From positions 1 through 56,382 of the IMG/VR virus record IMGVR_UViG_3300049919_000129: a stretch of DNA of 56,382 bases. One strand, 5' to 3'. Position 1 is the first letter of the stretch, and every line of letters starts with the position of its first letter. The notes under the pieces are model-generated. The model was not told the origin of the DNA. It saw only the letters and a list, made by a program, of their open reading frames with translations, and ran no database searches. This stretch comes from a virus (Duplodnaviria > Caudoviricetes). The position numbers were made by a program, and so were the translations under genes. Of this stretch, positions 1-56,382 are shown in pieces.

Positions 1-2
1 AT

Positions 3-209
3 ATTGATGTTGGGAATTCGTTTGATCTCCTGACAAATCAACTCCTGCTTGAGGACGGTGGAAGAATTCTTATATCTGATTGTGACACATTGGTCATGGA
101 CATTCAAACAGAAAACGAAGCTTCGCTGCAGTATGACAAATCGGATGAGTTTAAAGCTGAAGCAGACTCCCTCTCATGGAGTGTCACTGATCCATTTTCG
201 GGGAATTAA
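3..209 (+). CDS. 14: Neck protein gp14, C-terminal fragment (truncated by window start)
   Basis: Frame open from nt 3 (IDVGNSF...SWSVTDPFSGN*); C-terminal DPF motif; directly precedes gp15. Confidence 0.65.
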   Translation: MDVGNSFDLLTNQLLLEDGGRILISDCDTLVMDIQTENEASLQYDKSDEFKAEADSLSWSVTDPFSGN

Positions 210-211
210 TA

Positions 212-898
212 ATGTTCGCAAATAGCCCATATTATCATGCAACGATACGCAACGTAGTGGTGGCGGTTGGTCAACTCTTTTCTGGTATAACCCTAGTCAA
301 TAGAGATGGCACCACCAGAGAGCAAGCTCTTCGTGTGCCAATATCATATGGCCCAAAAAACAAGTGGCTAGAAAGATTAAAGACCCAACCAAATCTAGAC
401 AGTCAAGTCGTTGAGACCACATTGCCTAGGCTGTCTTTTGAATTCACAGATTACAAATATGATGCAATCCGGAAGATCGGAACTCAGGGCAATAGTGTGG
501 CTGGAACAATGGGGGCGAGTGGAATTAAACTCTTTAATCCGGTTCCGTATGATATTACCGTACAGTTGTATTCAATCACGAAGGATCAGGATGATTCTTT
601 GAAAATATTGGAGCAGATTCTCCCGTATTTCGCACCAAGTTTGAATATAAACATTCTAGTCCTACCTCAGCTAGGAATCAGAAAAGATATCCCTCTAGTT
701 CTCGATGCGGTTTCCGTTGTAGATACATACGAAGGTGATAGGGACACGTACAGAACTGTCGTCCAGAACTTTACCTTCACCGCCAAGGTTGATTTGTTTG
801 GGCCTGTAAAGAAGATGAGTTCCAAGGTCGAACAAGTTGAGATCGGCATTTCTCAATTTGCAGATATTCCCCCACTAGAATCTCTACGATTTGTTTGA
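212..898 (+). CDS. 15: Tail sheath stabilizer/completion protein gp15
   Basis: YYHATIR, VPISYGPK, TLPRLSFE, PVPYD, QILPYF motifs; synteny. Confidence 0.92.
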   Translation: MFANSPYYHATIRNVVVAVGQLFSGITLVNRDGTTREQALRVPISYGPKNKWLERLKTQPNLDSQVVETTLPRLSFEFTDYKYDAIRKIGTQGNSVAGTMGASGIKLFNPVPYDITVQLYSITKDQDDSLKILEQILPYFAPSLNINILVLPQLGIRKDIPLVLDAVSVVDTYEGDRDTYRTVVQNFTFTAKVDLFGPVKKMSSKVEQVEIGISQFADIPPLESLRFV

Positions 899-916
899 AG
901 AAATCCATAGGAGTTT

Positions 917-1390
917 GTGATGAGCGCAGCACTTAATAATTTATTTGGAATGAAGCCAGAAGGGGATACTTACGAAGTTTCTCCTTCTTATCACACAGAT
1001 ACTCCTATGGAATCGGTGCTGAAAGAAGTGTCGCCAGAGGATGATGTTAATACCGAGGAAGAAGACTTCAAATACACTCGGAAAAACCAATACGACTTAA
1101 TTGAGGTCGGTAAGGCTGCTGTTCAGACCGCACTTAAAATCGCAAGTGAGTCAGAGCAGCCGAGGGCAATTGAGACGTTGGCTTTGATGTTGAAAACCGC
1201 TAGCGAAATGAACAGACAATTAACCATGATGTCGAAAGATAAATCTGAAGCCAAGAAAGCTAAGAATGAGGTTAATGTTGGTCAGGCTGTTCCACAGATT
1301 GGAAATCAGACGAATAATATGGTTGTTATGAGCGGCAGTTTAGAAGAAGTTCTAGCAAAAATAAAGAAAGATAGAAATGAACCTATCTGA
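917..1390 (+). CDS. 16: Terminase small subunit gp16
   Basis: DFKYTR..YDLIE.G..A, ESEQPRAIE, TNN..GS motifs; upstream of gp17. Confidence 0.85.
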   Translation: MMSAALNNLFGMKPEGDTYEVSPSYHTDTPMESVLKEVSPEDDVNTEEEDFKYTRKNQYDLIEVGKAAVQTALKIASESEQPRAIETLALMLKTASEMNRQLTMMSKDKSEAKKAKNEVNVGQAVPQIGNQTNNMVVMSGSLEEVLAKIKKDRNEPI

Positions 1391-1781
1391 AATCGCTGAA
1401 TTCATAGAAAAGCTCAGCTTCAAAAACAACCAAAATCTTCGACCGGTTGGAGTGTCTTTTCCGTATACCGAAGCGGACATCCTAGAAGTCGCAAAGTGTG
1501 AGGCAGACCCGATATATTTCATCGAAAATTACATAAAAGTTATTCACCCAGATAGAGGGCTTGTTCCCATGCTTCTGCATGGATATCAAAAGAGAATGGT
1601 GACTGCATATCACACGAACAAGCAGGTCGTTACTATGGCATCACGACAACTCGGAAAATGTTGCTGCATAAATACTAAAGTTAAGGTTAGATCAAAAATA
1701 ACCAATACAACATACGAATTAACTTTAGGAGAATTTTATGAGTGGAACAGGTTTAAAGAAATGCTCAGGATGCCAATCTGA
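1377..1781 (+). CDS. 17: Terminase large subunit N-terminal fragment (94 aa) fused to split-intein N part
   Basis: CEADPIYFIENY, YQKRM, ends RQLGK (first half of Walker A) followed by CCCINTKV (intein block A). Confidence 0.92.
   Translation: MNLSEIAEFIEKLSFKNNQNLRPVGVSFPYTEADILEVAKCEADPIYFIENYIKVIHPDRGLVPMLLHGYQKRMVTAYHTNKQVVTMASRQLGKCCCINTKVKVRSKITNTTYELTLGEFYEWNRFKEMLRMPI
1659..1778 (+). mobile_element. Split intein N fragment (40 aa)
   Basis: Begins with Cys directly after RQLGK; CCCINTKVKV...TLGEFYE resembles intein N-terminal strands. Confidence 0.85.
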
Positions 1782-2820
1782 ATTTCATCCAGCGCATCCA
1801 AACCGCAAATTGTGCAACACATGTAGCGGTAAAAAGGTGTGCCAGATATGTCGTGGATATTTTGATAGGGTATATCATGTAAAGCAAGGAAAACATCACG
1901 TGAAATGTCATGCTTGCATGGTAAAGGGATCAAAAGAATTATTCGACGGCGCTCACATAGAGTCATACGTAGAATGTAACCTGTGCGGATACAAATCACA
2001 AGAGATAGGACTTCATCTAAAAAACGTACACGGGATATCCGCCGAAATATACGGAAAGCCGACAAAATCAAAGGATATGTGTGATAGGGTTCGCGGGGAT
2101 AAAAATCCAGCATATAACCATGGTGGCAGACTCTCTCCTTGGTCACTAAAATCCGAATATCACACCAAGGAACAAGTGGAAGAGTGCCGAAAGGTATCGT
2201 TGGAAAAGGCTAGGGCTAATGAAAACTGGAGTGCGCACACTACCACGCTGGATTTCTATTTAAATAAGGGAATGTCTGAAGATGACGCAAAGGCAGCACA
2301 ATCGGAACGCCAGACGACCTTTAGTCTAGAAAAGTGTCAGGAAAAGCATGGGATGTTGGAGGGATTTGCCGTGTGGCAGGATAGGCAGGATTCATGGCAA
2401 GACACCCTAAAGGCAAAACCAGAAGAAGAAATGCGAGAAATAAATAAAAGGAAAGTCTGGCGAAATGGGAAAACTTCAAAGACGGAATTGGAATTGCTCT
2501 TAGAGATTCAAAAACAGCTGGAAGTGAATTCTCAATTCATGATAGCAAATGAACGATCCTACTACTTCTTTGATATTGCCCTTGGAAATAAACTCATCGA
2601 ATTCAATGGGGATTATTGGCATGCCAACCCTAATAAATACAAAGATGAAAATAAGATAATCTATCGAGATAGAACCGCTAAGGTCATTTGGGATAGGGAT
2701 GAAAAGAAGATAAACACAGCAAATGAAAACGGATATGAAGTTCTCACCATATGGGAATCCGATTTCAAAAAGAATAAGGATGAAGTTATCGCACGATGTA
2801 TAACCTTTCTGACGAAGTAA
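1738..2820 (+). CDS. Free-standing homing endonuclease (Zn fingers plus Vsr/DUF559-like, EDxHD-type nuclease domain)
   Basis: Several CxxC pairs, C2H2-like CNLC...HLKNVH, C-terminal FDIAL..KLIEFNGDYWH...IWESD; overlaps both terminase halves. Confidence 0.85.
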   Translation: MSGTGLKKCSGCQSEFHPAHPNRKLCNTCSGKKVCQICRGYFDRVYHVKQGKHHVKCHACMVKGSKELFDGAHIESYVECNLCGYKSQEIGLHLKNVHGISAEIYGKPTKSKDMCDRVRGDKNPAYNHGGRLSPWSLKSEYHTKEQVEECRKVSLEKARANENWSAHTTTLDFYLNKGMSEDDAKAAQSERQTTFSLEKCQEKHGMLEGFAVWQDRQDSWQDTLKAKPEEEMREINKRKVWRNGKTSKTELELLLEIQKQLEVNSQFMIANERSYYFFDIALGNKLIEFNGDYWHANPNKYKDENKIIYRDRTAKVIWDRDEKKINTANENGYEVLTIWESDFKKNKDEVIARCITFLTK

Positions 2821-3161
2821 CCAGAAAATTTGTTGATACAATTTCCGCCTCGGATTGGGAAATCGAGACGGAATCCGGCTGGGTCGACATTTTTCATATT
2901 AACAAAACCATACAATATGAAAAATGGATTTTGGAAACGGAATCTGGATTGCGGATAGAATGTGCAGATAACCACATTTTGTTCCTAGTGTCTGGGCAGG
3001 AAGTGTTCGTAAAAGACCTAGCTAAAGGGGACGTGGTACGAGGGCAGTTTGGAGGAGAAGTAGTATCCTGCGTAACCAAAACTTCCGAAAAGGAACACAT
3101 GTATGATCTTTCGGTTTCTGGAAATCATACATACTATGCAGAAGGATTACTGCACCACAAT
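2796..3161 (+). mobile_element. Split intein C fragment (122 aa)
   Basis: Block B His (ADNH), block F (MYDLSV..NHTYYAEG), terminal HN followed by Thr +1. Confidence 0.88.
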
Positions 3162-4523
3162 ACTACGGTTGCCGCCGCATATATCTGCTGGTATCTAATA
3201 TTCAATAAAGAAAAAACCGTAGCAATCCTAGCAAACAAGCAGGCAACTGCATATGAAATCATGGATAGGCTTCGTCTAATGTATGAATCTTTACCAAAAT
3301 TCATCCAGAGAGGGGTAATCACGTGGAATAGGGGTTCATTCTCCCTAGATAATTTGAGTAGGGTTTTTGCCTCAGCCACATCAAAAACTGCGATCCGGGG
3401 AAGAAGTCCGCAATTCGTTTATTGCGATGAGTACGCATTTATTGAAACTAGTCAGGCAGAAGAATTTTTCACTGCCGTATATCCGGCGCTTTCCGCAGGG
3501 AAAGAATCGAAGATGGTAATATCTTCAACTCCGAATGGCTTCAACTTTTTTGAAAAGCTCTGGAAAGAAGCGGAGAAGGGGATAAATGGGTTCGTCCCAA
3601 TTTTATGCATGTGGAATGAACACCCTGACCGAGATCAGAAATGGCTAGACGAACAAGTTGCAGCGTTAGGGGAGTTGAAATCTAACCAAGAGATATTCTG
3701 CACCTTTCTTGGAAGCTCGAAGCAGCTTCTTTCTGCCGCTGCCTTATCCCGCCTGTCATATGACACCCCAATTAAAGAATACCTAGATCAATATCGTGGA
3801 TTAAAGATTTACACCGCCCCAATTAAAGGGCACTCATACGTCACGACAGTCGATGTCTCTCGTGGTAGGCACTTAGATGCATCTGCGTTCTGGGTAGTTG
3901 ATGTTACCCAACAACCATATACCATCGCAGCTACATATAACAACAACGAAATATCTCCAATGATGTATGCAACCTTGCTACATCGAGTTTGCACTAATTA
4001 CAACGATTCTTATACCCTCATTGAGATAAACGATGTAGGCGCTCAGGTTGCGGATATTATGTATTCGGAATTGGAATACGACTCGATGTTCTGGACAAAA
4101 TCTGGAGATCAAGTTGGTAGGAAGGGGGCCGATCCTTACCCCGGAATCAGGACTACGAAGAAGACTAAAAGAATAGGATGTGCAAATCTGAAGGATTTGG
4201 TTGAGAAGAATAATTTAATTATTAATGACTTTCAGACGATTCAGCAGTTAAGCACCTTCGTACAATCCAAGACAGGATCATATGAAGCAGATGAGGGATT
4301 TAATGATGATATGGTCGCATGTGGATTTCTTTTTGCTTGGTTAGCATCACAACCATGGTTTAAAGATTTAACAGATCAGGATATGCGCATGCAAATGTAT
4401 TCGCAGGCGGAAAAGGATATCGAAGACGATCTACCAAAAGGATTTGGTTTTGCTGATGGAACTGAAGAATATGCTTCAGGGAATTTATCTTATGACAAGG
4501 AAGCCATGGCGGTTTTGCTTTGA
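2796..4523 (+). CDS. 17: Split-intein C part fused to terminase large subunit C-terminal fragment
   Basis: Intein blocks ECADNH, MYDLSV, GLLHHN, then TTVAAAY; Walker B YCDEYAF, ISSTPNG, nuclease DVSRG and NDDMV motifs. Confidence 0.93.
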   Translation: MYNLSDEVTRKFVDTISASDWEIETESGWVDIFHINKTIQYEKWILETESGLRIECADNHILFLVSGQEVFVKDLAKGDVVRGQFGGEVVSCVTKTSEKEHMYDLSVSGNHTYYAEGLLHHNTTVAAAYICWYLIFNKEKTVAILANKQATAYEIMDRLRLMYESLPKFIQRGVITWNRGSFSLDNLSRVFASATSKTAIRGRSPQFVYCDEYAFIETSQAEEFFTAVYPALSAGKESKMVISSTPNGFNFFEKLWKEAEKGINGFVPILCMWNEHPDRDQKWLDEQVAALGELKSNQEIFCTFLGSSKQLLSAAALSRLSYDTPIKEYLDQYRGLKIYTAPIKGHSYVTTVDVSRGRHLDASAFWVVDVTQQPYTIAATYNNNEISPMMYATLLHRVCTNYNDSYTLIEINDVGAQVADIMYSELEYDSMFWTKSGDQVGRKGADPYPGIRTTKKTKRIGCANLKDLVEKNNLIINDFQTIQQLSTFVQSKTGSYEADEGFNDDMVACGFLFAWLASQPWFKDLTDQDMRMQMYSQAEKDIEDDLPKGFGFADGTEEYASGNLSYDKEAMAVLL

Positions 4524-4537
4524 CCTAATTAGATATT

Positions 4538-4545
4538 GATAAATA
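4538..4545 (+). promoter_or_regulatory. Late (gp55-type) promoter GATAAATA
   Basis: Variant of T4 TATAAATA, upstream of gp18. Confidence 0.75.
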
Positions 4546-4596
4546 CTTGTATTGATTGGAAAAAATCAACGAGATTAATTTAAAGGAGTAATAACA

Positions 4597-6903
4597 ATGG
4601 CCACACAACTATCACCTAGTATTGCAATAGTAGAAAAAGATTTCACCACCATCGTCCCACAAGTCGCGTCTTCTTTCGGCGGTCTGGTCGGTAGATTTGC
4701 TAAAGGTCCAATTTCAGAACCCGTTTTGATTAGTAGTTTCTCCCAATATGTCGAAGTGTTCGGAAAACCAACGGCAGGCAATTACCAAGAATGGTATGCT
4801 GGAGCAGAGTTCCTAAAATATGCAAATAAAATGTGGTGTGTTCGCCCAGAAGCAGCCTCAGCCCTTAATGCCACAACTGGTAACAAAGGTAGTCTGGTAA
4901 CAAACAAAACCACGTTTGATACCCTCAACGCAGACCCAACGGCCAATTTTCCATATGCTGACGTTGGTGAATTCGTTGCTAAGAGTGCCGGGTTAGGCGC
5001 AAATAGTTTGCAAGTTTATATGATTGATGCGGGTACTTGGAAAGAGTTTAAAGCATGGGCAGACGCAAACTCATTCTCATACCCAAATCAAGTGTCTCTT
5101 GCTAAGTATTTTGCACAGCCACCAAGAACGAGTGCATTCGTTGAGGCTCGCTCAGAATCTGGTTCTGGTTCTTCTTTGCGCACTGTCGTTACACTAGGCT
5201 CAATATCTAGTGTGGAAATTCTCGACAGTGGATTTAAATTTAACACCGGAGCCTACATCGAGGTTGCTGGAACTGGTGGTGCTGAACTTGTACCAGTGCT
5301 GGCTGACGGTGTTATACGGAATGTAGAAATTCTATCTGGTGGGGCTGGGTATTCTGATGGGGTGCACACGGTAGCAACTGGTGGTGCAGCAGGCGCAGGT
5401 AGTGGGGCCACAGTAACATATACGGTTAGTTCTGGTGTGATTACTTCTGCGGTTCTTACCTCTGAGACTGTCGGAACCACCATCAGGAAAAAAGGTGGAA
5501 CTGGTTATAGCCTAACCCCATTCACACAAAACGTGTCCGGTGGAGTTGGTGGAGTTCTTAGATTCACCGCATATGACGACGCTATATATTCAATCACAAT
5601 AAATAACGGTGGTTCTGGATATGGGGTTGTTGCGCCATCCGCGATGGTTTTCGATTCAAATAAGAATGACGAAATGCACATTCTTATCGTAGACACAGAT
5701 GGTTCTGTCAGTGGAGTCCGCAATCAGGTATTGGAACGGTTCGAAGGTCTATCGAAGGCTTCTAATGGAAAGCTAACAAATGGAGCCGACAATTACTACA
5801 TAAACGTAATCAACACCAGATCGAGTTATGTTTATGCGGTCAACGCACCAACGCAGCTTAGTGTTGGTGGTAATGAAGTATCTTGGGGTGCCACTGTTGA
5901 AGATGTGTATGCATCTAATAAATCTTTTAAGACAATGGTATCTGCTTCATTGACCACAGGTAACGTTGTCTCAGGGTTTTACAATCGTAAACTCGCTGGT
6001 GGTGTCAGCGGCACTGCACCAAGTGATTATCAAATCAAGCAGGCATATAACCTTCTAGCTGACGTTGATAATTATGACGTGAACCTGTTCCTAACAGGAG
6101 CATACTCGACTGATGTTATTCGTCATGTTGTGGAAAACGTTGTTTATTCAAGAAAAGATGCGATGGCATTCATTTCTCCACATAAAAATGGCCTCCCGCT
6201 ATCAAAGATGCAAGACCTCTTAGACTTTAAGAATATCGAACTTGCCCTTGCTGATCAGTATGCTATGTATGCAGTCATGGATACAGGATTTAAGTATATT
6301 GGTGATAGTTTCAGTAATACATATCGTTGGGTTCCAATGAACGGCGATACCGCTGGCCTATGCGCAAGAGTGGATGAAGAAGCCGATCCATGGTGGAGTC
6401 CTGCTGGATATAATCGCGGTGGCGTTAAGAACGTTATCAAGCTTGCGTACAATCCAAACTTGTCAGAGCGTGATGTTCTTTATCCAAAGGGAATTAACCC
6501 AATCATCACTATCCCCGGCTCTGGAACCCTTCTGTTCGGAGATCGTACTATGACTAGCAAGCCAAGTGCCTTCGACAGAATCAACGTTCGCAGATTGTTC
6601 AACATTTTGGAAAAGGCCATAAGCATTGCTGCTCGGTACAAGTTGTTCGAATTCAACGACACCTTCACCAGAGCACAGTTCGTTAGTATGGTCGAACCAT
6701 TCCTTCGGAATATTCAGGGTCGTCGTGGTATTACAGATTTCCGTGTTGTCTGCGATGCAACTAATAACGGTGGGGATGTCGTTGATTCAAATCGATTTGT
6801 TGCAGCAATATACGTCAAACCTGCTAGGAGTATTAATTTTATTACTCTGGAATTTATTGCTACATCCACCGGAGTCGATTTTTCTACGGTGATCGGTAGA
6901 TAA
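4597..6903 (+). CDS. 18: Tail sheath protein gp18
   Basis: LSPSI..E.D, PWWSPAGYNRG, FDRINVRRLF, YVKPARSINFI motifs; Gly-rich internal insertion. Confidence 0.96.
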   Translation: MATQLSPSIAIVEKDFTTIVPQVASSFGGLVGRFAKGPISEPVLISSFSQYVEVFGKPTAGNYQEWYAGAEFLKYANKMWCVRPEAASALNATTGNKGSLVTNKTTFDTLNADPTANFPYADVGEFVAKSAGLGANSLQVYMIDAGTWKEFKAWADANSFSYPNQVSLAKYFAQPPRTSAFVEARSESGSGSSLRTVVTLGSISSVEILDSGFKFNTGAYIEVAGTGGAELVPVLADGVIRNVEILSGGAGYSDGVHTVATGGAAGAGSGATVTYTVSSGVITSAVLTSETVGTTIRKKGGTGYSLTPFTQNVSGGVGGVLRFTAYDDAIYSITINNGGSGYGVVAPSAMVFDSNKNDEMHILIVDTDGSVSGVRNQVLERFEGLSKASNGKLTNGADNYYINVINTRSSYVYAVNAPTQLSVGGNEVSWGATVEDVYASNKSFKTMVSASLTTGNVVSGFYNRKLAGGVSGTAPSDYQIKQAYNLLADVDNYDVNLFLTGAYSTDVIRHVVENVVYSRKDAMAFISPHKNGLPLSKMQDLLDFKNIELALADQYAMYAVMDTGFKYIGDSFSNTYRWVPMNGDTAGLCARVDEEADPWWSPAGYNRGGVKNVIKLAYNPNLSERDVLYPKGINPIITIPGSGTLLFGDRTMTSKPSAFDRINVRRLFNILEKAISIAARYKLFEFNDTFTRAQFVSMVEPFLRNIQGRRGITDFRVVCDATNNGGDVVDSNRFVAAIYVKPARSINFITLEFIATSTGVDFSTVIGR

Positions 6904-6911
6904 ACCATATT

Positions 6912-6935
6912 GGGAATCCTAGAAATAGGATTCCC
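6912..6935 (+). other. Stem-loop between gp18 and gp19 (weak terminator or RNA processing/stability hairpin)
   Basis: GGGAATCCTA-GAAA-TAGGATTCCC, 10-bp stem with GNRA loop, no U tract. Confidence 0.6.
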
Positions 6936-6939
6936 TCTG

Positions 6940-6947
6940 AATAAATA
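6940..6947 (+). promoter_or_regulatory. Late promoter AATAAATA
   Basis: ATAAATA core 30 nt upstream of gp19. Confidence 0.6.
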
Positions 6948-6977
6948 ACCAATAGCAATTAAACAAAAGGATAAAAA

Positions 6978-7559
6978 ATGAGCATACAGCAATTTAAGGG
7001 GTCTCTAACAGGGGGCGGAGCCAGACAAAACCAGTTCCGCGTACAATTAGCATTCCCAACAGCCGCTTCAGTAGGTGGATCAGCCGCGTCGAAAGCAGAG
7101 TTCCTTTGTTCTGCTGCTTCCCTCCCCGGTTCTACAATCGGAGTTACCCCAGTACAATTTCGCGGCAGAAACGTCCCATTGGCAGGAGAAAGAACATTTC
7201 AGCCATGGACAATTCAGTGTATCAACGACACTGATTTCGCCCTACGGGATGCGTTTGAAAAATGGATGGAAAAAATCAATGGGGTTAAGGATAACACAGG
7301 CATAACAAACCCAAATCTTTATGGTGCACAACTTGCAGTGCATCAACTAGATCGCAATGGTAGTACCATAAAGACATATACTTTCATCGATGCTTGGCCT
7401 TCTGATATTGGAGAAATCCAACTTGACTTCGGGGCAAACAACCAAGTTGAAGTTTTCCCTGTCACTCTTCAATATTCATACTGGGAAACCAAGACAACTT
7501 CATCTGGTGTATCTGCAAACGTTGGTATCGCTACTCCGTTTGGCTCAGTCAGTCTCTAA
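6978..7559 (+). CDS. 19: Tail tube protein gp19
   Basis: GGARQNQF, LPGS, FRGR..AGERTF.PWT, NDTDF..R.AFEKW motifs. Confidence 0.95.
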   Translation: MSIQQFKGSLTGGGARQNQFRVQLAFPTAASVGGSAASKAEFLCSAASLPGSTIGVTPVQFRGRNVPLAGERTFQPWTIQCINDTDFALRDAFEKWMEKINGVKDNTGITNPNLYGAQLAVHQLDRNGSTIKTYTFIDAWPSDIGEIQLDFGANNQVEVFPVTLQYSYWETKTTSSGVSANVGIATPFGSVSL

Positions 7560-7591
7560 AATAATTTAGCACAATTGAGAGAAACTATATA

Positions 7592-10588
7592 ATGCAATTA
7601 TTTGGCATCAATATCGAGAAGATCAAAACTGCGGAGGAAAAATCCGCAGCTATAGTGGCCCCATCCAATGAGGATGGGGCTTCTCAGATCGTATCCTCTG
7701 GAAGTGCATTCTTTGGCGTTTATCTAGACGTTGAAGGTGCAATCAAGAATGAGTCACAGGCTATACAGAGTTATCGTGAGATAGCTTCGTATGCCGAGGT
7801 TGATGCTGCCATTTCAGACATCGTGGATGAAGCTATCCCGAACGAAGATGATTCATCGCAAATCGATCTGATCTGTGATGAAGAGATATCGGAAAACATA
7901 CGAGAGAGCATTCAGGCTGAATTTAAAACAGTCCTGAATCTTCTTAATTTTGGAGATGTTGGTTCTGATGTTTTTCGCCAGTGGTATGTTGATGGTCGAA
8001 TTAATTATCAAGTTCTTGTGGATAAAAATAACCCAAATCGTGGAATCCTAGAACTGCGCAAGATCGAAGCTACCAAGATTAAAAAGATTCGTGAAATAAA
8101 AAAGGAAAAGTCTGAGTCCGGTGTTGATATCATCACAGGGGCGGAAGAGTATTTCTTGTTCAACGAAGCTGGATTTATCACCTCTGCTGGTCCAAGTTCT
8201 AATAGTGTTGCGGGGGCTGCTGTTGGAGTTAAACTAAGCCCAGACTCCGTAATTTATGTCCCCTCTGGTTTGACTGATGTTACAGGGCAGACAGTTCAAG
8301 GACATTTGCATAAAGCAATTCGCCCCGTCAACCAACTCAGGTTGATGGAAGACTCGCTGTTGATTAATCGTATCGCACGAGCACCCGAACGACGTATTTT
8401 TTATGTCGATGTTGGTACTTTACCAAAGGGTAAGGCAGACCAATATATGAAAGATATCATGAACCAATATCGTAATAAGATGGTTTATGACTCGGTTACT
8501 GGACAGGTGAAATCGGAAAAGAAACACCAGTGTTTGGCAATGGACACAAAAATCCCTCTGCTGGATGGCAGAACCCTAACAATCGAAGAAATCGCAAAAG
8601 AGTATTCTGCTGGGGAAACCCTATGGGCATATTCTTGCGATCCTATCACAGGCAAGTTCGCACCGGGTCTTATTTCATGGGCAGGGAAGACCCGTGAGAA
8701 TGCAGAGGTCTTGACCATCACGTTGGATAACGGAAAAACAATTACCTGCACCCCAGATCATAAATTTCCTGTGTGGAATAAGGGATTCGTCTCTGCAGAA
8801 GACTTACTGATCGGTGAGTCGATGGTTCCACACTATACTCGGGATGAAGTCCTAAACAAAAAAACGAACCAAAGAGACAGAAAACCTAAACCATATGCAC
8901 AAATTTTCGCAAATGATCTAAAAAAATGGCAATTCTTGCATCGAGCTGTTTCTGCTTGGAAGGATTCCGTTGGTATTGACAATGAATTCGTGTATAAAGA
9001 ATCCCGCTTTGATCTAGATAAGAAAACCATACATCATAAAAACTTCAACAAGTTTGACAATTCACCGGACAATCTCGTTCGCATGAATTCTTCTGATCAT
9101 GCGAATTATCATAGGAACATAATTTCTCTAGAAGTCAGACAAGCAATGGGAAGACATACTCGCGATCTAGGGCTTGGATTCTTTAATAGAAATCATCCAG
9201 AATATCATCAGTGGCATGTAAACGCAGGGCATTCTGGTGGAACCGCATCTTCTATCAGCGGGGCTTCGTTGGCCAACTACGCAAAGGGTCGCACAGTTCT
9301 GGCCGATCTGATGCAAGACCAAGAATGGAATTCGTGGTTTAGAGAGCAACAAACACTCGGATGGACTGCTGATCTACGGAAAAAATCTAGCGACAATGCA
9401 AAACTGCACGGGCTATCTGCAAAAGGAAATGCCGCCAAACAGGAGCTTTACGCAGACAAAGATTCTGATACCTGTAAGTTGCACTCCCTTCGATATAAGA
9501 CAGAGTATTCACAGAGCATAATTGAACACGTCATGTCTTATGCGCAGCAGCAGTTTAGTGCAAAAGAAGCAGCAAGACTCATCAACGAATGTTCTGATTT
9601 GGTTGCCGAATTTGCTGAAATGAACGCAGATAAAGTGATGTCGAATAAAGATTACTCAAAAATCACAGACGACGATGTGACTCGGATTGCATTGCATCTC
9701 GTTGGCGGATACACTAAACTAAAAGAATCGATGCAATTCAGGAATCATAAAATTGTTAATATCGAGCGGTTGACTGATCGCATGGACACTGGGTGTATAA
9801 CAATCGACGGCGAAGAAAAATACCATAATCATCACACCTTTGCATTGGATGCTGGAATTTATACCAGAAATTCGATGTTGGAAGATTACTGGCTTCCACG
9901 TAGAGACAATTCAAAGTCAACTGAAATCACTACTCTCCCCGGTGCCACAAATTTAAATCAAATTGATGATGTTACGATATTCAAGACGAATATGTACCAG
10001 TCATTAAATGTTCCAATGTCAAGAATGCAACCAGAGACTGGCTTTAGTCTTGGTCGCACCACGGAAATTTCAAGAGACGAATTAAAGTTTCAAAAGTTTA
10101 TTGACCGTCTTCGCAAAAAATTCAGTCAACTGTTCTACGATACCCTCAAGACCCAGCTGGTACTCAAGGGAGTTTGTAACGATATCGAATGGAAAGAACT
10201 TCGTGAGTATATCCATTTCAGATTCCAAAGAGATAATTTCTTCTCTGAATTAAAGAACCTTGACGTTCTTCAGGCTCGTATGGCAATCATGCCCCAGATC
10301 GACCCATACCTAGGTAAATACTTTAGTAAGTATTGGGTACAGAAAAACATCCTCAAGTTCACCGACGAAATGGTTGAGCAGATGGATCAGGAAATCTACG
10401 ACGAGAAAGACGATCCTATGGCTAAACCTTCATTCGCTGGTGGCATGGACCCTAGCATGATGGGAGGCGGAGGCGGAATGCCGCCTCCACCAATGGGAGG
10501 AGACCCTAGCGGTGCAGATGGGTCTGGTCAGGACGATGATGGACAAGATCAACAACAATTTCCGCTTCAAGGGCAACAGGGACAATGA
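7592..10588 (+). CDS. 20: Portal vertex protein gp20 containing an intein
   Basis: FRQWYVDGR, RIARAPERRIFYVDVG, SMLEDYWLPRR, EISRDELKF motifs; 447-aa insertion. Confidence 0.95.
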   Translation: MQLFGINIEKIKTAEEKSAAIVAPSNEDGASQIVSSGSAFFGVYLDVEGAIKNESQAIQSYREIASYAEVDAAISDIVDEAIPNEDDSSQIDLICDEEISENIRESIQAEFKTVLNLLNFGDVGSDVFRQWYVDGRINYQVLVDKNNPNRGILELRKIEATKIKKIREIKKEKSESGVDIITGAEEYFLFNEAGFITSAGPSSNSVAGAAVGVKLSPDSVIYVPSGLTDVTGQTVQGHLHKAIRPVNQLRLMEDSLLINRIARAPERRIFYVDVGTLPKGKADQYMKDIMNQYRNKMVYDSVTGQVKSEKKHQCLAMDTKIPLLDGRTLTIEEIAKEYSAGETLWAYSCDPITGKFAPGLISWAGKTRENAEVLTITLDNGKTITCTPDHKFPVWNKGFVSAEDLLIGESMVPHYTRDEVLNKKTNQRDRKPKPYAQIFANDLKKWQFLHRAVSAWKDSVGIDNEFVYKESRFDLDKKTIHHKNFNKFDNSPDNLVRMNSSDHANYHRNIISLEVRQAMGRHTRDLGLGFFNRNHPEYHQWHVNAGHSGGTASSISGASLANYAKGRTVLADLMQDQEWNSWFREQQTLGWTADLRKKSSDNAKLHGLSAKGNAAKQELYADKDSDTCKLHSLRYKTEYSQSIIEHVMSYAQQQFSAKEAARLINECSDLVAEFAEMNADKVMSNKDYSKITDDDVTRIALHLVGGYTKLKESMQFRNHKIVNIERLTDRMDTGCITIDGEEKYHNHHTFALDAGIYTRNSMLEDYWLPRRDNSKSTEITTLPGATNLNQIDDVTIFKTNMYQSLNVPMSRMQPETGFSLGRTTEISRDELKFQKFIDRLRKKFSQLFYDTLKTQLVLKGVCNDIEWKELREYIHFRFQRDNFFSELKNLDVLQARMAIMPQIDPYLGKYFSKYWVQKNILKFTDEMVEQMDQEIYDEKDDPMAKPSFAGGMDPSMMGGGGGMPPPPMGGDPSGADGSGQDDDGQDQQQFPLQGQQGQ
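8531..9871 (+). mobile_element. Contiguous intein with HNH endonuclease in portal
   Basis: KKHQ|CLAMDT ... TCTPDHKF ... IHHKNFNKFDNSPDNL (HNH) ... HTFALDAGIYTRN|SMLED. Confidence 0.92.
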
Positions 10589-10611
10589 ACATGAAAACAA
10601 AAGGAACCATT

Positions 10612-10968
10612 ATGACCATCAAACAAATTAAAGAAGACATTGCCGATATGATCGCCAAGGTCGCAGAAGGCAACGAGAAAGAAGCCTTTGCCATGTTTAA
10701 CCAGATCGTGTCACAACGAGCATCTGACGCCACAGAAGGCATCAAGCAAGATGTTATGCAAGCTCAATTTAATGGCGGTGTTCGTGAATCTGTAAATGAA
10801 GCATATGGGGACAAGAGAGACCATAAGAAAATCGACTTGCATCTCAAGACAGGAAAATATATTGCGTCAACCACATGGTCACCGAGTTGCGCACATGCAG
10901 TTAAACAGTACGAAGATAAAAACCCAGAACATAAAGGCCAAGTAAAAGCCTTTTACGCAGAGAAATAA
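10612..10968 (+). CDS. Prohead core protein gp67-like with C-terminal extension
   Basis: Position between gp20 and gp21; helical N half resembles gp67-type core proteins; VNE^A possible gp21 cut before a basic C domain. Confidence 0.5.
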   Translation: MTIKQIKEDIADMIAKVAEGNEKEAFAMFNQIVSQRASDATEGIKQDVMQAQFNGGVRESVNEAYGDKRDHKKIDLHLKTGKYIASTTWSPSCAHAVKQYEDKNPEHKGQVKAFYAEK

Positions 10969-10970
10969 TA

Positions 10971-11504
10971 ATGAAAGTAACTAAACTATCCCGTAGATTC
11001 ACCGTAACAGCCGCTGCTTGGGCCACAGGTGACTGGACGCTCACAACATCTGCTGCCCATGGCTTGACCGTTGGTGATGTAATCACCTTCACAGATGCAA
11101 AGATTCCTGTCGTTTATGTTGTTGCCACCATCGCAGGCACAACTGGATCAACAATTAAATTCACCCACGCAGATACAACGTTGAAGTTTAATGAGGTTAC
11201 ATGCGACTCTTTCAGCACTGGTGTTGCAGAAAGCAACGTGTTCACCTTTAGTTTTGTGGACACCATCAATGGATTGGTTCATGTTGTGTCAAACGGCACC
11301 GCGACTGTCACTGCAAAACTTCAGGGGTCTCTGGATAATATTCATTGGGTTGACCATGGGACTGCAACTGCAGTAACAGCAGGTTCCCAGTTGGAGATTC
11401 CGGTAACCAAGCCTTATGCATACGGCAAGATCGTTTTTACTGTTGCCCCAGCAAACTCTTCTGGTGCCATTAATAACATCAAGGTATTTAAAGCTGGATG
11501 CTGA
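10971..11504 (+). CDS. Hypothetical beta-rich protein, probably virion-associated
   Basis: Thr/Ala/Val-rich 177-aa ORF in head module; HGLTVGD and LQGSLD..W motifs. Confidence 0.5.
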   Translation: MKVTKLSRRFTVTAAAWATGDWTLTTSAAHGLTVGDVITFTDAKIPVVYVVATIAGTTGSTIKFTHADTTLKFNEVTCDSFSTGVAESNVFTFSFVDTINGLVHVVSNGTATVTAKLQGSLDNIHWVDHGTATAVTAGSQLEIPVTKPYAYGKIVFTVAPANSSGAINNIKVFKAGC

Positions 11505-11507
11505 TCC

Positions 11508-11810
11508 ATGTTTAAGAACGCAAAAGTAACTGATATGGGGAAAGATGGCATAGAGCATAAGCTCCCTGCCAACACTCCCCATGATGAAATCCATTCAACC
11601 TTAGCAGCTAATGGATTTCAACAGAGAAAGGGTGCGGACATAGGCATGTATCATAATCCAAAAACTGGGAAGAAAGCAATACTTCAGAAAACCGCAACAG
11701 GAAATTACGTTAGCGTATATGAAGATCACACACAGAAAAGCTTCTTAGAATCAACGAACAGGTTCATCGTTGAAATGCAAGAGAAGATTTGGAAAAGGGA
11801 AATGAAATGA
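11508..11810 (+). CDS. Hypothetical protein
   Basis: 100-aa ORF tightly packed between neighbours. Confidence 0.55.
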   Translation: MFKNAKVTDMGKDGIEHKLPANTPHDEIHSTLAANGFQQRKGADIGMYHNPKTGKKAILQKTATGNYVSVYEDHTQKSFLESTNRFIVEMQEKIWKREMK

Positions 11811-12439
11811 AATTTTTAGCTGAAATGAATGATCAGGTTGAGTGCCTAATCGAAAACACTATGCAAGGTAAAAAGTTTTATATTGAAGGCCCGTTCCTTT
11901 CATATGACACGCCAAACAAAAATAATCGAGTGTATTCTGAAAGCATCATGCGGCCTGCAGTAGGAAAATACATCAGCGAATATGTTGAGCCGAAGAGAGC
12001 AGTTGGTGAGTTAAACCACCCAGCAAGCCCTTCCATTAACCTAGATAGGGTTTCTCATATCATCGAATCGCTTAATTTTAGAGAGTCCACCAAGCATGTC
12101 ATCGGGAAGGCAAAACTTCTAGAGACCCCTATGGGAAAAATCGCTCAGCAGTTGATGGAAGGCGGAGTAAAGCTTGGGGTTTCGTCAAGAGGATTGGGCT
12201 CAGTAAAAATGATGGAAGGTCGTGGGTACGTTCAGAATGACTTCACCATTAACACAGTTGATATCGTAAATGATCCAAGTGGATTTGGATGTATGGTCGA
12301 CCCAATCCTAGAAAATGCAGAATGGATTCTCCGCAACGGCGAATGGTTACAAATCACGATTGATCACGCCAAGAAAAAGATTAACGAAGACACCGCAATT
12401 AAAGAATTCGCTAAGTTAATGAAGTTGTTGAAGGCTTAA
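11807..12439 (+). CDS. 21: Prohead protease gp21
   Basis: NKNNRVY, GELNHP, LGVSSRGLGS, DIVNDPS; start placed at ATG 11807. Confidence 0.95.
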   Translation: MKFLAEMNDQVECLIENTMQGKKFYIEGPFLSYDTPNKNNRVYSESIMRPAVGKYISEYVEPKRAVGELNHPASPSINLDRVSHIIESLNFRESTKHVIGKAKLLETPMGKIAQQLMEGGVKLGVSSRGLGSVKMMEGRGYVQNDFTINTVDIVNDPSGFGCMVDPILENAEWILRNGEWLQITIDHAKKKINEDTAIKEFAKLMKLLKA

Positions 12440-12572
12440 TTAACTTAGCATAAAAATTTATGGAGCGAATTATGTTCGCTGTGAAACCGCCAAAATAGTT
12501 CAATTAATTAGCATTGATTTTCATAAATTTGTCATTTATATGGAAAAAGTGGATTTGAGCTATGATGAGAAT

Positions 12573-12580
12573 GATAAATA
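12573..12580 (+). promoter_or_regulatory. Late promoter GATAAATA
   Basis: Upstream of GIY-YIG/gp22/gp23. Confidence 0.7.
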
Positions 12581-12612
12581 ATAATATGAATAATCAAGGA
12601 GTTACATAACAA

Positions 12613-12644
12613 GGCATCTCGCGGGACGGCAATCCCCAGATGCT
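12613..12644 (+). promoter_or_regulatory. Leader stem-loop upstream of GIY-YIG endonuclease
   Basis: GGCATCT-CGC-GGGA-CGGCAA-TCCC-C-AGATGCT, a GC-rich hairpin in an AT-rich spacer. Confidence 0.55.
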
Positions 12645-12676
12645 CTAATTCTAAAAATTTAAACAGGAGAATCAGC

Positions 12677-13276
12677 ATGGATATTTATGGGCCTCTTCCA
12701 TACGTCTACAAAGTAACAAACATAGAGGATGGTAGATTTTATATAGGATGTAGAAAAGAAAATGTTGGAAGGAATAGATATGCTTCCGACGATTTATTAA
12801 AGTTTTATTTTACTTCTGGGAAATTGAAAGATGATATCAAAAAATTTCCAGAGAAGTATAAATATGAAATATTGATGGAATTTGGAGATTTCGACGTTAT
12901 ATTTTGGTATGAACAAATTTTGATAAGGGAAAATATAAAAAATCCATTGAATATGAATTATCGGGTTATCGACCCAGATAATGGAACACAAAAGTTATGT
13001 GGGTCAAAAGAAACAGCGGTGCCTAGAATATGGACGGATGCAGAAAAATTGGAAAAGTCTAACCTGTATTCTGGGATTCCAAAATCAAAAGAATTTGTGG
13101 ATAATATAACAGCATATATGGCATCTCCAGAAAGTGAAGAACACAGAGCAAAAATGTTAGCGGGACTCAGGAAAAGAGCAGCATCTGGAATTCCTTGGGG
13201 GCACAGAGATAAACCATGGTCGCAGGCTAGAAGAGATGCGCATAATAGAAGGAAAAATAATGAATCTGGAAACTAG
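12677..13276 (+). CDS. GIY-YIG (Seg-like) homing endonuclease
   Basis: YVYKVTN...FYIG.R, YFTS, later E and LN motifs; inserted between gp21 and gp22. Confidence 0.85.
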   Translation: MDIYGPLPYVYKVTNIEDGRFYIGCRKENVGRNRYASDDLLKFYFTSGKLKDDIKKFPEKYKYEILMEFGDFDVIFWYEQILIRENIKNPLNMNYRVIDPDNGTQKLCGSKETAVPRIWTDAEKLEKSNLYSGIPKSKEFVDNITAYMASPESEEHRAKMLAGLRKRAASGIPWGHRDKPWSQARRDAHNRRKNNESGN

Positions 13277-14480
13277 AATCAAGCAACTGATGGAAGGTAA
13301 ATCAGAGGCAAAAACAGAAGACGAACTAATCGAAAAAGTTACCATTGAAAAGGGTGCTGGCTCCGACGAGGATATCGATATCAAGGGCGAAGAAGAAAAG
13401 GCCAAGGAAGATGGTGCCGACGTTTCTGATGACGGCGAAGAAGACGATGAAGAGAATACCGATGTCGCTAATGATGCCGAAATGAAGAAGAATAAGCTTG
13501 ATGTTAAAGAAGATTTCTCTGCTTCTGACTACAACAACAGCAAGACAAAACCCGGACTATCTAAGAAGGATGCTATGGAAAAAATCACCCCTGACACTCA
13601 CAAAGATGCTCAAGATGACAAAGGTCTAAACGCAAAACTAAAAGTCGGTCTTGGTAAGAAGGAAGCTTCACAACTAAAGAAAGCCTCAGCTGAACAGAAC
13701 CCAGCCAACTCAAAGAACGATGTCGACACCCAAAAGGGCGGCGCTGCATCAGTCAAAGAGCATATGGATGCGATGTTTGAAGGTGAAGACCTTTCAGAAG
13801 CATTTGTATCAAAAGCCGCTACGATTTTCGAAGCCGCTGTTGCCGATCAGGTAGCCCAGCGTTTGGCCGAAGAAGTCGAAGCTTTGCAAGAAGAATTCCA
13901 AGTTAAATTGGATGAAGCAGTTGAAGAAGTACAAGACGCACTTGTCGAAAATGTTGATGGATTCCTCAACAAAGTTGTGGAAATGTGGTTGGAAGACAAT
14001 GCCGTTGCACTGGAAAGTGGTATCAAAGTAGAAATGGTGACCTCCTTTATTGATGGAATGAAAACTCTGTTCACAGAGCACTACATTGAAGTACCAGAAG
14101 AAAAACTAAACGTTGTCGAAGAGCAAGCCGCTCAAATCGAACAGCTTAAGAAAGTGGCAATCACACTTGATGAATCAAACGACGAACTTTCAGCAGAACT
14201 CGTTGCTGTTAAGAAGGCCCGTCTTGTCGAGCATGCATCAAAGAGTTTGACCTCTATCCAAGCTGAGAAATTTGCCGGTCTGTGCGAAGGCATCGAGTTC
14301 ACTTCAAACACTGAATTTGAAAGCAAGATCAAAACCATCAAGGAAAGTTATTTCCCTGCAGGAAAGGTTAGTTCTGTTATCCCTGAAAAGGATGTTGCCG
14401 CAGTCGCTAAGGTTGAAGATCACCTAGATGCACATATGTCAGCATACTCGAAGGCGCTATCAGGCCCATTGAAGTTTTAA
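13260..14480 (+). CDS. 22: Prohead core scaffold protein gp22
   Basis: LSEAF..KAATIFEAAV, W..DN.VA.E.GIK.E, F..HYIEVPEEK, IKESYF; start placed at ATG 13260. Confidence 0.92.
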   Translation: MNLETRIKQLMEGKSEAKTEDELIEKVTIEKGAGSDEDIDIKGEEEKAKEDGADVSDDGEEDDEENTDVANDAEMKKNKLDVKEDFSASDYNNSKTKPGLSKKDAMEKITPDTHKDAQDDKGLNAKLKVGLGKKEASQLKKASAEQNPANSKNDVDTQKGGAASVKEHMDAMFEGEDLSEAFVSKAATIFEAAVADQVAQRLAEEVEALQEEFQVKLDEAVEEVQDALVENVDGFLNKVVEMWLEDNAVALESGIKVEMVTSFIDGMKTLFTEHYIEVPEEKLNVVEEQAAQIEQLKKVAITLDESNDELSAELVAVKKARLVEHASKSLTSIQAEKFAGLCEGIEFTSNTEFESKIKTIKESYFPAGKVSSVIPEKDVAAVAKVEDHLDAHMSAYSKALSGPLKF

Positions 14481-14513
14481 GAATCACCTACAATCACTAA
14501 AAGGAGCAATACA

Positions 14514-15830
14514 ATGTCATATTTGACCGAAGCACAACTAGCAGAAAAATGGACACCTGTCCTAGAGCACGCCGATCTTCCTAAGATCGAAGATTCATAC
14601 AAGCGTAAAGTCACAGCCGTTCTTCTAGAGAACCAACAGCACAGCCTTAACGAAGATCGCAAGATGCTTGCAGAAGCTGGCGAACAGGGTAACATGGTTG
14701 CTAACGTTGCCAAGTACGATCCAATCCTAATCGGTCTGGTTCGTCGTTCCATGCCACAACTTATCGCTTATGATATTTGTGGTGTTCAGCCGATGACTGG
14801 CCCGTCTGGTCTAGTTTTCTCACTCAAGTCACGCTTTGGTGGTTATGCCGCTAACGCTGATGCCGCTCTTCGCGACGAGGCTCTGTTTAACGAAGCCAAC
14901 TCTGCTTACTCTGGCGCTGGTACTCAAGCCGGTGGTAACCCAGTTGATGGTACTACTGGTCTTGGCCCTTGGGATGGTTCACCCGGTTACACCCACGGTA
15001 CCACTATGGCTACTGCTACTGCAGAAACCCTAACCCCAGCCGAGATGTCATTCAGCATCGAAAAGCAAACTGTTACCGCTGGTAGCCGCGCTCTGAAAGC
15101 TGAATACACCATCGAACTTCAGCAGGATTTGAAGAGCGTTCATGGTCTTGATGCCGAAGCCGAACTAAGCAACATTCTTTCGACTGAGATCACTGCCGAA
15201 ATGAACCGCGAAGTCGTTCGTCGTATCTACACTGCCGCTGTTACTGGTTGCGAAACTGGTACTGTTGCTACTGCCGGTACATTCGACCTCGATGTTGATG
15301 CAAATGGTCGTTGGTCAGTTGAGCGTTTCAAGGGTCTAATGTTCCAGATCGAGCGTGAAGCTAACCGTATTGCCCAGACTACCAAGCGTGGTCGTGGTAA
15401 CTTCATCCTCTGTTCCGCTGACGTGGCTTCCGCCCTTCAGATGGCTGGTGTTCTTGACTATAAGACTGGCATTCAAGCCAATCTAAATGTTGATGACAGT
15501 TCAACAACTTATGCCGGTATGCTAAATGGCAAGTATAAGGTTTATGTTGATCCGTATTCGGCCAACGGTGCTGCTAGCCAGTTCTGCGTGGTTGGTTACA
15601 AGGGTTCTAGCCCATTCGATGCAGGTATGTTCTACTGTCCATATATTCCTCTTCAGCTGCTTCGCGCTGTTGATCCTAACACCTTCCAGCCGAAGATTGG
15701 CTTCAAGACCCGTTATGGCATCGTTGGTAACCCAATGTCGAAGAATGGTGTTGCAATATCGAATGATATTGGTCTGACTGCACAGTCGAACAATTTCTAC
15801 CGCGCTTTCCGTATCACCAATCTAGCCTAA
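14514..15830 (+). CDS. 23: Major capsid protein gp23
   Basis: KW.PVL, GVQPMTGPSGL, SRALKAEYT.EL.QDLK.VHG, FQPKIGFKTRYG. Confidence 0.98.
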   Translation: MSYLTEAQLAEKWTPVLEHADLPKIEDSYKRKVTAVLLENQQHSLNEDRKMLAEAGEQGNMVANVAKYDPILIGLVRRSMPQLIAYDICGVQPMTGPSGLVFSLKSRFGGYAANADAALRDEALFNEANSAYSGAGTQAGGNPVDGTTGLGPWDGSPGYTHGTTMATATAETLTPAEMSFSIEKQTVTAGSRALKAEYTIELQQDLKSVHGLDAEAELSNILSTEITAEMNREVVRRIYTAAVTGCETGTVATAGTFDLDVDANGRWSVERFKGLMFQIEREANRIAQTTKRGRGNFILCSADVASALQMAGVLDYKTGIQANLNVDDSSTTYAGMLNGKYKVYVDPYSANGAASQFCVVGYKGSSPFDAGMFYCPYIPLQLLRAVDPNTFQPKIGFKTRYGIVGNPMSKNGVAISNDIGLTAQSNNFYRAFRITNLA

Positions 15831-15850
15831 GCTTTACTTTAGGCGAAAAG

Positions 15851-15875
15851 AAAAGCCCCTTAATTGGGGCTTTTT
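15851..15875 (+). terminator. Intrinsic terminator after gp23 (probably bidirectional)
   Basis: AAAAGCCCC-TTAATT-GGGGCTTTTT. Confidence 0.85.
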
Positions 15876-15885
15876 GTCGTCCAGA

Positions 15886-15924
15886 ATTTGACATAGAATC
15901 GACCATATGGTAAAATGATAAATA
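15886..15924 (+). promoter_or_regulatory. Composite sigma70 plus late promoter, copy 1 of a 39-bp direct repeat
   Basis: TTGACA-N17-TAAAAT directly followed by GATAAATA; ACCATATGGT palindrome. Confidence 0.8.
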
Positions 15925-15953
15925 TATAAAACAACCAAACATGAAAGACTGAT

Positions 15954-17417
15954 ATGAAAAATAAGATACTAGAAGTGCTTTATAAAAACGGCAGGCCGAT
16001 ATCAAGAAGATTCAATTCAGAATGGCTGCAGCATAATGAACCAGAACTCTTTAATGATATACTGTCAAATACATCATATCTAGTAGAATGTGATATTTCG
16101 TCTCGCGTACATACCGTCCTTAAGGATATAAAAGAACAGCCCGTGTGTAAAACATGCGGGACACCAACCACATATCCAAACACAGAAAGGACGGGGTTCA
16201 AAACTTACTGCAATTCTGCTTGTATGTCGAAAGACCCAAACTTATCTGCAATAATGAAGGTGAGAAAAGCAAAAACGGATCATGATGCGGCAAATGAAAA
16301 AAGAAAGGCTACGACAGTAGAAAAATATGGAGTCGAGTTCAACTCACAGCGCCCAGAAGTAAAAGAAATTTTACAAAAGTCAAAACTGGAAAAATCAAAT
16401 CCACTAGCCCTAGAAAAACTAATGGATCGTGATTGGCTGAACACCCAATATAATAAGAACAAAAGAACTGCTCTTGACATATCGCATGAGATTTTTGTGG
16501 ATTACACAACAGTAATATCATATTGTGAAAAGTTTGGATTCGAGATTAGGGCAGGCGGAAGCTCATCCCAATATGAGGAAAAAATATGCAGAATGCTGGA
16601 TTCTAATGAGATATCCTATATCCGCAGAACCAGAAAAATAATTTCACCGTATGAACTTGACATATATCTACCACAGTTTAATTTTGCCATTGAGGTTGAT
16701 GGATTATATTCGCATTCCTTTCCGAATTTTGAACGGGCTAAGGATAAGGGGTACCATTTAATGAAAACCAATATGTGCGAAAAGCTGGGAATTCACCTAA
16801 TGCATTTTACCTGCGAGCAAATATCCACCAAATGGGAAATCGTTGAGTCTATCATTTTAAACAAATGTAAAAAATCCAAAATGGTGTATGCAAGAAAATG
16901 TAATATCATTGATGTTTCACCAGAAAGGGCAACAGACTTCCTGAATAAAAACCACATACAGGGCAAGCTCGGTTCCACCATTAGACTTGGACTGGAATGC
17001 GATGGAGAATTGACTTCAATTATGACCTTTGGTAAGGCTAGATACGACGATTCTGAATACGAGCTTCTTCGATTCTGCAATAAAACAGGAGTGTCTGTGG
17101 TTGGTGGGGCCGGTAAATTATTCGCATGTTTCATAGAAAGGCATGCTCCAAAATCAGTTATGTCATTTGCAAATAAATTATGGGCGTCTGGTGCCATGTA
17201 CGCAGCACTAGGGTTTGTTCGTGAGAAAGACACGAAGATCGGATATTGCTGGACAGACAAAACGGTGACAATAAGTCGCTACAAGGCAATGAAACACAAT
17301 TTAGCATCTTGGCTACCTTCATATGACGATACCAAATCGGAAGCTGAAAACATGTTCGCGGCAAAATACCGTAGGATATGGGATTGTGGGCAGCAGGTGT
17401 GGAAATTTAGTAGGTGA
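15954..17417 (+). CDS. Hef-like putative homing endonuclease (Zn ribbon, HTH, PD-(D/E)xK/Vsr-like nuclease, GNAT-like C domain)
   Basis: CKTC...YCNSAC; ELDIYLP..AIEVDGLYSH; YARKC, NHIQG, ELLRFC, VVGGAGKL, RIWDCG. Confidence 0.75.
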   Translation: MKNKILEVLYKNGRPISRRFNSEWLQHNEPELFNDILSNTSYLVECDISSRVHTVLKDIKEQPVCKTCGTPTTYPNTERTGFKTYCNSACMSKDPNLSAIMKVRKAKTDHDAANEKRKATTVEKYGVEFNSQRPEVKEILQKSKLEKSNPLALEKLMDRDWLNTQYNKNKRTALDISHEIFVDYTTVISYCEKFGFEIRAGGSSSQYEEKICRMLDSNEISYIRRTRKIISPYELDIYLPQFNFAIEVDGLYSHSFPNFERAKDKGYHLMKTNMCEKLGIHLMHFTCEQISTKWEIVESIILNKCKKSKMVYARKCNIIDVSPERATDFLNKNHIQGKLGSTIRLGLECDGELTSIMTFGKARYDDSEYELLRFCNKTGVSVVGGAGKLFACFIERHAPKSVMSFANKLWASGAMYAALGFVREKDTKIGYCWTDKTVTISRYKAMKHNLASWLPSYDDTKSEAENMFAAKYRRIWDCGQQVWKFSR

Positions 17418-17455
17418 TTTGACAAAGAATCGACCATATGGTAAAATGATAAATA
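17417..17455 (+). promoter_or_regulatory. Composite sigma70 plus late promoter, copy 2
   Basis: 38/39 identical to 15886-15924. Confidence 0.8.
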
Positions 17456-17482
17456 CACATATCAACCAAATATAGGATTCCT

Positions 17483-18973
17483 ATGTATTCAAATGAAATA
17501 TTAGAATTGGCGGCTGCTTCAAAAGACACATCGATGATGATTAGACTGTCTTTGGATAAAATAAATCGGCAAAAAATCATAGAGGCCACTGCTTTTATGG
17601 ATTCGTTTTATCCGAAAATCCCACTGAAAATTCGGTGCATTGCAATCATACAATCGTATAATGAATCAAATTTTCCTAAGTGTAAAAACTGCGACTCTCC
17701 GGTTGGGTATGATAAAGAATATAATAATTCATTCAATACATTTTGCTCAGATAAATGCGCAAAGGACTACGGAAGACTACCAGATGATATACGAGGAAAG
17801 TTGAATGATCCAGATTGGTTATACCAAAAGCGGATACATGACCGAATGCCGTACCAAACAATCGCAGACGAGCTTGGGGTTTCTGATTACAAGGTAAAAT
17901 CTGCATGCATTGCGCTTGGAATTCCATTACTTCGATACAACGAATCCACCTCTGAGGTGTTGGTCAAACTACAGGATAAGGAATTTCTTGAGGCAGAGTA
18001 CAGCAAGGGTAAGACCATGCAGCAGATATCGGAAGAGATAAAATCATCGAAGGCGACGGTGCAAAAATCATTTATATTTCATGAGATTACAGTCAGACCA
18101 CCAAACTCATATGCGAGAAAAGTAAATAAAAGATCAAAGGAAGAGGTTGAATTGGAAGAGTATATCAAAAGTCTTGGTGTTGTGACCGAACATTCAAACA
18201 GAAAAATATTGAATGGGTTGGAAATCGATATCCTTTGTCCGGAGTTAAACATCGGATTTGAATATAACGGCATATACTCACATCTAGAAGAGAACGGTAA
18301 GGGAGCAAAATATCACATCACAAAGACGGAACTTGCTGCAGCAGCTGGGATAAAATTATTTCATATCTTTAGTGACGATTGGATTCTAAATAAAGATGTG
18401 ATGAAATCTGTAATATCTAGCAAATTGGGAAAGGCAATCACCACATTACACGCAAGAAAATGCAGCATTTCCTCACTTTCAGCGAACGATAAGAACCTCT
18501 TCCTAGACTCAAACCACATTCAAGGAAAGGATTCGTCTAGTATAAATTATGCGCTATCGTTTGATGGTATGCCGGTTGCAATAATGACTTTTGGGAAGTC
18601 TAGGTACAATAAATCCACAGAATGGGAACTCATTCGATTTGCGTGTAAAAAGAACACCTCGGTGGTGGGCGGATTTTCCAAGTTGTTATGCGAATTTCGT
18701 AAGAATAATTCCGGTAGCATCGTTTCTTATGCGGATCGTTCCATAAGTGATGGCGGAGTATATTCAAAAAATGGGTTTGCCTTAACTAGAGTAAACCCAC
18801 CAAACTACAAATATGTCAACCTAAACAAAGGGTTAAAGAGATTGCATAGGGCAGCGTTCATGAAGGGTAAGATATCTGATGATGGGGACACTCGATCCGA
18901 GAGGGAGATAATGCTTTCTCGTGGATATAAGCGGATATGGGATTGCGGCACGCTCACCTATATTATGCAGTAA
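17483..18973 (+). CDS. Second Hef-like putative homing endonuclease
   Basis: CKNC...FCSDKC; EIDIL.P..GFEYNGIYSH; HARKC, NHIQG, ELIRFA, VVGGFSKL, SYADR, RIWDCG. Confidence 0.75.
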   Translation: MYSNEILELAAASKDTSMMIRLSLDKINRQKIIEATAFMDSFYPKIPLKIRCIAIIQSYNESNFPKCKNCDSPVGYDKEYNNSFNTFCSDKCAKDYGRLPDDIRGKLNDPDWLYQKRIHDRMPYQTIADELGVSDYKVKSACIALGIPLLRYNESTSEVLVKLQDKEFLEAEYSKGKTMQQISEEIKSSKATVQKSFIFHEITVRPPNSYARKVNKRSKEEVELEEYIKSLGVVTEHSNRKILNGLEIDILCPELNIGFEYNGIYSHLEENGKGAKYHITKTELAAAAGIKLFHIFSDDWILNKDVMKSVISSKLGKAITTLHARKCSISSLSANDKNLFLDSNHIQGKDSSSINYALSFDGMPVAIMTFGKSRYNKSTEWELIRFACKKNTSVVGGFSKLLCEFRKNNSGSIVSYADRSISDGGVYSKNGFALTRVNPPNYKYVNLNKGLKRLHRAAFMKGKISDDGDTRSEREIMLSRGYKRIWDCGTLTYIMQ

Positions 18974-18998
18974 AAATAAAGCCCCAATTAAGGGGCTT
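18972..18998. terminator. Bidirectional terminator between convergent genes
   Basis: AAGCCCC-AATTAA-GGGGCTT, reverse complement of the gp23 terminator. Confidence 0.8.
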
Positions 18999-19005
18999 CT
19001 TCACT

Positions 19006-19463
19006 TCACGGTTTCATACCATTCCTATCCAACCAATCGTGCCAATACCCCTTGGTTCCAATCCTAGAAGATTCCGCTTTATTAACCCCCATTTTATCTT
19101 TCCACTCCTTTGAACGCTGCTTGCTCTCTTCCACATCAAACCCCTTGTGGTCAGATGATATACCTTTGGGTCTTTTGACTGCTTGGTGACCTTCGTAGAG
19201 CCGTCTGGATGAACCTTTATTGAGTCCCCAACGGTTGGTTCGTGAGCAGTCTCAAAATCAGGGGAGTGGAGGAACGAAAACGTTCCTTCTTTTTTGTTGT
19301 GCTTGACTACGGTGTATTCATGACCAGCAGGAAGGTGCTTCTTTGCATTTTCCAGATCGTCTTTTGGTAGGACGTGTTCATAATCCTTATGGACGTAATG
19401 ATCGCCACCGATCTTCTTACCTATGGTGGCAGATTCAATCAGGAATTGCTTGAATGATATCAC
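19006..19463 (-). pseudogene. Frameshifted gene for a putative internal head protein resembling the non-catalytic domain of the Dnd-associated putative methyltransferase family
   Basis: Leader MISFKQFLIE; GKKIGGDHYVH, SFLHSPDFETAHEP, PKVYH; the more plausible C-terminus (SDHKGFDVEESKQRSKEW...SRIG..GYW) lies in the -1 frame and ends at 19006. Confidence 0.55.
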
Positions 19464-20131
19464 TCCTCTGGATTCCGCATCTTCATATGGACTTCCACAC
19501 CATTAGCAGACAATCCGGCAACCTTCTTGACTTCAACCTCATGCCCATGGCGCTTAGCTTCACCTTCGATATAATTCTTTAATTCGTCGCCATCGAAGCC
19601 TTTTTGGTAAACGTGCTGGCTTCCTTTTTTAACCCAAACCGCTTTATCCTCATCTGCAGGTTTCGTGTTCTTGGCAGTGTCGATATCGCCTTTAAACTTC
19701 CTAGTGCCGATATGTGCAACACCACCTTCTTTCATCGAAGAGAAGATATGTCTGGTGATGTGGTCTCTGATATGCGGCTCAACTACGTTCAGAACGTTAT
19801 GACAAACGACTGCATGATAATGATCCTTTGGCACCTCTTCCGACTTTGTGAAGGTCGGCTTTTCTTTTCTGCGGTCTGCAAATGGCTCGTAATCATGAAC
19901 AGCGTGTTTACTTGTATCACCACCAAGACCAGCCTTTAGCCCATGGGTAGTCTGCTCTAGACCGGCCCCATAGTTCAATACTCTTCCATCGACTGGAATC
20001 TGTTGTTTTAGCCTCTCGCCAGATTTCTTGTATGTTCCTGCGGTGGTTGCCACCTGAGTGGTACCAGAACCAGCTTGATGTTCGATCTTGTGTACGATGG
20101 ATTCTAGGATAAAATCTTTAAGGGTTTTCAT
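19460..20131 (-). CDS. Class I SAM-dependent methyltransferase-like protein with capsid-targeting-like leader
   Basis: MKTLKDFILE leader; VLNYGAG (motif I), VVCHNVLNVV, YQKGF...ELKNYI. Confidence 0.7.
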   Translation of the reverse strand: MKTLKDFILESIVHKIEHQAGSGTTQVATTAGTYKKSGERLKQQIPVDGRVLNYGAGLEQTTHGLKAGLGGDTSKHAVHDYEPFADRRKEKPTFTKSEEVPKDHYHAVVCHNVLNVVEPHIRDHITRHIFSSMKEGGVAHIGTRKFKGDIDTAKNTKPADEDKAVWVKKGSQHVYQKGFDGDELKNYIEGEAKRHGHEVEVKKVAGLSANGVEVHMKMRNPEE

Positions 20132-20160
20132 TGGTTGGTTCCTGATTGCATGCGATATAG

Positions 20161-20168
20161 TATTTATC
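20161..20168 (-). promoter_or_regulatory. Late promoter GATAAATA (minus strand)
   Basis: TATTTATC on plus strand, 30 nt upstream of the 20131 start. Confidence 0.75.
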
Positions 20169-20776
20169 TATGGAGCATTCTTAGTCATTTTCATCACAGG
20201 TTTAGTGGTAGCATCTTCCATCGACCACCCAGCATGCAAACGGCTGTAAAATGTATTTCTGCTAATCCCATTATTCTCTGCTATTGTAGCTGCCATAGTA
20301 CCGTCATCCGTTCGGATATTATTGGTTCTATTTGATTGCTGTTCCTTATGTGTCAACCATCTGCAATTTGACGGAGCATAGTTGCCGAGGGTGTTTATCC
20401 GATCTAATGTCAAATTATCGGAATATCCATTAGATATTGCCCAAGCATAGAATGCAAGAAAATCGTTCTTCCATTCTTCACATACAGTAATGCCGTTTTT
20501 AATATAACTTTGGCGCTCTTTACATCTACTAATCATACCTCTCCATGAGTCTTTTATTCTTCTGCGATTCATACCATGCGGTGTTTTATTTTTCTGCGCA
20601 CACGGTAAGCATTTTGTAGGATTTTTACGTCGGAGGTAGTCTGTCCTAATAATTTTGATCGTGCCGCAAGAACAACGACACTCCCAAAAAGCAGACTTGA
20701 CATTACCAATAGCAGCTTTTTTTATAACCAACCATTCACCAAATGTCTGACCAGTTAAATCAATGCGTTTTCCCAT
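20168..20776 (-). CDS. HNH homing endonuclease
   Basis: DLTGQTFG.W, WECRCSCG, SWRGMISRC, GITVCEEW, LTLDRIN..GNY.PSNCRW; start at ATG 20776 with GGAG RBS. Confidence 0.85.
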   Translation of the reverse strand: MGKRIDLTGQTFGEWLVIKKAAIGNVKSAFWECRCSCGTIKIIRTDYLRRKNPTKCLPCAQKNKTPHGMNRRRIKDSWRGMISRCKERQSYIKNGITVCEEWKNDFLAFYAWAISNGYSDNLTLDRINTLGNYAPSNCRWLTHKEQQSNRTNNIRTDDGTMAATIAENNGISRNTFYSRLHAGWSMEDATTKPVMKMTKNAP

Positions 20777-20793
20777 ATCCACTCCAAATACGG

Positions 20794-20818
20794 AAAGTCC
20801 CCAATTAAGGGGACTTTT
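20794..20818. terminator. Terminator hairpin, third member of the CCCC-(TTAATT/AATTAA)-GGGG family
   Basis: AAAGTCCCC-AATTAA-GGGGACTTT downstream of the vWA gene. Confidence 0.7.
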
Positions 20819-20837
20819 CTTCAATAAAATTAAAACA

Positions 20838-22970
20838 TCAGACCGAGATTTCTTTTTCTTCAAGATCGGCGGTCACCGTGATATCAAATCCGTTGATATT
20901 CAATTCCATGCTGTTCTGGTCTGCAGCTAGGTCGTTGAACCAAACATGCCCGACGATGATCGCAAACTTGGTCTTGGAAAGCTCAAGGTTCAGCTTACGA
21001 ACCTTTGCAATCGCTGCATCAGCTTCCATCTTCAACCACTCCTGCTTTTCCTCTGCAGTCTTCGTAGGAGCAATCGCATTGACCGCATTGATGGAAGCAG
21101 TCATGATGGATTCACGCAGCGTCAGAGCCTTGCCAGATGCCATTTTAGCGATAACATCTTCGACCTTCGGAAGGGATGACAGCTTGGCAACAGAAATGCT
21201 CAATTGCTTGGACATATACATATCACTGGCTGCTTCCTTAGTGCTCTTCGGGCTAAACCCGTTGTAATCGGTGATGCCGATTTCCTTGAGCCAGTCCGCA
21301 GCATCTTCACCAAACAGGATACTGAAACCTTCGGAACGCTTCTCGGTAACCTCATCACGGAAATGCTTGAACACCTTTTGTGCGGCCTTCAGGCATTCAA
21401 GTTCGAATACTTTGGCAAAGGTTTCCTTGGCAGAAACATTCTTAACCATCTGGCGATTGATCACCGGAAGTTTGGCAATATTCAGATTGAATTTCTCACC
21501 GGCAATGGCACTATCAATTACACCGACAGCCTGTAACTTTGCGATGGTGATAGCGGATAGCGAGACCGGAAGAATCCGAGTATGCACGATACCATCACGA
21601 ATGATCGTATAGTTACGATATACGAAGGACGGTACGTTATTAGGAAGCTTCGGGAACTTCTTGCGTTCGTCAGGTAGAGCGACAGTGCCGTTCATTCGAG
21701 TCTGCAAGGAAGCATTTGGACGCTCGCTGTTATAAACGATGCAATTCATCTTGATGCCGGGGTTCTCTTCATTCGGCGTGAACTTTAATGAATCATCATT
21801 CCTTTTCTCGCCTGCACCAATTCTCTTGTATCCGAATGCTGGATCAAGCGGGAACAGGAGATTACCTTCGTCTTCGGAGAGGTCATTCAGAAGATCGATT
21901 ACCGTGTAGGCATCTTCCTTCGGAACAGCGTTCATATCCTTGCCTAGAGCATATCTTGCCGCAGGATCAACTGCCGCTTGCATGCACATGGTTTGGAAAT
22001 CTGAATAATCCTGCTTGGAGAATGCATTAACAAATTTGTTGACCAGTGCAACGTCACCGAGCGATGCCAGAACATCAAAAATATCGCTGGCTAGCATGCG
22101 CTGGGATAGTGTTGCGAGACCGGCATATACCAGTTGGAATGATGCTTCACTGGGGGCAACACCGCCAGTTCCAGTTGAGAAGAATGCGACAGACTCAACG
22201 GATTCAGGGACAATAACGGTGTTATTTGGTGTCACAGAATATGTTACGAGTTTACCTGCGGCGTCAATGGTGAATGCATATCCAAGCTTGGCTTGGTTCG
22301 TCAGTGCAATCGCAACCTTCTTACCACCACCAATGGTCTTGGTGAGTTCTCCCTCGAAAGTGGTCTGATAGTCAGATAGGTTTTCAGAGAAGATCAGGTT
22401 GGCACCCATAGCCTCCGCCATCTTTGTGAGAAGTGGGCGATTACAATTCCAACCAAATTCAATAATTGCCGACGCATCAACGTAAGCAGATATTTTCTCC
22501 GAAATATCCAAAACAGCTTTTTGTGTGTTTTGGTTCTCGTATCCATCCGTCATGAAAAGGACGTTGATGAGCGAGTCTGCCCGTTTGGCCTTAAGACGAC
22601 CAACGACGTTGATAACTTCACCCAGAGGCTGAACGAATCCAGTCAGACAGACTGGTTGAAGGAAGCGATCAATGGCCGCATTCAATGCAGACATGTCGGA
22701 TAGGCTGCGAATGGGAACGCCTTCCTGCAGAACACCGAATTGGTTTGTGCCAGAGAACCAAATCAGGGTGATGGTGTCATCCACGCCAACAAGAGTTGGT
22801 AGCTTGTTTTTCAGGTGGCGACGGAGTTCTGGGAGATCACTTGACATTGAGCCAGATACGTCGATGATGGCGATGTGTTCGACAGGCAGAACCACTGGGG
22901 CTGGCTTTTTTGTCGAAACGTTTTGTACGATCAAGGCAAGATTATTCTTACCTGCGAATTGAATATTCAT
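20838..22970 (-). CDS. von Willebrand factor A domain protein (~710 aa)
   Basis: MIDAS motif DVSGSM, T.F, FMTDG; start at ATG 22970 with AGGA RBS. Confidence 0.8.
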   Translation of the reverse strand: MNIQFAGKNNLALIVQNVSTKKPAPVVLPVEHIAIIDVSGSMSSDLPELRRHLKNKLPTLVGVDDTITLIWFSGTNQFGVLQEGVPIRSLSDMSALNAAIDRFLQPVCLTGFVQPLGEVINVVGRLKAKRADSLINVLFMTDGYENQNTQKAVLDISEKISAYVDASAIIEFGWNCNRPLLTKMAEAMGANLIFSENLSDYQTTFEGELTKTIGGGKKVAIALTNQAKLGYAFTIDAAGKLVTYSVTPNNTVIVPESVESVAFFSTGTGGVAPSEASFQLVYAGLATLSQRMLASDIFDVLASLGDVALVNKFVNAFSKQDYSDFQTMCMQAAVDPAARYALGKDMNAVPKEDAYTVIDLLNDLSEDEGNLLFPLDPAFGYKRIGAGEKRNDDSLKFTPNEENPGIKMNCIVYNSERPNASLQTRMNGTVALPDERKKFPKLPNNVPSFVYRNYTIIRDGIVHTRILPVSLSAITIAKLQAVGVIDSAIAGEKFNLNIAKLPVINRQMVKNVSAKETFAKVFELECLKAAQKVFKHFRDEVTEKRSEGFSILFGEDAADWLKEIGITDYNGFSPKSTKEAASDMYMSKQLSISVAKLSSLPKVEDVIAKMASGKALTLRESIMTASINAVNAIAPTKTAEEKQEWLKMEADAAIAKVRKLNLELSKTKFAIIVGHVWFNDLAADQNSMELNINGFDITVTADLEEKEISV

Positions 22971-23006
22971 TTGAATTCCTATAACGAGTTTATAAAACAA
23001 CACAAA

Positions 23007-23035
23007 AGTGTACCATAGGTTAACTTAAATGTCAA
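23007..23035 (-). promoter_or_regulatory. sigma70-type promoter for vWA gene
   Basis: TTGACA-N17-TACACT on minus strand. Confidence 0.7.
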
Positions 23036-23273
23036 TCTCCTTTAGCATATTTTCCATCTTTGTTGTTTCCTGCTCCCTAGATGAATTTTCGAGCATCAAC
23101 ATCAAGGCTGCATTTTTTCTAGAGAGGTCTAAACAAACCTCAACTGTAGATTCATACTTGACTACCAGCTTCTTGTATGCATCATACAATTCGGATGCAC
23201 TGTAGAATCCGGCTTCTAATGCCTCTGACATTTCTGCTTGATAAAGCTCGATCATTTCCTTTTCTGATATCAT
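23025..23273 (-). CDS. Hypothetical protein
   Basis: 82-aa ORF with RBS in minus-strand cluster. Confidence 0.6.
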   Translation of the reverse strand: MISEKEMIELYQAEMSEALEAGFYSASELYDAYKKLVVKYESTVEVCLDLSRKNAALMLMLENSSREQETTKMENMLKEIDI

Positions 23274-23282
23274 AATTTCCTT

Positions 23283-23669
23283 TCAATATTCGATTGTTCC
23301 GTGGCGATCAAAAGTCGATACCCCACGAAGTTTTGCGTTGATATAAAATACCTTTTTTTCTAAGTATCGACCAGCCTTTATGTCGTCGCGTGTAACGAAG
23401 TCGTTTGACTCCCAAACACAATACTTTGCATATGATTTTTTCAGATCGGTTATTTCTGCTTCTGGCATGGTATAGGTAAAGTCTTTACGATCTCTCTTTT
23501 CTTCAAATTCAACATGCATGTGATATTGAGCAAAAGGCTGTTTTACCAGTGATCCTTCTACGAGCGTGGCATCAATATCCATCCAATCCCCAACAAAACC
23601 GTTCCATAGAACGATATCTGGATTGCCTTCGAGCGACTGAAGCAGTTCAATGAGTTTATTCTTTTTCAT
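23283..23669 (-). CDS. Hypothetical phage protein
   Basis: 128-aa ORF, GNPDIVLWNGFVGDWMDI. Confidence 0.65.
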   Translation of the reverse strand: MKKNKLIELLQSLEGNPDIVLWNGFVGDWMDIDATLVEGSLVKQPFAQYHMHVEFEEKRDRKDFTYTMPEAEITDLKKSYAKYCVWESNDFVTRDDIKAGRYLEKKVFYINAKLRGVSTFDRHGTIEY

Positions 23670-24063
23670 TACATAGCTCCTGTGGGATTTCGATTTCTTC
23701 CCCTAGTTTAGCACAACAATAGCATCGCATGGCTGAGATAAGGTTCGTCTTTCCATTGCCTTTGTAGGTAGTAACTCCTCCATCAGTGAAGCGCAGTATA
23801 AAGGCATCATACGCATCTGGAACTCCAATCCCCCAACACGATATACTGATCTTCTCTCGATCAATGATCGGGCCACTCAAAGCCCAATTTGCACCAAAAT
23901 CCAAATCAAACAAATAAACCGGCCTTGGTTGGATTTTTGGTGGAGTCATGATGAGTTCATTGTCCCACGCATGCGGATTGACTCGCAAGTCTGAGTACCC
24001 TTCACAGGTTGCCACAGCCCAATCGAGAACACGCCCAACCAAGTCTGATGTTTTGATTTTCAT
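23656..24063 (-). CDS. NinX/DUF2591-like phage protein
   Basis: LDWAVA, W..SGPII.RE.I, LISAMRC motifs. Confidence 0.7.
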   Translation of the reverse strand: MKIKTSDLVGRVLDWAVATCEGYSDLRVNPHAWDNELIMTPPKIQPRPVYLFDLDFGANWALSGPIIDREKISISCWGIGVPDAYDAFILRFTDGGVTTYKGNGKTNLISAMRCYCCAKLGEEIEIPQELCNEKE

Positions 24064-24073
24064 GATTACCCTT

Positions 24074-24253
24074 TCAATACGCTGTTTTAATATCAGCCCT
24101 TAACATCACAAATCCGATGGATACCTTGCAATTATAACTGCCGTCTTCAGTATCGTCTGCACATAAAGAAGCATACTTAGCCTCAGCTTCTTCCCATGAT
24201 TCAAAGTAATCAACGGAAGGATAATACGGATTGTTTCTTGTCACGACGTACAT
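24074..24253 (-). CDS. Hypothetical protein
   Basis: AAGGAG RBS before ATG 24253. Confidence 0.55.
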   Translation of the reverse strand: MYVVTRNNPYYPSVDYFESWEEAEAKYASLCADDTEDGSYNCKVSIGFVMLRADIKTAY

Positions 24254-24263
24254 GATTCTCTCC

Positions 24264-24452
24264 TTAAATCCAATACTTCCAGTTGCTAGGTTGCTGACGA
24301 TTCCAATCATTGATCAATCTCATCTTCACGAGTTCCACTCCGCGAGGAGGATACCCCATCAGATCACCAAACACAGGATCATGTGAAGCGTTGAAAGTGC
24401 CTACTGATGTTATGCCAGTCACCAGATGCAGTCTGTTGAATGTATGTTCCAT
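24264..24452 (-). CDS. Hypothetical protein
   Basis: First gene after a sigma70 promoter; AAGGA RBS. Confidence 0.55.
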   Translation of the reverse strand: MEHTFNRLHLVTGITSVGTFNASHDPVFGDLMGYPPRGVELVKMRLINDWNRQQPSNWKYWI

Positions 24453-24484
24453 ACTGTCATTCCTTGTTTCGTTTCGATGACTGA

Positions 24485-24513
24485 ATTCTACATACAACCA
24501 CGGGTCAGGTCAA
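24485..24513 (-). promoter_or_regulatory. sigma70-type early promoter
   Basis: TTGACC-N17-TAGAAT on minus strand. Confidence 0.7.
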
Positions 24514-24541
24514 ATGATACGGTAACTTGATGTTTCAAAAG

Positions 24542-24549
24542 GATAAATA
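24542..24549 (+). promoter_or_regulatory. Late promoter GATAAATA
   Basis: Upstream of 24575. Confidence 0.75.
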
Positions 24550-24574
24550 CTAGAACAACAAATAAGGAAAACAC

Positions 24575-24964
24575 ATGACAATCATGGATATCATCAAGAT
24601 TCTATCAGAAAACATAGGATTACTCAACAACTTTCTTCTGATAGCGTTCTTTGCCACCTTTGCACACCTATTCATGAAGGAGAGTAAGAACGACAAGTCT
24701 CCTTTGTTATGGACAGACATGCTATTGGATTCCAAGACGAACAAGTTGTCGATATCAAAGCTCGGACAATTTTGGGGCATAAGTATCAGTTCATGGGTCG
24801 CAATCTACATGGCACAAAAACTTACACCAGATCAAATCGCAAGTATGTATCCATGGATTTTTGGAACATGGTTGGCTTTCCTAGTATCCAATTCTGGAAT
24901 CAAGGCATTCACCGCCATTAAACGAGACGCAAAAGAAGAGACTAAGGAAGAGGATTCGAAATGA
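24575..24964 (+). CDS. Small membrane protein, candidate holin
   Basis: Three hydrophobic segments, charged C-tail, late promoter. Confidence 0.45.
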   Translation: MTIMDIIKILSENIGLLNNFLLIAFFATFAHLFMKESKNDKSPLLWTDMLLDSKTNKLSISKLGQFWGISISSWVAIYMAQKLTPDQIASMYPWIFGTWLAFLVSNSGIKAFTAIKRDAKEETKEEDSK

Positions 24965-25386
24965 GTAACTTAAAAGAACTTATTGAGGCTCAACTCGTAG
25001 AGGCATTGCAACCTCTTAGTATGACAAAAGAGAATTTCGCCAATAAATACCACGAATTAAAAAGATCAACCACTTTGAAGTCACTCGATATAGCAGATGA
25101 TCTTCAAAGCCACGCAGAAAGAGAGCACGGTAAAGAATTCGCCAATGATCTTTATACACATGAACATCGTGTAAATATGGGCGGTAAGGACGAATATCAT
25201 CATCCAGAACTTGTTGCATGGAGAAAAAAGCATAATATCGTTATGCCATATTACGAAAAGAAGTATGGTGCATCAGTGACGACGCCACTTGCATCACAAC
25301 CGAAACCTAAATCCATAGTAGATAAATACGCGGATAAATCGAATTCTCCCCTAGCTACAATTATTAGAGCGTTTAGAGGTAAGTAA
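24961..25386 (+). CDS. Hypothetical protein, candidate internal head protein
   Basis: Leader MSNLKELIEAQLVE; His/Lys-rich; late operon. Confidence 0.5.
   Translation: MSNLKELIEAQLVEALQPLSMTKENFANKYHELKRSTTLKSLDIADDLQSHAEREHGKEFANDLYTHEHRVNMGGKDEYHHPELVAWRKKHNIVMPYYEKKYGASVTTPLASQPKPKSIVDKYADKSNSPLATIIRAFRGK
25321..25328 (+). promoter_or_regulatory. Possible internal late promoter for gp3
   Basis: GATAAATA about 60 nt upstream of gp3. Confidence 0.45.
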
Positions 25387-25877
25387 TGCCATGCGATAAC
25401 GAAACCGGTTCTGTCTTTATGGCAGACGGAAGTGAGGTGTCTTATGATGGACTACCGTCAATCTCATTCCAGTGTAGCTTTAGCAAGCTTCCCAATACAA
25501 TGTTTTTTCTCCAAAGATGGAATGTACCAGGGGTTTCTGTTGGTAAGGTCACTAGACCAACACCATTCCTTGACATAGATGAAATCGGCGAAAAGATGAT
25601 ATTTGAGCAGTTCACCATAGAATTTTTGATCGATAAACAGCTCAAGAATTACAAGGAAATATTTGATTGGATGAAGAGAATCACGGTAAACGCATCTCAG
25701 AGAGATGAGGTAGGTGATGCTAGTATCATTATAGCAGGATCAAAGATGGTTAGATTCATCGATGTCTGGCCTGCTTCCCTAAGTGGGATGGAATTCAGCA
25801 CAAACGCGACTAATGTCGATTACCTAAAATGCACTGCCACGTTTAATTACGACTGGTATGAATTTACAAATGTTTAA
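25386..25877 (+). CDS. 3: Tail completion/tube terminator gp3
   Basis: FF.Q..NVPGVS, FLID..LKNYKEIFDW, F.D.WP.SLSG.EF, ATF.Y motifs; synteny before uvsY. Confidence 0.85.
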   Translation: MPCDNETGSVFMADGSEVSYDGLPSISFQCSFSKLPNTMFFLQRWNVPGVSVGKVTRPTPFLDIDEIGEKMIFEQFTIEFLIDKQLKNYKEIFDWMKRITVNASQRDEVGDASIIIAGSKMVRFIDVWPASLSGMEFSTNATNVDYLKCTATFNYDWYEFTNV

Positions 25878-25885
25878 GGAATATT

Positions 25886-26725
25886 ATGTACTCATTTAAA
25901 GACTATATGCTTTACCCAATTCTGAACGAGGATTTGCATCCAGAGTTGAAAGATAAATCAGATAACCTACCACAATTCTTAAAAAAGAAAAAGGAACTAG
26001 AGAAGAGGGGAGAGGACACTGGTCTTTCTGGGGAAGCACATGCAGGATCGTCTAGAGTTTATATGCCACATTCCGGAACGCATAAAATTATGCTGGATGG
26101 TAAGGAAGCACATGTTCCTATCGGCACTAAATTTGCGAAGAAATTTGCTCTTGATGCACATACCGGTGATGACAGATCGCTAGGTGCTCAACAAAATGAG
26201 GCGGAGTCGGATGCTGCACTACATCACGGAATATTCAGAAAGCATGGCGATGGATCATACACAACTAATCCTCATGGGGTTGTTGCACCTGTAGTTGATC
26301 ATCACGACGAGCATGAGCATATCACTAGCGTAAGATGCGATAAGTTTTCTGCTGCTAAGTTTAAGGAATGTACGGTAAATAAAGATTATCCAAAAGGACT
26401 ATCGTATAAGCATTTCCATGGTGCTTTGATGCGAGAACATGATCTTTCTAATGGAAAGAGCTTCTCACCAGCGTCCTATGGTGCTAAGTCGCATGAAGAG
26501 TTGGATAAGGCGGCTGAACATCCACTCACCGAAAAATTCCTTAATCACATGCATGACACTGGTCATCATCCAGGTGATGTTCGTCCTGCTAATTTAGGTA
26601 TCCTTCATCATCCACATACTGGAGAGAAACATGTAGCGTTACTTGATGCTGGTTATGATCATAACGTGCAGGCCAGTTACAATCGTGCTAGAACCAACCA
26701 GATGAAGTCCAACCTGCGCTGGTAA
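25886..26725 (+). CDS. Protein kinase-like fold protein with capsid-targeting-like leader
   Basis: MYSFKDY...ILNE leader; GSSRVY, K.A, QNEAE, catalytic loop GDVRPANLG, LLDAG (DFG-like). Confidence 0.65.
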   Translation: MYSFKDYMLYPILNEDLHPELKDKSDNLPQFLKKKKELEKRGEDTGLSGEAHAGSSRVYMPHSGTHKIMLDGKEAHVPIGTKFAKKFALDAHTGDDRSLGAQQNEAESDAALHHGIFRKHGDGSYTTNPHGVVAPVVDHHDEHEHITSVRCDKFSAAKFKECTVNKDYPKGLSYKHFHGALMREHDLSNGKSFSPASYGAKSHEELDKAAEHPLTEKFLNHMHDTGHHPGDVRPANLGILHHPHTGEKHVALLDAGYDHNVQASYNRARTNQMKSNLRW

Positions 26726-26871
26726 TTTTCTCTCAAGAATCATTCTGAATTTAGCGAAGTTACTTAAGTACACCCTTCGGGTGGTCGCTTCGCTCCAGAT
26801 TCTGGTTTCTCTTTTTTTGTTTTTTAAGTTTTATTTAAGTTATTCTAGAATCGCAGTTATATGCTGGGTGT

Positions 26872-26916
26872 TCGATGGATACAATTTTCCCATCACAGGA
26901 AAATTGTATCCATCGA
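26872..26916. repeat. Perfect 19-bp inverted repeat
   Basis: TCGATGGATACAATTTTCC-CATCACA-GGAAAATTGTATCCATCGA. Confidence 0.95.
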
Positions 26917-27369
26917 GGGGTGATGCTGTAACGTCCCGACGTATTACAAACTGAATCAGATACCTGTGATAAGCAGGGTGAGCGCGGCTAGCGGTTGTTC
27001 TCGAATTACATCTGGTTTCTCCCATTGAAGGGCCAGCGGAACCATTCTTAGACGATTTCAGTCATTTCTAAGCGGTTTGAGGTTGCAAACATTCTAAAAC
27101 AGAGCCTCCCAGATTGCCTATCTGGCTGGTGTCAATCCACCAGTCATCCTTTGCTATGCATGATATATACAGGATAGTTCATGCATTTTGATACTTACGG
27201 CGACCTCTCCACACCTGCCTCTGCCAGTGGTTGTCCGTTCCATAGAACTCTAGTCCTGCTCGAATTGTGTTACCTCGTATATTAATTATCATGGCTACAT
27301 CTTTACATCGGATGAACGCTTTGGTGAAACTCGCTTTTATACGCTTTGGTGCCGCACGATTGTATCGGT

Positions 27370-27377
27370 TATTTATC
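27370..27377 (-). promoter_or_regulatory. Late promoter GATAAATA pointing into the non-coding region
   Basis: TATTTATC on plus strand. Confidence 0.7.
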
Positions 27378-27411
27378 TAGCTGGATACAGGTGAAAATTT
27401 AACTACCGCCG

Positions 27412-27440
27412 ATCATATCGGAAAAAATACTTGTTGTCAA
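27412..27440 (-). promoter_or_regulatory. sigma70-type promoter pointing into the non-coding region
   Basis: TTGACA-N17-TATGAT on minus strand. Confidence 0.75.
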
Positions 27441-27459
27441 CCCCTCAAGGAGAAGAAAC

Positions 27460-27906
27460 GTGAGCTACACATTTGAAACGATGGTCGATGAATGGAAAAT
27501 CGATGCAACCATCAATGAAACCCAACTATCGCAAGAGATTACTAGAACCCCTATGCTACATGCGAAATACCTTGAAATCTACATGTATGCCAAGGCTAAG
27601 CTGATTTCTGCAGAGAAGAAGTTTAACACGACTAAGTGGATCAAGAGAAAATATTTTAGGGGTGAACTCGAAAAGCATGAACTCGTTGAAAGAGGCTGGA
27701 GTCAATGGGGTGGATTGAAACCGAGCAATTCCGAGTTAAACGATCTCTTCGAATCCGACCGAGACCTCAACGAACTAGACGAAAAGGTCAAGTATTACAA
27801 ATCCTTCGTGTCCGGTGTGGAATTCGTGCTCAAGAACATTTCCCAAAGGGATTGGGGTATAAAAACTCTGCTAGAACATCAGAAATTTATGGCCGGGGCC
27901 GGTTGA
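27460..27906 (+). CDS. uvsY: Recombination mediator UvsY
   Basis: W..D..I, P.LHAKYL, KYFRG, I..RDWGIK...KF.AG; GTG start with AAGGAG. Confidence 0.88.
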   Translation: MSYTFETMVDEWKIDATINETQLSQEITRTPMLHAKYLEIYMYAKAKLISAEKKFNTTKWIKRKYFRGELEKHELVERGWSQWGGLKPSNSELNDLFESDRDLNELDEKVKYYKSFVSGVEFVLKNISQRDWGIKTLLEHQKFMAGAG

Positions 27907-29402
27907 TGGACACCATTAAGTTATACATTCAGGATGAAGTTTACTTCAAGGTCAAATGCGATGCTGGAATTGGCTTCGAGCTTAGTGATCATTTCGCATA
28001 CCTTGTACCAAATGCAAAGTTTCATCCGATGTGCAAGTCCGGGCGATGGGACGGGAAGATCAAAATGTACAATCTTTCAAAGTCCATCATCCCAAGAGGA
28101 ATCCTGCCCGAACTCGAAGACTTCTGCAAAACGTATGATTATAAACTAGAACATGCCTATGATCAGGGGACAACAAAAACTCAGATTTCTGACAAGGAAC
28201 TGCATGATTTCATTGATGAAATAAATCCACATTCCGGTGGGGTGAAGTTGACGATTAGGGACTATCAATTCGATGCGATAAAGAAGTCCATTGAAAATAT
28301 GCGAGCTACGTGTGAGTCTCCTACGGGCAGCGGAAAGTCTCTGATCATATACATCCTGATTCGATGGATGGAACGGCTTGGAAAAAAGGTTCTTTTGATC
28401 TGCCCAACAACAGGCTTGGTTGAACAGATGTATAAAGATTTTTCCGACTACAGTAGCGAAAATGGCTGGGTCGTGCCAGATAATGTGCATCGCATTTATT
28501 CAGGTAAGGAAAAGATTTCAACCCATTCCACCGTTATCAGTACGTGGCAGAGTTTGAATTCTAAGTTGATCCCGCCCGATTTCTTCGATCCGTTTCAATG
28601 TGTGTTTGTGGATGAATGCCACCTAGCCAAGGGATCGGTTTTGCAGAAGATTCTTTCTCAGTGTAAGAATGCTGAGTATCGTAATGGATTCACTGGTTCC
28701 CTATCTGACGTAGAAGTTGATCGAATCACTATTAAAGGTATGCTCGGCCCAATCATCAGAGTCGCCTCAACTAGAGCTTTAATCGATAAAGGTCAGTTAT
28801 CGGATATCCGGATAAAGGTTCTGATGCTTAATTATTCAAAGGAAGTAAAAAAGGCAACCTCAAAGTTTTCATACCCAGAGGAAATTGATTTCCTTGTATC
28901 AAACGAAAAACGGAATCGATTCATTAGGAATCTTGCTGGTGCTATGGTTGGTAACACTTTAGTGCTCACCACGCTAGTCGAAAAGCACGGTCAAGTCATA
29001 TACGATATGTTGAAAGAGAAATATCCTGATAGGCCGATATATTTCATACATGGTGGGGTCGATGTTGATGACAGAGAAGATATTCGAGCGTTGATGGAGC
29101 AAGGTTCCGATGTCATCGTGGTTGGCTCGTCTGCCACTGTTGCGACTGGGACAAACATCAAAAATATTCGTAATGTCATCGCTGCAGCACCATCCAAATC
29201 ATTGGTCAGGGTACTGCAATCAATCGGCAGAGGTTTGCGTAAAATGGAAGGCAAAACACACTTTACGTGGTATGACATCGCAGACAAGATAAATCCATCT
29301 AAGAGCAACATGAATTTTGCATATGCTCATGCGATTGAGCGTTTGAAAATTTACGTTGATCAGGAGTTTGATTACAACATAACTGAGGTTGATTTTGAAT
29401 GA
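27906..29402 (+). CDS. uvsW: SF2 DNA helicase UvsW
   Basis: WDGKIK, RDYQ, SPTGSGKS, DECH, QSIGRGLR; start ATG 27906. Confidence 0.95.
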   Translation: MDTIKLYIQDEVYFKVKCDAGIGFELSDHFAYLVPNAKFHPMCKSGRWDGKIKMYNLSKSIIPRGILPELEDFCKTYDYKLEHAYDQGTTKTQISDKELHDFIDEINPHSGGVKLTIRDYQFDAIKKSIENMRATCESPTGSGKSLIIYILIRWMERLGKKVLLICPTTGLVEQMYKDFSDYSSENGWVVPDNVHRIYSGKEKISTHSTVISTWQSLNSKLIPPDFFDPFQCVFVDECHLAKGSVLQKILSQCKNAEYRNGFTGSLSDVEVDRITIKGMLGPIIRVASTRALIDKGQLSDIRIKVLMLNYSKEVKKATSKFSYPEEIDFLVSNEKRNRFIRNLAGAMVGNTLVLTTLVEKHGQVIYDMLKEKYPDRPIYFIHGGVDVDDREDIRALMEQGSDVIVVGSSATVATGTNIKNIRNVIAAAPSKSLVRVLQSIGRGLRKMEGKTHFTWYDIADKINPSKSNMNFAYAHAIERLKIYVDQEFDYNITEVDFE

Positions 29403-29860
29403 CAATATTCCACGTATTTAAGCTCAGAACCGGCGAAACGTTATTCGCCGAATTGATCGAAGAGTCTGATTACACATACCACCTAAGACATCCTATGGAG
29501 GCAAAAACATTTAGATATTCTGATTCCCAAGAAGGACTCATTTTGAATAAGTGGATACCCTATACGGATGATGAATTGTTTGACATAAGTGCAGAAGTAG
29601 TATATTATGTAGGTGCTCTCAGCGATAATTATATTAAGTTTTACGGAAGCACTTTGTTGAGAGAAGAGATAACCAAGTTAGATCAATCAGGGAAAATACG
29701 AATAATGGCAGGTGAATCTCGTTCAGCCATACATGAAGAAATCTCCGAGAAAATCAAAAATATTGGTATTGATTATAGTATAAAATATGGACTCGAACCA
29801 CTTGAAGAGCCTAAAGAAATTTCAATAAAAGATATACCGAAGGATCGAGTCCTCCACTAA
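29399..29860 (+). CDS. Conserved T4-like hypothetical protein (possibly Sm-like)
   Basis: FKL.TGE.L, WIPY.DD motifs; typical position between uvsW and gp55. Confidence 0.6.
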   Translation: MTIFHVFKLRTGETLFAELIEESDYTYHLRHPMEAKTFRYSDSQEGLILNKWIPYTDDELFDISAEVVYYVGALSDNYIKFYGSTLLREEITKLDQSGKIRIMAGESRSAIHEEISEKIKNIGIDYSIKYGLEPLEEPKEISIKDIPKDRVLH

Positions 29861-29869
29861 GGAGACCCC

Positions 29870-30442
29870 ATGGCAGAATATGTAAATAATGCAGAATTAC
29901 TAGAGTATCTAACAAAACGAAGGGTGATTGTGCAAGCGGAACTTGCAGCAGGAAGACCGAAACCTGTATTGGATAATTACCTAGGTAAATGTATCATCGC
30001 AGTATCAACAAATCTTTCATATCGACCAAATTTCATCGGATATTCTTTTCGCACCGAAATGATTGGTGACGCAATCGAAAATCTTTTAGTTAAACTAGAT
30101 AATTTCGACCCAGCTAGATCAAAGTACCCATTTGCATACATGACTCAAATTGCATGGAACGCATTTGTTCGTAGAATTCAGAAGGAACAAAAGGAACAGC
30201 GCATCAAGGGAAGACTCATTCAGGAAATGCCCATCGAAGACCTCCTGACGACTGGTGATATGGATGAAGATGGTATTCCGTATTACAACCATTTCGTTGA
30301 TTATCTCAGAGACAATAATTTCATTGGGGTTGAGGATAAAGTCATCACCGTCAATAAAGTTTTGGAAAAGGAAGGCTTGGAGATATTCTTTGATGCCGAT
30401 CCAGAACTAGCAGAACTGGTGGAAGAACTTGAAGCAGAATAA
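29870..30442 (+). CDS. 55: Late transcription sigma factor gp55
   Basis: YVNN, LSYRPNFIGY, EMIGDAIEN, PFAY.TQI.WNAFVRRIQKE. Confidence 0.95.
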   Translation: MAEYVNNAELLEYLTKRRVIVQAELAAGRPKPVLDNYLGKCIIAVSTNLSYRPNFIGYSFRTEMIGDAIENLLVKLDNFDPARSKYPFAYMTQIAWNAFVRRIQKEQKEQRIKGRLIQEMPIEDLLTTGDMDEDGIPYYNHFVDYLRDNNFIGVEDKVITVNKVLEKEGLEIFFDADPELAELVEELEAE

Positions 30443-31505
30443 GAAGGTTCTTATTCTCACTGATTTACATTTGGGAGCTAGGGGTGCATCAGTCCCTGTT
30501 GCCGAATATCAGATCGCGTTTTTCGAAGAGCAGATTTTTCCAGAACTTAAGAAGAGAAAAATCCACGAGATTGTTTGTCTAGGTGACATGTTTGATGTTC
30601 GCCAGCACACCAGCAACAAGATTCTAGAAATGTGGAAGTCTCGCGTGTTCGACGTTATGCATCGAGATAAAATTAAATTCCACATCATCGTCGGAAACCA
30701 TGACGCCCAGTCAAAGAATACGATTTCGGTAAACTCCCCTAAACTTCTTCTCTCACATTATTCTAATGTGGTAGTACACGATGTTCCTAGAGAGGTTGAT
30801 GTTGGAGTAAACCGATTCTTGTTCTCCCCTTGGATATGCATCGATAATTTTTCTGAGACTATGAAGCTGGTAAAAGAATCTAAGTGTTCTACTGTCATGG
30901 GGCACTTCGAGTTTTCTGGTTTTGAAATGTTCAAGGGTCAAATGGCAGAAGAGGGACTAGACCCAAAACTGTTTGATAAATTCAGGTATGTTTTCTCCGG
31001 TCATTATCATCACAAGTCTGATGATGGAAGGATTCATTATCTAGGAAGTCCTTATGAGTTCACATGGGCAGACTATGATGATCCAAGAGGGTTTCATATT
31101 TTTGATACCGAATCACTAGACTTAGAATTCGTAAAGAACACTAAGACAATGTTCTTGAAGTATCACTACGACGATACCGATATGCCAGACGATTATTGGA
31201 AAAGGTTTGACTGCTCGTCCATAGACGGGAAATACCTAAAGCTGATCGTTGTCAACAAAACCAAGCCACTTATGTTCGACAAACTGGTTTTGGCGTTGAA
31301 TGATTCTGGTCTTTCTGATTTCAAAATCATCGAAGACATGTCTGAATTTAACGCTGACATGATCGATGACGACGATTTACAGCTTGAAGACTCTGCTACT
31401 TTGATTGATTCATATATTGATGCACTTGATGTGTCCGTGGATAAGACAAAGCTTAAGTCTTTGGCAAAATCTATGTACATAACAGCATTGAACTCGCTGG
31501 AGTAA
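30429..31505 (+). CDS. 47: Recombination endonuclease gp47 (Mre11/SbcD-like)
   Basis: TDLHLG, LGDMFD, GNHD, GHFE, SGHYH. Confidence 0.95.
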   Translation: MKQNKKVLILTDLHLGARGASVPVAEYQIAFFEEQIFPELKKRKIHEIVCLGDMFDVRQHTSNKILEMWKSRVFDVMHRDKIKFHIIVGNHDAQSKNTISVNSPKLLLSHYSNVVVHDVPREVDVGVNRFLFSPWICIDNFSETMKLVKESKCSTVMGHFEFSGFEMFKGQMAEEGLDPKLFDKFRYVFSGHYHHKSDDGRIHYLGSPYEFTWADYDDPRGFHIFDTESLDLEFVKNTKTMFLKYHYDDTDMPDDYWKRFDCSSIDGKYLKLIVVNKTKPLMFDKLVLALNDSGLSDFKIIEDMSEFNADMIDDDDLQLEDSATLIDSYIDALDVSVDKTKLKSLAKSMYITALNSLE

Positions 31506-31507
31506 TT

Positions 31508-33217
31508 ATGGTAATTTTTGAAGAATTGAGTATCGCTAATTTTATGTCGGTTGGTAATTCGCCGCTCGTTGTCCAACTTAATAGATCATCAAGTACGCTA
31601 GTTTCTGCTGAAAATGGCAGTGGTAAGTCATCCATCCTAGATTCAATTTGTTTCGTCTTATACGGGAAGGCATACCGCAACATCAATAAACCACAACTCA
31701 TAAATTCGATCAACCTAAAGCAGTGTTTGGTTAGCATCAAATTCAGTGTTGGTAAAAAGAAGTACGAAGTTAAACGTGGTATGAAACCTACGGTATTTGA
31801 GATTTGGGAAGATGGTAAGATGATCAACCAAGACCCTAATGTTCGAGACTATCAGAAGGTTCTTGAGCAGCAGATTCTCAAAATGAATTTTCGTGCCTTC
31901 ACTCAAGTTGTTGTTATGGGCAGTGCAGCATATATTCCTTTCATGAAGTTATCCCCACCTCAGAGAAGAGAGTTCATTGAAGACCTTCTAGATATTCGGG
32001 TGTTTAGTGTGATGGGCAAGTTTTTATCAACTGAAACAAAGGCAACAAAGACCAAGCTAACCCTTGCAGATGCGGACATCACCTCAACCAAAGAGATCAT
32101 CAAGCTTATCGAATCTCACATAGAGGCTAAAAAGGAAGAGACATCGGAGAAGATCGCCGAAATATCTTCCAATATCGATTCGGTGATGGCCGATATTGCG
32201 CTGGAGACGGATTCCGTGAAAGACCTATCTAGTCAGATAAAACAGGAAACCGAATTGTTGAAAAGGGCTACAACAAACAAAAAGACCTTTCTAGACCTAG
32301 TTTCCATGAAGGAAAAGGTGGATGGAAAGGTTCGCTCCCTCCTAGCGCAGAAAAATGATTATGCCTCCTTAACTACGTGTTCATCATGCAATCAAGAAAT
32401 CGGCGAGTCAACAAAGGCTGAATTCATTAAAACCGTGGCGGCTAAATTGGAAGAATATGCTGCAGGAATAGCTTGCCTAGAAAAGAAGATGAAAGCCGCC
32501 GAGGGAACACTAGAAGAATACGATGCGATACAACTTCGGTTATCCACGTTGAATTCTTCGATGCAAGCAGCGAATCAAAAGATATATGGAAGCAATCTTC
32601 TCCTAACAAAATATAATGCAGAACTCGTTAAGCTTGAGAAAATCGCAAACTCTGGGTCAGATGATGGGGTTAAGCTTAAAGATGCAGCAAAAAAGGTCGT
32701 TGGGCTTTCCAAGCAGAAAAAGGAATTGACCGAGACTCTTCAGATACATGATGTGCTTTCAGTTTTGCTTCAGGATTCCGGCATAAAGTCCAAGGTCATT
32801 AAGCAATATATTCCCATGTTGAATAAATTGGTTAATCGGTATCTGTCCCATCTTGAATTCTTTTGTTCGTTTAATCTTGATGAGGGATTTAACGAAGTGG
32901 TGAAATCCAGACATAGGGATACCTTCACATACGATTCTTTTTCTCAGGGTGAGAAGATGAGGATAGATTTTTCCTTGATGCTCACATGGCGTGATATAGC
33001 AAAACAAAAGAACTCTGTCAACACAAACCTAATGATCATCGATGAATTGTTCGACTCATCGATGGACTCTGCAGGTCTTTCCAATTTACTTTCAGCATTC
33101 GATAAGATGAGCAACACAAACATATTTGTGGTGTCTCATAGGCTTGACCTAGTGGACAAATTCCCCAACACTCTCCGTCTAATAAAGAAGAACAATTTCA
33201 CCCAAATTGCTGATTAA
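31508..33217 (+). CDS. 46: Recombination ATPase gp46 (Rad50/SbcC-like)
   Basis: NGSGKS, CSSC hook, FSQGE, IIDE, VSH. Confidence 0.95.
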   Translation: MVIFEELSIANFMSVGNSPLVVQLNRSSSTLVSAENGSGKSSILDSICFVLYGKAYRNINKPQLINSINLKQCLVSIKFSVGKKKYEVKRGMKPTVFEIWEDGKMINQDPNVRDYQKVLEQQILKMNFRAFTQVVVMGSAAYIPFMKLSPPQRREFIEDLLDIRVFSVMGKFLSTETKATKTKLTLADADITSTKEIIKLIESHIEAKKEETSEKIAEISSNIDSVMADIALETDSVKDLSSQIKQETELLKRATTNKKTFLDLVSMKEKVDGKVRSLLAQKNDYASLTTCSSCNQEIGESTKAEFIKTVAAKLEEYAAGIACLEKKMKAAEGTLEEYDAIQLRLSTLNSSMQAANQKIYGSNLLLTKYNAELVKLEKIANSGSDDGVKLKDAAKKVVGLSKQKKELTETLQIHDVLSVLLQDSGIKSKVIKQYIPMLNKLVNRYLSHLEFFCSFNLDEGFNEVVKSRHRDTFTYDSFSQGEKMRIDFSLMLTWRDIAKQKNSVNTNLMIIDELFDSSMDSAGLSNLLSAFDKMSNTNIFVVSHRLDLVDKFPNTLRLIKKNNFTQIAD

Positions 33218-33284
33218 TCAAGGAGTTACATTTTCCAAAACATGTGATATGATTCTTCCACCAAATAACTGAAAGGAAGCAAAT

Positions 33285-33482
33285 ATGTTCTGGCCGACTG
33301 TGTTGATTGAAGCAAAGAATTTTGAAGTTAGTAATGGGGATGTTGTTTACGGAAGCTACGGAAAGTTTTACTCTGATGAAGAGCAATCTCCAGTCGCAGC
33401 ACCGGCACCAGTTAAGGCGGATCGCAGTTTCACCTTCCCAGCAGAACTTGAAACGTTCAACAAAATCAACGAGTTAAAATAA
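33285..33482 (+). CDS. Hypothetical protein
   Basis: 65-aa ORF with AAGGA RBS and upstream GTTACA-N17-TATGAT (33225-33253). Confidence 0.55.
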   Translation: MFWPTVLIEAKNFEVSNGDVVYGSYGKFYSDEEQSPVAAPAPVKADRSFTFPAELETFNKINELK

Positions 33483-33485
33483 TTC

Positions 33486-33514
33486 TTTACATTTTTAAAA
33501 ATATGTTTTAGTAT
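33486..33514 (+). promoter_or_regulatory. Possible early promoter for rIIA
   Basis: TTTACA-N17-TAGTAT. Confidence 0.5.
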
Positions 33515-33553
33515 TCGGTCTTCTGATTGAGCAACAACTTTACGAGGTATATC

Positions 33554-35644
33554 ATGGAATTGAACATCGGAACTGCGGTTGAAACCAACATCAAGGGTGC
33601 AGTTGAATTCAAACTGTCATCTAATGCGTCGAAAATCTTTGCCGCACTTGGTAACTTCTTGTACTCCAACAAAGAGCTTTGTGTCCTGCACGAACTCTCT
33701 GCCAATGCGGTTGATGCACATCGCATGGTTGGTAAGCAGGATGTTCCTTTTTCTGTCACGCTTCCGACTAAACTCGATAGCAATCTTCGCGTTCGTGATT
33801 ACGGCCCCGGCTTGTCTGAGGATAGTGTTTATAATCTTTTGTCGACGTATGGCGAAAGCACTAAACAGGGCGAGAACGATTCCATTGGTGGATTTGGTAT
33901 TGGTTCAAAAAGCCCAGCTTCCATCACTGAAACTTGGACTGTTCGCTCCCATCATGGCGGAGAACTGAAGGATTATTTGGTGTTCATCGGTGCCACTGGA
34001 ATTCCGTCGATCACCATGATTCGTGCAGTGCCGTCTGATGAAACCGGAATTGAAGTTGTTATTCCTGTGCAGTCGGATAAGGCATACCAGTGGAAACAGC
34101 TTGCTGCGACTGCATATCGCCACTACACCCCGCATCCGATTGTCCATAATACGGACATTACCATCGCACCTATCACCAATATAAGCTCTGGTGCCAATTG
34201 GGTTGTTTGTAATTCCGAAAAGAGTTCTCGCCTAACCGTAGTCACGTCATTCCGCGAGTACCCAATTTCGGATTCGGAACTGTCGAAGATTTTCGCTGCT
34301 GTTGGAATGGACTCTGTCGGCCAGCAAATTCTCAAACTCCCTATCATCATGTATTTCAATATCGGCGAGCTTGATCTTAGCCTTTCTCGTGAGACTCTTC
34401 AATACACGAAAAAGACCATCGATGCCTTGAGCGCAATGGCTCTTCGCGTCAAGACCGAAATTATTGCGAAGATGGTTGCTATTACATCAACTTCAACGGA
34501 TTCCCTCGATCTTCGGGTTAATGTCCTCGATGCTTTCCAGTCTGTTCTTGGTATTAGTAATGATACCCATCGGTTCCGTAATTTTTCTGGGGTGTTTCCT
34601 TTACTAGGGCTGAATTCCGCTGACGATGTTTCTGTTTTCTTTAATCCGGTCACCATACCATCCGTGGAACTGGATAAGATTAAGGTTATTCATAATGGTC
34701 AGACGCGTGCCATGACAAACGCCTTTAATTGCTGGCGCACATATTCAATTTCTCGTGAGCAGCGCCACAATAATCAGGGCGTTACCCAACATGGGTTCCG
34801 GTTTAAAATTTCTGTTTTAAACCGAGTCAAGCTTGTTATTGCTGATTGCAGCGATGCGCTGAGTCGTGTCCGTAACGCAAGTGCAACTGGTGGTGGCGGG
34901 TATTACGTTGTTTCTAAGACCAACCTGTTTCACGCCGATCTGCAAAAATACGTTATCAATGCAAGCACCCTAGATAAGGTCGCTCGTGCACCAAGAGTTG
35001 CTGGTACCAAGACTGCTGCCGTTGTTACCGATCTGACGATTCGTCTTTTGTCGACTTCGCTTCGTTCATGCACCAAAACAGAATATGACAAAACGGAAAA
35101 GTATTGCCACGTTATTGTCACTTCTTATTCCGATTTGGATATGGCCGGAACAATTGGAGTCGAGGCTCGGCATCTTCAAGACCTTGGATATTCGATTATT
35201 GTGGTTAAGAATGTCTCTGAATTGCCGGATAAATCCATTCCGACTACTTCTGTTGCATTGAAGTCGTCGTATGATAGGCTAGCTGCGCTGAATCTGCCAA
35301 AGAAAAAGGCGGACTATGAGAACACCTTGCAATTCCGTCGATTCTTTAACGGCAAGATCATGTTGAGCTTCTTTTCTAATGTAATCGGTGCCCCGATTTG
35401 GGACTCCATTGTTTCAAAATACAACACTGCCTCATACGATGGGAAGGAGTTTCACACTTTTAACTCGATTTCAAACTTTTACAAGATTCCAGTTGTGCCT
35501 TATTCGCATTCTTATGATCAGGTGCAAAAAGACTTGACACTTATCACTGAAACGTATAAAATGGTCAAACACCTATCCACCTGCGCATCAACTGGTGACA
35601 TGACATCTGATTTGACCGAGTATCTTCTTTCTGTAGGCAAATAA
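33554..35644 (+). CDS. rIIA: RIIA lysis-inhibition-related protein
   Basis: GHKL-like N domain: LYSNK, ELSANAVDAH, RDYGPG, GGFGIGSKSP, SRETLQY; followed by rIIB. Confidence 0.88.
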   Translation: MELNIGTAVETNIKGAVEFKLSSNASKIFAALGNFLYSNKELCVLHELSANAVDAHRMVGKQDVPFSVTLPTKLDSNLRVRDYGPGLSEDSVYNLLSTYGESTKQGENDSIGGFGIGSKSPASITETWTVRSHHGGELKDYLVFIGATGIPSITMIRAVPSDETGIEVVIPVQSDKAYQWKQLAATAYRHYTPHPIVHNTDITIAPITNISSGANWVVCNSEKSSRLTVVTSFREYPISDSELSKIFAAVGMDSVGQQILKLPIIMYFNIGELDLSLSRETLQYTKKTIDALSAMALRVKTEIIAKMVAITSTSTDSLDLRVNVLDAFQSVLGISNDTHRFRNFSGVFPLLGLNSADDVSVFFNPVTIPSVELDKIKVIHNGQTRAMTNAFNCWRTYSISREQRHNNQGVTQHGFRFKISVLNRVKLVIADCSDALSRVRNASATGGGGYYVVSKTNLFHADLQKYVINASTLDKVARAPRVAGTKTAAVVTDLTIRLLSTSLRSCTKTEYDKTEKYCHVIVTSYSDLDMAGTIGVEARHLQDLGYSIIVVKNVSELPDKSIPTTSVALKSSYDRLAALNLPKKKADYENTLQFRRFFNGKIMLSFFSNVIGAPIWDSIVSKYNTASYDGKEFHTFNSISNFYKIPVVPYSHSYDQVQKDLTLITETYKMVKHLSTCASTGDMTSDLTEYLLSVGK
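35534..35562 (+). promoter_or_regulatory. sigma70 promoter inside rIIA, probably driving rIIB
   Basis: TTGACA-N17-TAAAAT. Confidence 0.65.
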
Positions 35645-35681
35645 TTTTCGAGCAGTACCTTTATAATCAAGGAGAAACACC

Positions 35682-36647
35682 ATGAACAAGCATTCTTTTA
35701 TCGTAGGCCAGTCCTTTGTCAATCTCACCAACACGGAAACCGGAAATTCGGTGACCATCACGGAAGGGGACTCCAATTTCAAAATCGCAATCGACATGAT
35801 TCGTGCGGAAAAGTTCGATGAACTGGAACTGCTTCTCGACAAGAAAGTTGCAGTTGCCGCCAACATTGTCGAGACCGGATCGACAAATGATATTAAGGTG
35901 TCATTCGAAAACGGTCAGGTCGTATATCGCTACAAGGGCGCTAGTCCCGTTCCGCTGTCAAATGCCATCGTTGATCGAATCATTTCCATGTCTGCCGATG
36001 GGTTCAACATCAAGCCGATGTGCATGTTCCTTGAGAACCTGCTGTCAAACCCTTCACAAACTGCGATCAACGAACTTTACCTGTTCCTTGAGGCATGCAA
36101 GCTTCCTATCACGGAAGATGGTTATTTCATCGCATACAAGATTGTCCATTCTGATTACATGGATATCTACAGCAAGACGATGGATAACTCTGTTGGTAAG
36201 GTTCTTGAAATGCCGCGCTTTGAGGTTGATGCAAACCGCAACAACACCTGCTCTCGTGGTCTGCATTTCTGCAGCAAGGCTTATCTTAGCTCGTATGGCT
36301 CTGGGTCGAAAGCCGAGGATCGTGCAATGCTGGTGAAAATCAATCCTGCCGATGTTGTGTCTATTCCATCTGACTACAACAATGCCAAGGGCCGCGCATG
36401 GCGCTACGAAGTTGTTGGTGAGGTTCCTGCTGGCTGGCGTGCCACTCTTCCGCAGGTAGATTACACTGCTTCTTCCGTGGTCGATACCTTCGGCAACGAT
36501 TTTGCTGACAGCTATGACGATAACTACTTTTTCAACGCTGTGACGCAACGTTGGCAGGATTCCGATGGTGGTCGCATGGTTAGTCGTGCGAAGGTTATGC
36601 AGGAACGTGGCTGTACCCTTGAAGAACTGAAAGAAATGGAGGAGTAA
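35682..36647 (+). CDS. rIIB: RIIB protein
   Basis: NPS..A..ELY.FL, ITEDG.FIAYK, CSRGLH, VKINPADVVSIP.DY..AKGR. Confidence 0.92.
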   Translation: MNKHSFIVGQSFVNLTNTETGNSVTITEGDSNFKIAIDMIRAEKFDELELLLDKKVAVAANIVETGSTNDIKVSFENGQVVYRYKGASPVPLSNAIVDRIISMSADGFNIKPMCMFLENLLSNPSQTAINELYLFLEACKLPITEDGYFIAYKIVHSDYMDIYSKTMDNSVGKVLEMPRFEVDANRNNTCSRGLHFCSKAYLSSYGSGSKAEDRAMLVKINPADVVSIPSDYNNAKGRAWRYEVVGEVPAGWRATLPQVDYTASSVVDTFGNDFADSYDDNYFFNAVTQRWQDSDGGRMVSRAKVMQERGCTLEELKEMEE

Positions 36648-36648
36648 T

Positions 36649-36885
36649 TTGTCTGACGAAGTAAATCACCCAAAACATTACACTTCGCACCCTAGTGGTG
36701 TGGAGTGTATTGAAATCACAGAGCATTATTGCTTTTCCGTTGGTAATGCGATAAAATATCTGTGGCGAGCAGGTCTTAAGGAAGATGCAGATAAGACCTC
36801 TTCTGAGAAGGAGATACAGGATTGCGAGAAGGCAGTCTGGTACATTAAACGTCATATTGAAAAATTACAAAAGGAACAAAAATGA
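36649..36885 (+). CDS. DUF3310-family protein
   Basis: VNHPKHY, VECIEI, GNAIKYLWRAG.K, KAVWYI. Confidence 0.85.
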   Translation: MSDEVNHPKHYTSHPSGVECIEITEHYCFSVGNAIKYLWRAGLKEDADKTSSEKEIQDCEKAVWYIKRHIEKLQKEQK

Positions 36886-37133
36886 AAAAAGGCCCAAATA
36901 AGCAAAAAGCATGGCGAACCCTCGGTAAAGGTCGCAAAGGTAAATTCATGGAGTCTAATATGCCAGCATATCCGTCGTATAAGATTCAAGAGCTTTTCGT
37001 TCGTGCTATTCAAGCTGGAACCATCTTTGAAGCGCCGAAGACGAAACGCCAGTTGGCTAGGGATGCTGCGATGGCAGTACAGGCGGCTGCAGCAGCACCG
37101 GCGCAAGAACAAACTTTAGAAGTCACGGAATAG
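36882..37133 (+). CDS. Hypothetical basic protein
   Basis: 83-aa ORF in operon. Confidence 0.55.
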   Translation: MKKGPNKQKAWRTLGKGRKGKFMESNMPAYPSYKIQELFVRAIQAGTIFEAPKTKRQLARDAAMAVQAAAAAPAQEQTLEVTE

Positions 37134-37140
37134 GGAATAT

Positions 37141-37812
37141 ATGTCACTCAAATTTAGCAAAGAAACATTGAGCCTCCTAAAAACTTTCTCCACAATCAAC
37201 AATAACCTTTTATTCAAACCCGGTAATAAGATTTCGACAATGGCTGCTGCCAAAGACATCATGGCAGAGGTTGAAGTTGCTGAGACATTCAATAAGGAAG
37301 GTGGTATTTTTAATCTTCCGGAATTGCTTGGGGTTATCTCCCTTTTCCCATCGCCGGAAATTGTTATGGAAGACCGATTTATGACAATCAAGGAAGGTAA
37401 GAATAAGATCAAGTACGTTTATGCCGATGCCTCGCTACTGACCGTCCCGACAAAGTCGATCAACATGCCTGCAGCAGAAATTAGCTTTACCCTAACTTCT
37501 GCGGTGCTGGTCAAGATTCAGAAAGCTTCTGCTGCACTATCAGTAGCCGATCTGGTGTTCCGTGGTGACGGCAAGAATATTATTGCATCCGTCCTTGATG
37601 CTAAGAACCCAACATCAAACAACTTTGATATCGATCTGGAAACCGCAACAGGAGAGACCTTCGAAGTGTTCTTTAAGGTTGATCGACTTAAAATGCCAGT
37701 TGCTTATGATTACACCGTCGACATTTCATCGAAGATGATTTCAAAATTTCATGCAAAGGATATCAAACTCACTATGTGGGTTGCGGTAGAAGGCACATCC
37801 AAGTTCAATTGA
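37141..37812 (+). CDS. 45: Sliding clamp gp45
   Basis: KETL.LLK.FS.IN, GIFNL.E.L, Y.V.IS motifs; precedes gp44. Confidence 0.93.
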   Translation: MSLKFSKETLSLLKTFSTINNNLLFKPGNKISTMAAAKDIMAEVEVAETFNKEGGIFNLPELLGVISLFPSPEIVMEDRFMTIKEGKNKIKYVYADASLLTVPTKSINMPAAEISFTLTSAVLVKIQKASAALSVADLVFRGDGKNIIASVLDAKNPTSNNFDIDLETATGETFEVFFKVDRLKMPVAYDYTVDISSKMISKFHAKDIKLTMWVAVEGTSKFN

Positions 37813-37837
37813 TCAATTCGCTTTGTAGGGGAACAAA

Positions 37838-38785
37838 ATGGATGTGAATCCTAATGAGTATATTTGGTGTCAAAAGTACAGACCAAAGCGAACATCGGAG
37901 ACAATCCTACCAGCTGCAACGAAAATTGCAGTTGATGGATTTATTTCTCAGGGTAGAATACCGTCCATGCTTCTCAAGGGCAGTGCCGGAACCGGTAAGA
38001 CGACATTGGCAATGGCATTGTGTGAGGAGTTGGGTGCGGATTACATTATTATAAATGCATCAAGTGAGAGCGGTATCGATACCTTTCGTATCAGAATTAC
38101 CCAGTTTGCATCTACTATGTCATTCAGCGATGCCAAGAAAGTGGTCATCCTAGACGAGGCAGATTCAATGTCTCCTCAAATGCAATCCGCCCTTCGTGCT
38201 GGTATGGAAGCAGTGTCCGGTAATTGTTCGTTCATCCTGACCTGTAACTTCCCATCCCGTATCATAGAACCGATTCACAGCAGATGCTCGTTTTTGGATT
38301 TCCAAATCCCATCCTCTGAAAAGCCTTTGTTGGCTATGCAGTTTTTCCGCAGGGTGTGTAATATCCTAGAATTGGAGGGTATCGAGTATGATAAACCGGT
38401 AGTCATCGAACTGGTCAACAAATACTTTCCTGACTTTCGTAGATGCTTAAATGAGTTGCAAAAATATGCTTCTTCTGGTAGAATAGATGCTGGTATCTTA
38501 GTTAGTGTTAGTGAGGCATCATTTACCGAGTTGCTAGAGACCTTGAAGGCAAAGAAGTTTAATTCCATGCGGACTTGGGTTGTTAAAAACTCTGACATGG
38601 ACCCGAATATGTTATTTCGTTGGTTTTATGATAATGCGGCTGATGTTATGCAACCAAAGATTCTACCTGAGTTGATCATACTGATTAATGATTATTCATT
38701 TAAATCAAGTCAGGTTATGGATCAGTCTATAAACCTAGCAGCATTTTTGACAGAGGTCATGTCTTTGAATGTGGAGTGGAAGTGA
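37838..38785 (+). CDS. 44: Clamp loader large subunit gp44
   Basis: KYRP, GSAGTGKTT, LDEAD, SRC, FPDFRR. Confidence 0.96.
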   Translation: MDVNPNEYIWCQKYRPKRTSETILPAATKIAVDGFISQGRIPSMLLKGSAGTGKTTLAMALCEELGADYIIINASSESGIDTFRIRITQFASTMSFSDAKKVVILDEADSMSPQMQSALRAGMEAVSGNCSFILTCNFPSRIIEPIHSRCSFLDFQIPSSEKPLLAMQFFRRVCNILELEGIEYDKPVVIELVNKYFPDFRRCLNELQKYASSGRIDAGILVSVSEASFTELLETLKAKKFNSMRTWVVKNSDMDPNMLFRWFYDNAADVMQPKILPELIILINDYSFKSSQVMDQSINLAAFLTEVMSLNVEWK

Positions 38786-39036
38786 AGGCGCATAATCCAT
38801 TAAAGGCGATGCTGTATATAACAGTTGAGGGAAAATGGTATAACGTAGAAGATTTTTCTTTAATTGTTGGCTTCCATCTTAAGCTGGCTGGCGTTGATTT
38901 CAGAACATCATCCGACCTAGCTGATTGCTTGCTAGAATTGGTTAGATCACATTTTGTTGAAGTGCATCCAACCAATGATTTGCGGGTTAGGATTCGCCCG
39001 TATTGGTTTGGAGAGAGCGATGCCGACGCCGTTTGA
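38776..39036 (+). CDS. Hypothetical protein between gp44 and gp62
   Basis: 86-aa ORF overlapping both neighbours. Confidence 0.4.
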   Translation: MEVKAHNPLKAMLYITVEGKWYNVEDFSLIVGFHLKLAGVDFRTSSDLADCLLELVRSHFVEVHPTNDLRVRIRPYWFGESDADAV

Positions 39037-39412
39037 ATATGTTAGGTCTTATTCTGATAAACAGGGAGACCTTATGCTAACCGAAAAGGATGAGGAGGAT
39101 TACACACCATTCACAATTAATACCATCATGTCTCTAATGCCAGACACGATCTTTTTTGCAAATGAAATAAATCGCATGTGGCGACTCGATAACAAGTTGC
39201 AACACGATTTCTACTATTGCGGAATACCGAAAGGGAAGAGGTCATACAAATGGCAAAAGAAAGAAATCGATCATGATGATATTCTCCTAGTGTCCGAATT
39301 TTTCACGATAAATAAAACGAAAGCATCCAAGTATTTGGAAATTCTTTCTGTTGATCAACTAAAAATAATTCGTGAAAAAATGGATAAAGGCGGGAGAAAT
39401 GGAAAAGCATGA
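39020..39412 (+). CDS. 62: Clamp loader small subunit gp62
   Basis: PFEY, Y.PF.IN..S..DT.F.ANE.N, LQHDF, KGG; start ATG 39020. Confidence 0.88.
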   Translation: MPTPFEYVRSYSDKQGDLMLTEKDEEDYTPFTINTIMSLMPDTIFFANEINRMWRLDNKLQHDFYYCGIPKGKRSYKWQKKEIDHDDILLVSEFFTINKTKASKYLEILSVDQLKIIREKMDKGGRNGKA

Positions 39413-39791
39413 TGTGGGGATCAAGGTAACTCTGGTTAAGCCAGATAACTTTTTGTTATGCAAGGAAACCTTAAGTCGCATTGGGGTTTCCAATAACAAA
39501 GAAAGGCGACTTTATCAGACAGCACATATTTTGCACCGAAAGGGCAATTATTATATCTGTCATTTCAAGTCGCTCTTTGAACTTGATGGTAAGCCTTCTA
39601 CGATATCACCAGATGATATTTTAAGAAGAAATACCATCACTAAATTGTTGCATGATTGGGGGCTTCTGATCATAGACGATCTAACGTTAGTAACTGATCG
39701 AGCGCCCATGTCGGCAATAAAGATTCTACCCTTCGGTGAAAAGGGTAAATGGCAGTTGATTGAGAAGTATTCACTTGGCAATAAATATTGA
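39399..39791 (+). CDS. regA: Translational repressor RegA
   Basis: DNFL..KETLSRIGV, LYQ..HILH..G.YYI.HFK.LF.LDG, RRNTI..LL.DWGL. Confidence 0.95.
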   Translation: MEKHDVGIKVTLVKPDNFLLCKETLSRIGVSNNKERRLYQTAHILHRKGNYYICHFKSLFELDGKPSTISPDDILRRNTITKLLHDWGLLIIDDLTLVTDRAPMSAIKILPFGEKGKWQLIEKYSLGNKY

Positions 39792-39813
39792 TTTTAACTT
39801 TGGAGAAAACAAA

Positions 39814-39972
39814 ATGGAAGAAACCCTAAAATTCGAATTCACTGCAGCACAAGCAAACCTAATCCTCGCAGCTTTGGGTAAATTGCCTGCTGAGACCAGC
39901 ATGAACCTGATTCTTGAGATTCAGAAGCAGGCACAGCCGCAGCTAACGGTTCCCGAACCAGAAGCTGAGTGA
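39814..39972 (+). CDS. Small hypothetical protein
   Basis: GGAG RBS; N.IL.ALG.LP motif. Confidence 0.55.
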   Translation: MEETLKFEFTAAQANLILAALGKLPAETSMNLILEIQKQAQPQLTVPEPEAE

Positions 39973-40080
39973 TAATGGATTGGTTTAAGGGAACCTAAGC
40001 GAAAGCAGACAAAATCCCTTCGGTATGCCTAATTCTAGGGTGCCGTATTTCAATCTTGCTATAACTATAGGAGAAGCACT

Positions 40081-40509
40081 ATGTCACAAAATTTTCTTTC
40101 ACGATTTCCGTCAATGGTTGGATTTGACGATATGTTCCACACAATGGACTCATTCATCGAATCAGCCAAGAGCAATGCCAAGAGTATTGCTCAAATTTGG
40201 CCACCGTATAACGTGGTAAAGACTGGGGATCGCACTTATTCAATTCAGATGGCTCTGGCTGGATTCTCGAAAACGGATATTGAATTGGAACTCGATGGTT
40301 CCCTTCTCAAAGTGAAGGGCGAAACTAAACCTTCATCGGAAGTAGAATATCTGCATAAAGGAAGTGCGGAGCGTGCCTTTGAACGAAAGTTCACTTTGGC
40401 CGATTCTGTTGAGATTAAGAACGCAGAATTGATCAATGGAATTCTGGAGATCACCCTAGAAAACCAGATCAAGGCGATTGATGCAGTGAAGAAAATCGCA
40501 GTAAAGTAA
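40081..40509 (+). CDS. Small heat shock protein Hsp20 (IbpA-like)
   Basis: GFD, PPYNV, ALAGF, YLHKG.A.RAF.R.FTL, NGIL.I. Confidence 0.93.
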   Translation: MSQNFLSRFPSMVGFDDMFHTMDSFIESAKSNAKSIAQIWPPYNVVKTGDRTYSIQMALAGFSKTDIELELDGSLLKVKGETKPSSEVEYLHKGSAERAFERKFTLADSVEIKNAELINGILEITLENQIKAIDAVKKIAVK

Positions 40510-40525
40510 TTTAGGGTTATTCCCG

Positions 40526-40552
40526 ATGGGGCTTCGGCCCCATTTTCTTTTT
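40526..40552 (+). terminator. Intrinsic terminator
   Basis: ATGGGGC-TTCG-GCCCCAT followed by TTTCTTTTT. Confidence 0.85.
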
Positions 40553-40561
40553 GAGGGTTTT

Positions 40562-40753
40562 ATGTTATTGGTGCTTCTCGATCCTGTTGAATTTGGTGAA
40601 TGGACTTTTAAAGCATCCGTAAATCAAGATATCCACAACATTATGGTGTTAGCTTTCAATCGAGTATCGCATCAATGTGAGGTCAGGTATTTTGGCTCGG
40701 ACTTTGTGGCTAACGTGTGGATGGAGCGAAAGATGCGCGGAGAGTCGTTATAA
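40562..40753 (+). CDS. Hypothetical protein
   Basis: GAGG RBS before ATG 40562. Confidence 0.45.
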   Translation: MLLVLLDPVEFGEWTFKASVNQDIHNIMVLAFNRVSHQCEVRYFGSDFVANVWMERKMRGESL

Positions 40754-40853
40754 TTTATTCAATGAAAACAACGAGTTGGTGAAAAGCTTCCAATATTAAT
40801 AACTTAGTGTATAATTAAATTCATTCCATCGAATCAACACGCGGAGAACTGAC

Positions 40854-42059
40854 ATGACTACCAAGACCATCATCCTCAAGGAAGAAGCGATTCCTAAGAT
40901 GAACGAGTACATCGCCAAGGTGAATGCTCGTGCGCACAAGATCGGCCAAGCCTTCATCGAAGCAGTTGAAGTCTCCCGTGAAATGGTTCCGAACAAGCCT
41001 GCTCAGTGTGATTGCACTAAGAACCCAATCGTAACTTACACCTGCATGGTCACCATTGAAATTCGTGGCGAAACTCCGAAGATCAATGGTTGGGACTTTG
41101 TTGCTCGCATCGAACACGATTCGACTCTTGGTAACATCCTTCGTGTGGCTCCGGGTCAATCCCTTCCGCGTGAATTTTGGGAGCGTGATTGCCTGTGTGA
41201 CCATTGCAACACGAAGCGCGTTCGCAAGGACACCTTCATTCTTCGTAATGCTGCTGGTGAGTACAAGCAGATTGGTCGCCAGTGTGTTCGTGACTTCATT
41301 GGTTATGACAATCCGGCTGATATGTACTGGTGGGTTGGTATCATGGACACCATCGAGTCTGAGTGTGACGGTTGGAATGGCTCGGTTCGCGAAGCTCCTT
41401 TGTTTAGCGTCGTTGAGGTTCTTTCCACTGCGATCTCCACCATCAAGTTGTTTGGTTATGTCTCGACTCGTATGGTCGAAGAAGGTCGCGCCAATGTGAC
41501 TACAGCTTCGTATGTTCGTGACACGTACATGCACTACCCTAACGGAAAGCCACAACACGTTGTCGACATTCTCAACGGTGTTGCAGATGTAAAGGAAGCT
41601 GCAGAACGAGTTCTTGCTTGGATTTCCGGTTGGGATGATGTCACCAAACAACAGTCTGAATTCAACTTCAACGTTTCCAAGATGGTTGCAGCAGACTTCT
41701 GCCGTGGTCGTGACTTTGGTCTTATTGCTTGCCTCCAGACGATGTATATGAAGGCAATGGACCAGCTTTCTGCCTCTTCGGTGGTTCGTTCTAACATGCA
41801 CATCGGTGAAGTTGGAAAGAAGATTGAGACCACTGCCACCATCAAGACCGTGTTCGCGATGAGTGGTTTTTACGGTGTTACTAACCTCGTCATTCTTGAG
41901 GATGCTGCTGGTAATTGTTTTAAGTGGAACGCATCTAATCTTGGTGATTTTGCTAAGGATGATGTTGTTTCTCTCAATGGCATCGTCAAGGCGCATGATG
42001 AGTACAAAGGTCGCAACCAAACCGTTATCACCCGCGCCAAGCTCGCCATTTTGTCGTAA
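40854..42059 (+). CDS. Conserved phage protein with Zn-binding Cys motifs and C-terminal OB-like domain
   Basis: GW.FVA.IEH, CDHC...R.RKDT, QIG..C; C-terminal G.VK.H.EY.G..QT.ITR. Confidence 0.65.
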   Translation: MTTKTIILKEEAIPKMNEYIAKVNARAHKIGQAFIEAVEVSREMVPNKPAQCDCTKNPIVTYTCMVTIEIRGETPKINGWDFVARIEHDSTLGNILRVAPGQSLPREFWERDCLCDHCNTKRVRKDTFILRNAAGEYKQIGRQCVRDFIGYDNPADMYWWVGIMDTIESECDGWNGSVREAPLFSVVEVLSTAISTIKLFGYVSTRMVEEGRANVTTASYVRDTYMHYPNGKPQHVVDILNGVADVKEAAERVLAWISGWDDVTKQQSEFNFNVSKMVAADFCRGRDFGLIACLQTMYMKAMDQLSASSVVRSNMHIGEVGKKIETTATIKTVFAMSGFYGVTNLVILEDAAGNCFKWNASNLGDFAKDDVVSLNGIVKAHDEYKGRNQTVITRAKLAILS

Positions 42060-42068
42060 AGGAATAAT

Positions 42069-43388
42069 ATGTCTATCTTAAAAATCATCGAAGAAATTGC
42101 AGGCACCGCAAGTAAACTCACCAAGGAGTCGATTATTCTCCGCGAAAAGGACAACGAAACCCTGAAAAGGGTTTTCGTTGCCGCGTACAATCCTCGTGTG
42201 GTTTATGGCATTAAGGCTATCCCACAGCCTATCAAGTCACCAGAGAGAATCAACCTGCAGTACGCTTTAAACAAGCTTTCAGACTTCTCTGATAGGGTTG
42301 TATCTGGCGGCGCTGCCACGGAATTGCTCGCCAAATTACTCGGCCAACTGGAAGAAGATGATGCTGTTGTTCTTTCAAGAATCATCCTTCGCGACCTTCG
42401 AATGGGGTGTTCCGATTCGACTATTAACAAGGTACATTCTGGATTGATATCTGAATATCCATACATGCGATATAACCTTTTCAGTAAGGTCAAACATGCC
42501 AACTACACTTGGAAGGACGGCGTGTATGCGCAGACTAAAATGGATGGTATGTGGACTTCGGTAAACCATCACACAGACGGTACTGTAACAGGTCTAACTC
42601 GGCAAGGTGGTGAGCAACCAGAGAAGTTCTTTTCTGACATTTTTAAGCACATCAAGACTTTTTTCCCTGCTGGGTATCAGTATCATGGGGAAGTTCTCGT
42701 TGATCATAATGGCAAGTATCTTCCACGAGAAGAGGGTAATGGGATAACCAACTCCATTGCAAAGGGTGGAGAACTCCCTTCTGGTATGAAATTGGTGTAT
42801 GTAATTTGGGATGCTGTTCCGATATCTCATATCGATTCTGGGGTCTCTAACACTAGATATTCTGTTAGGTTCTCGTTGATGAATTCATTGCATTATTCGG
42901 ATGTGGTCAAATTGGCGAAAACGAAAGTGGTGAATTCAATGAAGGGTGCATTTGTTGTCTATAACGAAGCTCTTGCTGCTGGGGAAGAGGGGATCATGTT
43001 GAAGAGTGGTGATCTTCCTTGGAAGGATCATACAACGTCACTTGGTGCCAAGTTAAAGTTGTCTGTTGATGTTGATTTGAAGATCGTTGGATTCACTGAG
43101 GGCAATGGCAAATATGCAGACCTTTTTGGTGCTGTCATGTGCGAGACCTCTGATGGTCTGTTGAAGGTGAATGTGAGCGGGTTTAAGGAAGATGTTCGTA
43201 AACAGATTCATGCAACTCGTGCAGCCCTGCTTGGTACGATCATGACGGTGACCGGAAATGAAGTGATGCTAGGCACTCCTGCATCGATCTTTTTGCCCCG
43301 CTTCGCAGAACTCCGGGCGGATAAGAAAACTGCAGACACGCTCCAACAGGTTATCGATCAGTTTGAAAATGCCAAGCAAGGAAAGTGA
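42069..43388 (+). CDS. 30: ATP-dependent DNA ligase
   Basis: KMDG active site, HGE, WDA, EEGIMLK, FLPRF..R.DK. Confidence 0.92.
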   Translation: MSILKIIEEIAGTASKLTKESIILREKDNETLKRVFVAAYNPRVVYGIKAIPQPIKSPERINLQYALNKLSDFSDRVVSGGAATELLAKLLGQLEEDDAVVLSRIILRDLRMGCSDSTINKVHSGLISEYPYMRYNLFSKVKHANYTWKDGVYAQTKMDGMWTSVNHHTDGTVTGLTRQGGEQPEKFFSDIFKHIKTFFPAGYQYHGEVLVDHNGKYLPREEGNGITNSIAKGGELPSGMKLVYVIWDAVPISHIDSGVSNTRYSVRFSLMNSLHYSDVVKLAKTKVVNSMKGAFVVYNEALAAGEEGIMLKSGDLPWKDHTTSLGAKLKLSVDVDLKIVGFTEGNGKYADLFGAVMCETSDGLLKVNVSGFKEDVRKQIHATRAALLGTIMTVTGNEVMLGTPASIFLPRFAELRADKKTADTLQQVIDQFENAKQGK

Positions 43389-43417
43389 TTGACTTTCCGA
43401 GTCAGATCGGATAAAAT
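43389..43417 (+). promoter_or_regulatory. sigma70 promoter upstream of the gp43 operon
   Basis: TTGACT-N17-TAAAAT with TCCGA...TCGGA inverted repeat in the spacer. Confidence 0.7.
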
Positions 43418-43439
43418 AAATTTTATTTGGAGGATGCAT

Positions 43440-43667
43440 ATGTCGAAATATACGTTCATGCAACAAGATGGTTCTGTTAAAGTTACCGTTGAGGTTGAAA
43501 GTGATGAAAGCGATGCTTGGTCTGGTCATTCCGGCCCGATGTGGAATTTCTTTGACTTTCTTAAGGGCTGTGGTTTCATCTTTAACCCGTCTGATGAAAT
43601 TGGCATTATGAGGTATAATGAAGACGGTACCACAGAATTCATTTCTGCTTCTAGGTGGGAGCCATAA
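43440..43667 (+). CDS. Hypothetical protein
   Basis: GGAGG RBS; FFDFLKGCGF motif. Confidence 0.6.
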   Translation: MSKYTFMQQDGSVKVTVEVESDESDAWSGHSGPMWNFFDFLKGCGFIFNPSDEIGIMRYNEDGTTEFISASRWEP

Positions 43668-43858
43668 TGTCAGGTAAAGTTGTGGATTCAATTTTCGCAA
43701 ACATCAATTCTTTGCCCAATGCAACCTCGATTAAGAAGCTTCTTTATCTCAAGCTTGAGATTGAATTTGGAGCAAAGCGATGTGAAAATTATGACGATTG
43801 GAATCCAGCAAAACCATCACAAGACCAACAAGAAACTATAACCCTAGAAGGAAATTGA
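43667..43858 (+). CDS. Hypothetical protein
   Basis: Coupled start/stop with neighbours. Confidence 0.45.
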   Translation: MSGKVVDSIFANINSLPNATSIKKLLYLKLEIEFGAKRCENYDDWNPAKPSQDQQETITLEGN

Positions 43859-46359
43859 TGACGTATTTTTATACTTCTGTCACCCAACACTCAAATAATA
43901 TTTGCTTTCGTGGGGTGCGGGACGGGAAGCGGATCGAAGCAAAGGTTCCGTACTCTCCGACATTGTATGCCGAATCCAATAAGTCAGTCGAATTCCGTGG
44001 TCTTTATGGGGAGAAGCTGGTTCCTGTTAAATTCGAATCCATTCATGCAGCAAAAGAATATATTGGTAGGTATGAAGAGGTTAAAGACTTTACAATTCAT
44101 GGAATCCAGCAATTCCAATATCAATATATTTCCGACAAGTTTGTTGGTGATATCGATTGGGATATTGATCAGGCTAGGGTAGTCTTTCTGGATATCGAAA
44201 CTAAGGTTCCAGAAAATGGGTTTCCAAACATCGAAACTGCCAACTGCGAGATACTGTTGATCTCTCTGATGAATCGTTTCACCCAGAAGATCGTGGTGTT
44301 CGGTACAAGAAGTATTTCTGCACCGAATCCCCTCTTTGAATATCGTCTTTTCAAGAACGAGGCTTCCATGCTGGAAGCATTTTTGGATTTCTGGTCTTCT
44401 GCTTATCCTGATGTCATTTCTGGTTGGAATATTGATGGGTTTGATATGCCGTATATAGCAAACCGCATTCATCGGGTTCTTGGAGAAGCTGAAATGAAGA
44501 GACTTTCGCCGTGGGGCGTGTTGAACAGCAGAAAGATCGAAGTTCGAGGTCGTGAAGTCGAGGTCGTGGATATCGTTGGTATAAACTCACTTGACTACCT
44601 TGATCTTTACAAAAAATTCAGCTTCAGACCACAGGAATCATATTCCCTCGGGGCTGTGTGTCAGGTCGATCTTGGTGAAGGTAAGGTTGATTTTGGTTGT
44701 ACATTTAAAGAGAGCTATTCTACAACCCAAGAAAACTGGGATAGGTTTGTTCTTTATAACGCCATGGACTCCCAGTTAGTATTCAAGCTGGATAAAATGT
44801 ATGAATTCATTCCGCTATGCTTTAGTATTGCTTATCTAGCCAAGTGTAATATCAAAGACGTTTTCAGCCCAGTTAAAACGTGGGATATTTTCACTTATTC
44901 CGAGTTACTGAAAGAAAATATTATCGTCCCACCACACACCATAAAGAAGGCTGGCACCATCGAAGGTGCTTATGTCAAGGCGCCACAGTTAGGAATGCAT
45001 AATTGGGTCGTCACCGTTGACTTTGGTTCCCTATACCCATCTGAAATGCGGCAATGGAACATTAGTCCTGAGACGATCCTAAAGGAAAAATTCGATTTGC
45101 ATTACATCGACTTCATCGAAGAGACTGATGCATACAAGGATGCTATCGAATATGCTAGGGCGCATGACTATAGCCTAGCGGCGAACGGTTCGATGTATCG
45201 CAGGGATATTGTTGGCATCATTCCAAAGATGCTGAAAATGTGTATGGATGGTAGAAAGGTAGCGAAGAAGGAAATGCTTCGGTTGGAGCAACTTCTTGTG
45301 GACACTGGGGACTCTTTATTAAAGTCAAAGATATCCGTGCTTAATGGTAGGCAGCTTGCATTGAAGCTACTAGGAAACTCGTTGTATGGTGGTCTCGCCA
45401 ACGTAGGTTCTAGATACTTCAATCTAGATATGGCCGAGTCCATTACGATCACAGGGCAGTTATCTAACGTTCATGTGTCAAAATGTTTGAACGAATACAT
45501 GAATTCGAATATTGGCGGAGAATATAAGGATTACATCATATATGGGGACACGGACTCTTCGTTCCTTAATTGTGGGCCGTTAATTAAGAAAATTGCAGCT
45601 GGAAAATCTGATCAGCAGATAACAAATCTGTTGATGAAAATGGAACCAACCTTACAACGTGTTTTGAACAAATCGATTGATGATGTTTTCGCACTTTGTA
45701 ACTGTTTAGATCGAGTCATGTCGATAAAACAGGAAAAGGTTTGCTCAAAGATATTGTTTGTTGCCAAAAAACGATATGCTGCAAAGGTGCATAACTCTGA
45801 GGGTGTGATGTACGATCCACCTGAAATTAAAGTCACTGGACTCGATCTTGTTAAGACCTCTACCCCTATGGCGATCCGGAAGATGCTTAAGGCTTCGATA
45901 CCGGTCATTTTTGATGGTGGAGAAGGTGCAACACAAAAATATCTTGTCGATTGTAGGGAAAAGTTTGACTCTATGACGACGGAAGAAATTGCAAGACCAA
46001 CCGGTGTTAGTGAAGTTGACAAGCATATGATTGGGGAGTATTATGTTAAGGGGTGCCCAATTAATTCTAGGGCATCCATAATATACAATGTTGCAACAAA
46101 GAGTATGCGAGAGAAGTATGCACAGATTTCCAATGGGGATAAGATTCGGTATCTTTATTTGACCGTCCCAAACCCAGTTCGATCAGACGTTATTGCTTTT
46201 CCTGCAGATGGGGTTTTACCAAAAGAGCTTGGCTTGCATAATTATGTTGATAGGGACACCCAGTTCTACAAAACTTTCATGAAGCCGATTGAAGGAATGT
46301 TACACCCTATTGGTTGGAAAACTGAAGTACAGGCTAGTTTGGAGGATTTTTTCGGATGA
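43858..46359 (+). CDS. 43: Family B DNA polymerase gp43
   Basis: DIET, GWN..GFD, DFGSLYPS, K...NSLYG, YGDTDS, KKRY; C-terminal SLEDFF clamp-binding peptide. Confidence 0.98.
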   Translation: MTYFYTSVTQHSNNICFRGVRDGKRIEAKVPYSPTLYAESNKSVEFRGLYGEKLVPVKFESIHAAKEYIGRYEEVKDFTIHGIQQFQYQYISDKFVGDIDWDIDQARVVFLDIETKVPENGFPNIETANCEILLISLMNRFTQKIVVFGTRSISAPNPLFEYRLFKNEASMLEAFLDFWSSAYPDVISGWNIDGFDMPYIANRIHRVLGEAEMKRLSPWGVLNSRKIEVRGREVEVVDIVGINSLDYLDLYKKFSFRPQESYSLGAVCQVDLGEGKVDFGCTFKESYSTTQENWDRFVLYNAMDSQLVFKLDKMYEFIPLCFSIAYLAKCNIKDVFSPVKTWDIFTYSELLKENIIVPPHTIKKAGTIEGAYVKAPQLGMHNWVVTVDFGSLYPSEMRQWNISPETILKEKFDLHYIDFIEETDAYKDAIEYARAHDYSLAANGSMYRRDIVGIIPKMLKMCMDGRKVAKKEMLRLEQLLVDTGDSLLKSKISVLNGRQLALKLLGNSLYGGLANVGSRYFNLDMAESITITGQLSNVHVSKCLNEYMNSNIGGEYKDYIIYGDTDSSFLNCGPLIKKIAAGKSDQQITNLLMKMEPTLQRVLNKSIDDVFALCNCLDRVMSIKQEKVCSKILFVAKKRYAAKVHNSEGVMYDPPEIKVTGLDLVKTSTPMAIRKMLKASIPVIFDGGEGATQKYLVDCREKFDSMTTEEIARPTGVSEVDKHMIGEYYVKGCPINSRASIIYNVATKSMREKYAQISNGDKIRYLYLTVPNPVRSDVIAFPADGVLPKELGLHNYVDRDTQFYKTFMKPIEGMLHPIGWKTEVQASLEDFFG

Positions 46360-46419
46360 CACACGATATCAAATTTAACTGATCACGCTACAATAAACGG
46401 CAGTGTTGTTGATTTACAT

Positions 46420-46623
46420 TTGAATAAAGAATTCATCGATTTATGGACTGAGGTTCGAGACCTTAAACTGAAATATGAGAATGAGATATTCGTTATAAAG
46501 GACACCATGCGAAAGGCCAGAGAAGCGGAAGCATTCAAAAAGCATACTAAGGAGTTTTATTGGATGACGGCAGCTGAACAAAAAATATCATTTGAAAGGG
46601 TTTATAAAGATGGCATCATTTGA
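46420..46623 (+). CDS. Hypothetical protein (start uncertain)
   Basis: Frame open from 46360; TTG start, or a +1 join from ATG 46356. Confidence 0.4.
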   Translation: MNKEFIDLWTEVRDLKLKYENEIFVIKDTMRKAREAEAFKKHTKEFYWMTAAEQKISFERVYKDGII

Positions 46624-47050
46624 CACTTCGACAAATTGCGTGAGCGAGTCGTTTAGGAGAGTTGTTGGAGAAGTTGTGAAGCTTAAAGTTGGCACCCGAT
46701 TTTCTGCTTTGCGTGGTATAAAATTTGATATCGATTCCATGGTAGATATGGTTACCGAAGATTTGCTTTTCGGTATGCAAGCAAACGTCACTGCCGTTAA
46801 GGGGAAGAGGTCATCCGAAACAAAAACGGATAGGGATACCGTGACTAAATTGTTCCCTAAGACATGGTTTGATCATTTTAAACAAGATTGCTTCCCAAAA
46901 TGGTTGCTAACTAAATACCCCGCTGATTACGAAACGGTGTTAGTTGAAATTGCCAAACACCACACCACCATAACAACGGTGACTCGGATGTGCCCACATT
47001 TACATACAGACCCTTCCAACAAGCATATTGAATTTTTGGTGCGCGAATGA
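46610..47050 (+). CDS. Hypothetical protein
   Basis: PKTWFDHFK..FPKWL..P motif; C-terminal CPH. Confidence 0.6.
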   Translation: MASFDTSTNCVSESFRRVVGEVVKLKVGTRFSALRGIKFDIDSMVDMVTEDLLFGMQANVTAVKGKRSSETKTDRDTVTKLFPKTWFDHFKQDCFPKWLLTKYPADYETVLVEIAKHHTTITTVTRMCPHLHTDPSNKHIEFLVRE

Positions 47051-47136
47051 CGTTTAAAATTTTACTTTGAAATTTTTATATCCGTTTTCGGCAATTTTGT
47101 CTTTTATATTTTCATATTTATATAGGAGGTAACAAG

Positions 47137-47626
47137 ATGAATAAGATTTATCTTGATCTTTGACGGCGTCCTAGTTAACTTCCATACTCGCGTCTCTGAG
47201 ATTTGTGGAAAGCCATTCGACTCTTCATGCTGGCCGATCATAGACAAGATTCCTACCTTGTTTCTTGATCTCGACATTCTCCCGCAGGCTAAGGAATCAT
47301 TCGATTTTATTATGCAGATGGGGTATCCTGTAGAGATTCTTACTGCACTACCAAGACCAACATGCTTGCTTTCTTCTGCTGCATGTGATAAAATCGAATG
47401 GGTAAGAAGGCATTTGCATCCAACCATTCAGGTTAATTGTTCCGATGGTTGGGATAAGAAAATACACTGGGTTGCGCCAAAGCATATCTTGATAGATGAT
47501 ATGGAAAGAAACGTGCACCATTGGGTGCAGCATGGTGGGATTGGTGTTCATCACACCGGAGACTGGTCAGTGACTTTGCATAACCTGAATTTAAATATTT
47601 TAACCATGAATAAGGAATCCTCATGA
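47137..47626 (+). CDS. HAD-family 5'(3')-deoxyribonucleotidase-like protein, requires +1 frameshift after codon 8
   Basis: AGGAGG RBS, MNKIYLDL then TGA; +1 frame gives DGVL (DxDGV), ILTA, K.EW, LIDD. Confidence 0.75.
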
Positions 47627-48021
47627 CAAAGGAAAAGAAGCAAAAAGAAGCAACCATTCCAAATTGGACGATCTTCGGGACTAGATCAGTGGCAATCGAA
47701 GTGCATAAGTTTGTTGGTGAGGGCGATGACGTATATCGACCAGCACTGACATTTATGTTAGATAACGGCGAGGATGTTGATGAGAACGATATTGTTGAGA
47801 AGGGGCAGTTCGTTACGATTTATGTTGATGGAATTTACGATAGTGCAGAAGAAGCGATCATTGAAACAGCTAAGTCGATAATGAACCTGTTTGAAAATAT
47901 TTCGAATTCTGTCACGGTAATTGAAGATGATGGTTCTGCTGGTGCGTTTGAATACAGTTTAGACCAGTTGTTTTCTGCAGATGGCGGCGCTGAGTCTGGC
48001 CCGAAAGTCACGTTCCACTGA
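47623..48021 (+). CDS. Hypothetical acidic protein
   Basis: 132-aa ORF with AAGGA RBS. Confidence 0.6.
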   Translation: MTKEKKQKEATIPNWTIFGTRSVAIEVHKFVGEGDDVYRPALTFMLDNGEDVDENDIVEKGQFVTIYVDGIYDSAEEAIIETAKSIMNLFENISNSVTVIEDDGSAGAFEYSLDQLFSADGGAESGPKVTFH

Positions 48022-48095
48022 TGCTAAACCTAGACGACACCCCTTATTACGGCCCGTCAGACAGTAAACCAAATATTAAAATTAAAGGAGCGTCA

Positions 48096-49139
48096 ATGTC
48101 ACTGTTAGACAGATTGAAAACAATTGGAACGACTAAGCATTCAAACACAATGTCGGAGTCGACATTTTTTAAACCTAAAGATCATTGCCCAACACCAGTA
48201 CCGATCATAAACGTTGCCCTATCAGGTTCTTTGAGTGGTGGATTGATCAGCGGATTGGTTAGCCTAGCAGGCCCATCCAAGCACTTCAAATCCCTTTTGG
48301 GGTTGTTGTTAGTCAAGGCATATATGGATAAGCACCCAGACTCAATGTGCCTCTTTTACGACAGCGAATTCGGCGTGACTCCTGAGTATATCAAGGCGAA
48401 CGGAATCGATGGTTCTAGGGTTCTGCATGTTCCAATCGAGAACGTTGAGCAACTAAAATTCGATATGGTTAAGAAGCTCGACTCAATAGAAAAGTCCGAG
48501 AAGATCATCATCTTCATCGATTCGATTGGAAACCTAGCATCCAAGAAGGAATTGGAAGACGCTATGAGCGAAAACTCTGCCGCAGATATGACAAGATCAA
48601 AACAGCTGAAAAGTTTTTTCCGTATGGTCACCCCGCATCTGACTATGAAAGATATTCCGTGCGTAGTCGTCCAGCATACATATCAGACACAGGAAATGTT
48701 TTCGAAGACCGTTATGTCTGGTGGAACTGGCGGGATGTATTCAAGTAATTTGGTGCTACTAATCGGAAAGTCTCAGGAAAAGGATACCGAAGGCATTAAA
48801 GGGTGGAATTTCAACCTAACAGTGGAGAAATCCAGATTTGTTAAGGAGAAGTCGAAGCTGTCATTTTTGGTCACCTATGAGGGCGGTCTGAATAAATGGA
48901 GCGGTCTGATGGAAGAGGCTCTTGAGTCTGGTCATTGCACTAAACCAAAGAACGGATGGTACGCTAAGGCTGGCACAGACAAAAACTACCGTCTTGCCGA
49001 CACAAACAACAAGGAATTTTGGTTGCCAATCCTAACCGATCCTACCTTCAACGAATTTATTTCAAACAAATATAAGCTCGCACATTCAGTTGCGATGATC
49101 TCAGAAGAAGTCGAAGAGGAGGATCAAGATGAGCAATGA
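48096..49139 (+). CDS. uvsX: RecA-like recombinase UvsX
   Basis: NVALSG, GPSKHFKS, YDSEFG, DSIGNLAS.KE, MSGGTG, KSRFVKEK. Confidence 0.96.
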   Translation: MSLLDRLKTIGTTKHSNTMSESTFFKPKDHCPTPVPIINVALSGSLSGGLISGLVSLAGPSKHFKSLLGLLLVKAYMDKHPDSMCLFYDSEFGVTPEYIKANGIDGSRVLHVPIENVEQLKFDMVKKLDSIEKSEKIIIFIDSIGNLASKKELEDAMSENSAADMTRSKQLKSFFRMVTPHLTMKDIPCVVVQHTYQTQEMFSKTVMSGGTGGMYSSNLVLLIGKSQEKDTEGIKGWNFNLTVEKSRFVKEKSKLSFLVTYEGGLNKWSGLMEEALESGHCTKPKNGWYAKAGTDKNYRLADTNNKEFWLPILTDPTFNEFISNKYKLAHSVAMISEEVEEEDQDEQ

Positions 49140-49293
49140 CCAAGATCGTGAGGAACTGCACAAAAGCACTGGTTGGATTTGTCCTCGCTGCAAAAATGCG
49201 ATTGCTCCAACCATGAAAACGTGTCCCCTGTGCCCACCACCAACGAGGGTTGAATCATCTTTTTCTGCCCAGCAGGAGTTGTTGATTGACTAA
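49129..49293 (+). CDS. Small Zn-finger protein (54 aa, below the ORF track cutoff)
   Basis: GWICPRC...APTMKTCPLC; fills the gap after uvsX. Confidence 0.6.
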   Translation: MSNDQDREELHKSTGWICPRCKNAIAPTMKTCPLCPPPTRVESSFSAQQELLID

Positions 49294-49588
49294 ACTTGCC
49301 CATCATTATACGGAGAAGGAAGCCAATGCAATAATTTCCGCTTCCTTCTCCGACCTAGCCAAGCATGGGTTCAAGGTATATCTTAGCCACAACGGAACTC
49401 TGTGTGTGGTCTTTAGTAAGAATTCTGGTGGGGTTTGTCCTCTGTTAGGTGCTTATTATGATGGTGAAGAGCAATGGATTCCGGTTAAATGGGATTCCGC
49501 AGGGCTCTACCTCGGCATCAACCCGAGTACAAATCATACAGGATTAGACTTACTCATGCCGGATGTCGTAGAAAAGGAGACAGCATAA
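49286..49588 (+). CDS. Hypothetical protein
   Basis: AGGAG RBS, TTG start. Confidence 0.55.
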   Translation: MTKLAHHYTEKEANAIISASFSDLAKHGFKVYLSHNGTLCVVFSKNSGGVCPLLGAYYDGEEQWIPVKWDSAGLYLGINPSTNHTGLDLLMPDVVEKETA

Positions 49589-49878
49589 TGTTAGAAAATA
49601 TTAAAGTATGTGGTGAAGATATCGGTGGTAAGGTGGTTCTTTCCATCACGTCAGGTAAATTTGAAGGCTGTAATTTTTACTATGATGGGCTAAGATTTGC
49701 AGAAAAGGAAAACGAAGACGGCTCGATGAATATGTCTTTTGATTATGAAATCACGAACGGGTTTGATGTTCAAGCTGAAGCTGTGGAAGAACTTCAAACA
49801 TTGCTCGGTGATAATTTGTTGTGCCTAGTTGAAGATTCCGTGAAGATGGGTTCCACCGTTTTCACTGGCGGAACTTGA
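49588..49878 (+). CDS. Conserved T4-like hypothetical protein (gp40 position)
   Basis: GKFEG..F.Y...F.E, F.Y.I, LGD.L motifs; directly before gp41. Confidence 0.55.
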   Translation: MLENIKVCGEDIGGKVVLSITSGKFEGCNFYYDGLRFAEKENEDGSMNMSFDYEITNGFDVQAEAVEELQTLLGDNLLCLVEDSVKMGSTVFTGGT

Positions 49879-49922
49879 CATTCGACGCCCAATTTCGTAA
49901 AATGTATGATACGAAATTGGGC
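49875..49922 (+). promoter_or_regulatory. sigma70 promoter of gp41 overlapped by a 13-bp inverted repeat
   Basis: TTGACA-N17-TAAAAT; GCCCAATTTCGTA-N10-TACGAAATTGGGC. Confidence 0.75.
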
Positions 49923-49955
49923 AGATTTGCCTAATACGTGATACCTAGGAGAAAT

Positions 49956-51365
49956 ATGGCAACATCAAGAATCGAAGAAGTCATTTTAAGTAATTTGGTT
50001 AATAGCGAAGAATACTGCAGAAAAGTTTTACCATTCATCAGCCCAGACTACTTTTCCGACCATTCAGAAAAAGAAATCTTCACTGAAATAAAGTCTTTTT
50101 TCAACCAATACTCAAAAGTCCCGAACCAACAAATTTTAAAAATAGCGTTCGAGGATCGGCAAGATTTGAAGCAGTCTGAATATGATGATGCGATGGAGCT
50201 TATTAGTTCCCTTGTCGAATCAGAACCAAACCAGATATGGCTTATCGAACGCACCGAGAAATTCGTAAAGGACTCTGCCCTTTATAACGCAGTAGCAGAG
50301 GCTGTATCAGTCCTTGATGGAAAGAACACAAAGCTATCAAAAGATGGCATCCCATCGTTGCTTCAGGAGGCACTATCGATCTCTTTTGATAAAACAATCG
50401 GGCACGATTTCTTTGATGATGCGGATAAACGATATGAGTTTTATCATCTTAAAGAAGATCGAGTTCCATTCGGATTGGATATGTTTAACAAGATTACCGG
50501 TGGTGGGCTACCCAAGAAAACGCTATCGTGCGTCCTTGCTGGCGTTAACGTTGGAAAGTCTTTGGTTTTATGTGACTTCGCAGCTAGTGTCTTACTTCAA
50601 GGCAAGAATGTGCTGTACATCACACTGGAAATGGCAGAGGAGCGCATCGCTGAGCGAATCGACTGCAATATGATGGATATTCCAATCGACAAACTCCCAC
50701 ACATAAGCAAGGAAGATTTTTCCTCTAAGATTGATAGTATAAGAAGAAAGACAGAAGGTAAGTTGATTGTAAAGGAATACCCAACTTCTGGTGCTCATGT
50801 TGGACATTTTAAAGCATTGCTAGATGAGTTGGTCATAAAAAGAGGGTTTGTTCCCGATTTTATTTGTGTTGATTATATCAACCTATGTCTTTCTCAGCGT
50901 CTCGTTGGTGGTCATGGTGCTAATTCGTATACCATTATAAAGTCCATCGCAGAGGAGTTGCGTGGAATGGCAGTTGAGTATGATGTTCCGATCCTAACTG
51001 CAACCCAAACAACACGGCAAGGGTGGCAGAATTCTGATATCGAAATGTCAGATACTGCAGAAAGTGCTGGGTTGCCTGCAACCCTCGATTTCATGTTTGC
51101 ATTAATTCGAACAGACGAATTGGATGAACTCGGTCAGCTTATGGTGAAGCAATTGAAATCCAGATTGGGTAATCCAAATTTTTACAAAAGGTTTGTTATT
51201 GGAGTAGATATAGCAAAGTTTAAATTATATGATGTTGTCCAACCAACTCGTGATTTGTCTGATGTTGGCAAGACGGACAAGGCAGACAAGCCGGTGTTTG
51301 ATAAATCAAAATTTGGTTCCAGAAATAAATCTGAACGGAGTATTGCAGAGATAGACTTTTCGTGA
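49956..51365 (+). CDS. 41: Replicative helicase gp41 (DnaB-like)
   Basis: AGVNVGKS, ITLEMAEE.I, VKEYPT, VDYIN, ATQTTR, QLKSR. Confidence 0.97.
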   Translation: MATSRIEEVILSNLVNSEEYCRKVLPFISPDYFSDHSEKEIFTEIKSFFNQYSKVPNQQILKIAFEDRQDLKQSEYDDAMELISSLVESEPNQIWLIERTEKFVKDSALYNAVAEAVSVLDGKNTKLSKDGIPSLLQEALSISFDKTIGHDFFDDADKRYEFYHLKEDRVPFGLDMFNKITGGGLPKKTLSCVLAGVNVGKSLVLCDFAASVLLQGKNVLYITLEMAEERIAERIDCNMMDIPIDKLPHISKEDFSSKIDSIRRKTEGKLIVKEYPTSGAHVGHFKALLDELVIKRGFVPDFICVDYINLCLSQRLVGGHGANSYTIIKSIAEELRGMAVEYDVPILTATQTTRQGWQNSDIEMSDTAESAGLPATLDFMFALIRTDELDELGQLMVKQLKSRLGNPNFYKRFVIGVDIAKFKLYDVVQPTRDLSDVGKTDKADKPVFDKSKFGSRNKSERSIAEIDFS

Positions 51366-51368
51366 ATT

Positions 51369-51376
51369 GATAAATA
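51369..51376 (+). promoter_or_regulatory. Late promoter GATAAATA
   Basis: Upstream of 51407. Confidence 0.75.
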
Positions 51377-51406
51377 CTAGATTAATTCACGAAAAGGAAT
51401 CCCGCC

Positions 51407-52012
51407 ATGAAATCACTAACCGAAGCCGCAACATCCATAATTCTAGATGCCAATGTCAAGACACTGACAGAAGAGTTTCTTATCGAAAATGTCGATGAAA
51501 TTGCAGATCGTATGCTCGACAAATTATGCGAAAACAATTTGGAGGTGTTCTCTATGGATGAAGCGGAATTTGATTCAATTTTGGATTCTGTTATTGAAGA
51601 ATCCGCACATGAGTTGGATGAAAGTATTTTCGGTGCAGTTGTAAAGAAGGTTGCTGGTTTGTTCGGTGGTTCCTCTGCACCAACACACAATCAACTTGCG
51701 AACGGGCTTTCGCCTAATCCAAAGCGGTTATCTAATCAACCAAAGAATCCTGCTGTTGTTCAAGCAAAGGAGCAGATCAAGAAACGCATTCAGCATGGTA
51801 GTCGTGCTCGCAAGTCCGTTTTGTCACAGTTGACAGCAGACCAAAAAGCAAGTCTTGGGGACAACCGAATGGTTAGTAGAACTCGCAACGGGGTTGTTGC
51901 CCACTACATGGTGCCAAAGGGTGAGAAGTTTAGCGCAAAGACACACAAGTCTTTCATGCAATCTAAGATAGGCAGTGACGGTAATTATAGCCACGAGAAA
52001 TTCGAAGACTGA
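51407..52012 (+). CDS. Hypothetical protein, candidate processed head protein
   Basis: Acidic N half with repeated (I/L)xE sites, basic C half; late promoter. Confidence 0.55.
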   Translation: MKSLTEAATSIILDANVKTLTEEFLIENVDEIADRMLDKLCENNLEVFSMDEAEFDSILDSVIEESAHELDESIFGAVVKKVAGLFGGSSAPTHNQLANGLSPNPKRLSNQPKNPAVVQAKEQIKKRIQHGSRARKSVLSQLTADQKASLGDNRMVSRTRNGVVAHYMVPKGEKFSAKTHKSFMQSKIGSDGNYSHEKFED

Positions 52013-52013
52013 T

Positions 52014-52739
52014 ATGAATTCGTCCAGAATTATTTCTTTTGCTGAGTATGTTTATTTGGAGGAATCTCGGATCGAGGTTTCTCCATTAACGCATCGCAAC
52101 AGGAAGGCATCAGATTACGAGACTGAAATAGCCAGAAAGATTCATGGGAGTGGTTGGGGTGCGGATGAACCAACCGCCACTGCAGCTGGGTTCGATCCAA
52201 ATATGCCAGATTACCGTATTCGTGATGTTGATGGCAATCATCATAATCTGGAAATTAAATCTGGACATTCTTCGATGTTTGGTCAGATTGCACTTGAACA
52301 ACATCCGGAACATGGCTGGGTGGTTTCTTCTGATACCAAGAAGAAGAAACCTAACACTTCAGCATATATTGAAAGGTCTGGCATTCTACATCGTCTCAAT
52401 CATGAGTGGGGGCCACTACCAGAGGGTGCTCCAAGAAAAGACATTAATCATGATGCCCCGAATGGTGCAGAAGGTGTTAATTTGCATTATGGCTCAGACA
52501 AACACACGCCGTATATCCACATTAAAGATCACGGAATGTTCCATACGTCAAACGATTCTGCAAACCTCGGGACTCCGCAGTTATCCGGCAATTTTTCACT
52601 TCGTGCTAGACATAAAAAGATTAGAACCAACGCAGACGGAACACATAAATACGTTACATTAATAAATTTCCATGTTAAGAAGCAGCACCTACCTAGGTCT
52701 CCGTTGTCATTGGATGCCGACATACCAGCAGCAAAATAA
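52014..52739 (+). CDS. PD-(D/E)xK nuclease-like protein with capsid-targeting-like leader
   Basis: ISFAEYVYLEE leader; YETEI, PDYRI...LEIK, FGQ. Confidence 0.6.
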   Translation: MNSSRIISFAEYVYLEESRIEVSPLTHRNRKASDYETEIARKIHGSGWGADEPTATAAGFDPNMPDYRIRDVDGNHHNLEIKSGHSSMFGQIALEQHPEHGWVVSSDTKKKKPNTSAYIERSGILHRLNHEWGPLPEGAPRKDINHDAPNGAEGVNLHYGSDKHTPYIHIKDHGMFHTSNDSANLGTPQLSGNFSLRARHKKIRTNADGTHKYVTLINFHVKKQHLPRSPLSLDADIPAAK

Positions 52740-52762
52740 TTTTTCGTGAGTGAGGAGTAACT

Positions 52763-54250
52763 ATGCATTGTGAATATTGCGGTTCTATCAATTTAAAAAG
52801 TCTTGGTGTTCGGATGTTGGGCAAGGAGCGAAAAATCAAATATAAGTGTGGTTCTTGTAGCCGCACCCAACATTCAGATTATTCCGTGCCTAAACCCGTT
52901 ATCGGTGTTAGCTACGTGGTCACGTCAGCAACAGACTCCTTCCCTATTAATAAGAGATTCCTTGCAGTGCTCAAAAAATATTGTGCGCATAATTCGGCAA
53001 AGCTTGCAGTTATCCCTGTGAATAATAAACAACCATTTAACGAGTTTAGATATTCCGATGAAATTAAACCACATTTGGTTTCGGATAATATCAATCTAGG
53101 TGATGATTCGGTCATAATGGGTTCCATTCATTTGGGTACAACTTTGGAGAACCCTTTAGGTAGCCTAAATTCATTTTCAAAAGGAAAGACCGTTATCCTA
53201 GGTCATCCGCAAATTCAGATGCGAACTCTCCCCAGAAAGAATGAAAAATACCCGCCTATCATGACAACTACTGGTAGTGTATCAATCCCAAATTATGGTG
53301 AAAACAAAACCTCGCAAAAGGCAAATTTTAACCATTCTTTTTCGGCGGTTTTCATTTCTGGAACGACACCAAGATCGATTCGTCACCTTAATTATGATGG
53401 CGTTGGGTTCTATGACCTTGGTACATATTACACTGAAGATGCAATCACAGTTGAGAACAAGATCACCGCTATCGTTACCGGCGATGAACATGTTATGTTC
53501 TACGACAAAGAAGTTTTTGATGCCACGTATGGTAAGGATGGTATTGTTGCTGCGTTGAAACCAGATTTCATTGTTCGACATGATGTTTTGGATTGCTATT
53601 CCATATCACATCATCATAAACATAACGTGTTTACTCGATATGCAAAGAATATGAGTGGGATCGATTCGATTGAACGAGAACTTAACCAGACGCTTAAATT
53701 TATCGAAGATACCACCCCAGAAAAGACTCAATCCATTATCGTCCCGAGTAATCATAATAGCCATCTTTTCCGCTGGTTAAACGAAGCCGATCCAAAGGTC
53801 GATCTTGTTAATGCAAAGATTTACCATAAATTAATGTGGTTGATGCTCGACAATGGTACCGTTGTTAATAACACACCGAAGTACCCAGACCCATTTGAAC
53901 TGTATAGCCGAGAGTTGTATAAAGAGGGAAAAATGTCTAAGGATAAGATTCGATTTTTGACTTCAGACGATGATTTTTTGATTCATGAGATCGATGTTAA
54001 TAACCATGGAGATTTGGGTGTTAATGGCGCAAAGGGAAATCGACTTCAATTTAAGGATTTGCCGAATAAATCGATTGTTGGACATAGCCATTCCCCCGGA
54101 ATAAATGCAGGGTGCTACCAAGTTGGGACATCTTCGAACCTGAGACTTGAATATAACAAAGGTCTAAGTTCATGGCACACCTGCCATTGCATTATTCATA
54201 AGAATGGAAAGCGGCAGTTGGTTTTCCTTGTGGATGGAAAATGGAAATGA
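52763..54250 (+). CDS. Calcineurin-like metallophosphoesterase with N-terminal Zn ribbon
   Basis: CEYC...CGSC; GDEH, HDVLD, SNH, HGD, GHSH. Confidence 0.75.
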   Translation: MHCEYCGSINLKSLGVRMLGKERKIKYKCGSCSRTQHSDYSVPKPVIGVSYVVTSATDSFPINKRFLAVLKKYCAHNSAKLAVIPVNNKQPFNEFRYSDEIKPHLVSDNINLGDDSVIMGSIHLGTTLENPLGSLNSFSKGKTVILGHPQIQMRTLPRKNEKYPPIMTTTGSVSIPNYGENKTSQKANFNHSFSAVFISGTTPRSIRHLNYDGVGFYDLGTYYTEDAITVENKITAIVTGDEHVMFYDKEVFDATYGKDGIVAALKPDFIVRHDVLDCYSISHHHKHNVFTRYAKNMSGIDSIERELNQTLKFIEDTTPEKTQSIIVPSNHNSHLFRWLNEADPKVDLVNAKIYHKLMWLMLDNGTVVNNTPKYPDPFELYSRELYKEGKMSKDKIRFLTSDDDFLIHEIDVNNHGDLGVNGAKGNRLQFKDLPNKSIVGHSHSPGINAGCYQVGTSSNLRLEYNKGLSSWHTCHCIIHKNGKRQLVFLVDGKWK

Positions 54251-54258
54251 ACAGGATG

Positions 54259-54266
54259 GATAAATA
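54259..54266 (+). promoter_or_regulatory. Late promoter GATAAATA
   Basis: Upstream of 54298. Confidence 0.75.
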
Positions 54267-54297
54267 CTACATACTAACCATTATGCAGGAATAATAA

Positions 54298-54861
54298 ATG
54301 ACACCACAAGAAGCCAAATCCATCGTTGATTCGATGAAACTCGAAGAAGGTAAAGGCGCTGCAGCTATGGCTCTAGTCGGAACCATGATCCTCGGTGGGG
54401 CTTCTTTGGTGGGTGCTGATGCAAACGGCGATAATGCTAGGGCACATGCCGCAACCCAGAAGGAATATGATTCTGCTAAGAAAGTAGCAAATCCGATAAC
54501 TGATCCAGTTAAATTTCGGAAGGCTTTGGCAAAGGCTAAGAAGATCAACGAAAGTATCGATCTTTATGAAGGGTATGCACTAGATAATGCAAAGGCAGCT
54601 GGTGCGCACCGTGATATGAGTTTTCAGGCGGCTGCAGACCATAATGCAGAAATGAATAAGACTGGTGGGGTTAAGCCTAACGTACACACCGTTATGATAA
54701 AAAGTAAACTTGGAATGGCATGGAGCACACATCCGAATAAAGAAGCTGCGGAAAAGCATGCAGAAATGTTGCGTGAAGGTCTGGGTTCGGATAAAACAGC
54801 TTTCGTTAAGCATTATATGTTTGATGAAAACGGTAAAGAAATCGTTCATTCAAAGGGGTAA
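54298..54861 (+). CDS. Hypothetical protein with one hydrophobic helix
   Basis: LEE^G, AAAMALVGTMILGGASLVG, INE^S, LYE^G. Confidence 0.55.
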   Translation: MTPQEAKSIVDSMKLEEGKGAAAMALVGTMILGGASLVGADANGDNARAHAATQKEYDSAKKVANPITDPVKFRKALAKAKKINESIDLYEGYALDNAKAAGAHRDMSFQAAADHNAEMNKTGGVKPNVHTVMIKSKLGMAWSTHPNKEAAEKHAEMLREGLGSDKTAFVKHYMFDENGKEIVHSKG

Positions 54862-54865
54862 CACG

Positions 54866-55039
54866 ATGAAAACAAAAACATACAAAGTTATTGCAACATA
54901 TACGGAAAACGGCAAACAAAAATCGGAGAATGCAACGTTTACTGGAATGGATCGAAGTGAGGCTGAAGCGCACCTTAGACATTACGCTAAATCTGAGGGT
55001 TGGACTAACCTGAAAATCAAGCACCTTACTGTTCAGTAA
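54866..55039 (+). CDS. Small hypothetical protein
   Basis: AGGGG RBS before ATG 54866. Confidence 0.5.
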   Translation: MKTKTYKVIATYTENGKQKSENATFTGMDRSEAEAHLRHYAKSEGWTNLKIKHLTVQ

Positions 55040-55042
55040 TAA

Positions 55043-55831
55043 GTGAAAAAATACAGCCAGATCATTGAGCAGTTCGCAGCGGATTCCGTCAAACCGAATC
55101 CGCTGGGATACAATCGTGAAAAATATCTTAAAGGTGATATGTTCAAGGTTGGCGACATCGTTGAATGTGCTTCTGGAACGGCTGAGATTCTTTCTCTTGG
55201 TACAAATTATGTTACCCTCATCCGTGAGGGTAAGACCTTCAAGTCGTGGATTTCTGATATTCATATTTCAAAGATTAAACTTGTTGAAAAAAGTGCATCT
55301 GGATTTCAGTATAAGGGATACTCAACAAAGAATCTCCCGAAGTCGATCATAGAAGAATTTAAGGGTATCGAGGTTTCATACTCCGATTCATTTGCCATGT
55401 TTAATTGCATAGTATCATGTGATAAATTGTTTGGTGTGACTGAAGCATCCATACAGGAAGATTTTGGTAAGTATAAAAGAGAGTTCGACAAAACAAACAG
55501 GTACTTGAAAAAGTTTAAAATTAAGCTGGATGAGATTTCTTCCATAGAAGATGCTCTTCTTGAATATGCGATTTTAAATGACGTTAGTTTTTGCGCAGAC
55601 AAGCTGAAGATAGCCAATGCCATCGTTGTAGCTCTCGGTGGGTCTCTTGATGAGGGGTGCAGTTTATCCGATATGATAAATAGTTCAGTAACTGAATTTA
55701 AGAATCGCAGAAATCCCGACGAAGCTTGGAAGTTAGCAGGATCGATGCTCAATAGGGCTAGTGACTCTGGTATTTCTTGGGATAAAGATATTTTGAAACA
55801 AAGCACACGTAAAATTATGGGAATAAGATAA
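55043..55831 (+). CDS. Hypothetical protein
   Basis: MKKYSQIIE leader; REKYLKGDMFKVGDIVE SH3-like segment. Confidence 0.6.
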   Translation: MKKYSQIIEQFAADSVKPNPLGYNREKYLKGDMFKVGDIVECASGTAEILSLGTNYVTLIREGKTFKSWISDIHISKIKLVEKSASGFQYKGYSTKNLPKSIIEEFKGIEVSYSDSFAMFNCIVSCDKLFGVTEASIQEDFGKYKREFDKTNRYLKKFKIKLDEISSIEDALLEYAILNDVSFCADKLKIANAIVVALGGSLDEGCSLSDMINSSVTEFKNRRNPDEAWKLAGSMLNRASDSGISWDKDILKQSTRKIMGIR

Positions 55832-56091
55832 TGTCAGAATCACTAAAGTTAAGAGCCGAAGCCAAAGCTGCTGCATTCACCGCAGCTGGATATGTTGTCG
55901 GCGATATAGTTCATGAAACCGGTAGAAGTTTTTTCAAATCTGTTGATATTCATGGAAATGAGAGGGTGCACGCTTACACAGACGGTGGGGCAGAAGTCCT
56001 AGCTAAGGAGACCCCAGTTGAAGTCGCTGTTGAACCAGTTGAAGTCGCTGAGAAAAAGAAACCAAAACCTGCAAGGAAACCTAAAAAATGA
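55831..56091 (+). CDS. Hypothetical protein with VEPVEVA repeat
   Basis: Coupled to upstream stop; similar to the next ORF. Confidence 0.6.
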   Translation: MSESLKLRAEAKAAAFTAAGYVVGDIVHETGRSFFKSVDIHGNERVHAYTDGGAEVLAKETPVEVAVEPVEVAEKKKPKPARKPKK

Positions 56092-56382
56092 ATTTCAAAG
56101 ACCGCGCCGAAACCTCATATAAAAGATATTCTGCCACCGAGGCATATGTCATGGGGATGATTGTTAACACAAAAGATTCTAGTTATTTTTATGCTACCGA
56201 CTCTTCTGGTATTATTCGTAAATTCTACTTCGATGAAAATACAACCCACATCACAGTTGAACCAGTTGAAGTCGCTGTTGAACCAGTTGAAGTCGCTGTT
56301 GAACCAGTTGAAGTCGCTGTTGAACCAGTTGAAGTCGCTGTTGAACCAGTTGAAGTCGCTGTTGAACCAGTTGAAGTCGCTG
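56088..56382 (+). CDS. Hypothetical protein, paralog of the previous ORF, truncated by window end
   Basis: MNFKDRAE...YVMGMIV...D..G..R, then (VEPVEVA)n. Confidence 0.6.
   Translation, partial: MNFKDRAETSYKRYSATEAYVMGMIVNTKDSSYFYATDSSGIIRKFYFDENTTHITVEPVEVAVEPVEVAVEPVEVAVEPVEVAVEPVEVAVEPVEVA
56256..56382 (+). repeat. 21-bp tandem repeat, about 6 copies to window end
   Basis: GTTGAACCAGTTGAAGTCGCT unit; related copies at about 56013-56049. Confidence 0.95.

Follow-up and report, generated by a model that had tools for sequence, protein, structure and literature searches.

Genes, promoters and terminator around the gap

The window analysed here, a stretch of 56,382 nucleotides taken as a whole, derives from an uncultured freshwater T4-like phage. 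Its longest ORF-poor interval, a gap at positions 26726-27459, is bounded on the right by uvsY and on the left by a 279-aa ORF, and UvsW is encoded next door (Table 1). The sequence-only reading of this DNA had singled it out as the only long ORF-free gap, and rightly so: the longest ORF inside it has 61 aa, and the second-largest intergenic gap in the window measures 237 nt. The name "gp3-uvsY interval" used in that reading is inaccurate if taken to mean immediate neighbours, since the 279-aa gene separates the gp3-like gene from the gap. The AT skew of the gap is that of minus-strand genes, and ARAGORN found no tRNA or tmRNA. The gap divides late tail genes from early/late recombination genes.

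Table 1 Features of the gap upstream of uvsY and of its flanks
Feature	Position	Strand	Remarks
gp3-like gene	25386-25877		left of the 279-aa gene
279-aa ORF	25886-26725	+	left flank of the gap; no known family
Branched GC-rich hairpins with UUCG loop, then T-run	26753-26806	+	predicted intrinsic terminator of the 279-aa gene
AT-rich tract	26806-26851		12.5-15% GC; T-run of the plus-strand terminator plus spacer
Hairpin E	26916-26872	-	terminal, 19-20 bp; perfect 19-nt arms 26872-26890/26898-26916
H12' helix	26939-26935/26918-26913	-	
Block F	26949-26939	-	conserved
H11 hairpin	26977-26963	-	3 of 4 pairs changed on both sides; GCAA cap in L083 on the minus strand
Block D	26996-26980	-	near-invariant
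H8/H9 helices	27044-27013	-	H9 invariant
H7 hairpin	27072-27047	-	5 of 6 pairs changed on both sides
Blocks B and C with hairpins	27078-27153	-	block B (invariant) with hairpin H4 27143-27126; H5 27125-27109; block C with H6 27108-27079
H3 hairpin	27156-27186	-	8-bp stem; insertion specific to the window's lineage
H1 helix	27236-27233/27204-27201	-	encloses invariant 24-nt block A (27209-27232)
H0 hairpin	27248-27237	-	core start
5' leader	27251-27405	-	not conserved; 41% identity to the L083 leader
25-nt tandem repeat	27316-27365		in the leader
Short leader hairpin	27361-27389		
Late-promoter-like motif GATAAATA	27370-27377	-	inferred second start ~27363
Sigma70-type promoter TTGACA-17-TATGAT	27412-27440	-	11 of 12 matches; inferred start ~27405
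uvsY	27460/27481-27906	+	Pfam PF11056

Two promoter motifs point into the gap from its right end. The near-consensus minus-strand sigma70 promoter that had been recognised by eye is borne out by its match to the consensus, is the best of six promoter-like sites in 26000-28200 and is directed leftward, away from uvsY. A metagenomic relative, L083, carries TTGACT-17-TAAGAT at the same distance from its own uvsY start, and 13 of 18 related loci have a minus-strand TTGACA no more than 171 nt upstream of uvsY, compared with about one expected. The second motif, GATAAATA, occurs 12 times in the window (2.8 expected; none of 100 shuffles reached 12), and 11 of these copies sit 26-149 nt upstream of a co-oriented ORF start, which together make the label "phage late promoter" given to it previously a reasonable one. 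The copy in the gap is the exception, having no co-oriented ORF within 4.3 kb, and the motif is absent from the minus strand of L083. A scan of 26000-28200 found no plus-strand sigma70-like site between 26726 and 27459. In the leader, which has a GC content of 39% (38% over the first 60 nt past the inferred start), run X5 is ~93% identical to the window; the 11-nt direct repeat reported near the 5' end is present there and belongs to the 25-nt tandem pair.

At the opposite end of the gap, the predicted terminator of the 279-aa gene was recognised by inspection of the sequence and by folding, and a simple terminator scan did not list the site. The GC content of the AT-rich tract falls below the 1st percentile (25% GC) of the window's 40-nt windows, and its sequence is not conserved, with 59 nt swapped for 69 other letters in run X2. 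What had been taken for a separate A-rich tract at ~26806-26845 is therefore better described as the T-run and AT-rich spacer after these plus-strand hairpins.

A conserved core and its helices

About 380 nt of the gap (26868-27250), referred to below as the core, is common to the window and L083, where it occupies the same gp3-uvsY site. The transcript of ~600-650 nt envisaged earlier thus has a conserved part of only ~380 nt, the 155 nt at the 5' end being 41% identical to L083. Within the core, the window and L083 share exact runs of 29, 24, 14 and 13 nt, compared with 52-65% nucleotide identity in the flanking genes, and the layout is one of invariant 24-29-nt blocks parted by hairpins that differ in sequence yet still pair. 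In most relatives the gp3-uvsY interval is 77-375 nt long and lacks the core, with a GC content of 24-34%; the leftward promoter motif is kept across this wider clade (13 of 18 loci) and the core is not.

L083 was the only carrier of the core among 110 related loci searched with nhmmer, 55 loci searched with a covariance model and three whole related phage records. The model (R1, 76 positions) scored 104.8 and 99.2 bits on the window and L083 copies and gave no further match in the 55 other loci or the three records. A third lineage is represented solely by an accidental ORF, P0013, and relatives of UvsY at 61-67% identity (P0002-P0008) mark further lineages. Four freshwater runs contain nearly identical variants; nine runs are listed with the stretch, none recorded as RNA, and the four compared are represented by 151-nt low-depth contigs that cover it partially. 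Neither the gap with its flanks nor the L083 interval had a blastn match in 50,697 records of cultured phages. In IMG/VR, UvsY and the 279-aa protein as single queries gave no match, the best 80 of 598 UvsW relatives (all ≤44% identity) were without the element, and a scan with a UvsY alignment yielded 14 further loci, none of which carried it. The metagenome contig collection was covered by one protein-guided scan. Conserved-block pattern scans of IMG/VR returned 4, 1 and 0 matches (L113-L117), which were dismissed as chance, since nhmmer aligned a block of at most 23 nt and neighbouring genes were not homologous; a single match among GTDB genome contigs, on a Paenibacillus contig, was likewise attributed to chance.

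Covarying helices were sought in the gp3-uvsY intervals and were found in the comparison with L083. Among 68 pairs defined by hand in 14 helices on the minus strand, 41 show no change, 21 have both partners substituted and remain paired, four changed on one side to G-U and two are broken, counts that are small because they come from two full-length sequences, the window and L083. A shuffle control on this two-row alignment (136/500) was uninformative. H1 has three pairs with both partners changed, and one more compensatory change in this helix can be deduced from the Met/Trp codons of P0013. In H8, two pairs changed on both sides and two more became minus-strand G-U pairs in L083; in the region of hairpin E and H12', two adjacent pairs are compensated. 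The stretch of blocks B and C, which contains the 29-nt and 14-nt exact matches to L083, is aligned such that all 37 cells pair, compared with 35-48% when the partners are slid; H5 within it varies in both sequence and length and keeps its pairing; read on the minus strand, the L083 version includes a G-U pair and has GAAA as its loop. H3 is not present in L083. Within the population, run X5 has two compensatory pairs in H3 (G27158A with C27184T and A27160C with T27182G), and seven of the nine listed differences in its 151-nt contig (10 in total) lie in or beside H3, while blocks B and C are free of listed differences. One unlisted difference in the X5 contig bearing A27203G could compensate for that change.

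The helices listed from the sequence by eye are indeed there, namely the 19-nt inverted repeat, ATGCATGA/TCATGCAT, CTGGTG/CACCAG, CCAGAT/ATCTGG, CTTAGA/TCTAAG and CCTG/CAGG. TGTAA/TTACA is a partial exception, being present in the window, not kept in L083 and affected by an indel in a near relative. Several further ideas were considered and dropped for want of support: a tetraloop-receptor pair, a CsrA-type sponge and a kissing contact between the invariant H4 and H9 loops, with 4-5 possible pairs. The leader might also pair over a long range with block D or hairpin E, but this idea was set aside as well, the 8-13-nt matches being at chance level.

Strand and coding potential

All four G-U pairs, a count biased by the hand-picking of helices on the minus strand, fall on that strand and become A-C mismatches if the plus strand is read, and in L083 the 4-nt loops of H0, H5 and H11 read UUCG, GAAA and GCAA on the minus strand. 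Folding energy is modestly better than that of shuffled sequences and singles out no strand: z-scores on the minus and plus strands were -3.2 and -2.7 for the whole gap (20 shuffles), -1.8 and -4.1 for the window core (100 shuffles) and -2.0 and -2.3 for the L083 core. Segment by segment, most inter-block segments were no more stable than shuffles, and H5 alone stood out. An RNA of the plus strand, regulating in cis as a structured 5' leader of uvsY-uvsW or as a 3' extension of the late tail-gene transcript, would fit the lower plus-strand z of the window core and the lack of a plus-strand sigma70-type promoter between core and uvsY in the window. It would also fit the variants A27203G (X5) and A26931G (X3), each of which makes an A-C mismatch if the minus strand is read and a G-U pair if the plus strand is; the majority of helices, being Watson-Crick, suit either strand. 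We nevertheless consider it improbable, given the four A-C mismatches, the failure of H8 in L083, three tetraloops that are canonical on the minus strand only, a plus-strand terminator ahead of the core in both phages and the leftward direction of both promoter motifs in the window. Moreover, in L083 the core is separated from the uvsY start by a late-promoter-like CATAAATA and a ribosome-binding site, and it would therefore lie outside that uvsY mRNA. We give equally little credence to an element acting as DNA or on transcription, such as a stack of terminators or insulators, a set of regulator sites, or single-stranded DNA hairpins used in replication, recombination or packaging. Its attractions are that hairpin E looks like a terminator on both L083 strands, that the region parts late tail genes from early/late recombination genes, that inverted repeats also form hairpins in single-stranded DNA and that TGTCAA doublets in relatives could be operator sites. 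But G-U pairs and UUCG/GNRA loops characterise RNA and not DNA, invariant blocks of 24-29 nt among about a dozen covarying helices are unlike terminators or operators, and most relatives do with 77-375 nt and no core. Far less probable still is a minus-strand gene for a small protein that evolves fast or is decaying, with an intact frame of 99 aa in L083 and of 145 aa in the P0013 contig and a broken one in the window. It would explain why long open frames (99, 109 and 145 aa) lie over the core in these two relatives, the first and last spanning it, and why the L083 and P0013 frames are 70% identical over 86 residues. However, P0013 aligns to L083 in two different frames, in one of which L083 has stops; owing to a 1-nt length difference in H5, the frame that runs through the invariant blocks in the window is not that of L083; and the window core has stops in all six frames while its 24-29-nt blocks stay identical. 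Single-nucleotide indels also occur among near relatives, with two 1-nt deletions in X3 and a 1-nt insertion in X4 inside the 61-aa and 57-aa ORFs, and X5 has lost the ATG of the 37-aa ORF. None of the four ORFs tested matched Pfam, P0013 was the sole related match among 1.84 billion representative proteins (otherwise only three unrelated repetitive proteins were returned), and no relatives of the plus-strand ORF were found. Judging from these alignments, reading frames are not conserved across the core, and the three available lineages already point to no single frame staying open.

A candidate RNA gene and comparison with known systems

In Rfam 15, no family matched any part of the window at its gathering score, including ROOL, GOLLD, OLE, HEARO, group I/II introns, RNase P, tmRNA, 6S and riboswitches, an outcome in line with the new RNA that had been proposed. 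At E ≤10, the region 26500-27700 gave 11 matches, all far below gathering score (best 21.7 bits, compared with 95): six microRNA models on hairpin E, one IS128 sRNA overlapping E and four in flanking genes. The best match in the gap had E = 0.28 and was a hairpin-only microRNA. In the papers searched, no report of an RNA gene beside uvsY was found. The earlier proposal had been a large non-coding RNA or an RNA-primed origin; a conserved, non-coding and structured element with minus-strand early-type and late-type promoters and no Rfam match stands, the non-coding RNA being the more probable of the two.

From the comparison of these sequences, the most likely product of the gap is a folded non-coding RNA of ~400-550 bases that has not been described before, and on balance the gap probably holds a stand-alone, lineage-specific gene for such a structured RNA. 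We infer its transcription, strand and ends as follows. Transcription would first start at ~27405, from the host-type sigma70 promoter 20 nt upstream of uvsY, and a second, probably late, start at ~27363 would be provided by GATAAATA. The transcript would head away from uvsY through a leader of ~155 nt into the ~380-nt core (27250-26868), folding there as a chain of about a dozen short helices with invariant single-stranded or junction blocks between them. Hairpin E is likely its 3' end: in L083, where this hairpin is terminator-like on both strands, it is followed by a U-run and has a terminator-like score on the minus strand, while the 3' end in the window is uncertain because no U-run follows the hairpin. 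Ending most likely at or just past hairpin E, the RNA would be ~500-540 nt long here and ~425 nt in L083. As no gene follows on the minus strand, it would be neither an mRNA nor the leader of a downstream gene, and it would work at the RNA level, its fold probably serving as a scaffold or decoy for a protein or another nucleic acid. The element occupies the gp3-uvsY slot, which is hypervariable, and lies downstream of a leftward promoter already present in the wider clade; with this setting it would resemble an accessory RNA gene that a single sublineage acquired. More tentatively, it could be the founding member of a new class of large phage RNAs, expressed early and late and acquired as an accessory gene, which might build a higher-order particle of the ROOL/GOLLD kind or work as a ColE1-like folded primer.

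An unlikely, if more substantial, alternative is that the locus is a replication origin, at which an early leftward transcript of ~430-540 nt would serve as a primer in the manner of ColE1 RNA II. The transcript's 3' part would form a persistent hybrid in the AT-rich tract beyond hairpin E and prime leading-strand synthesis, and the neighbouring UvsW would later remove the hybrid. The gene-less leftward sigma70-type promoter, which 13 of 18 related loci keep ahead of uvsY, speaks for it, as do the high AT content of the gp3-uvsY interval in core-less relatives (24-34% GC), the tract of 12.5-15% GC directly downstream of hairpin E and the replacement of this tract in X2, a lack of conservation expected for an unwinding element. 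ColE1 RNA II is a folded transcript of ~500 nt, made from a sigma70 promoter and ending at an AT-rich region, whose function would depend on structure upstream of its 3' end; the uvsY-side locus has a promoter and a folded predicted unit of ~430-540 nt followed by an AT-rich tract, with a similar distance of ~550 nt from promoter to tract. It differs in lacking an RNA I-type antisense promoter (none was found on the plus strand in the 5' part) and any sequence similarity, in belonging to a phage genome and not a plasmid, and in the late promoter that also feeds the predicted transcript, which is unexpected where an origin should shut off late. In T4, origins prime with promoter transcripts, oriE depends on an early promoter, oriF lies at uvsY and UvsW unwinds origin R-loops (PMC3016281). 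The likeness to oriF/oriG consists in a predicted promoter transcript by uvsY/uvsW, an AT-rich tract downstream and UvsW as a neighbour (PMC3016281). However, oriF is described there as a unit of ~100 bp, in which a MotA-dependent middle promoter is immediately followed by an A+T-rich unwinding element and the R-loop is independent of specific sequence (PMC3016281), which would leave a constrained core of 380 nt unexplained. The uvsY-side promoter is instead of sigma70 type and divergent from uvsY, and the conserved, folded core separates it from the AT-rich tract; no compact unit of the T4 kind was found, the sole extreme AT tract lying ~550 nt downstream. The analogy with T4 ori(uvsY) drawn earlier is weak on this account. 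Furthermore, the AT-rich tract doubles as the T-run of the plus-strand terminator, GC skew has no local extremum at the gap beyond the effect of gene orientation and so gives no origin signal there, and most of the clade lacks the core and presumably still replicates. We know of no origin mapped in this clade; a ColE1-like primer, if real, would give T4-like phages their first structured-RNA origin. Irrespective of the core, the gene-less, clade-wide leftward promoter upstream of uvsY is a candidate origin or antisense control point outside the T4 model.

As a structured RNA gene, the locus can be compared with ROOL and GOLLD, which are linked to phages and prophages. To our knowledge, lytic phages have so far yielded few large structured RNAs, and what ROOL and GOLLD do has yet to be solved. 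The predicted RNA resembles the large ornate RNAs ROOL, GOLLD and OLE (PMC12286853) in being a phage-borne, multi-helix RNA gene of several hundred nt without an ORF and in having invariant junctions between variable, covarying hairpins. In contrast to these RNAs, whose Rfam 15 models do not match the core even at E ≤10, the uvsY-side RNA has a smaller core (~330-380 nt), has been found in three lineages of one freshwater T4-like subclade only and has recognisable early and late promoters. A compact, promoter-defined example from a T4-like phage would be easy to synthesise, to probe chemically and to study by cryo-EM, and it would indicate that T4-like genomes can acquire RNA genes, and not just protein-coding accessory genes, in their variable slots.

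Setting of the gap and searches for relatives

The gap element is real and conserved, almost certainly non-coding and structured, and most likely represents a new family of phage ncRNAs, with three lineages so far. It lies in a virus record of 56,382 nt (estimated 31% complete, 42% GC) from a distant T4-like virus. Among 209 cultured phages with a matching UvsY, mainly cyanophages and Sinorhizobium phages, none exceeds 33% identity to the UvsY of this virus. The runs in which near-identical DNA occurs carry freshwater or freshwater sediment metagenome labels. The name gp3, used in the sequence-only reading, is the annotation that cyanophage records give to the gene beside uvsY. Everything which that reading listed is present, including the long gap (734 nt with ORFs of at most 61 aa, where the second largest in the window has 237 nt), the hairpins and the inverted repeat with its perfect 19-nt arms. 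Two of its details changed: the 'A-rich tract' consists of the T-run that follows the 279-aa gene's terminator on the plus strand, plus an AT-rich spacer, and the TGTAA/TTACA helix is not conserved, helix H12' taking its place in the model.

Features of the window and positions of the motifs discussed
Feature	Position (nt)	Strand	Remarks
gp3-like tail gene	25386-25877	+	PHROG 45 'tail tube'; upstream side of the gap
279-aa gene	25886-26725	+	no known family; between gp3-like gene and gap
Conserved core	27250-26868		about 1927-1590 in L083
Tandem direct repeat	27316-27365		25 nt, copies 76% identical
Late-promoter-like motif in gap	27377-27370	-	GATAAATA
Sigma70-type promoter	27440-27412	-	TTGACA-17-TATGAT, 11/12 matches
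uvsY	27460 or 27481-27906	+	Pfam PF11056, E 5e-23; downstream of gap
uvsW	27906-29402	+	UvsW_N plus helicase domains; downstream of uvsY
All GATAAATA copies	4538, 12573, 15917, 17448, 24542, 25321, 39307, 51369, 54259, 55675; 20168(-), 27377(-)
Second largest gap	12440-12676		237 nt, with the GATAAATA copy at 12573
Repeated ~30-nt stretch	15892-15924, 17423-17455	+	ends in GATAAATA

Rfam 15 gave no match at the gathering score over the whole window; at E ≤10, matches in the gap were to microRNA models and to one sRNA model on the long hairpin (best E 0.28), and flanking genes also matched small-RNA models. No tRNA or tmRNA was found, and blastn against 50,697 phage records returned no match. 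UvsW relatives in IMG/VR reached at most 44% identity, and a UvsY protein search yielded 11 relatives, 54-67% identical. Alignment-guided scans gave 16 loci from metagenome contigs and 14 further from IMG/VR, with gp3 and uvsY adjacent and separated by 77-375 nt, or 1086 nt in one. DNA similar to the gap was present only in L083, a metagenomic locus (UvsY 63% identical), where it is colinear and occupies the same slot. No further core copy was detected by nhmmer in 110 other loci, or by a 76-position covariance model in 55 other loci and three whole related records (two at least 99% complete); pattern scans of IMG/VR and GTDB genome contigs produced chance matches only. The third lineage emerged indirectly: the accidental ORF of 99 aa that overlies the L083 core had a single relative, P0013 (145-aa ORF, 529-nt contig). 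Contigs of 151 nt, 90-98% identical, were found in four freshwater runs. Close relatives are rare.

Conserved core and compensatory changes

The cores of the window and L083 have exact runs of 29, 24, 14 and 13 nt in common, compared with nucleotide identities of 65% for uvsY, 59% for gp3, 52% for uvsW and 41% for the 155-nt leader between promoter and core. Between the invariant blocks, hairpins stand at matching places and differ in sequence and length. Fourteen helices were defined by hand on the minus strand and their pair changes counted by script: among 68 pair positions, 41 are invariant, 21 changed on both sides with pairing kept (H0 1, H1 3, H5 3, H7 5, H8 2, H11 3, H12' 2, E 2), 4 changed on one side to G-U and 2 are broken. 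In a MAFFT alignment of invariant blocks B-C, 37/37 cells pair, versus 35-48% with partners slid; a shuffle control of these blocks (136/500) has two rows only and is hence uninformative.

Variation within the window's own population and in the third lineage also bears on the helices. In freshwater run X5, G27158A accompanies C27184T and A27160C accompanies T27182G, which makes two compensatory pairs in H3, an 8-bp hairpin stem without counterpart in L083; 7 of the 9 listed differences (of 10) in the 151-nt X5 contig fall in or beside H3, and none of those listed in blocks B and C. The innermost H1 pair is U-A in L083 and C-G in P0013, as implied by the latter's unambiguous Met and Trp codons. 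H12' is retained in L083, and in its model the variants at 26922, 26929 and 26931 of run X3 fall in a loop; the remaining X3 variant, a deletion at 26913, costs H12' its terminal pair and takes away a base that also serves at the foot of hairpin E.

Thermodynamics by itself is unremarkable. Whole-gap folding gave z = -3.2 (minus) and -2.7 (plus) over 20 shuffles, core folding over 100 shuffles gave -1.8 (minus) and -4.1 (plus) for the window and -2.0 and -2.3 for L083, and segment-wise only H5 folded better than shuffles. The tandem repeat, which includes an 11-mer listed earlier, lies in the non-conserved leader and is absent from L083.

Promoter motifs around uvsY

Both promoters proposed earlier for the minus strand hold up as motifs. 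GATAAATA occurs 12 times in the window versus 2.8 expected (12 reached in 0/100 shuffles), and 11 of the copies have a co-oriented ORF starting 26-149 nt downstream; the gap copy alone has no ORF after it. Its enrichment and its position, 26-58 nt ahead of most ORFs that it precedes, make it look like this phage's late promoter. It frequently takes the form GATAAATAC(T); the T4 form TATAAATA is not enriched in the window (2 versus 2.5 expected). The repeated ~30-nt stretches, each preceding one of two adjacent genes (15954-17417 and 17483-18973), look like a duplicated promoter cassette.

On the minus strand of L083, TTGACT-17-TAAGAT lies 17 nt from the uvsY start (20 nt in the window). Minus-strand TTGACA within 171 nt upstream of uvsY was found in 13 of 18 clade loci (19 copies, often a doublet 9-12 nt apart), where about one locus is expected and 2000 shuffles gave at most 5, and a -10-like hexamer follows at 16-17 nt in the 11 loci scanned. 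In most relatives this leftward promoter faces just 80-250 nt of very AT-rich DNA (24-34% GC) and then the end of gp3; being clade-wide, the motif is older than the core. Six loci (L084, L085, L087, L088, L089 and L091) carry, 90-125 nt upstream of uvsY, the doublet TGTCAA-N3-6-TGTCAA, which amounts to a pair of TTGACA hexamers facing left at a spacing of 9-12 nt. It stands back to back with a uvsY promoter of the TTGACA-17-TATAAT type that points rightward, and the arrangement could represent two overlapping divergent promoters or an operator.

Strand, ends and competing explanations

We lean towards a new family of structured ncRNA, encoded by a stand-alone gene and acting as RNA, with expression, strand, ends and function all inferred. 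That it is instead a decaying small gene is very improbable. Stops interrupt all six frames in the window, and H5 differs in length by 1 nt, so that the flanking invariant blocks are in different frames in the window and L083. Aligned with L083, P0013 matches frame -1 over residues 21-55 and 122-145 (with stops in L083) and frame -2 over 56-121; near relatives carry single-base indels at 26913, 26929 and 27003, and X5 has lost the ATG of a 37-aa ORF. Four ORFs had no Pfam match, the 109-aa plus-strand ORF of L083 had no relatives, and an exhaustive representative protein search with P0013 returned three repetitive, unrelated proteins only. For the open frames of L083 and P0013, the best reading is that they are accidents of a GC-normal sequence.

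The functional strand is probably minus. Most helices are Watson-Crick and compatible with either strand. In favour of minus, 4/4 G-U pairs would become A-C mismatches on plus, and H8 would fail in L083, although the G-U count is biased by helices having been picked on minus. The 4-nt loops of H0, H5 and H11 in L083 read UUCG, GAAA and GCAA on minus (CGAA, UUUC and UUGC on plus), both promoter motifs point leftward, and the AT skew of the gap resembles that of minus-strand genes. A DNA-level or terminator/insulator element and a plus-strand uvsY leader each have little likelihood; the leader draws on the better plus-strand z-score of the window and on A27203G (X5) and A26931G (X3), tolerated as G-U on plus only, although the X5 contig has one unlisted difference that might offset its variant, and H12' leaves 26931 unpaired. 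For uvsY, the window shows no obvious promoter on the plus strand. In L083 the sequence after hairpin E reads CAUUUUU, and the hairpin is scored as a minus-strand terminator, which predicts an RNA of ~425 nt. Hairpin E of the window (19-20 bp) has no U-run after it; its RNA may stop at this point, with a length of ~540 nt from the early start or ~495 nt from the late start, or may run past E into the AT-rich tract. The earlier choice between a large ncRNA and an RNA-primed origin is narrowed, both readings remaining. The less probable of them, and the main rival, is a folded primer of the ColE1 kind that would feed an origin in the tract with 12.5-15% GC just past E: the clade-wide leftward promoter without a gene, the AT-rich intervals and the uvsY/uvsW neighbourhood suit it, whereas a late promoter is odd for an origin, an RNA I-type promoter was not seen, and the T4 oriF/oriG model, described as ~100 bp with an unwinding element beside the promoter and no sequence-specific RNA (PMC3016281), leaves the core unexplained.

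The gp3-uvsY slot itself is hypervariable, as shown by the core, the 279-aa gene of the window and other inserts, and different lineages carry different ones. The 1086-nt interval of L092 (1429-2515) differs in content: it bears no resemblance to the core, and its stop-to-stop frames reach 104 codons. The 279-aa ORF is histidine-rich, without a Pfam or PHROG family; among the loci collected, only L091 has a relative, a piece with 35% identity that lies upstream of gp3, and the ORF therefore looks like a mobile accessory gene of the same variable region. In L083 (1952-2066), an ATG at 1972, after CATAAATA and AGGAG, opens a frame that continues into uvsY and would lengthen its N-terminus by 31 residues; the leftward promoter of L083 sits inside this putative extension.
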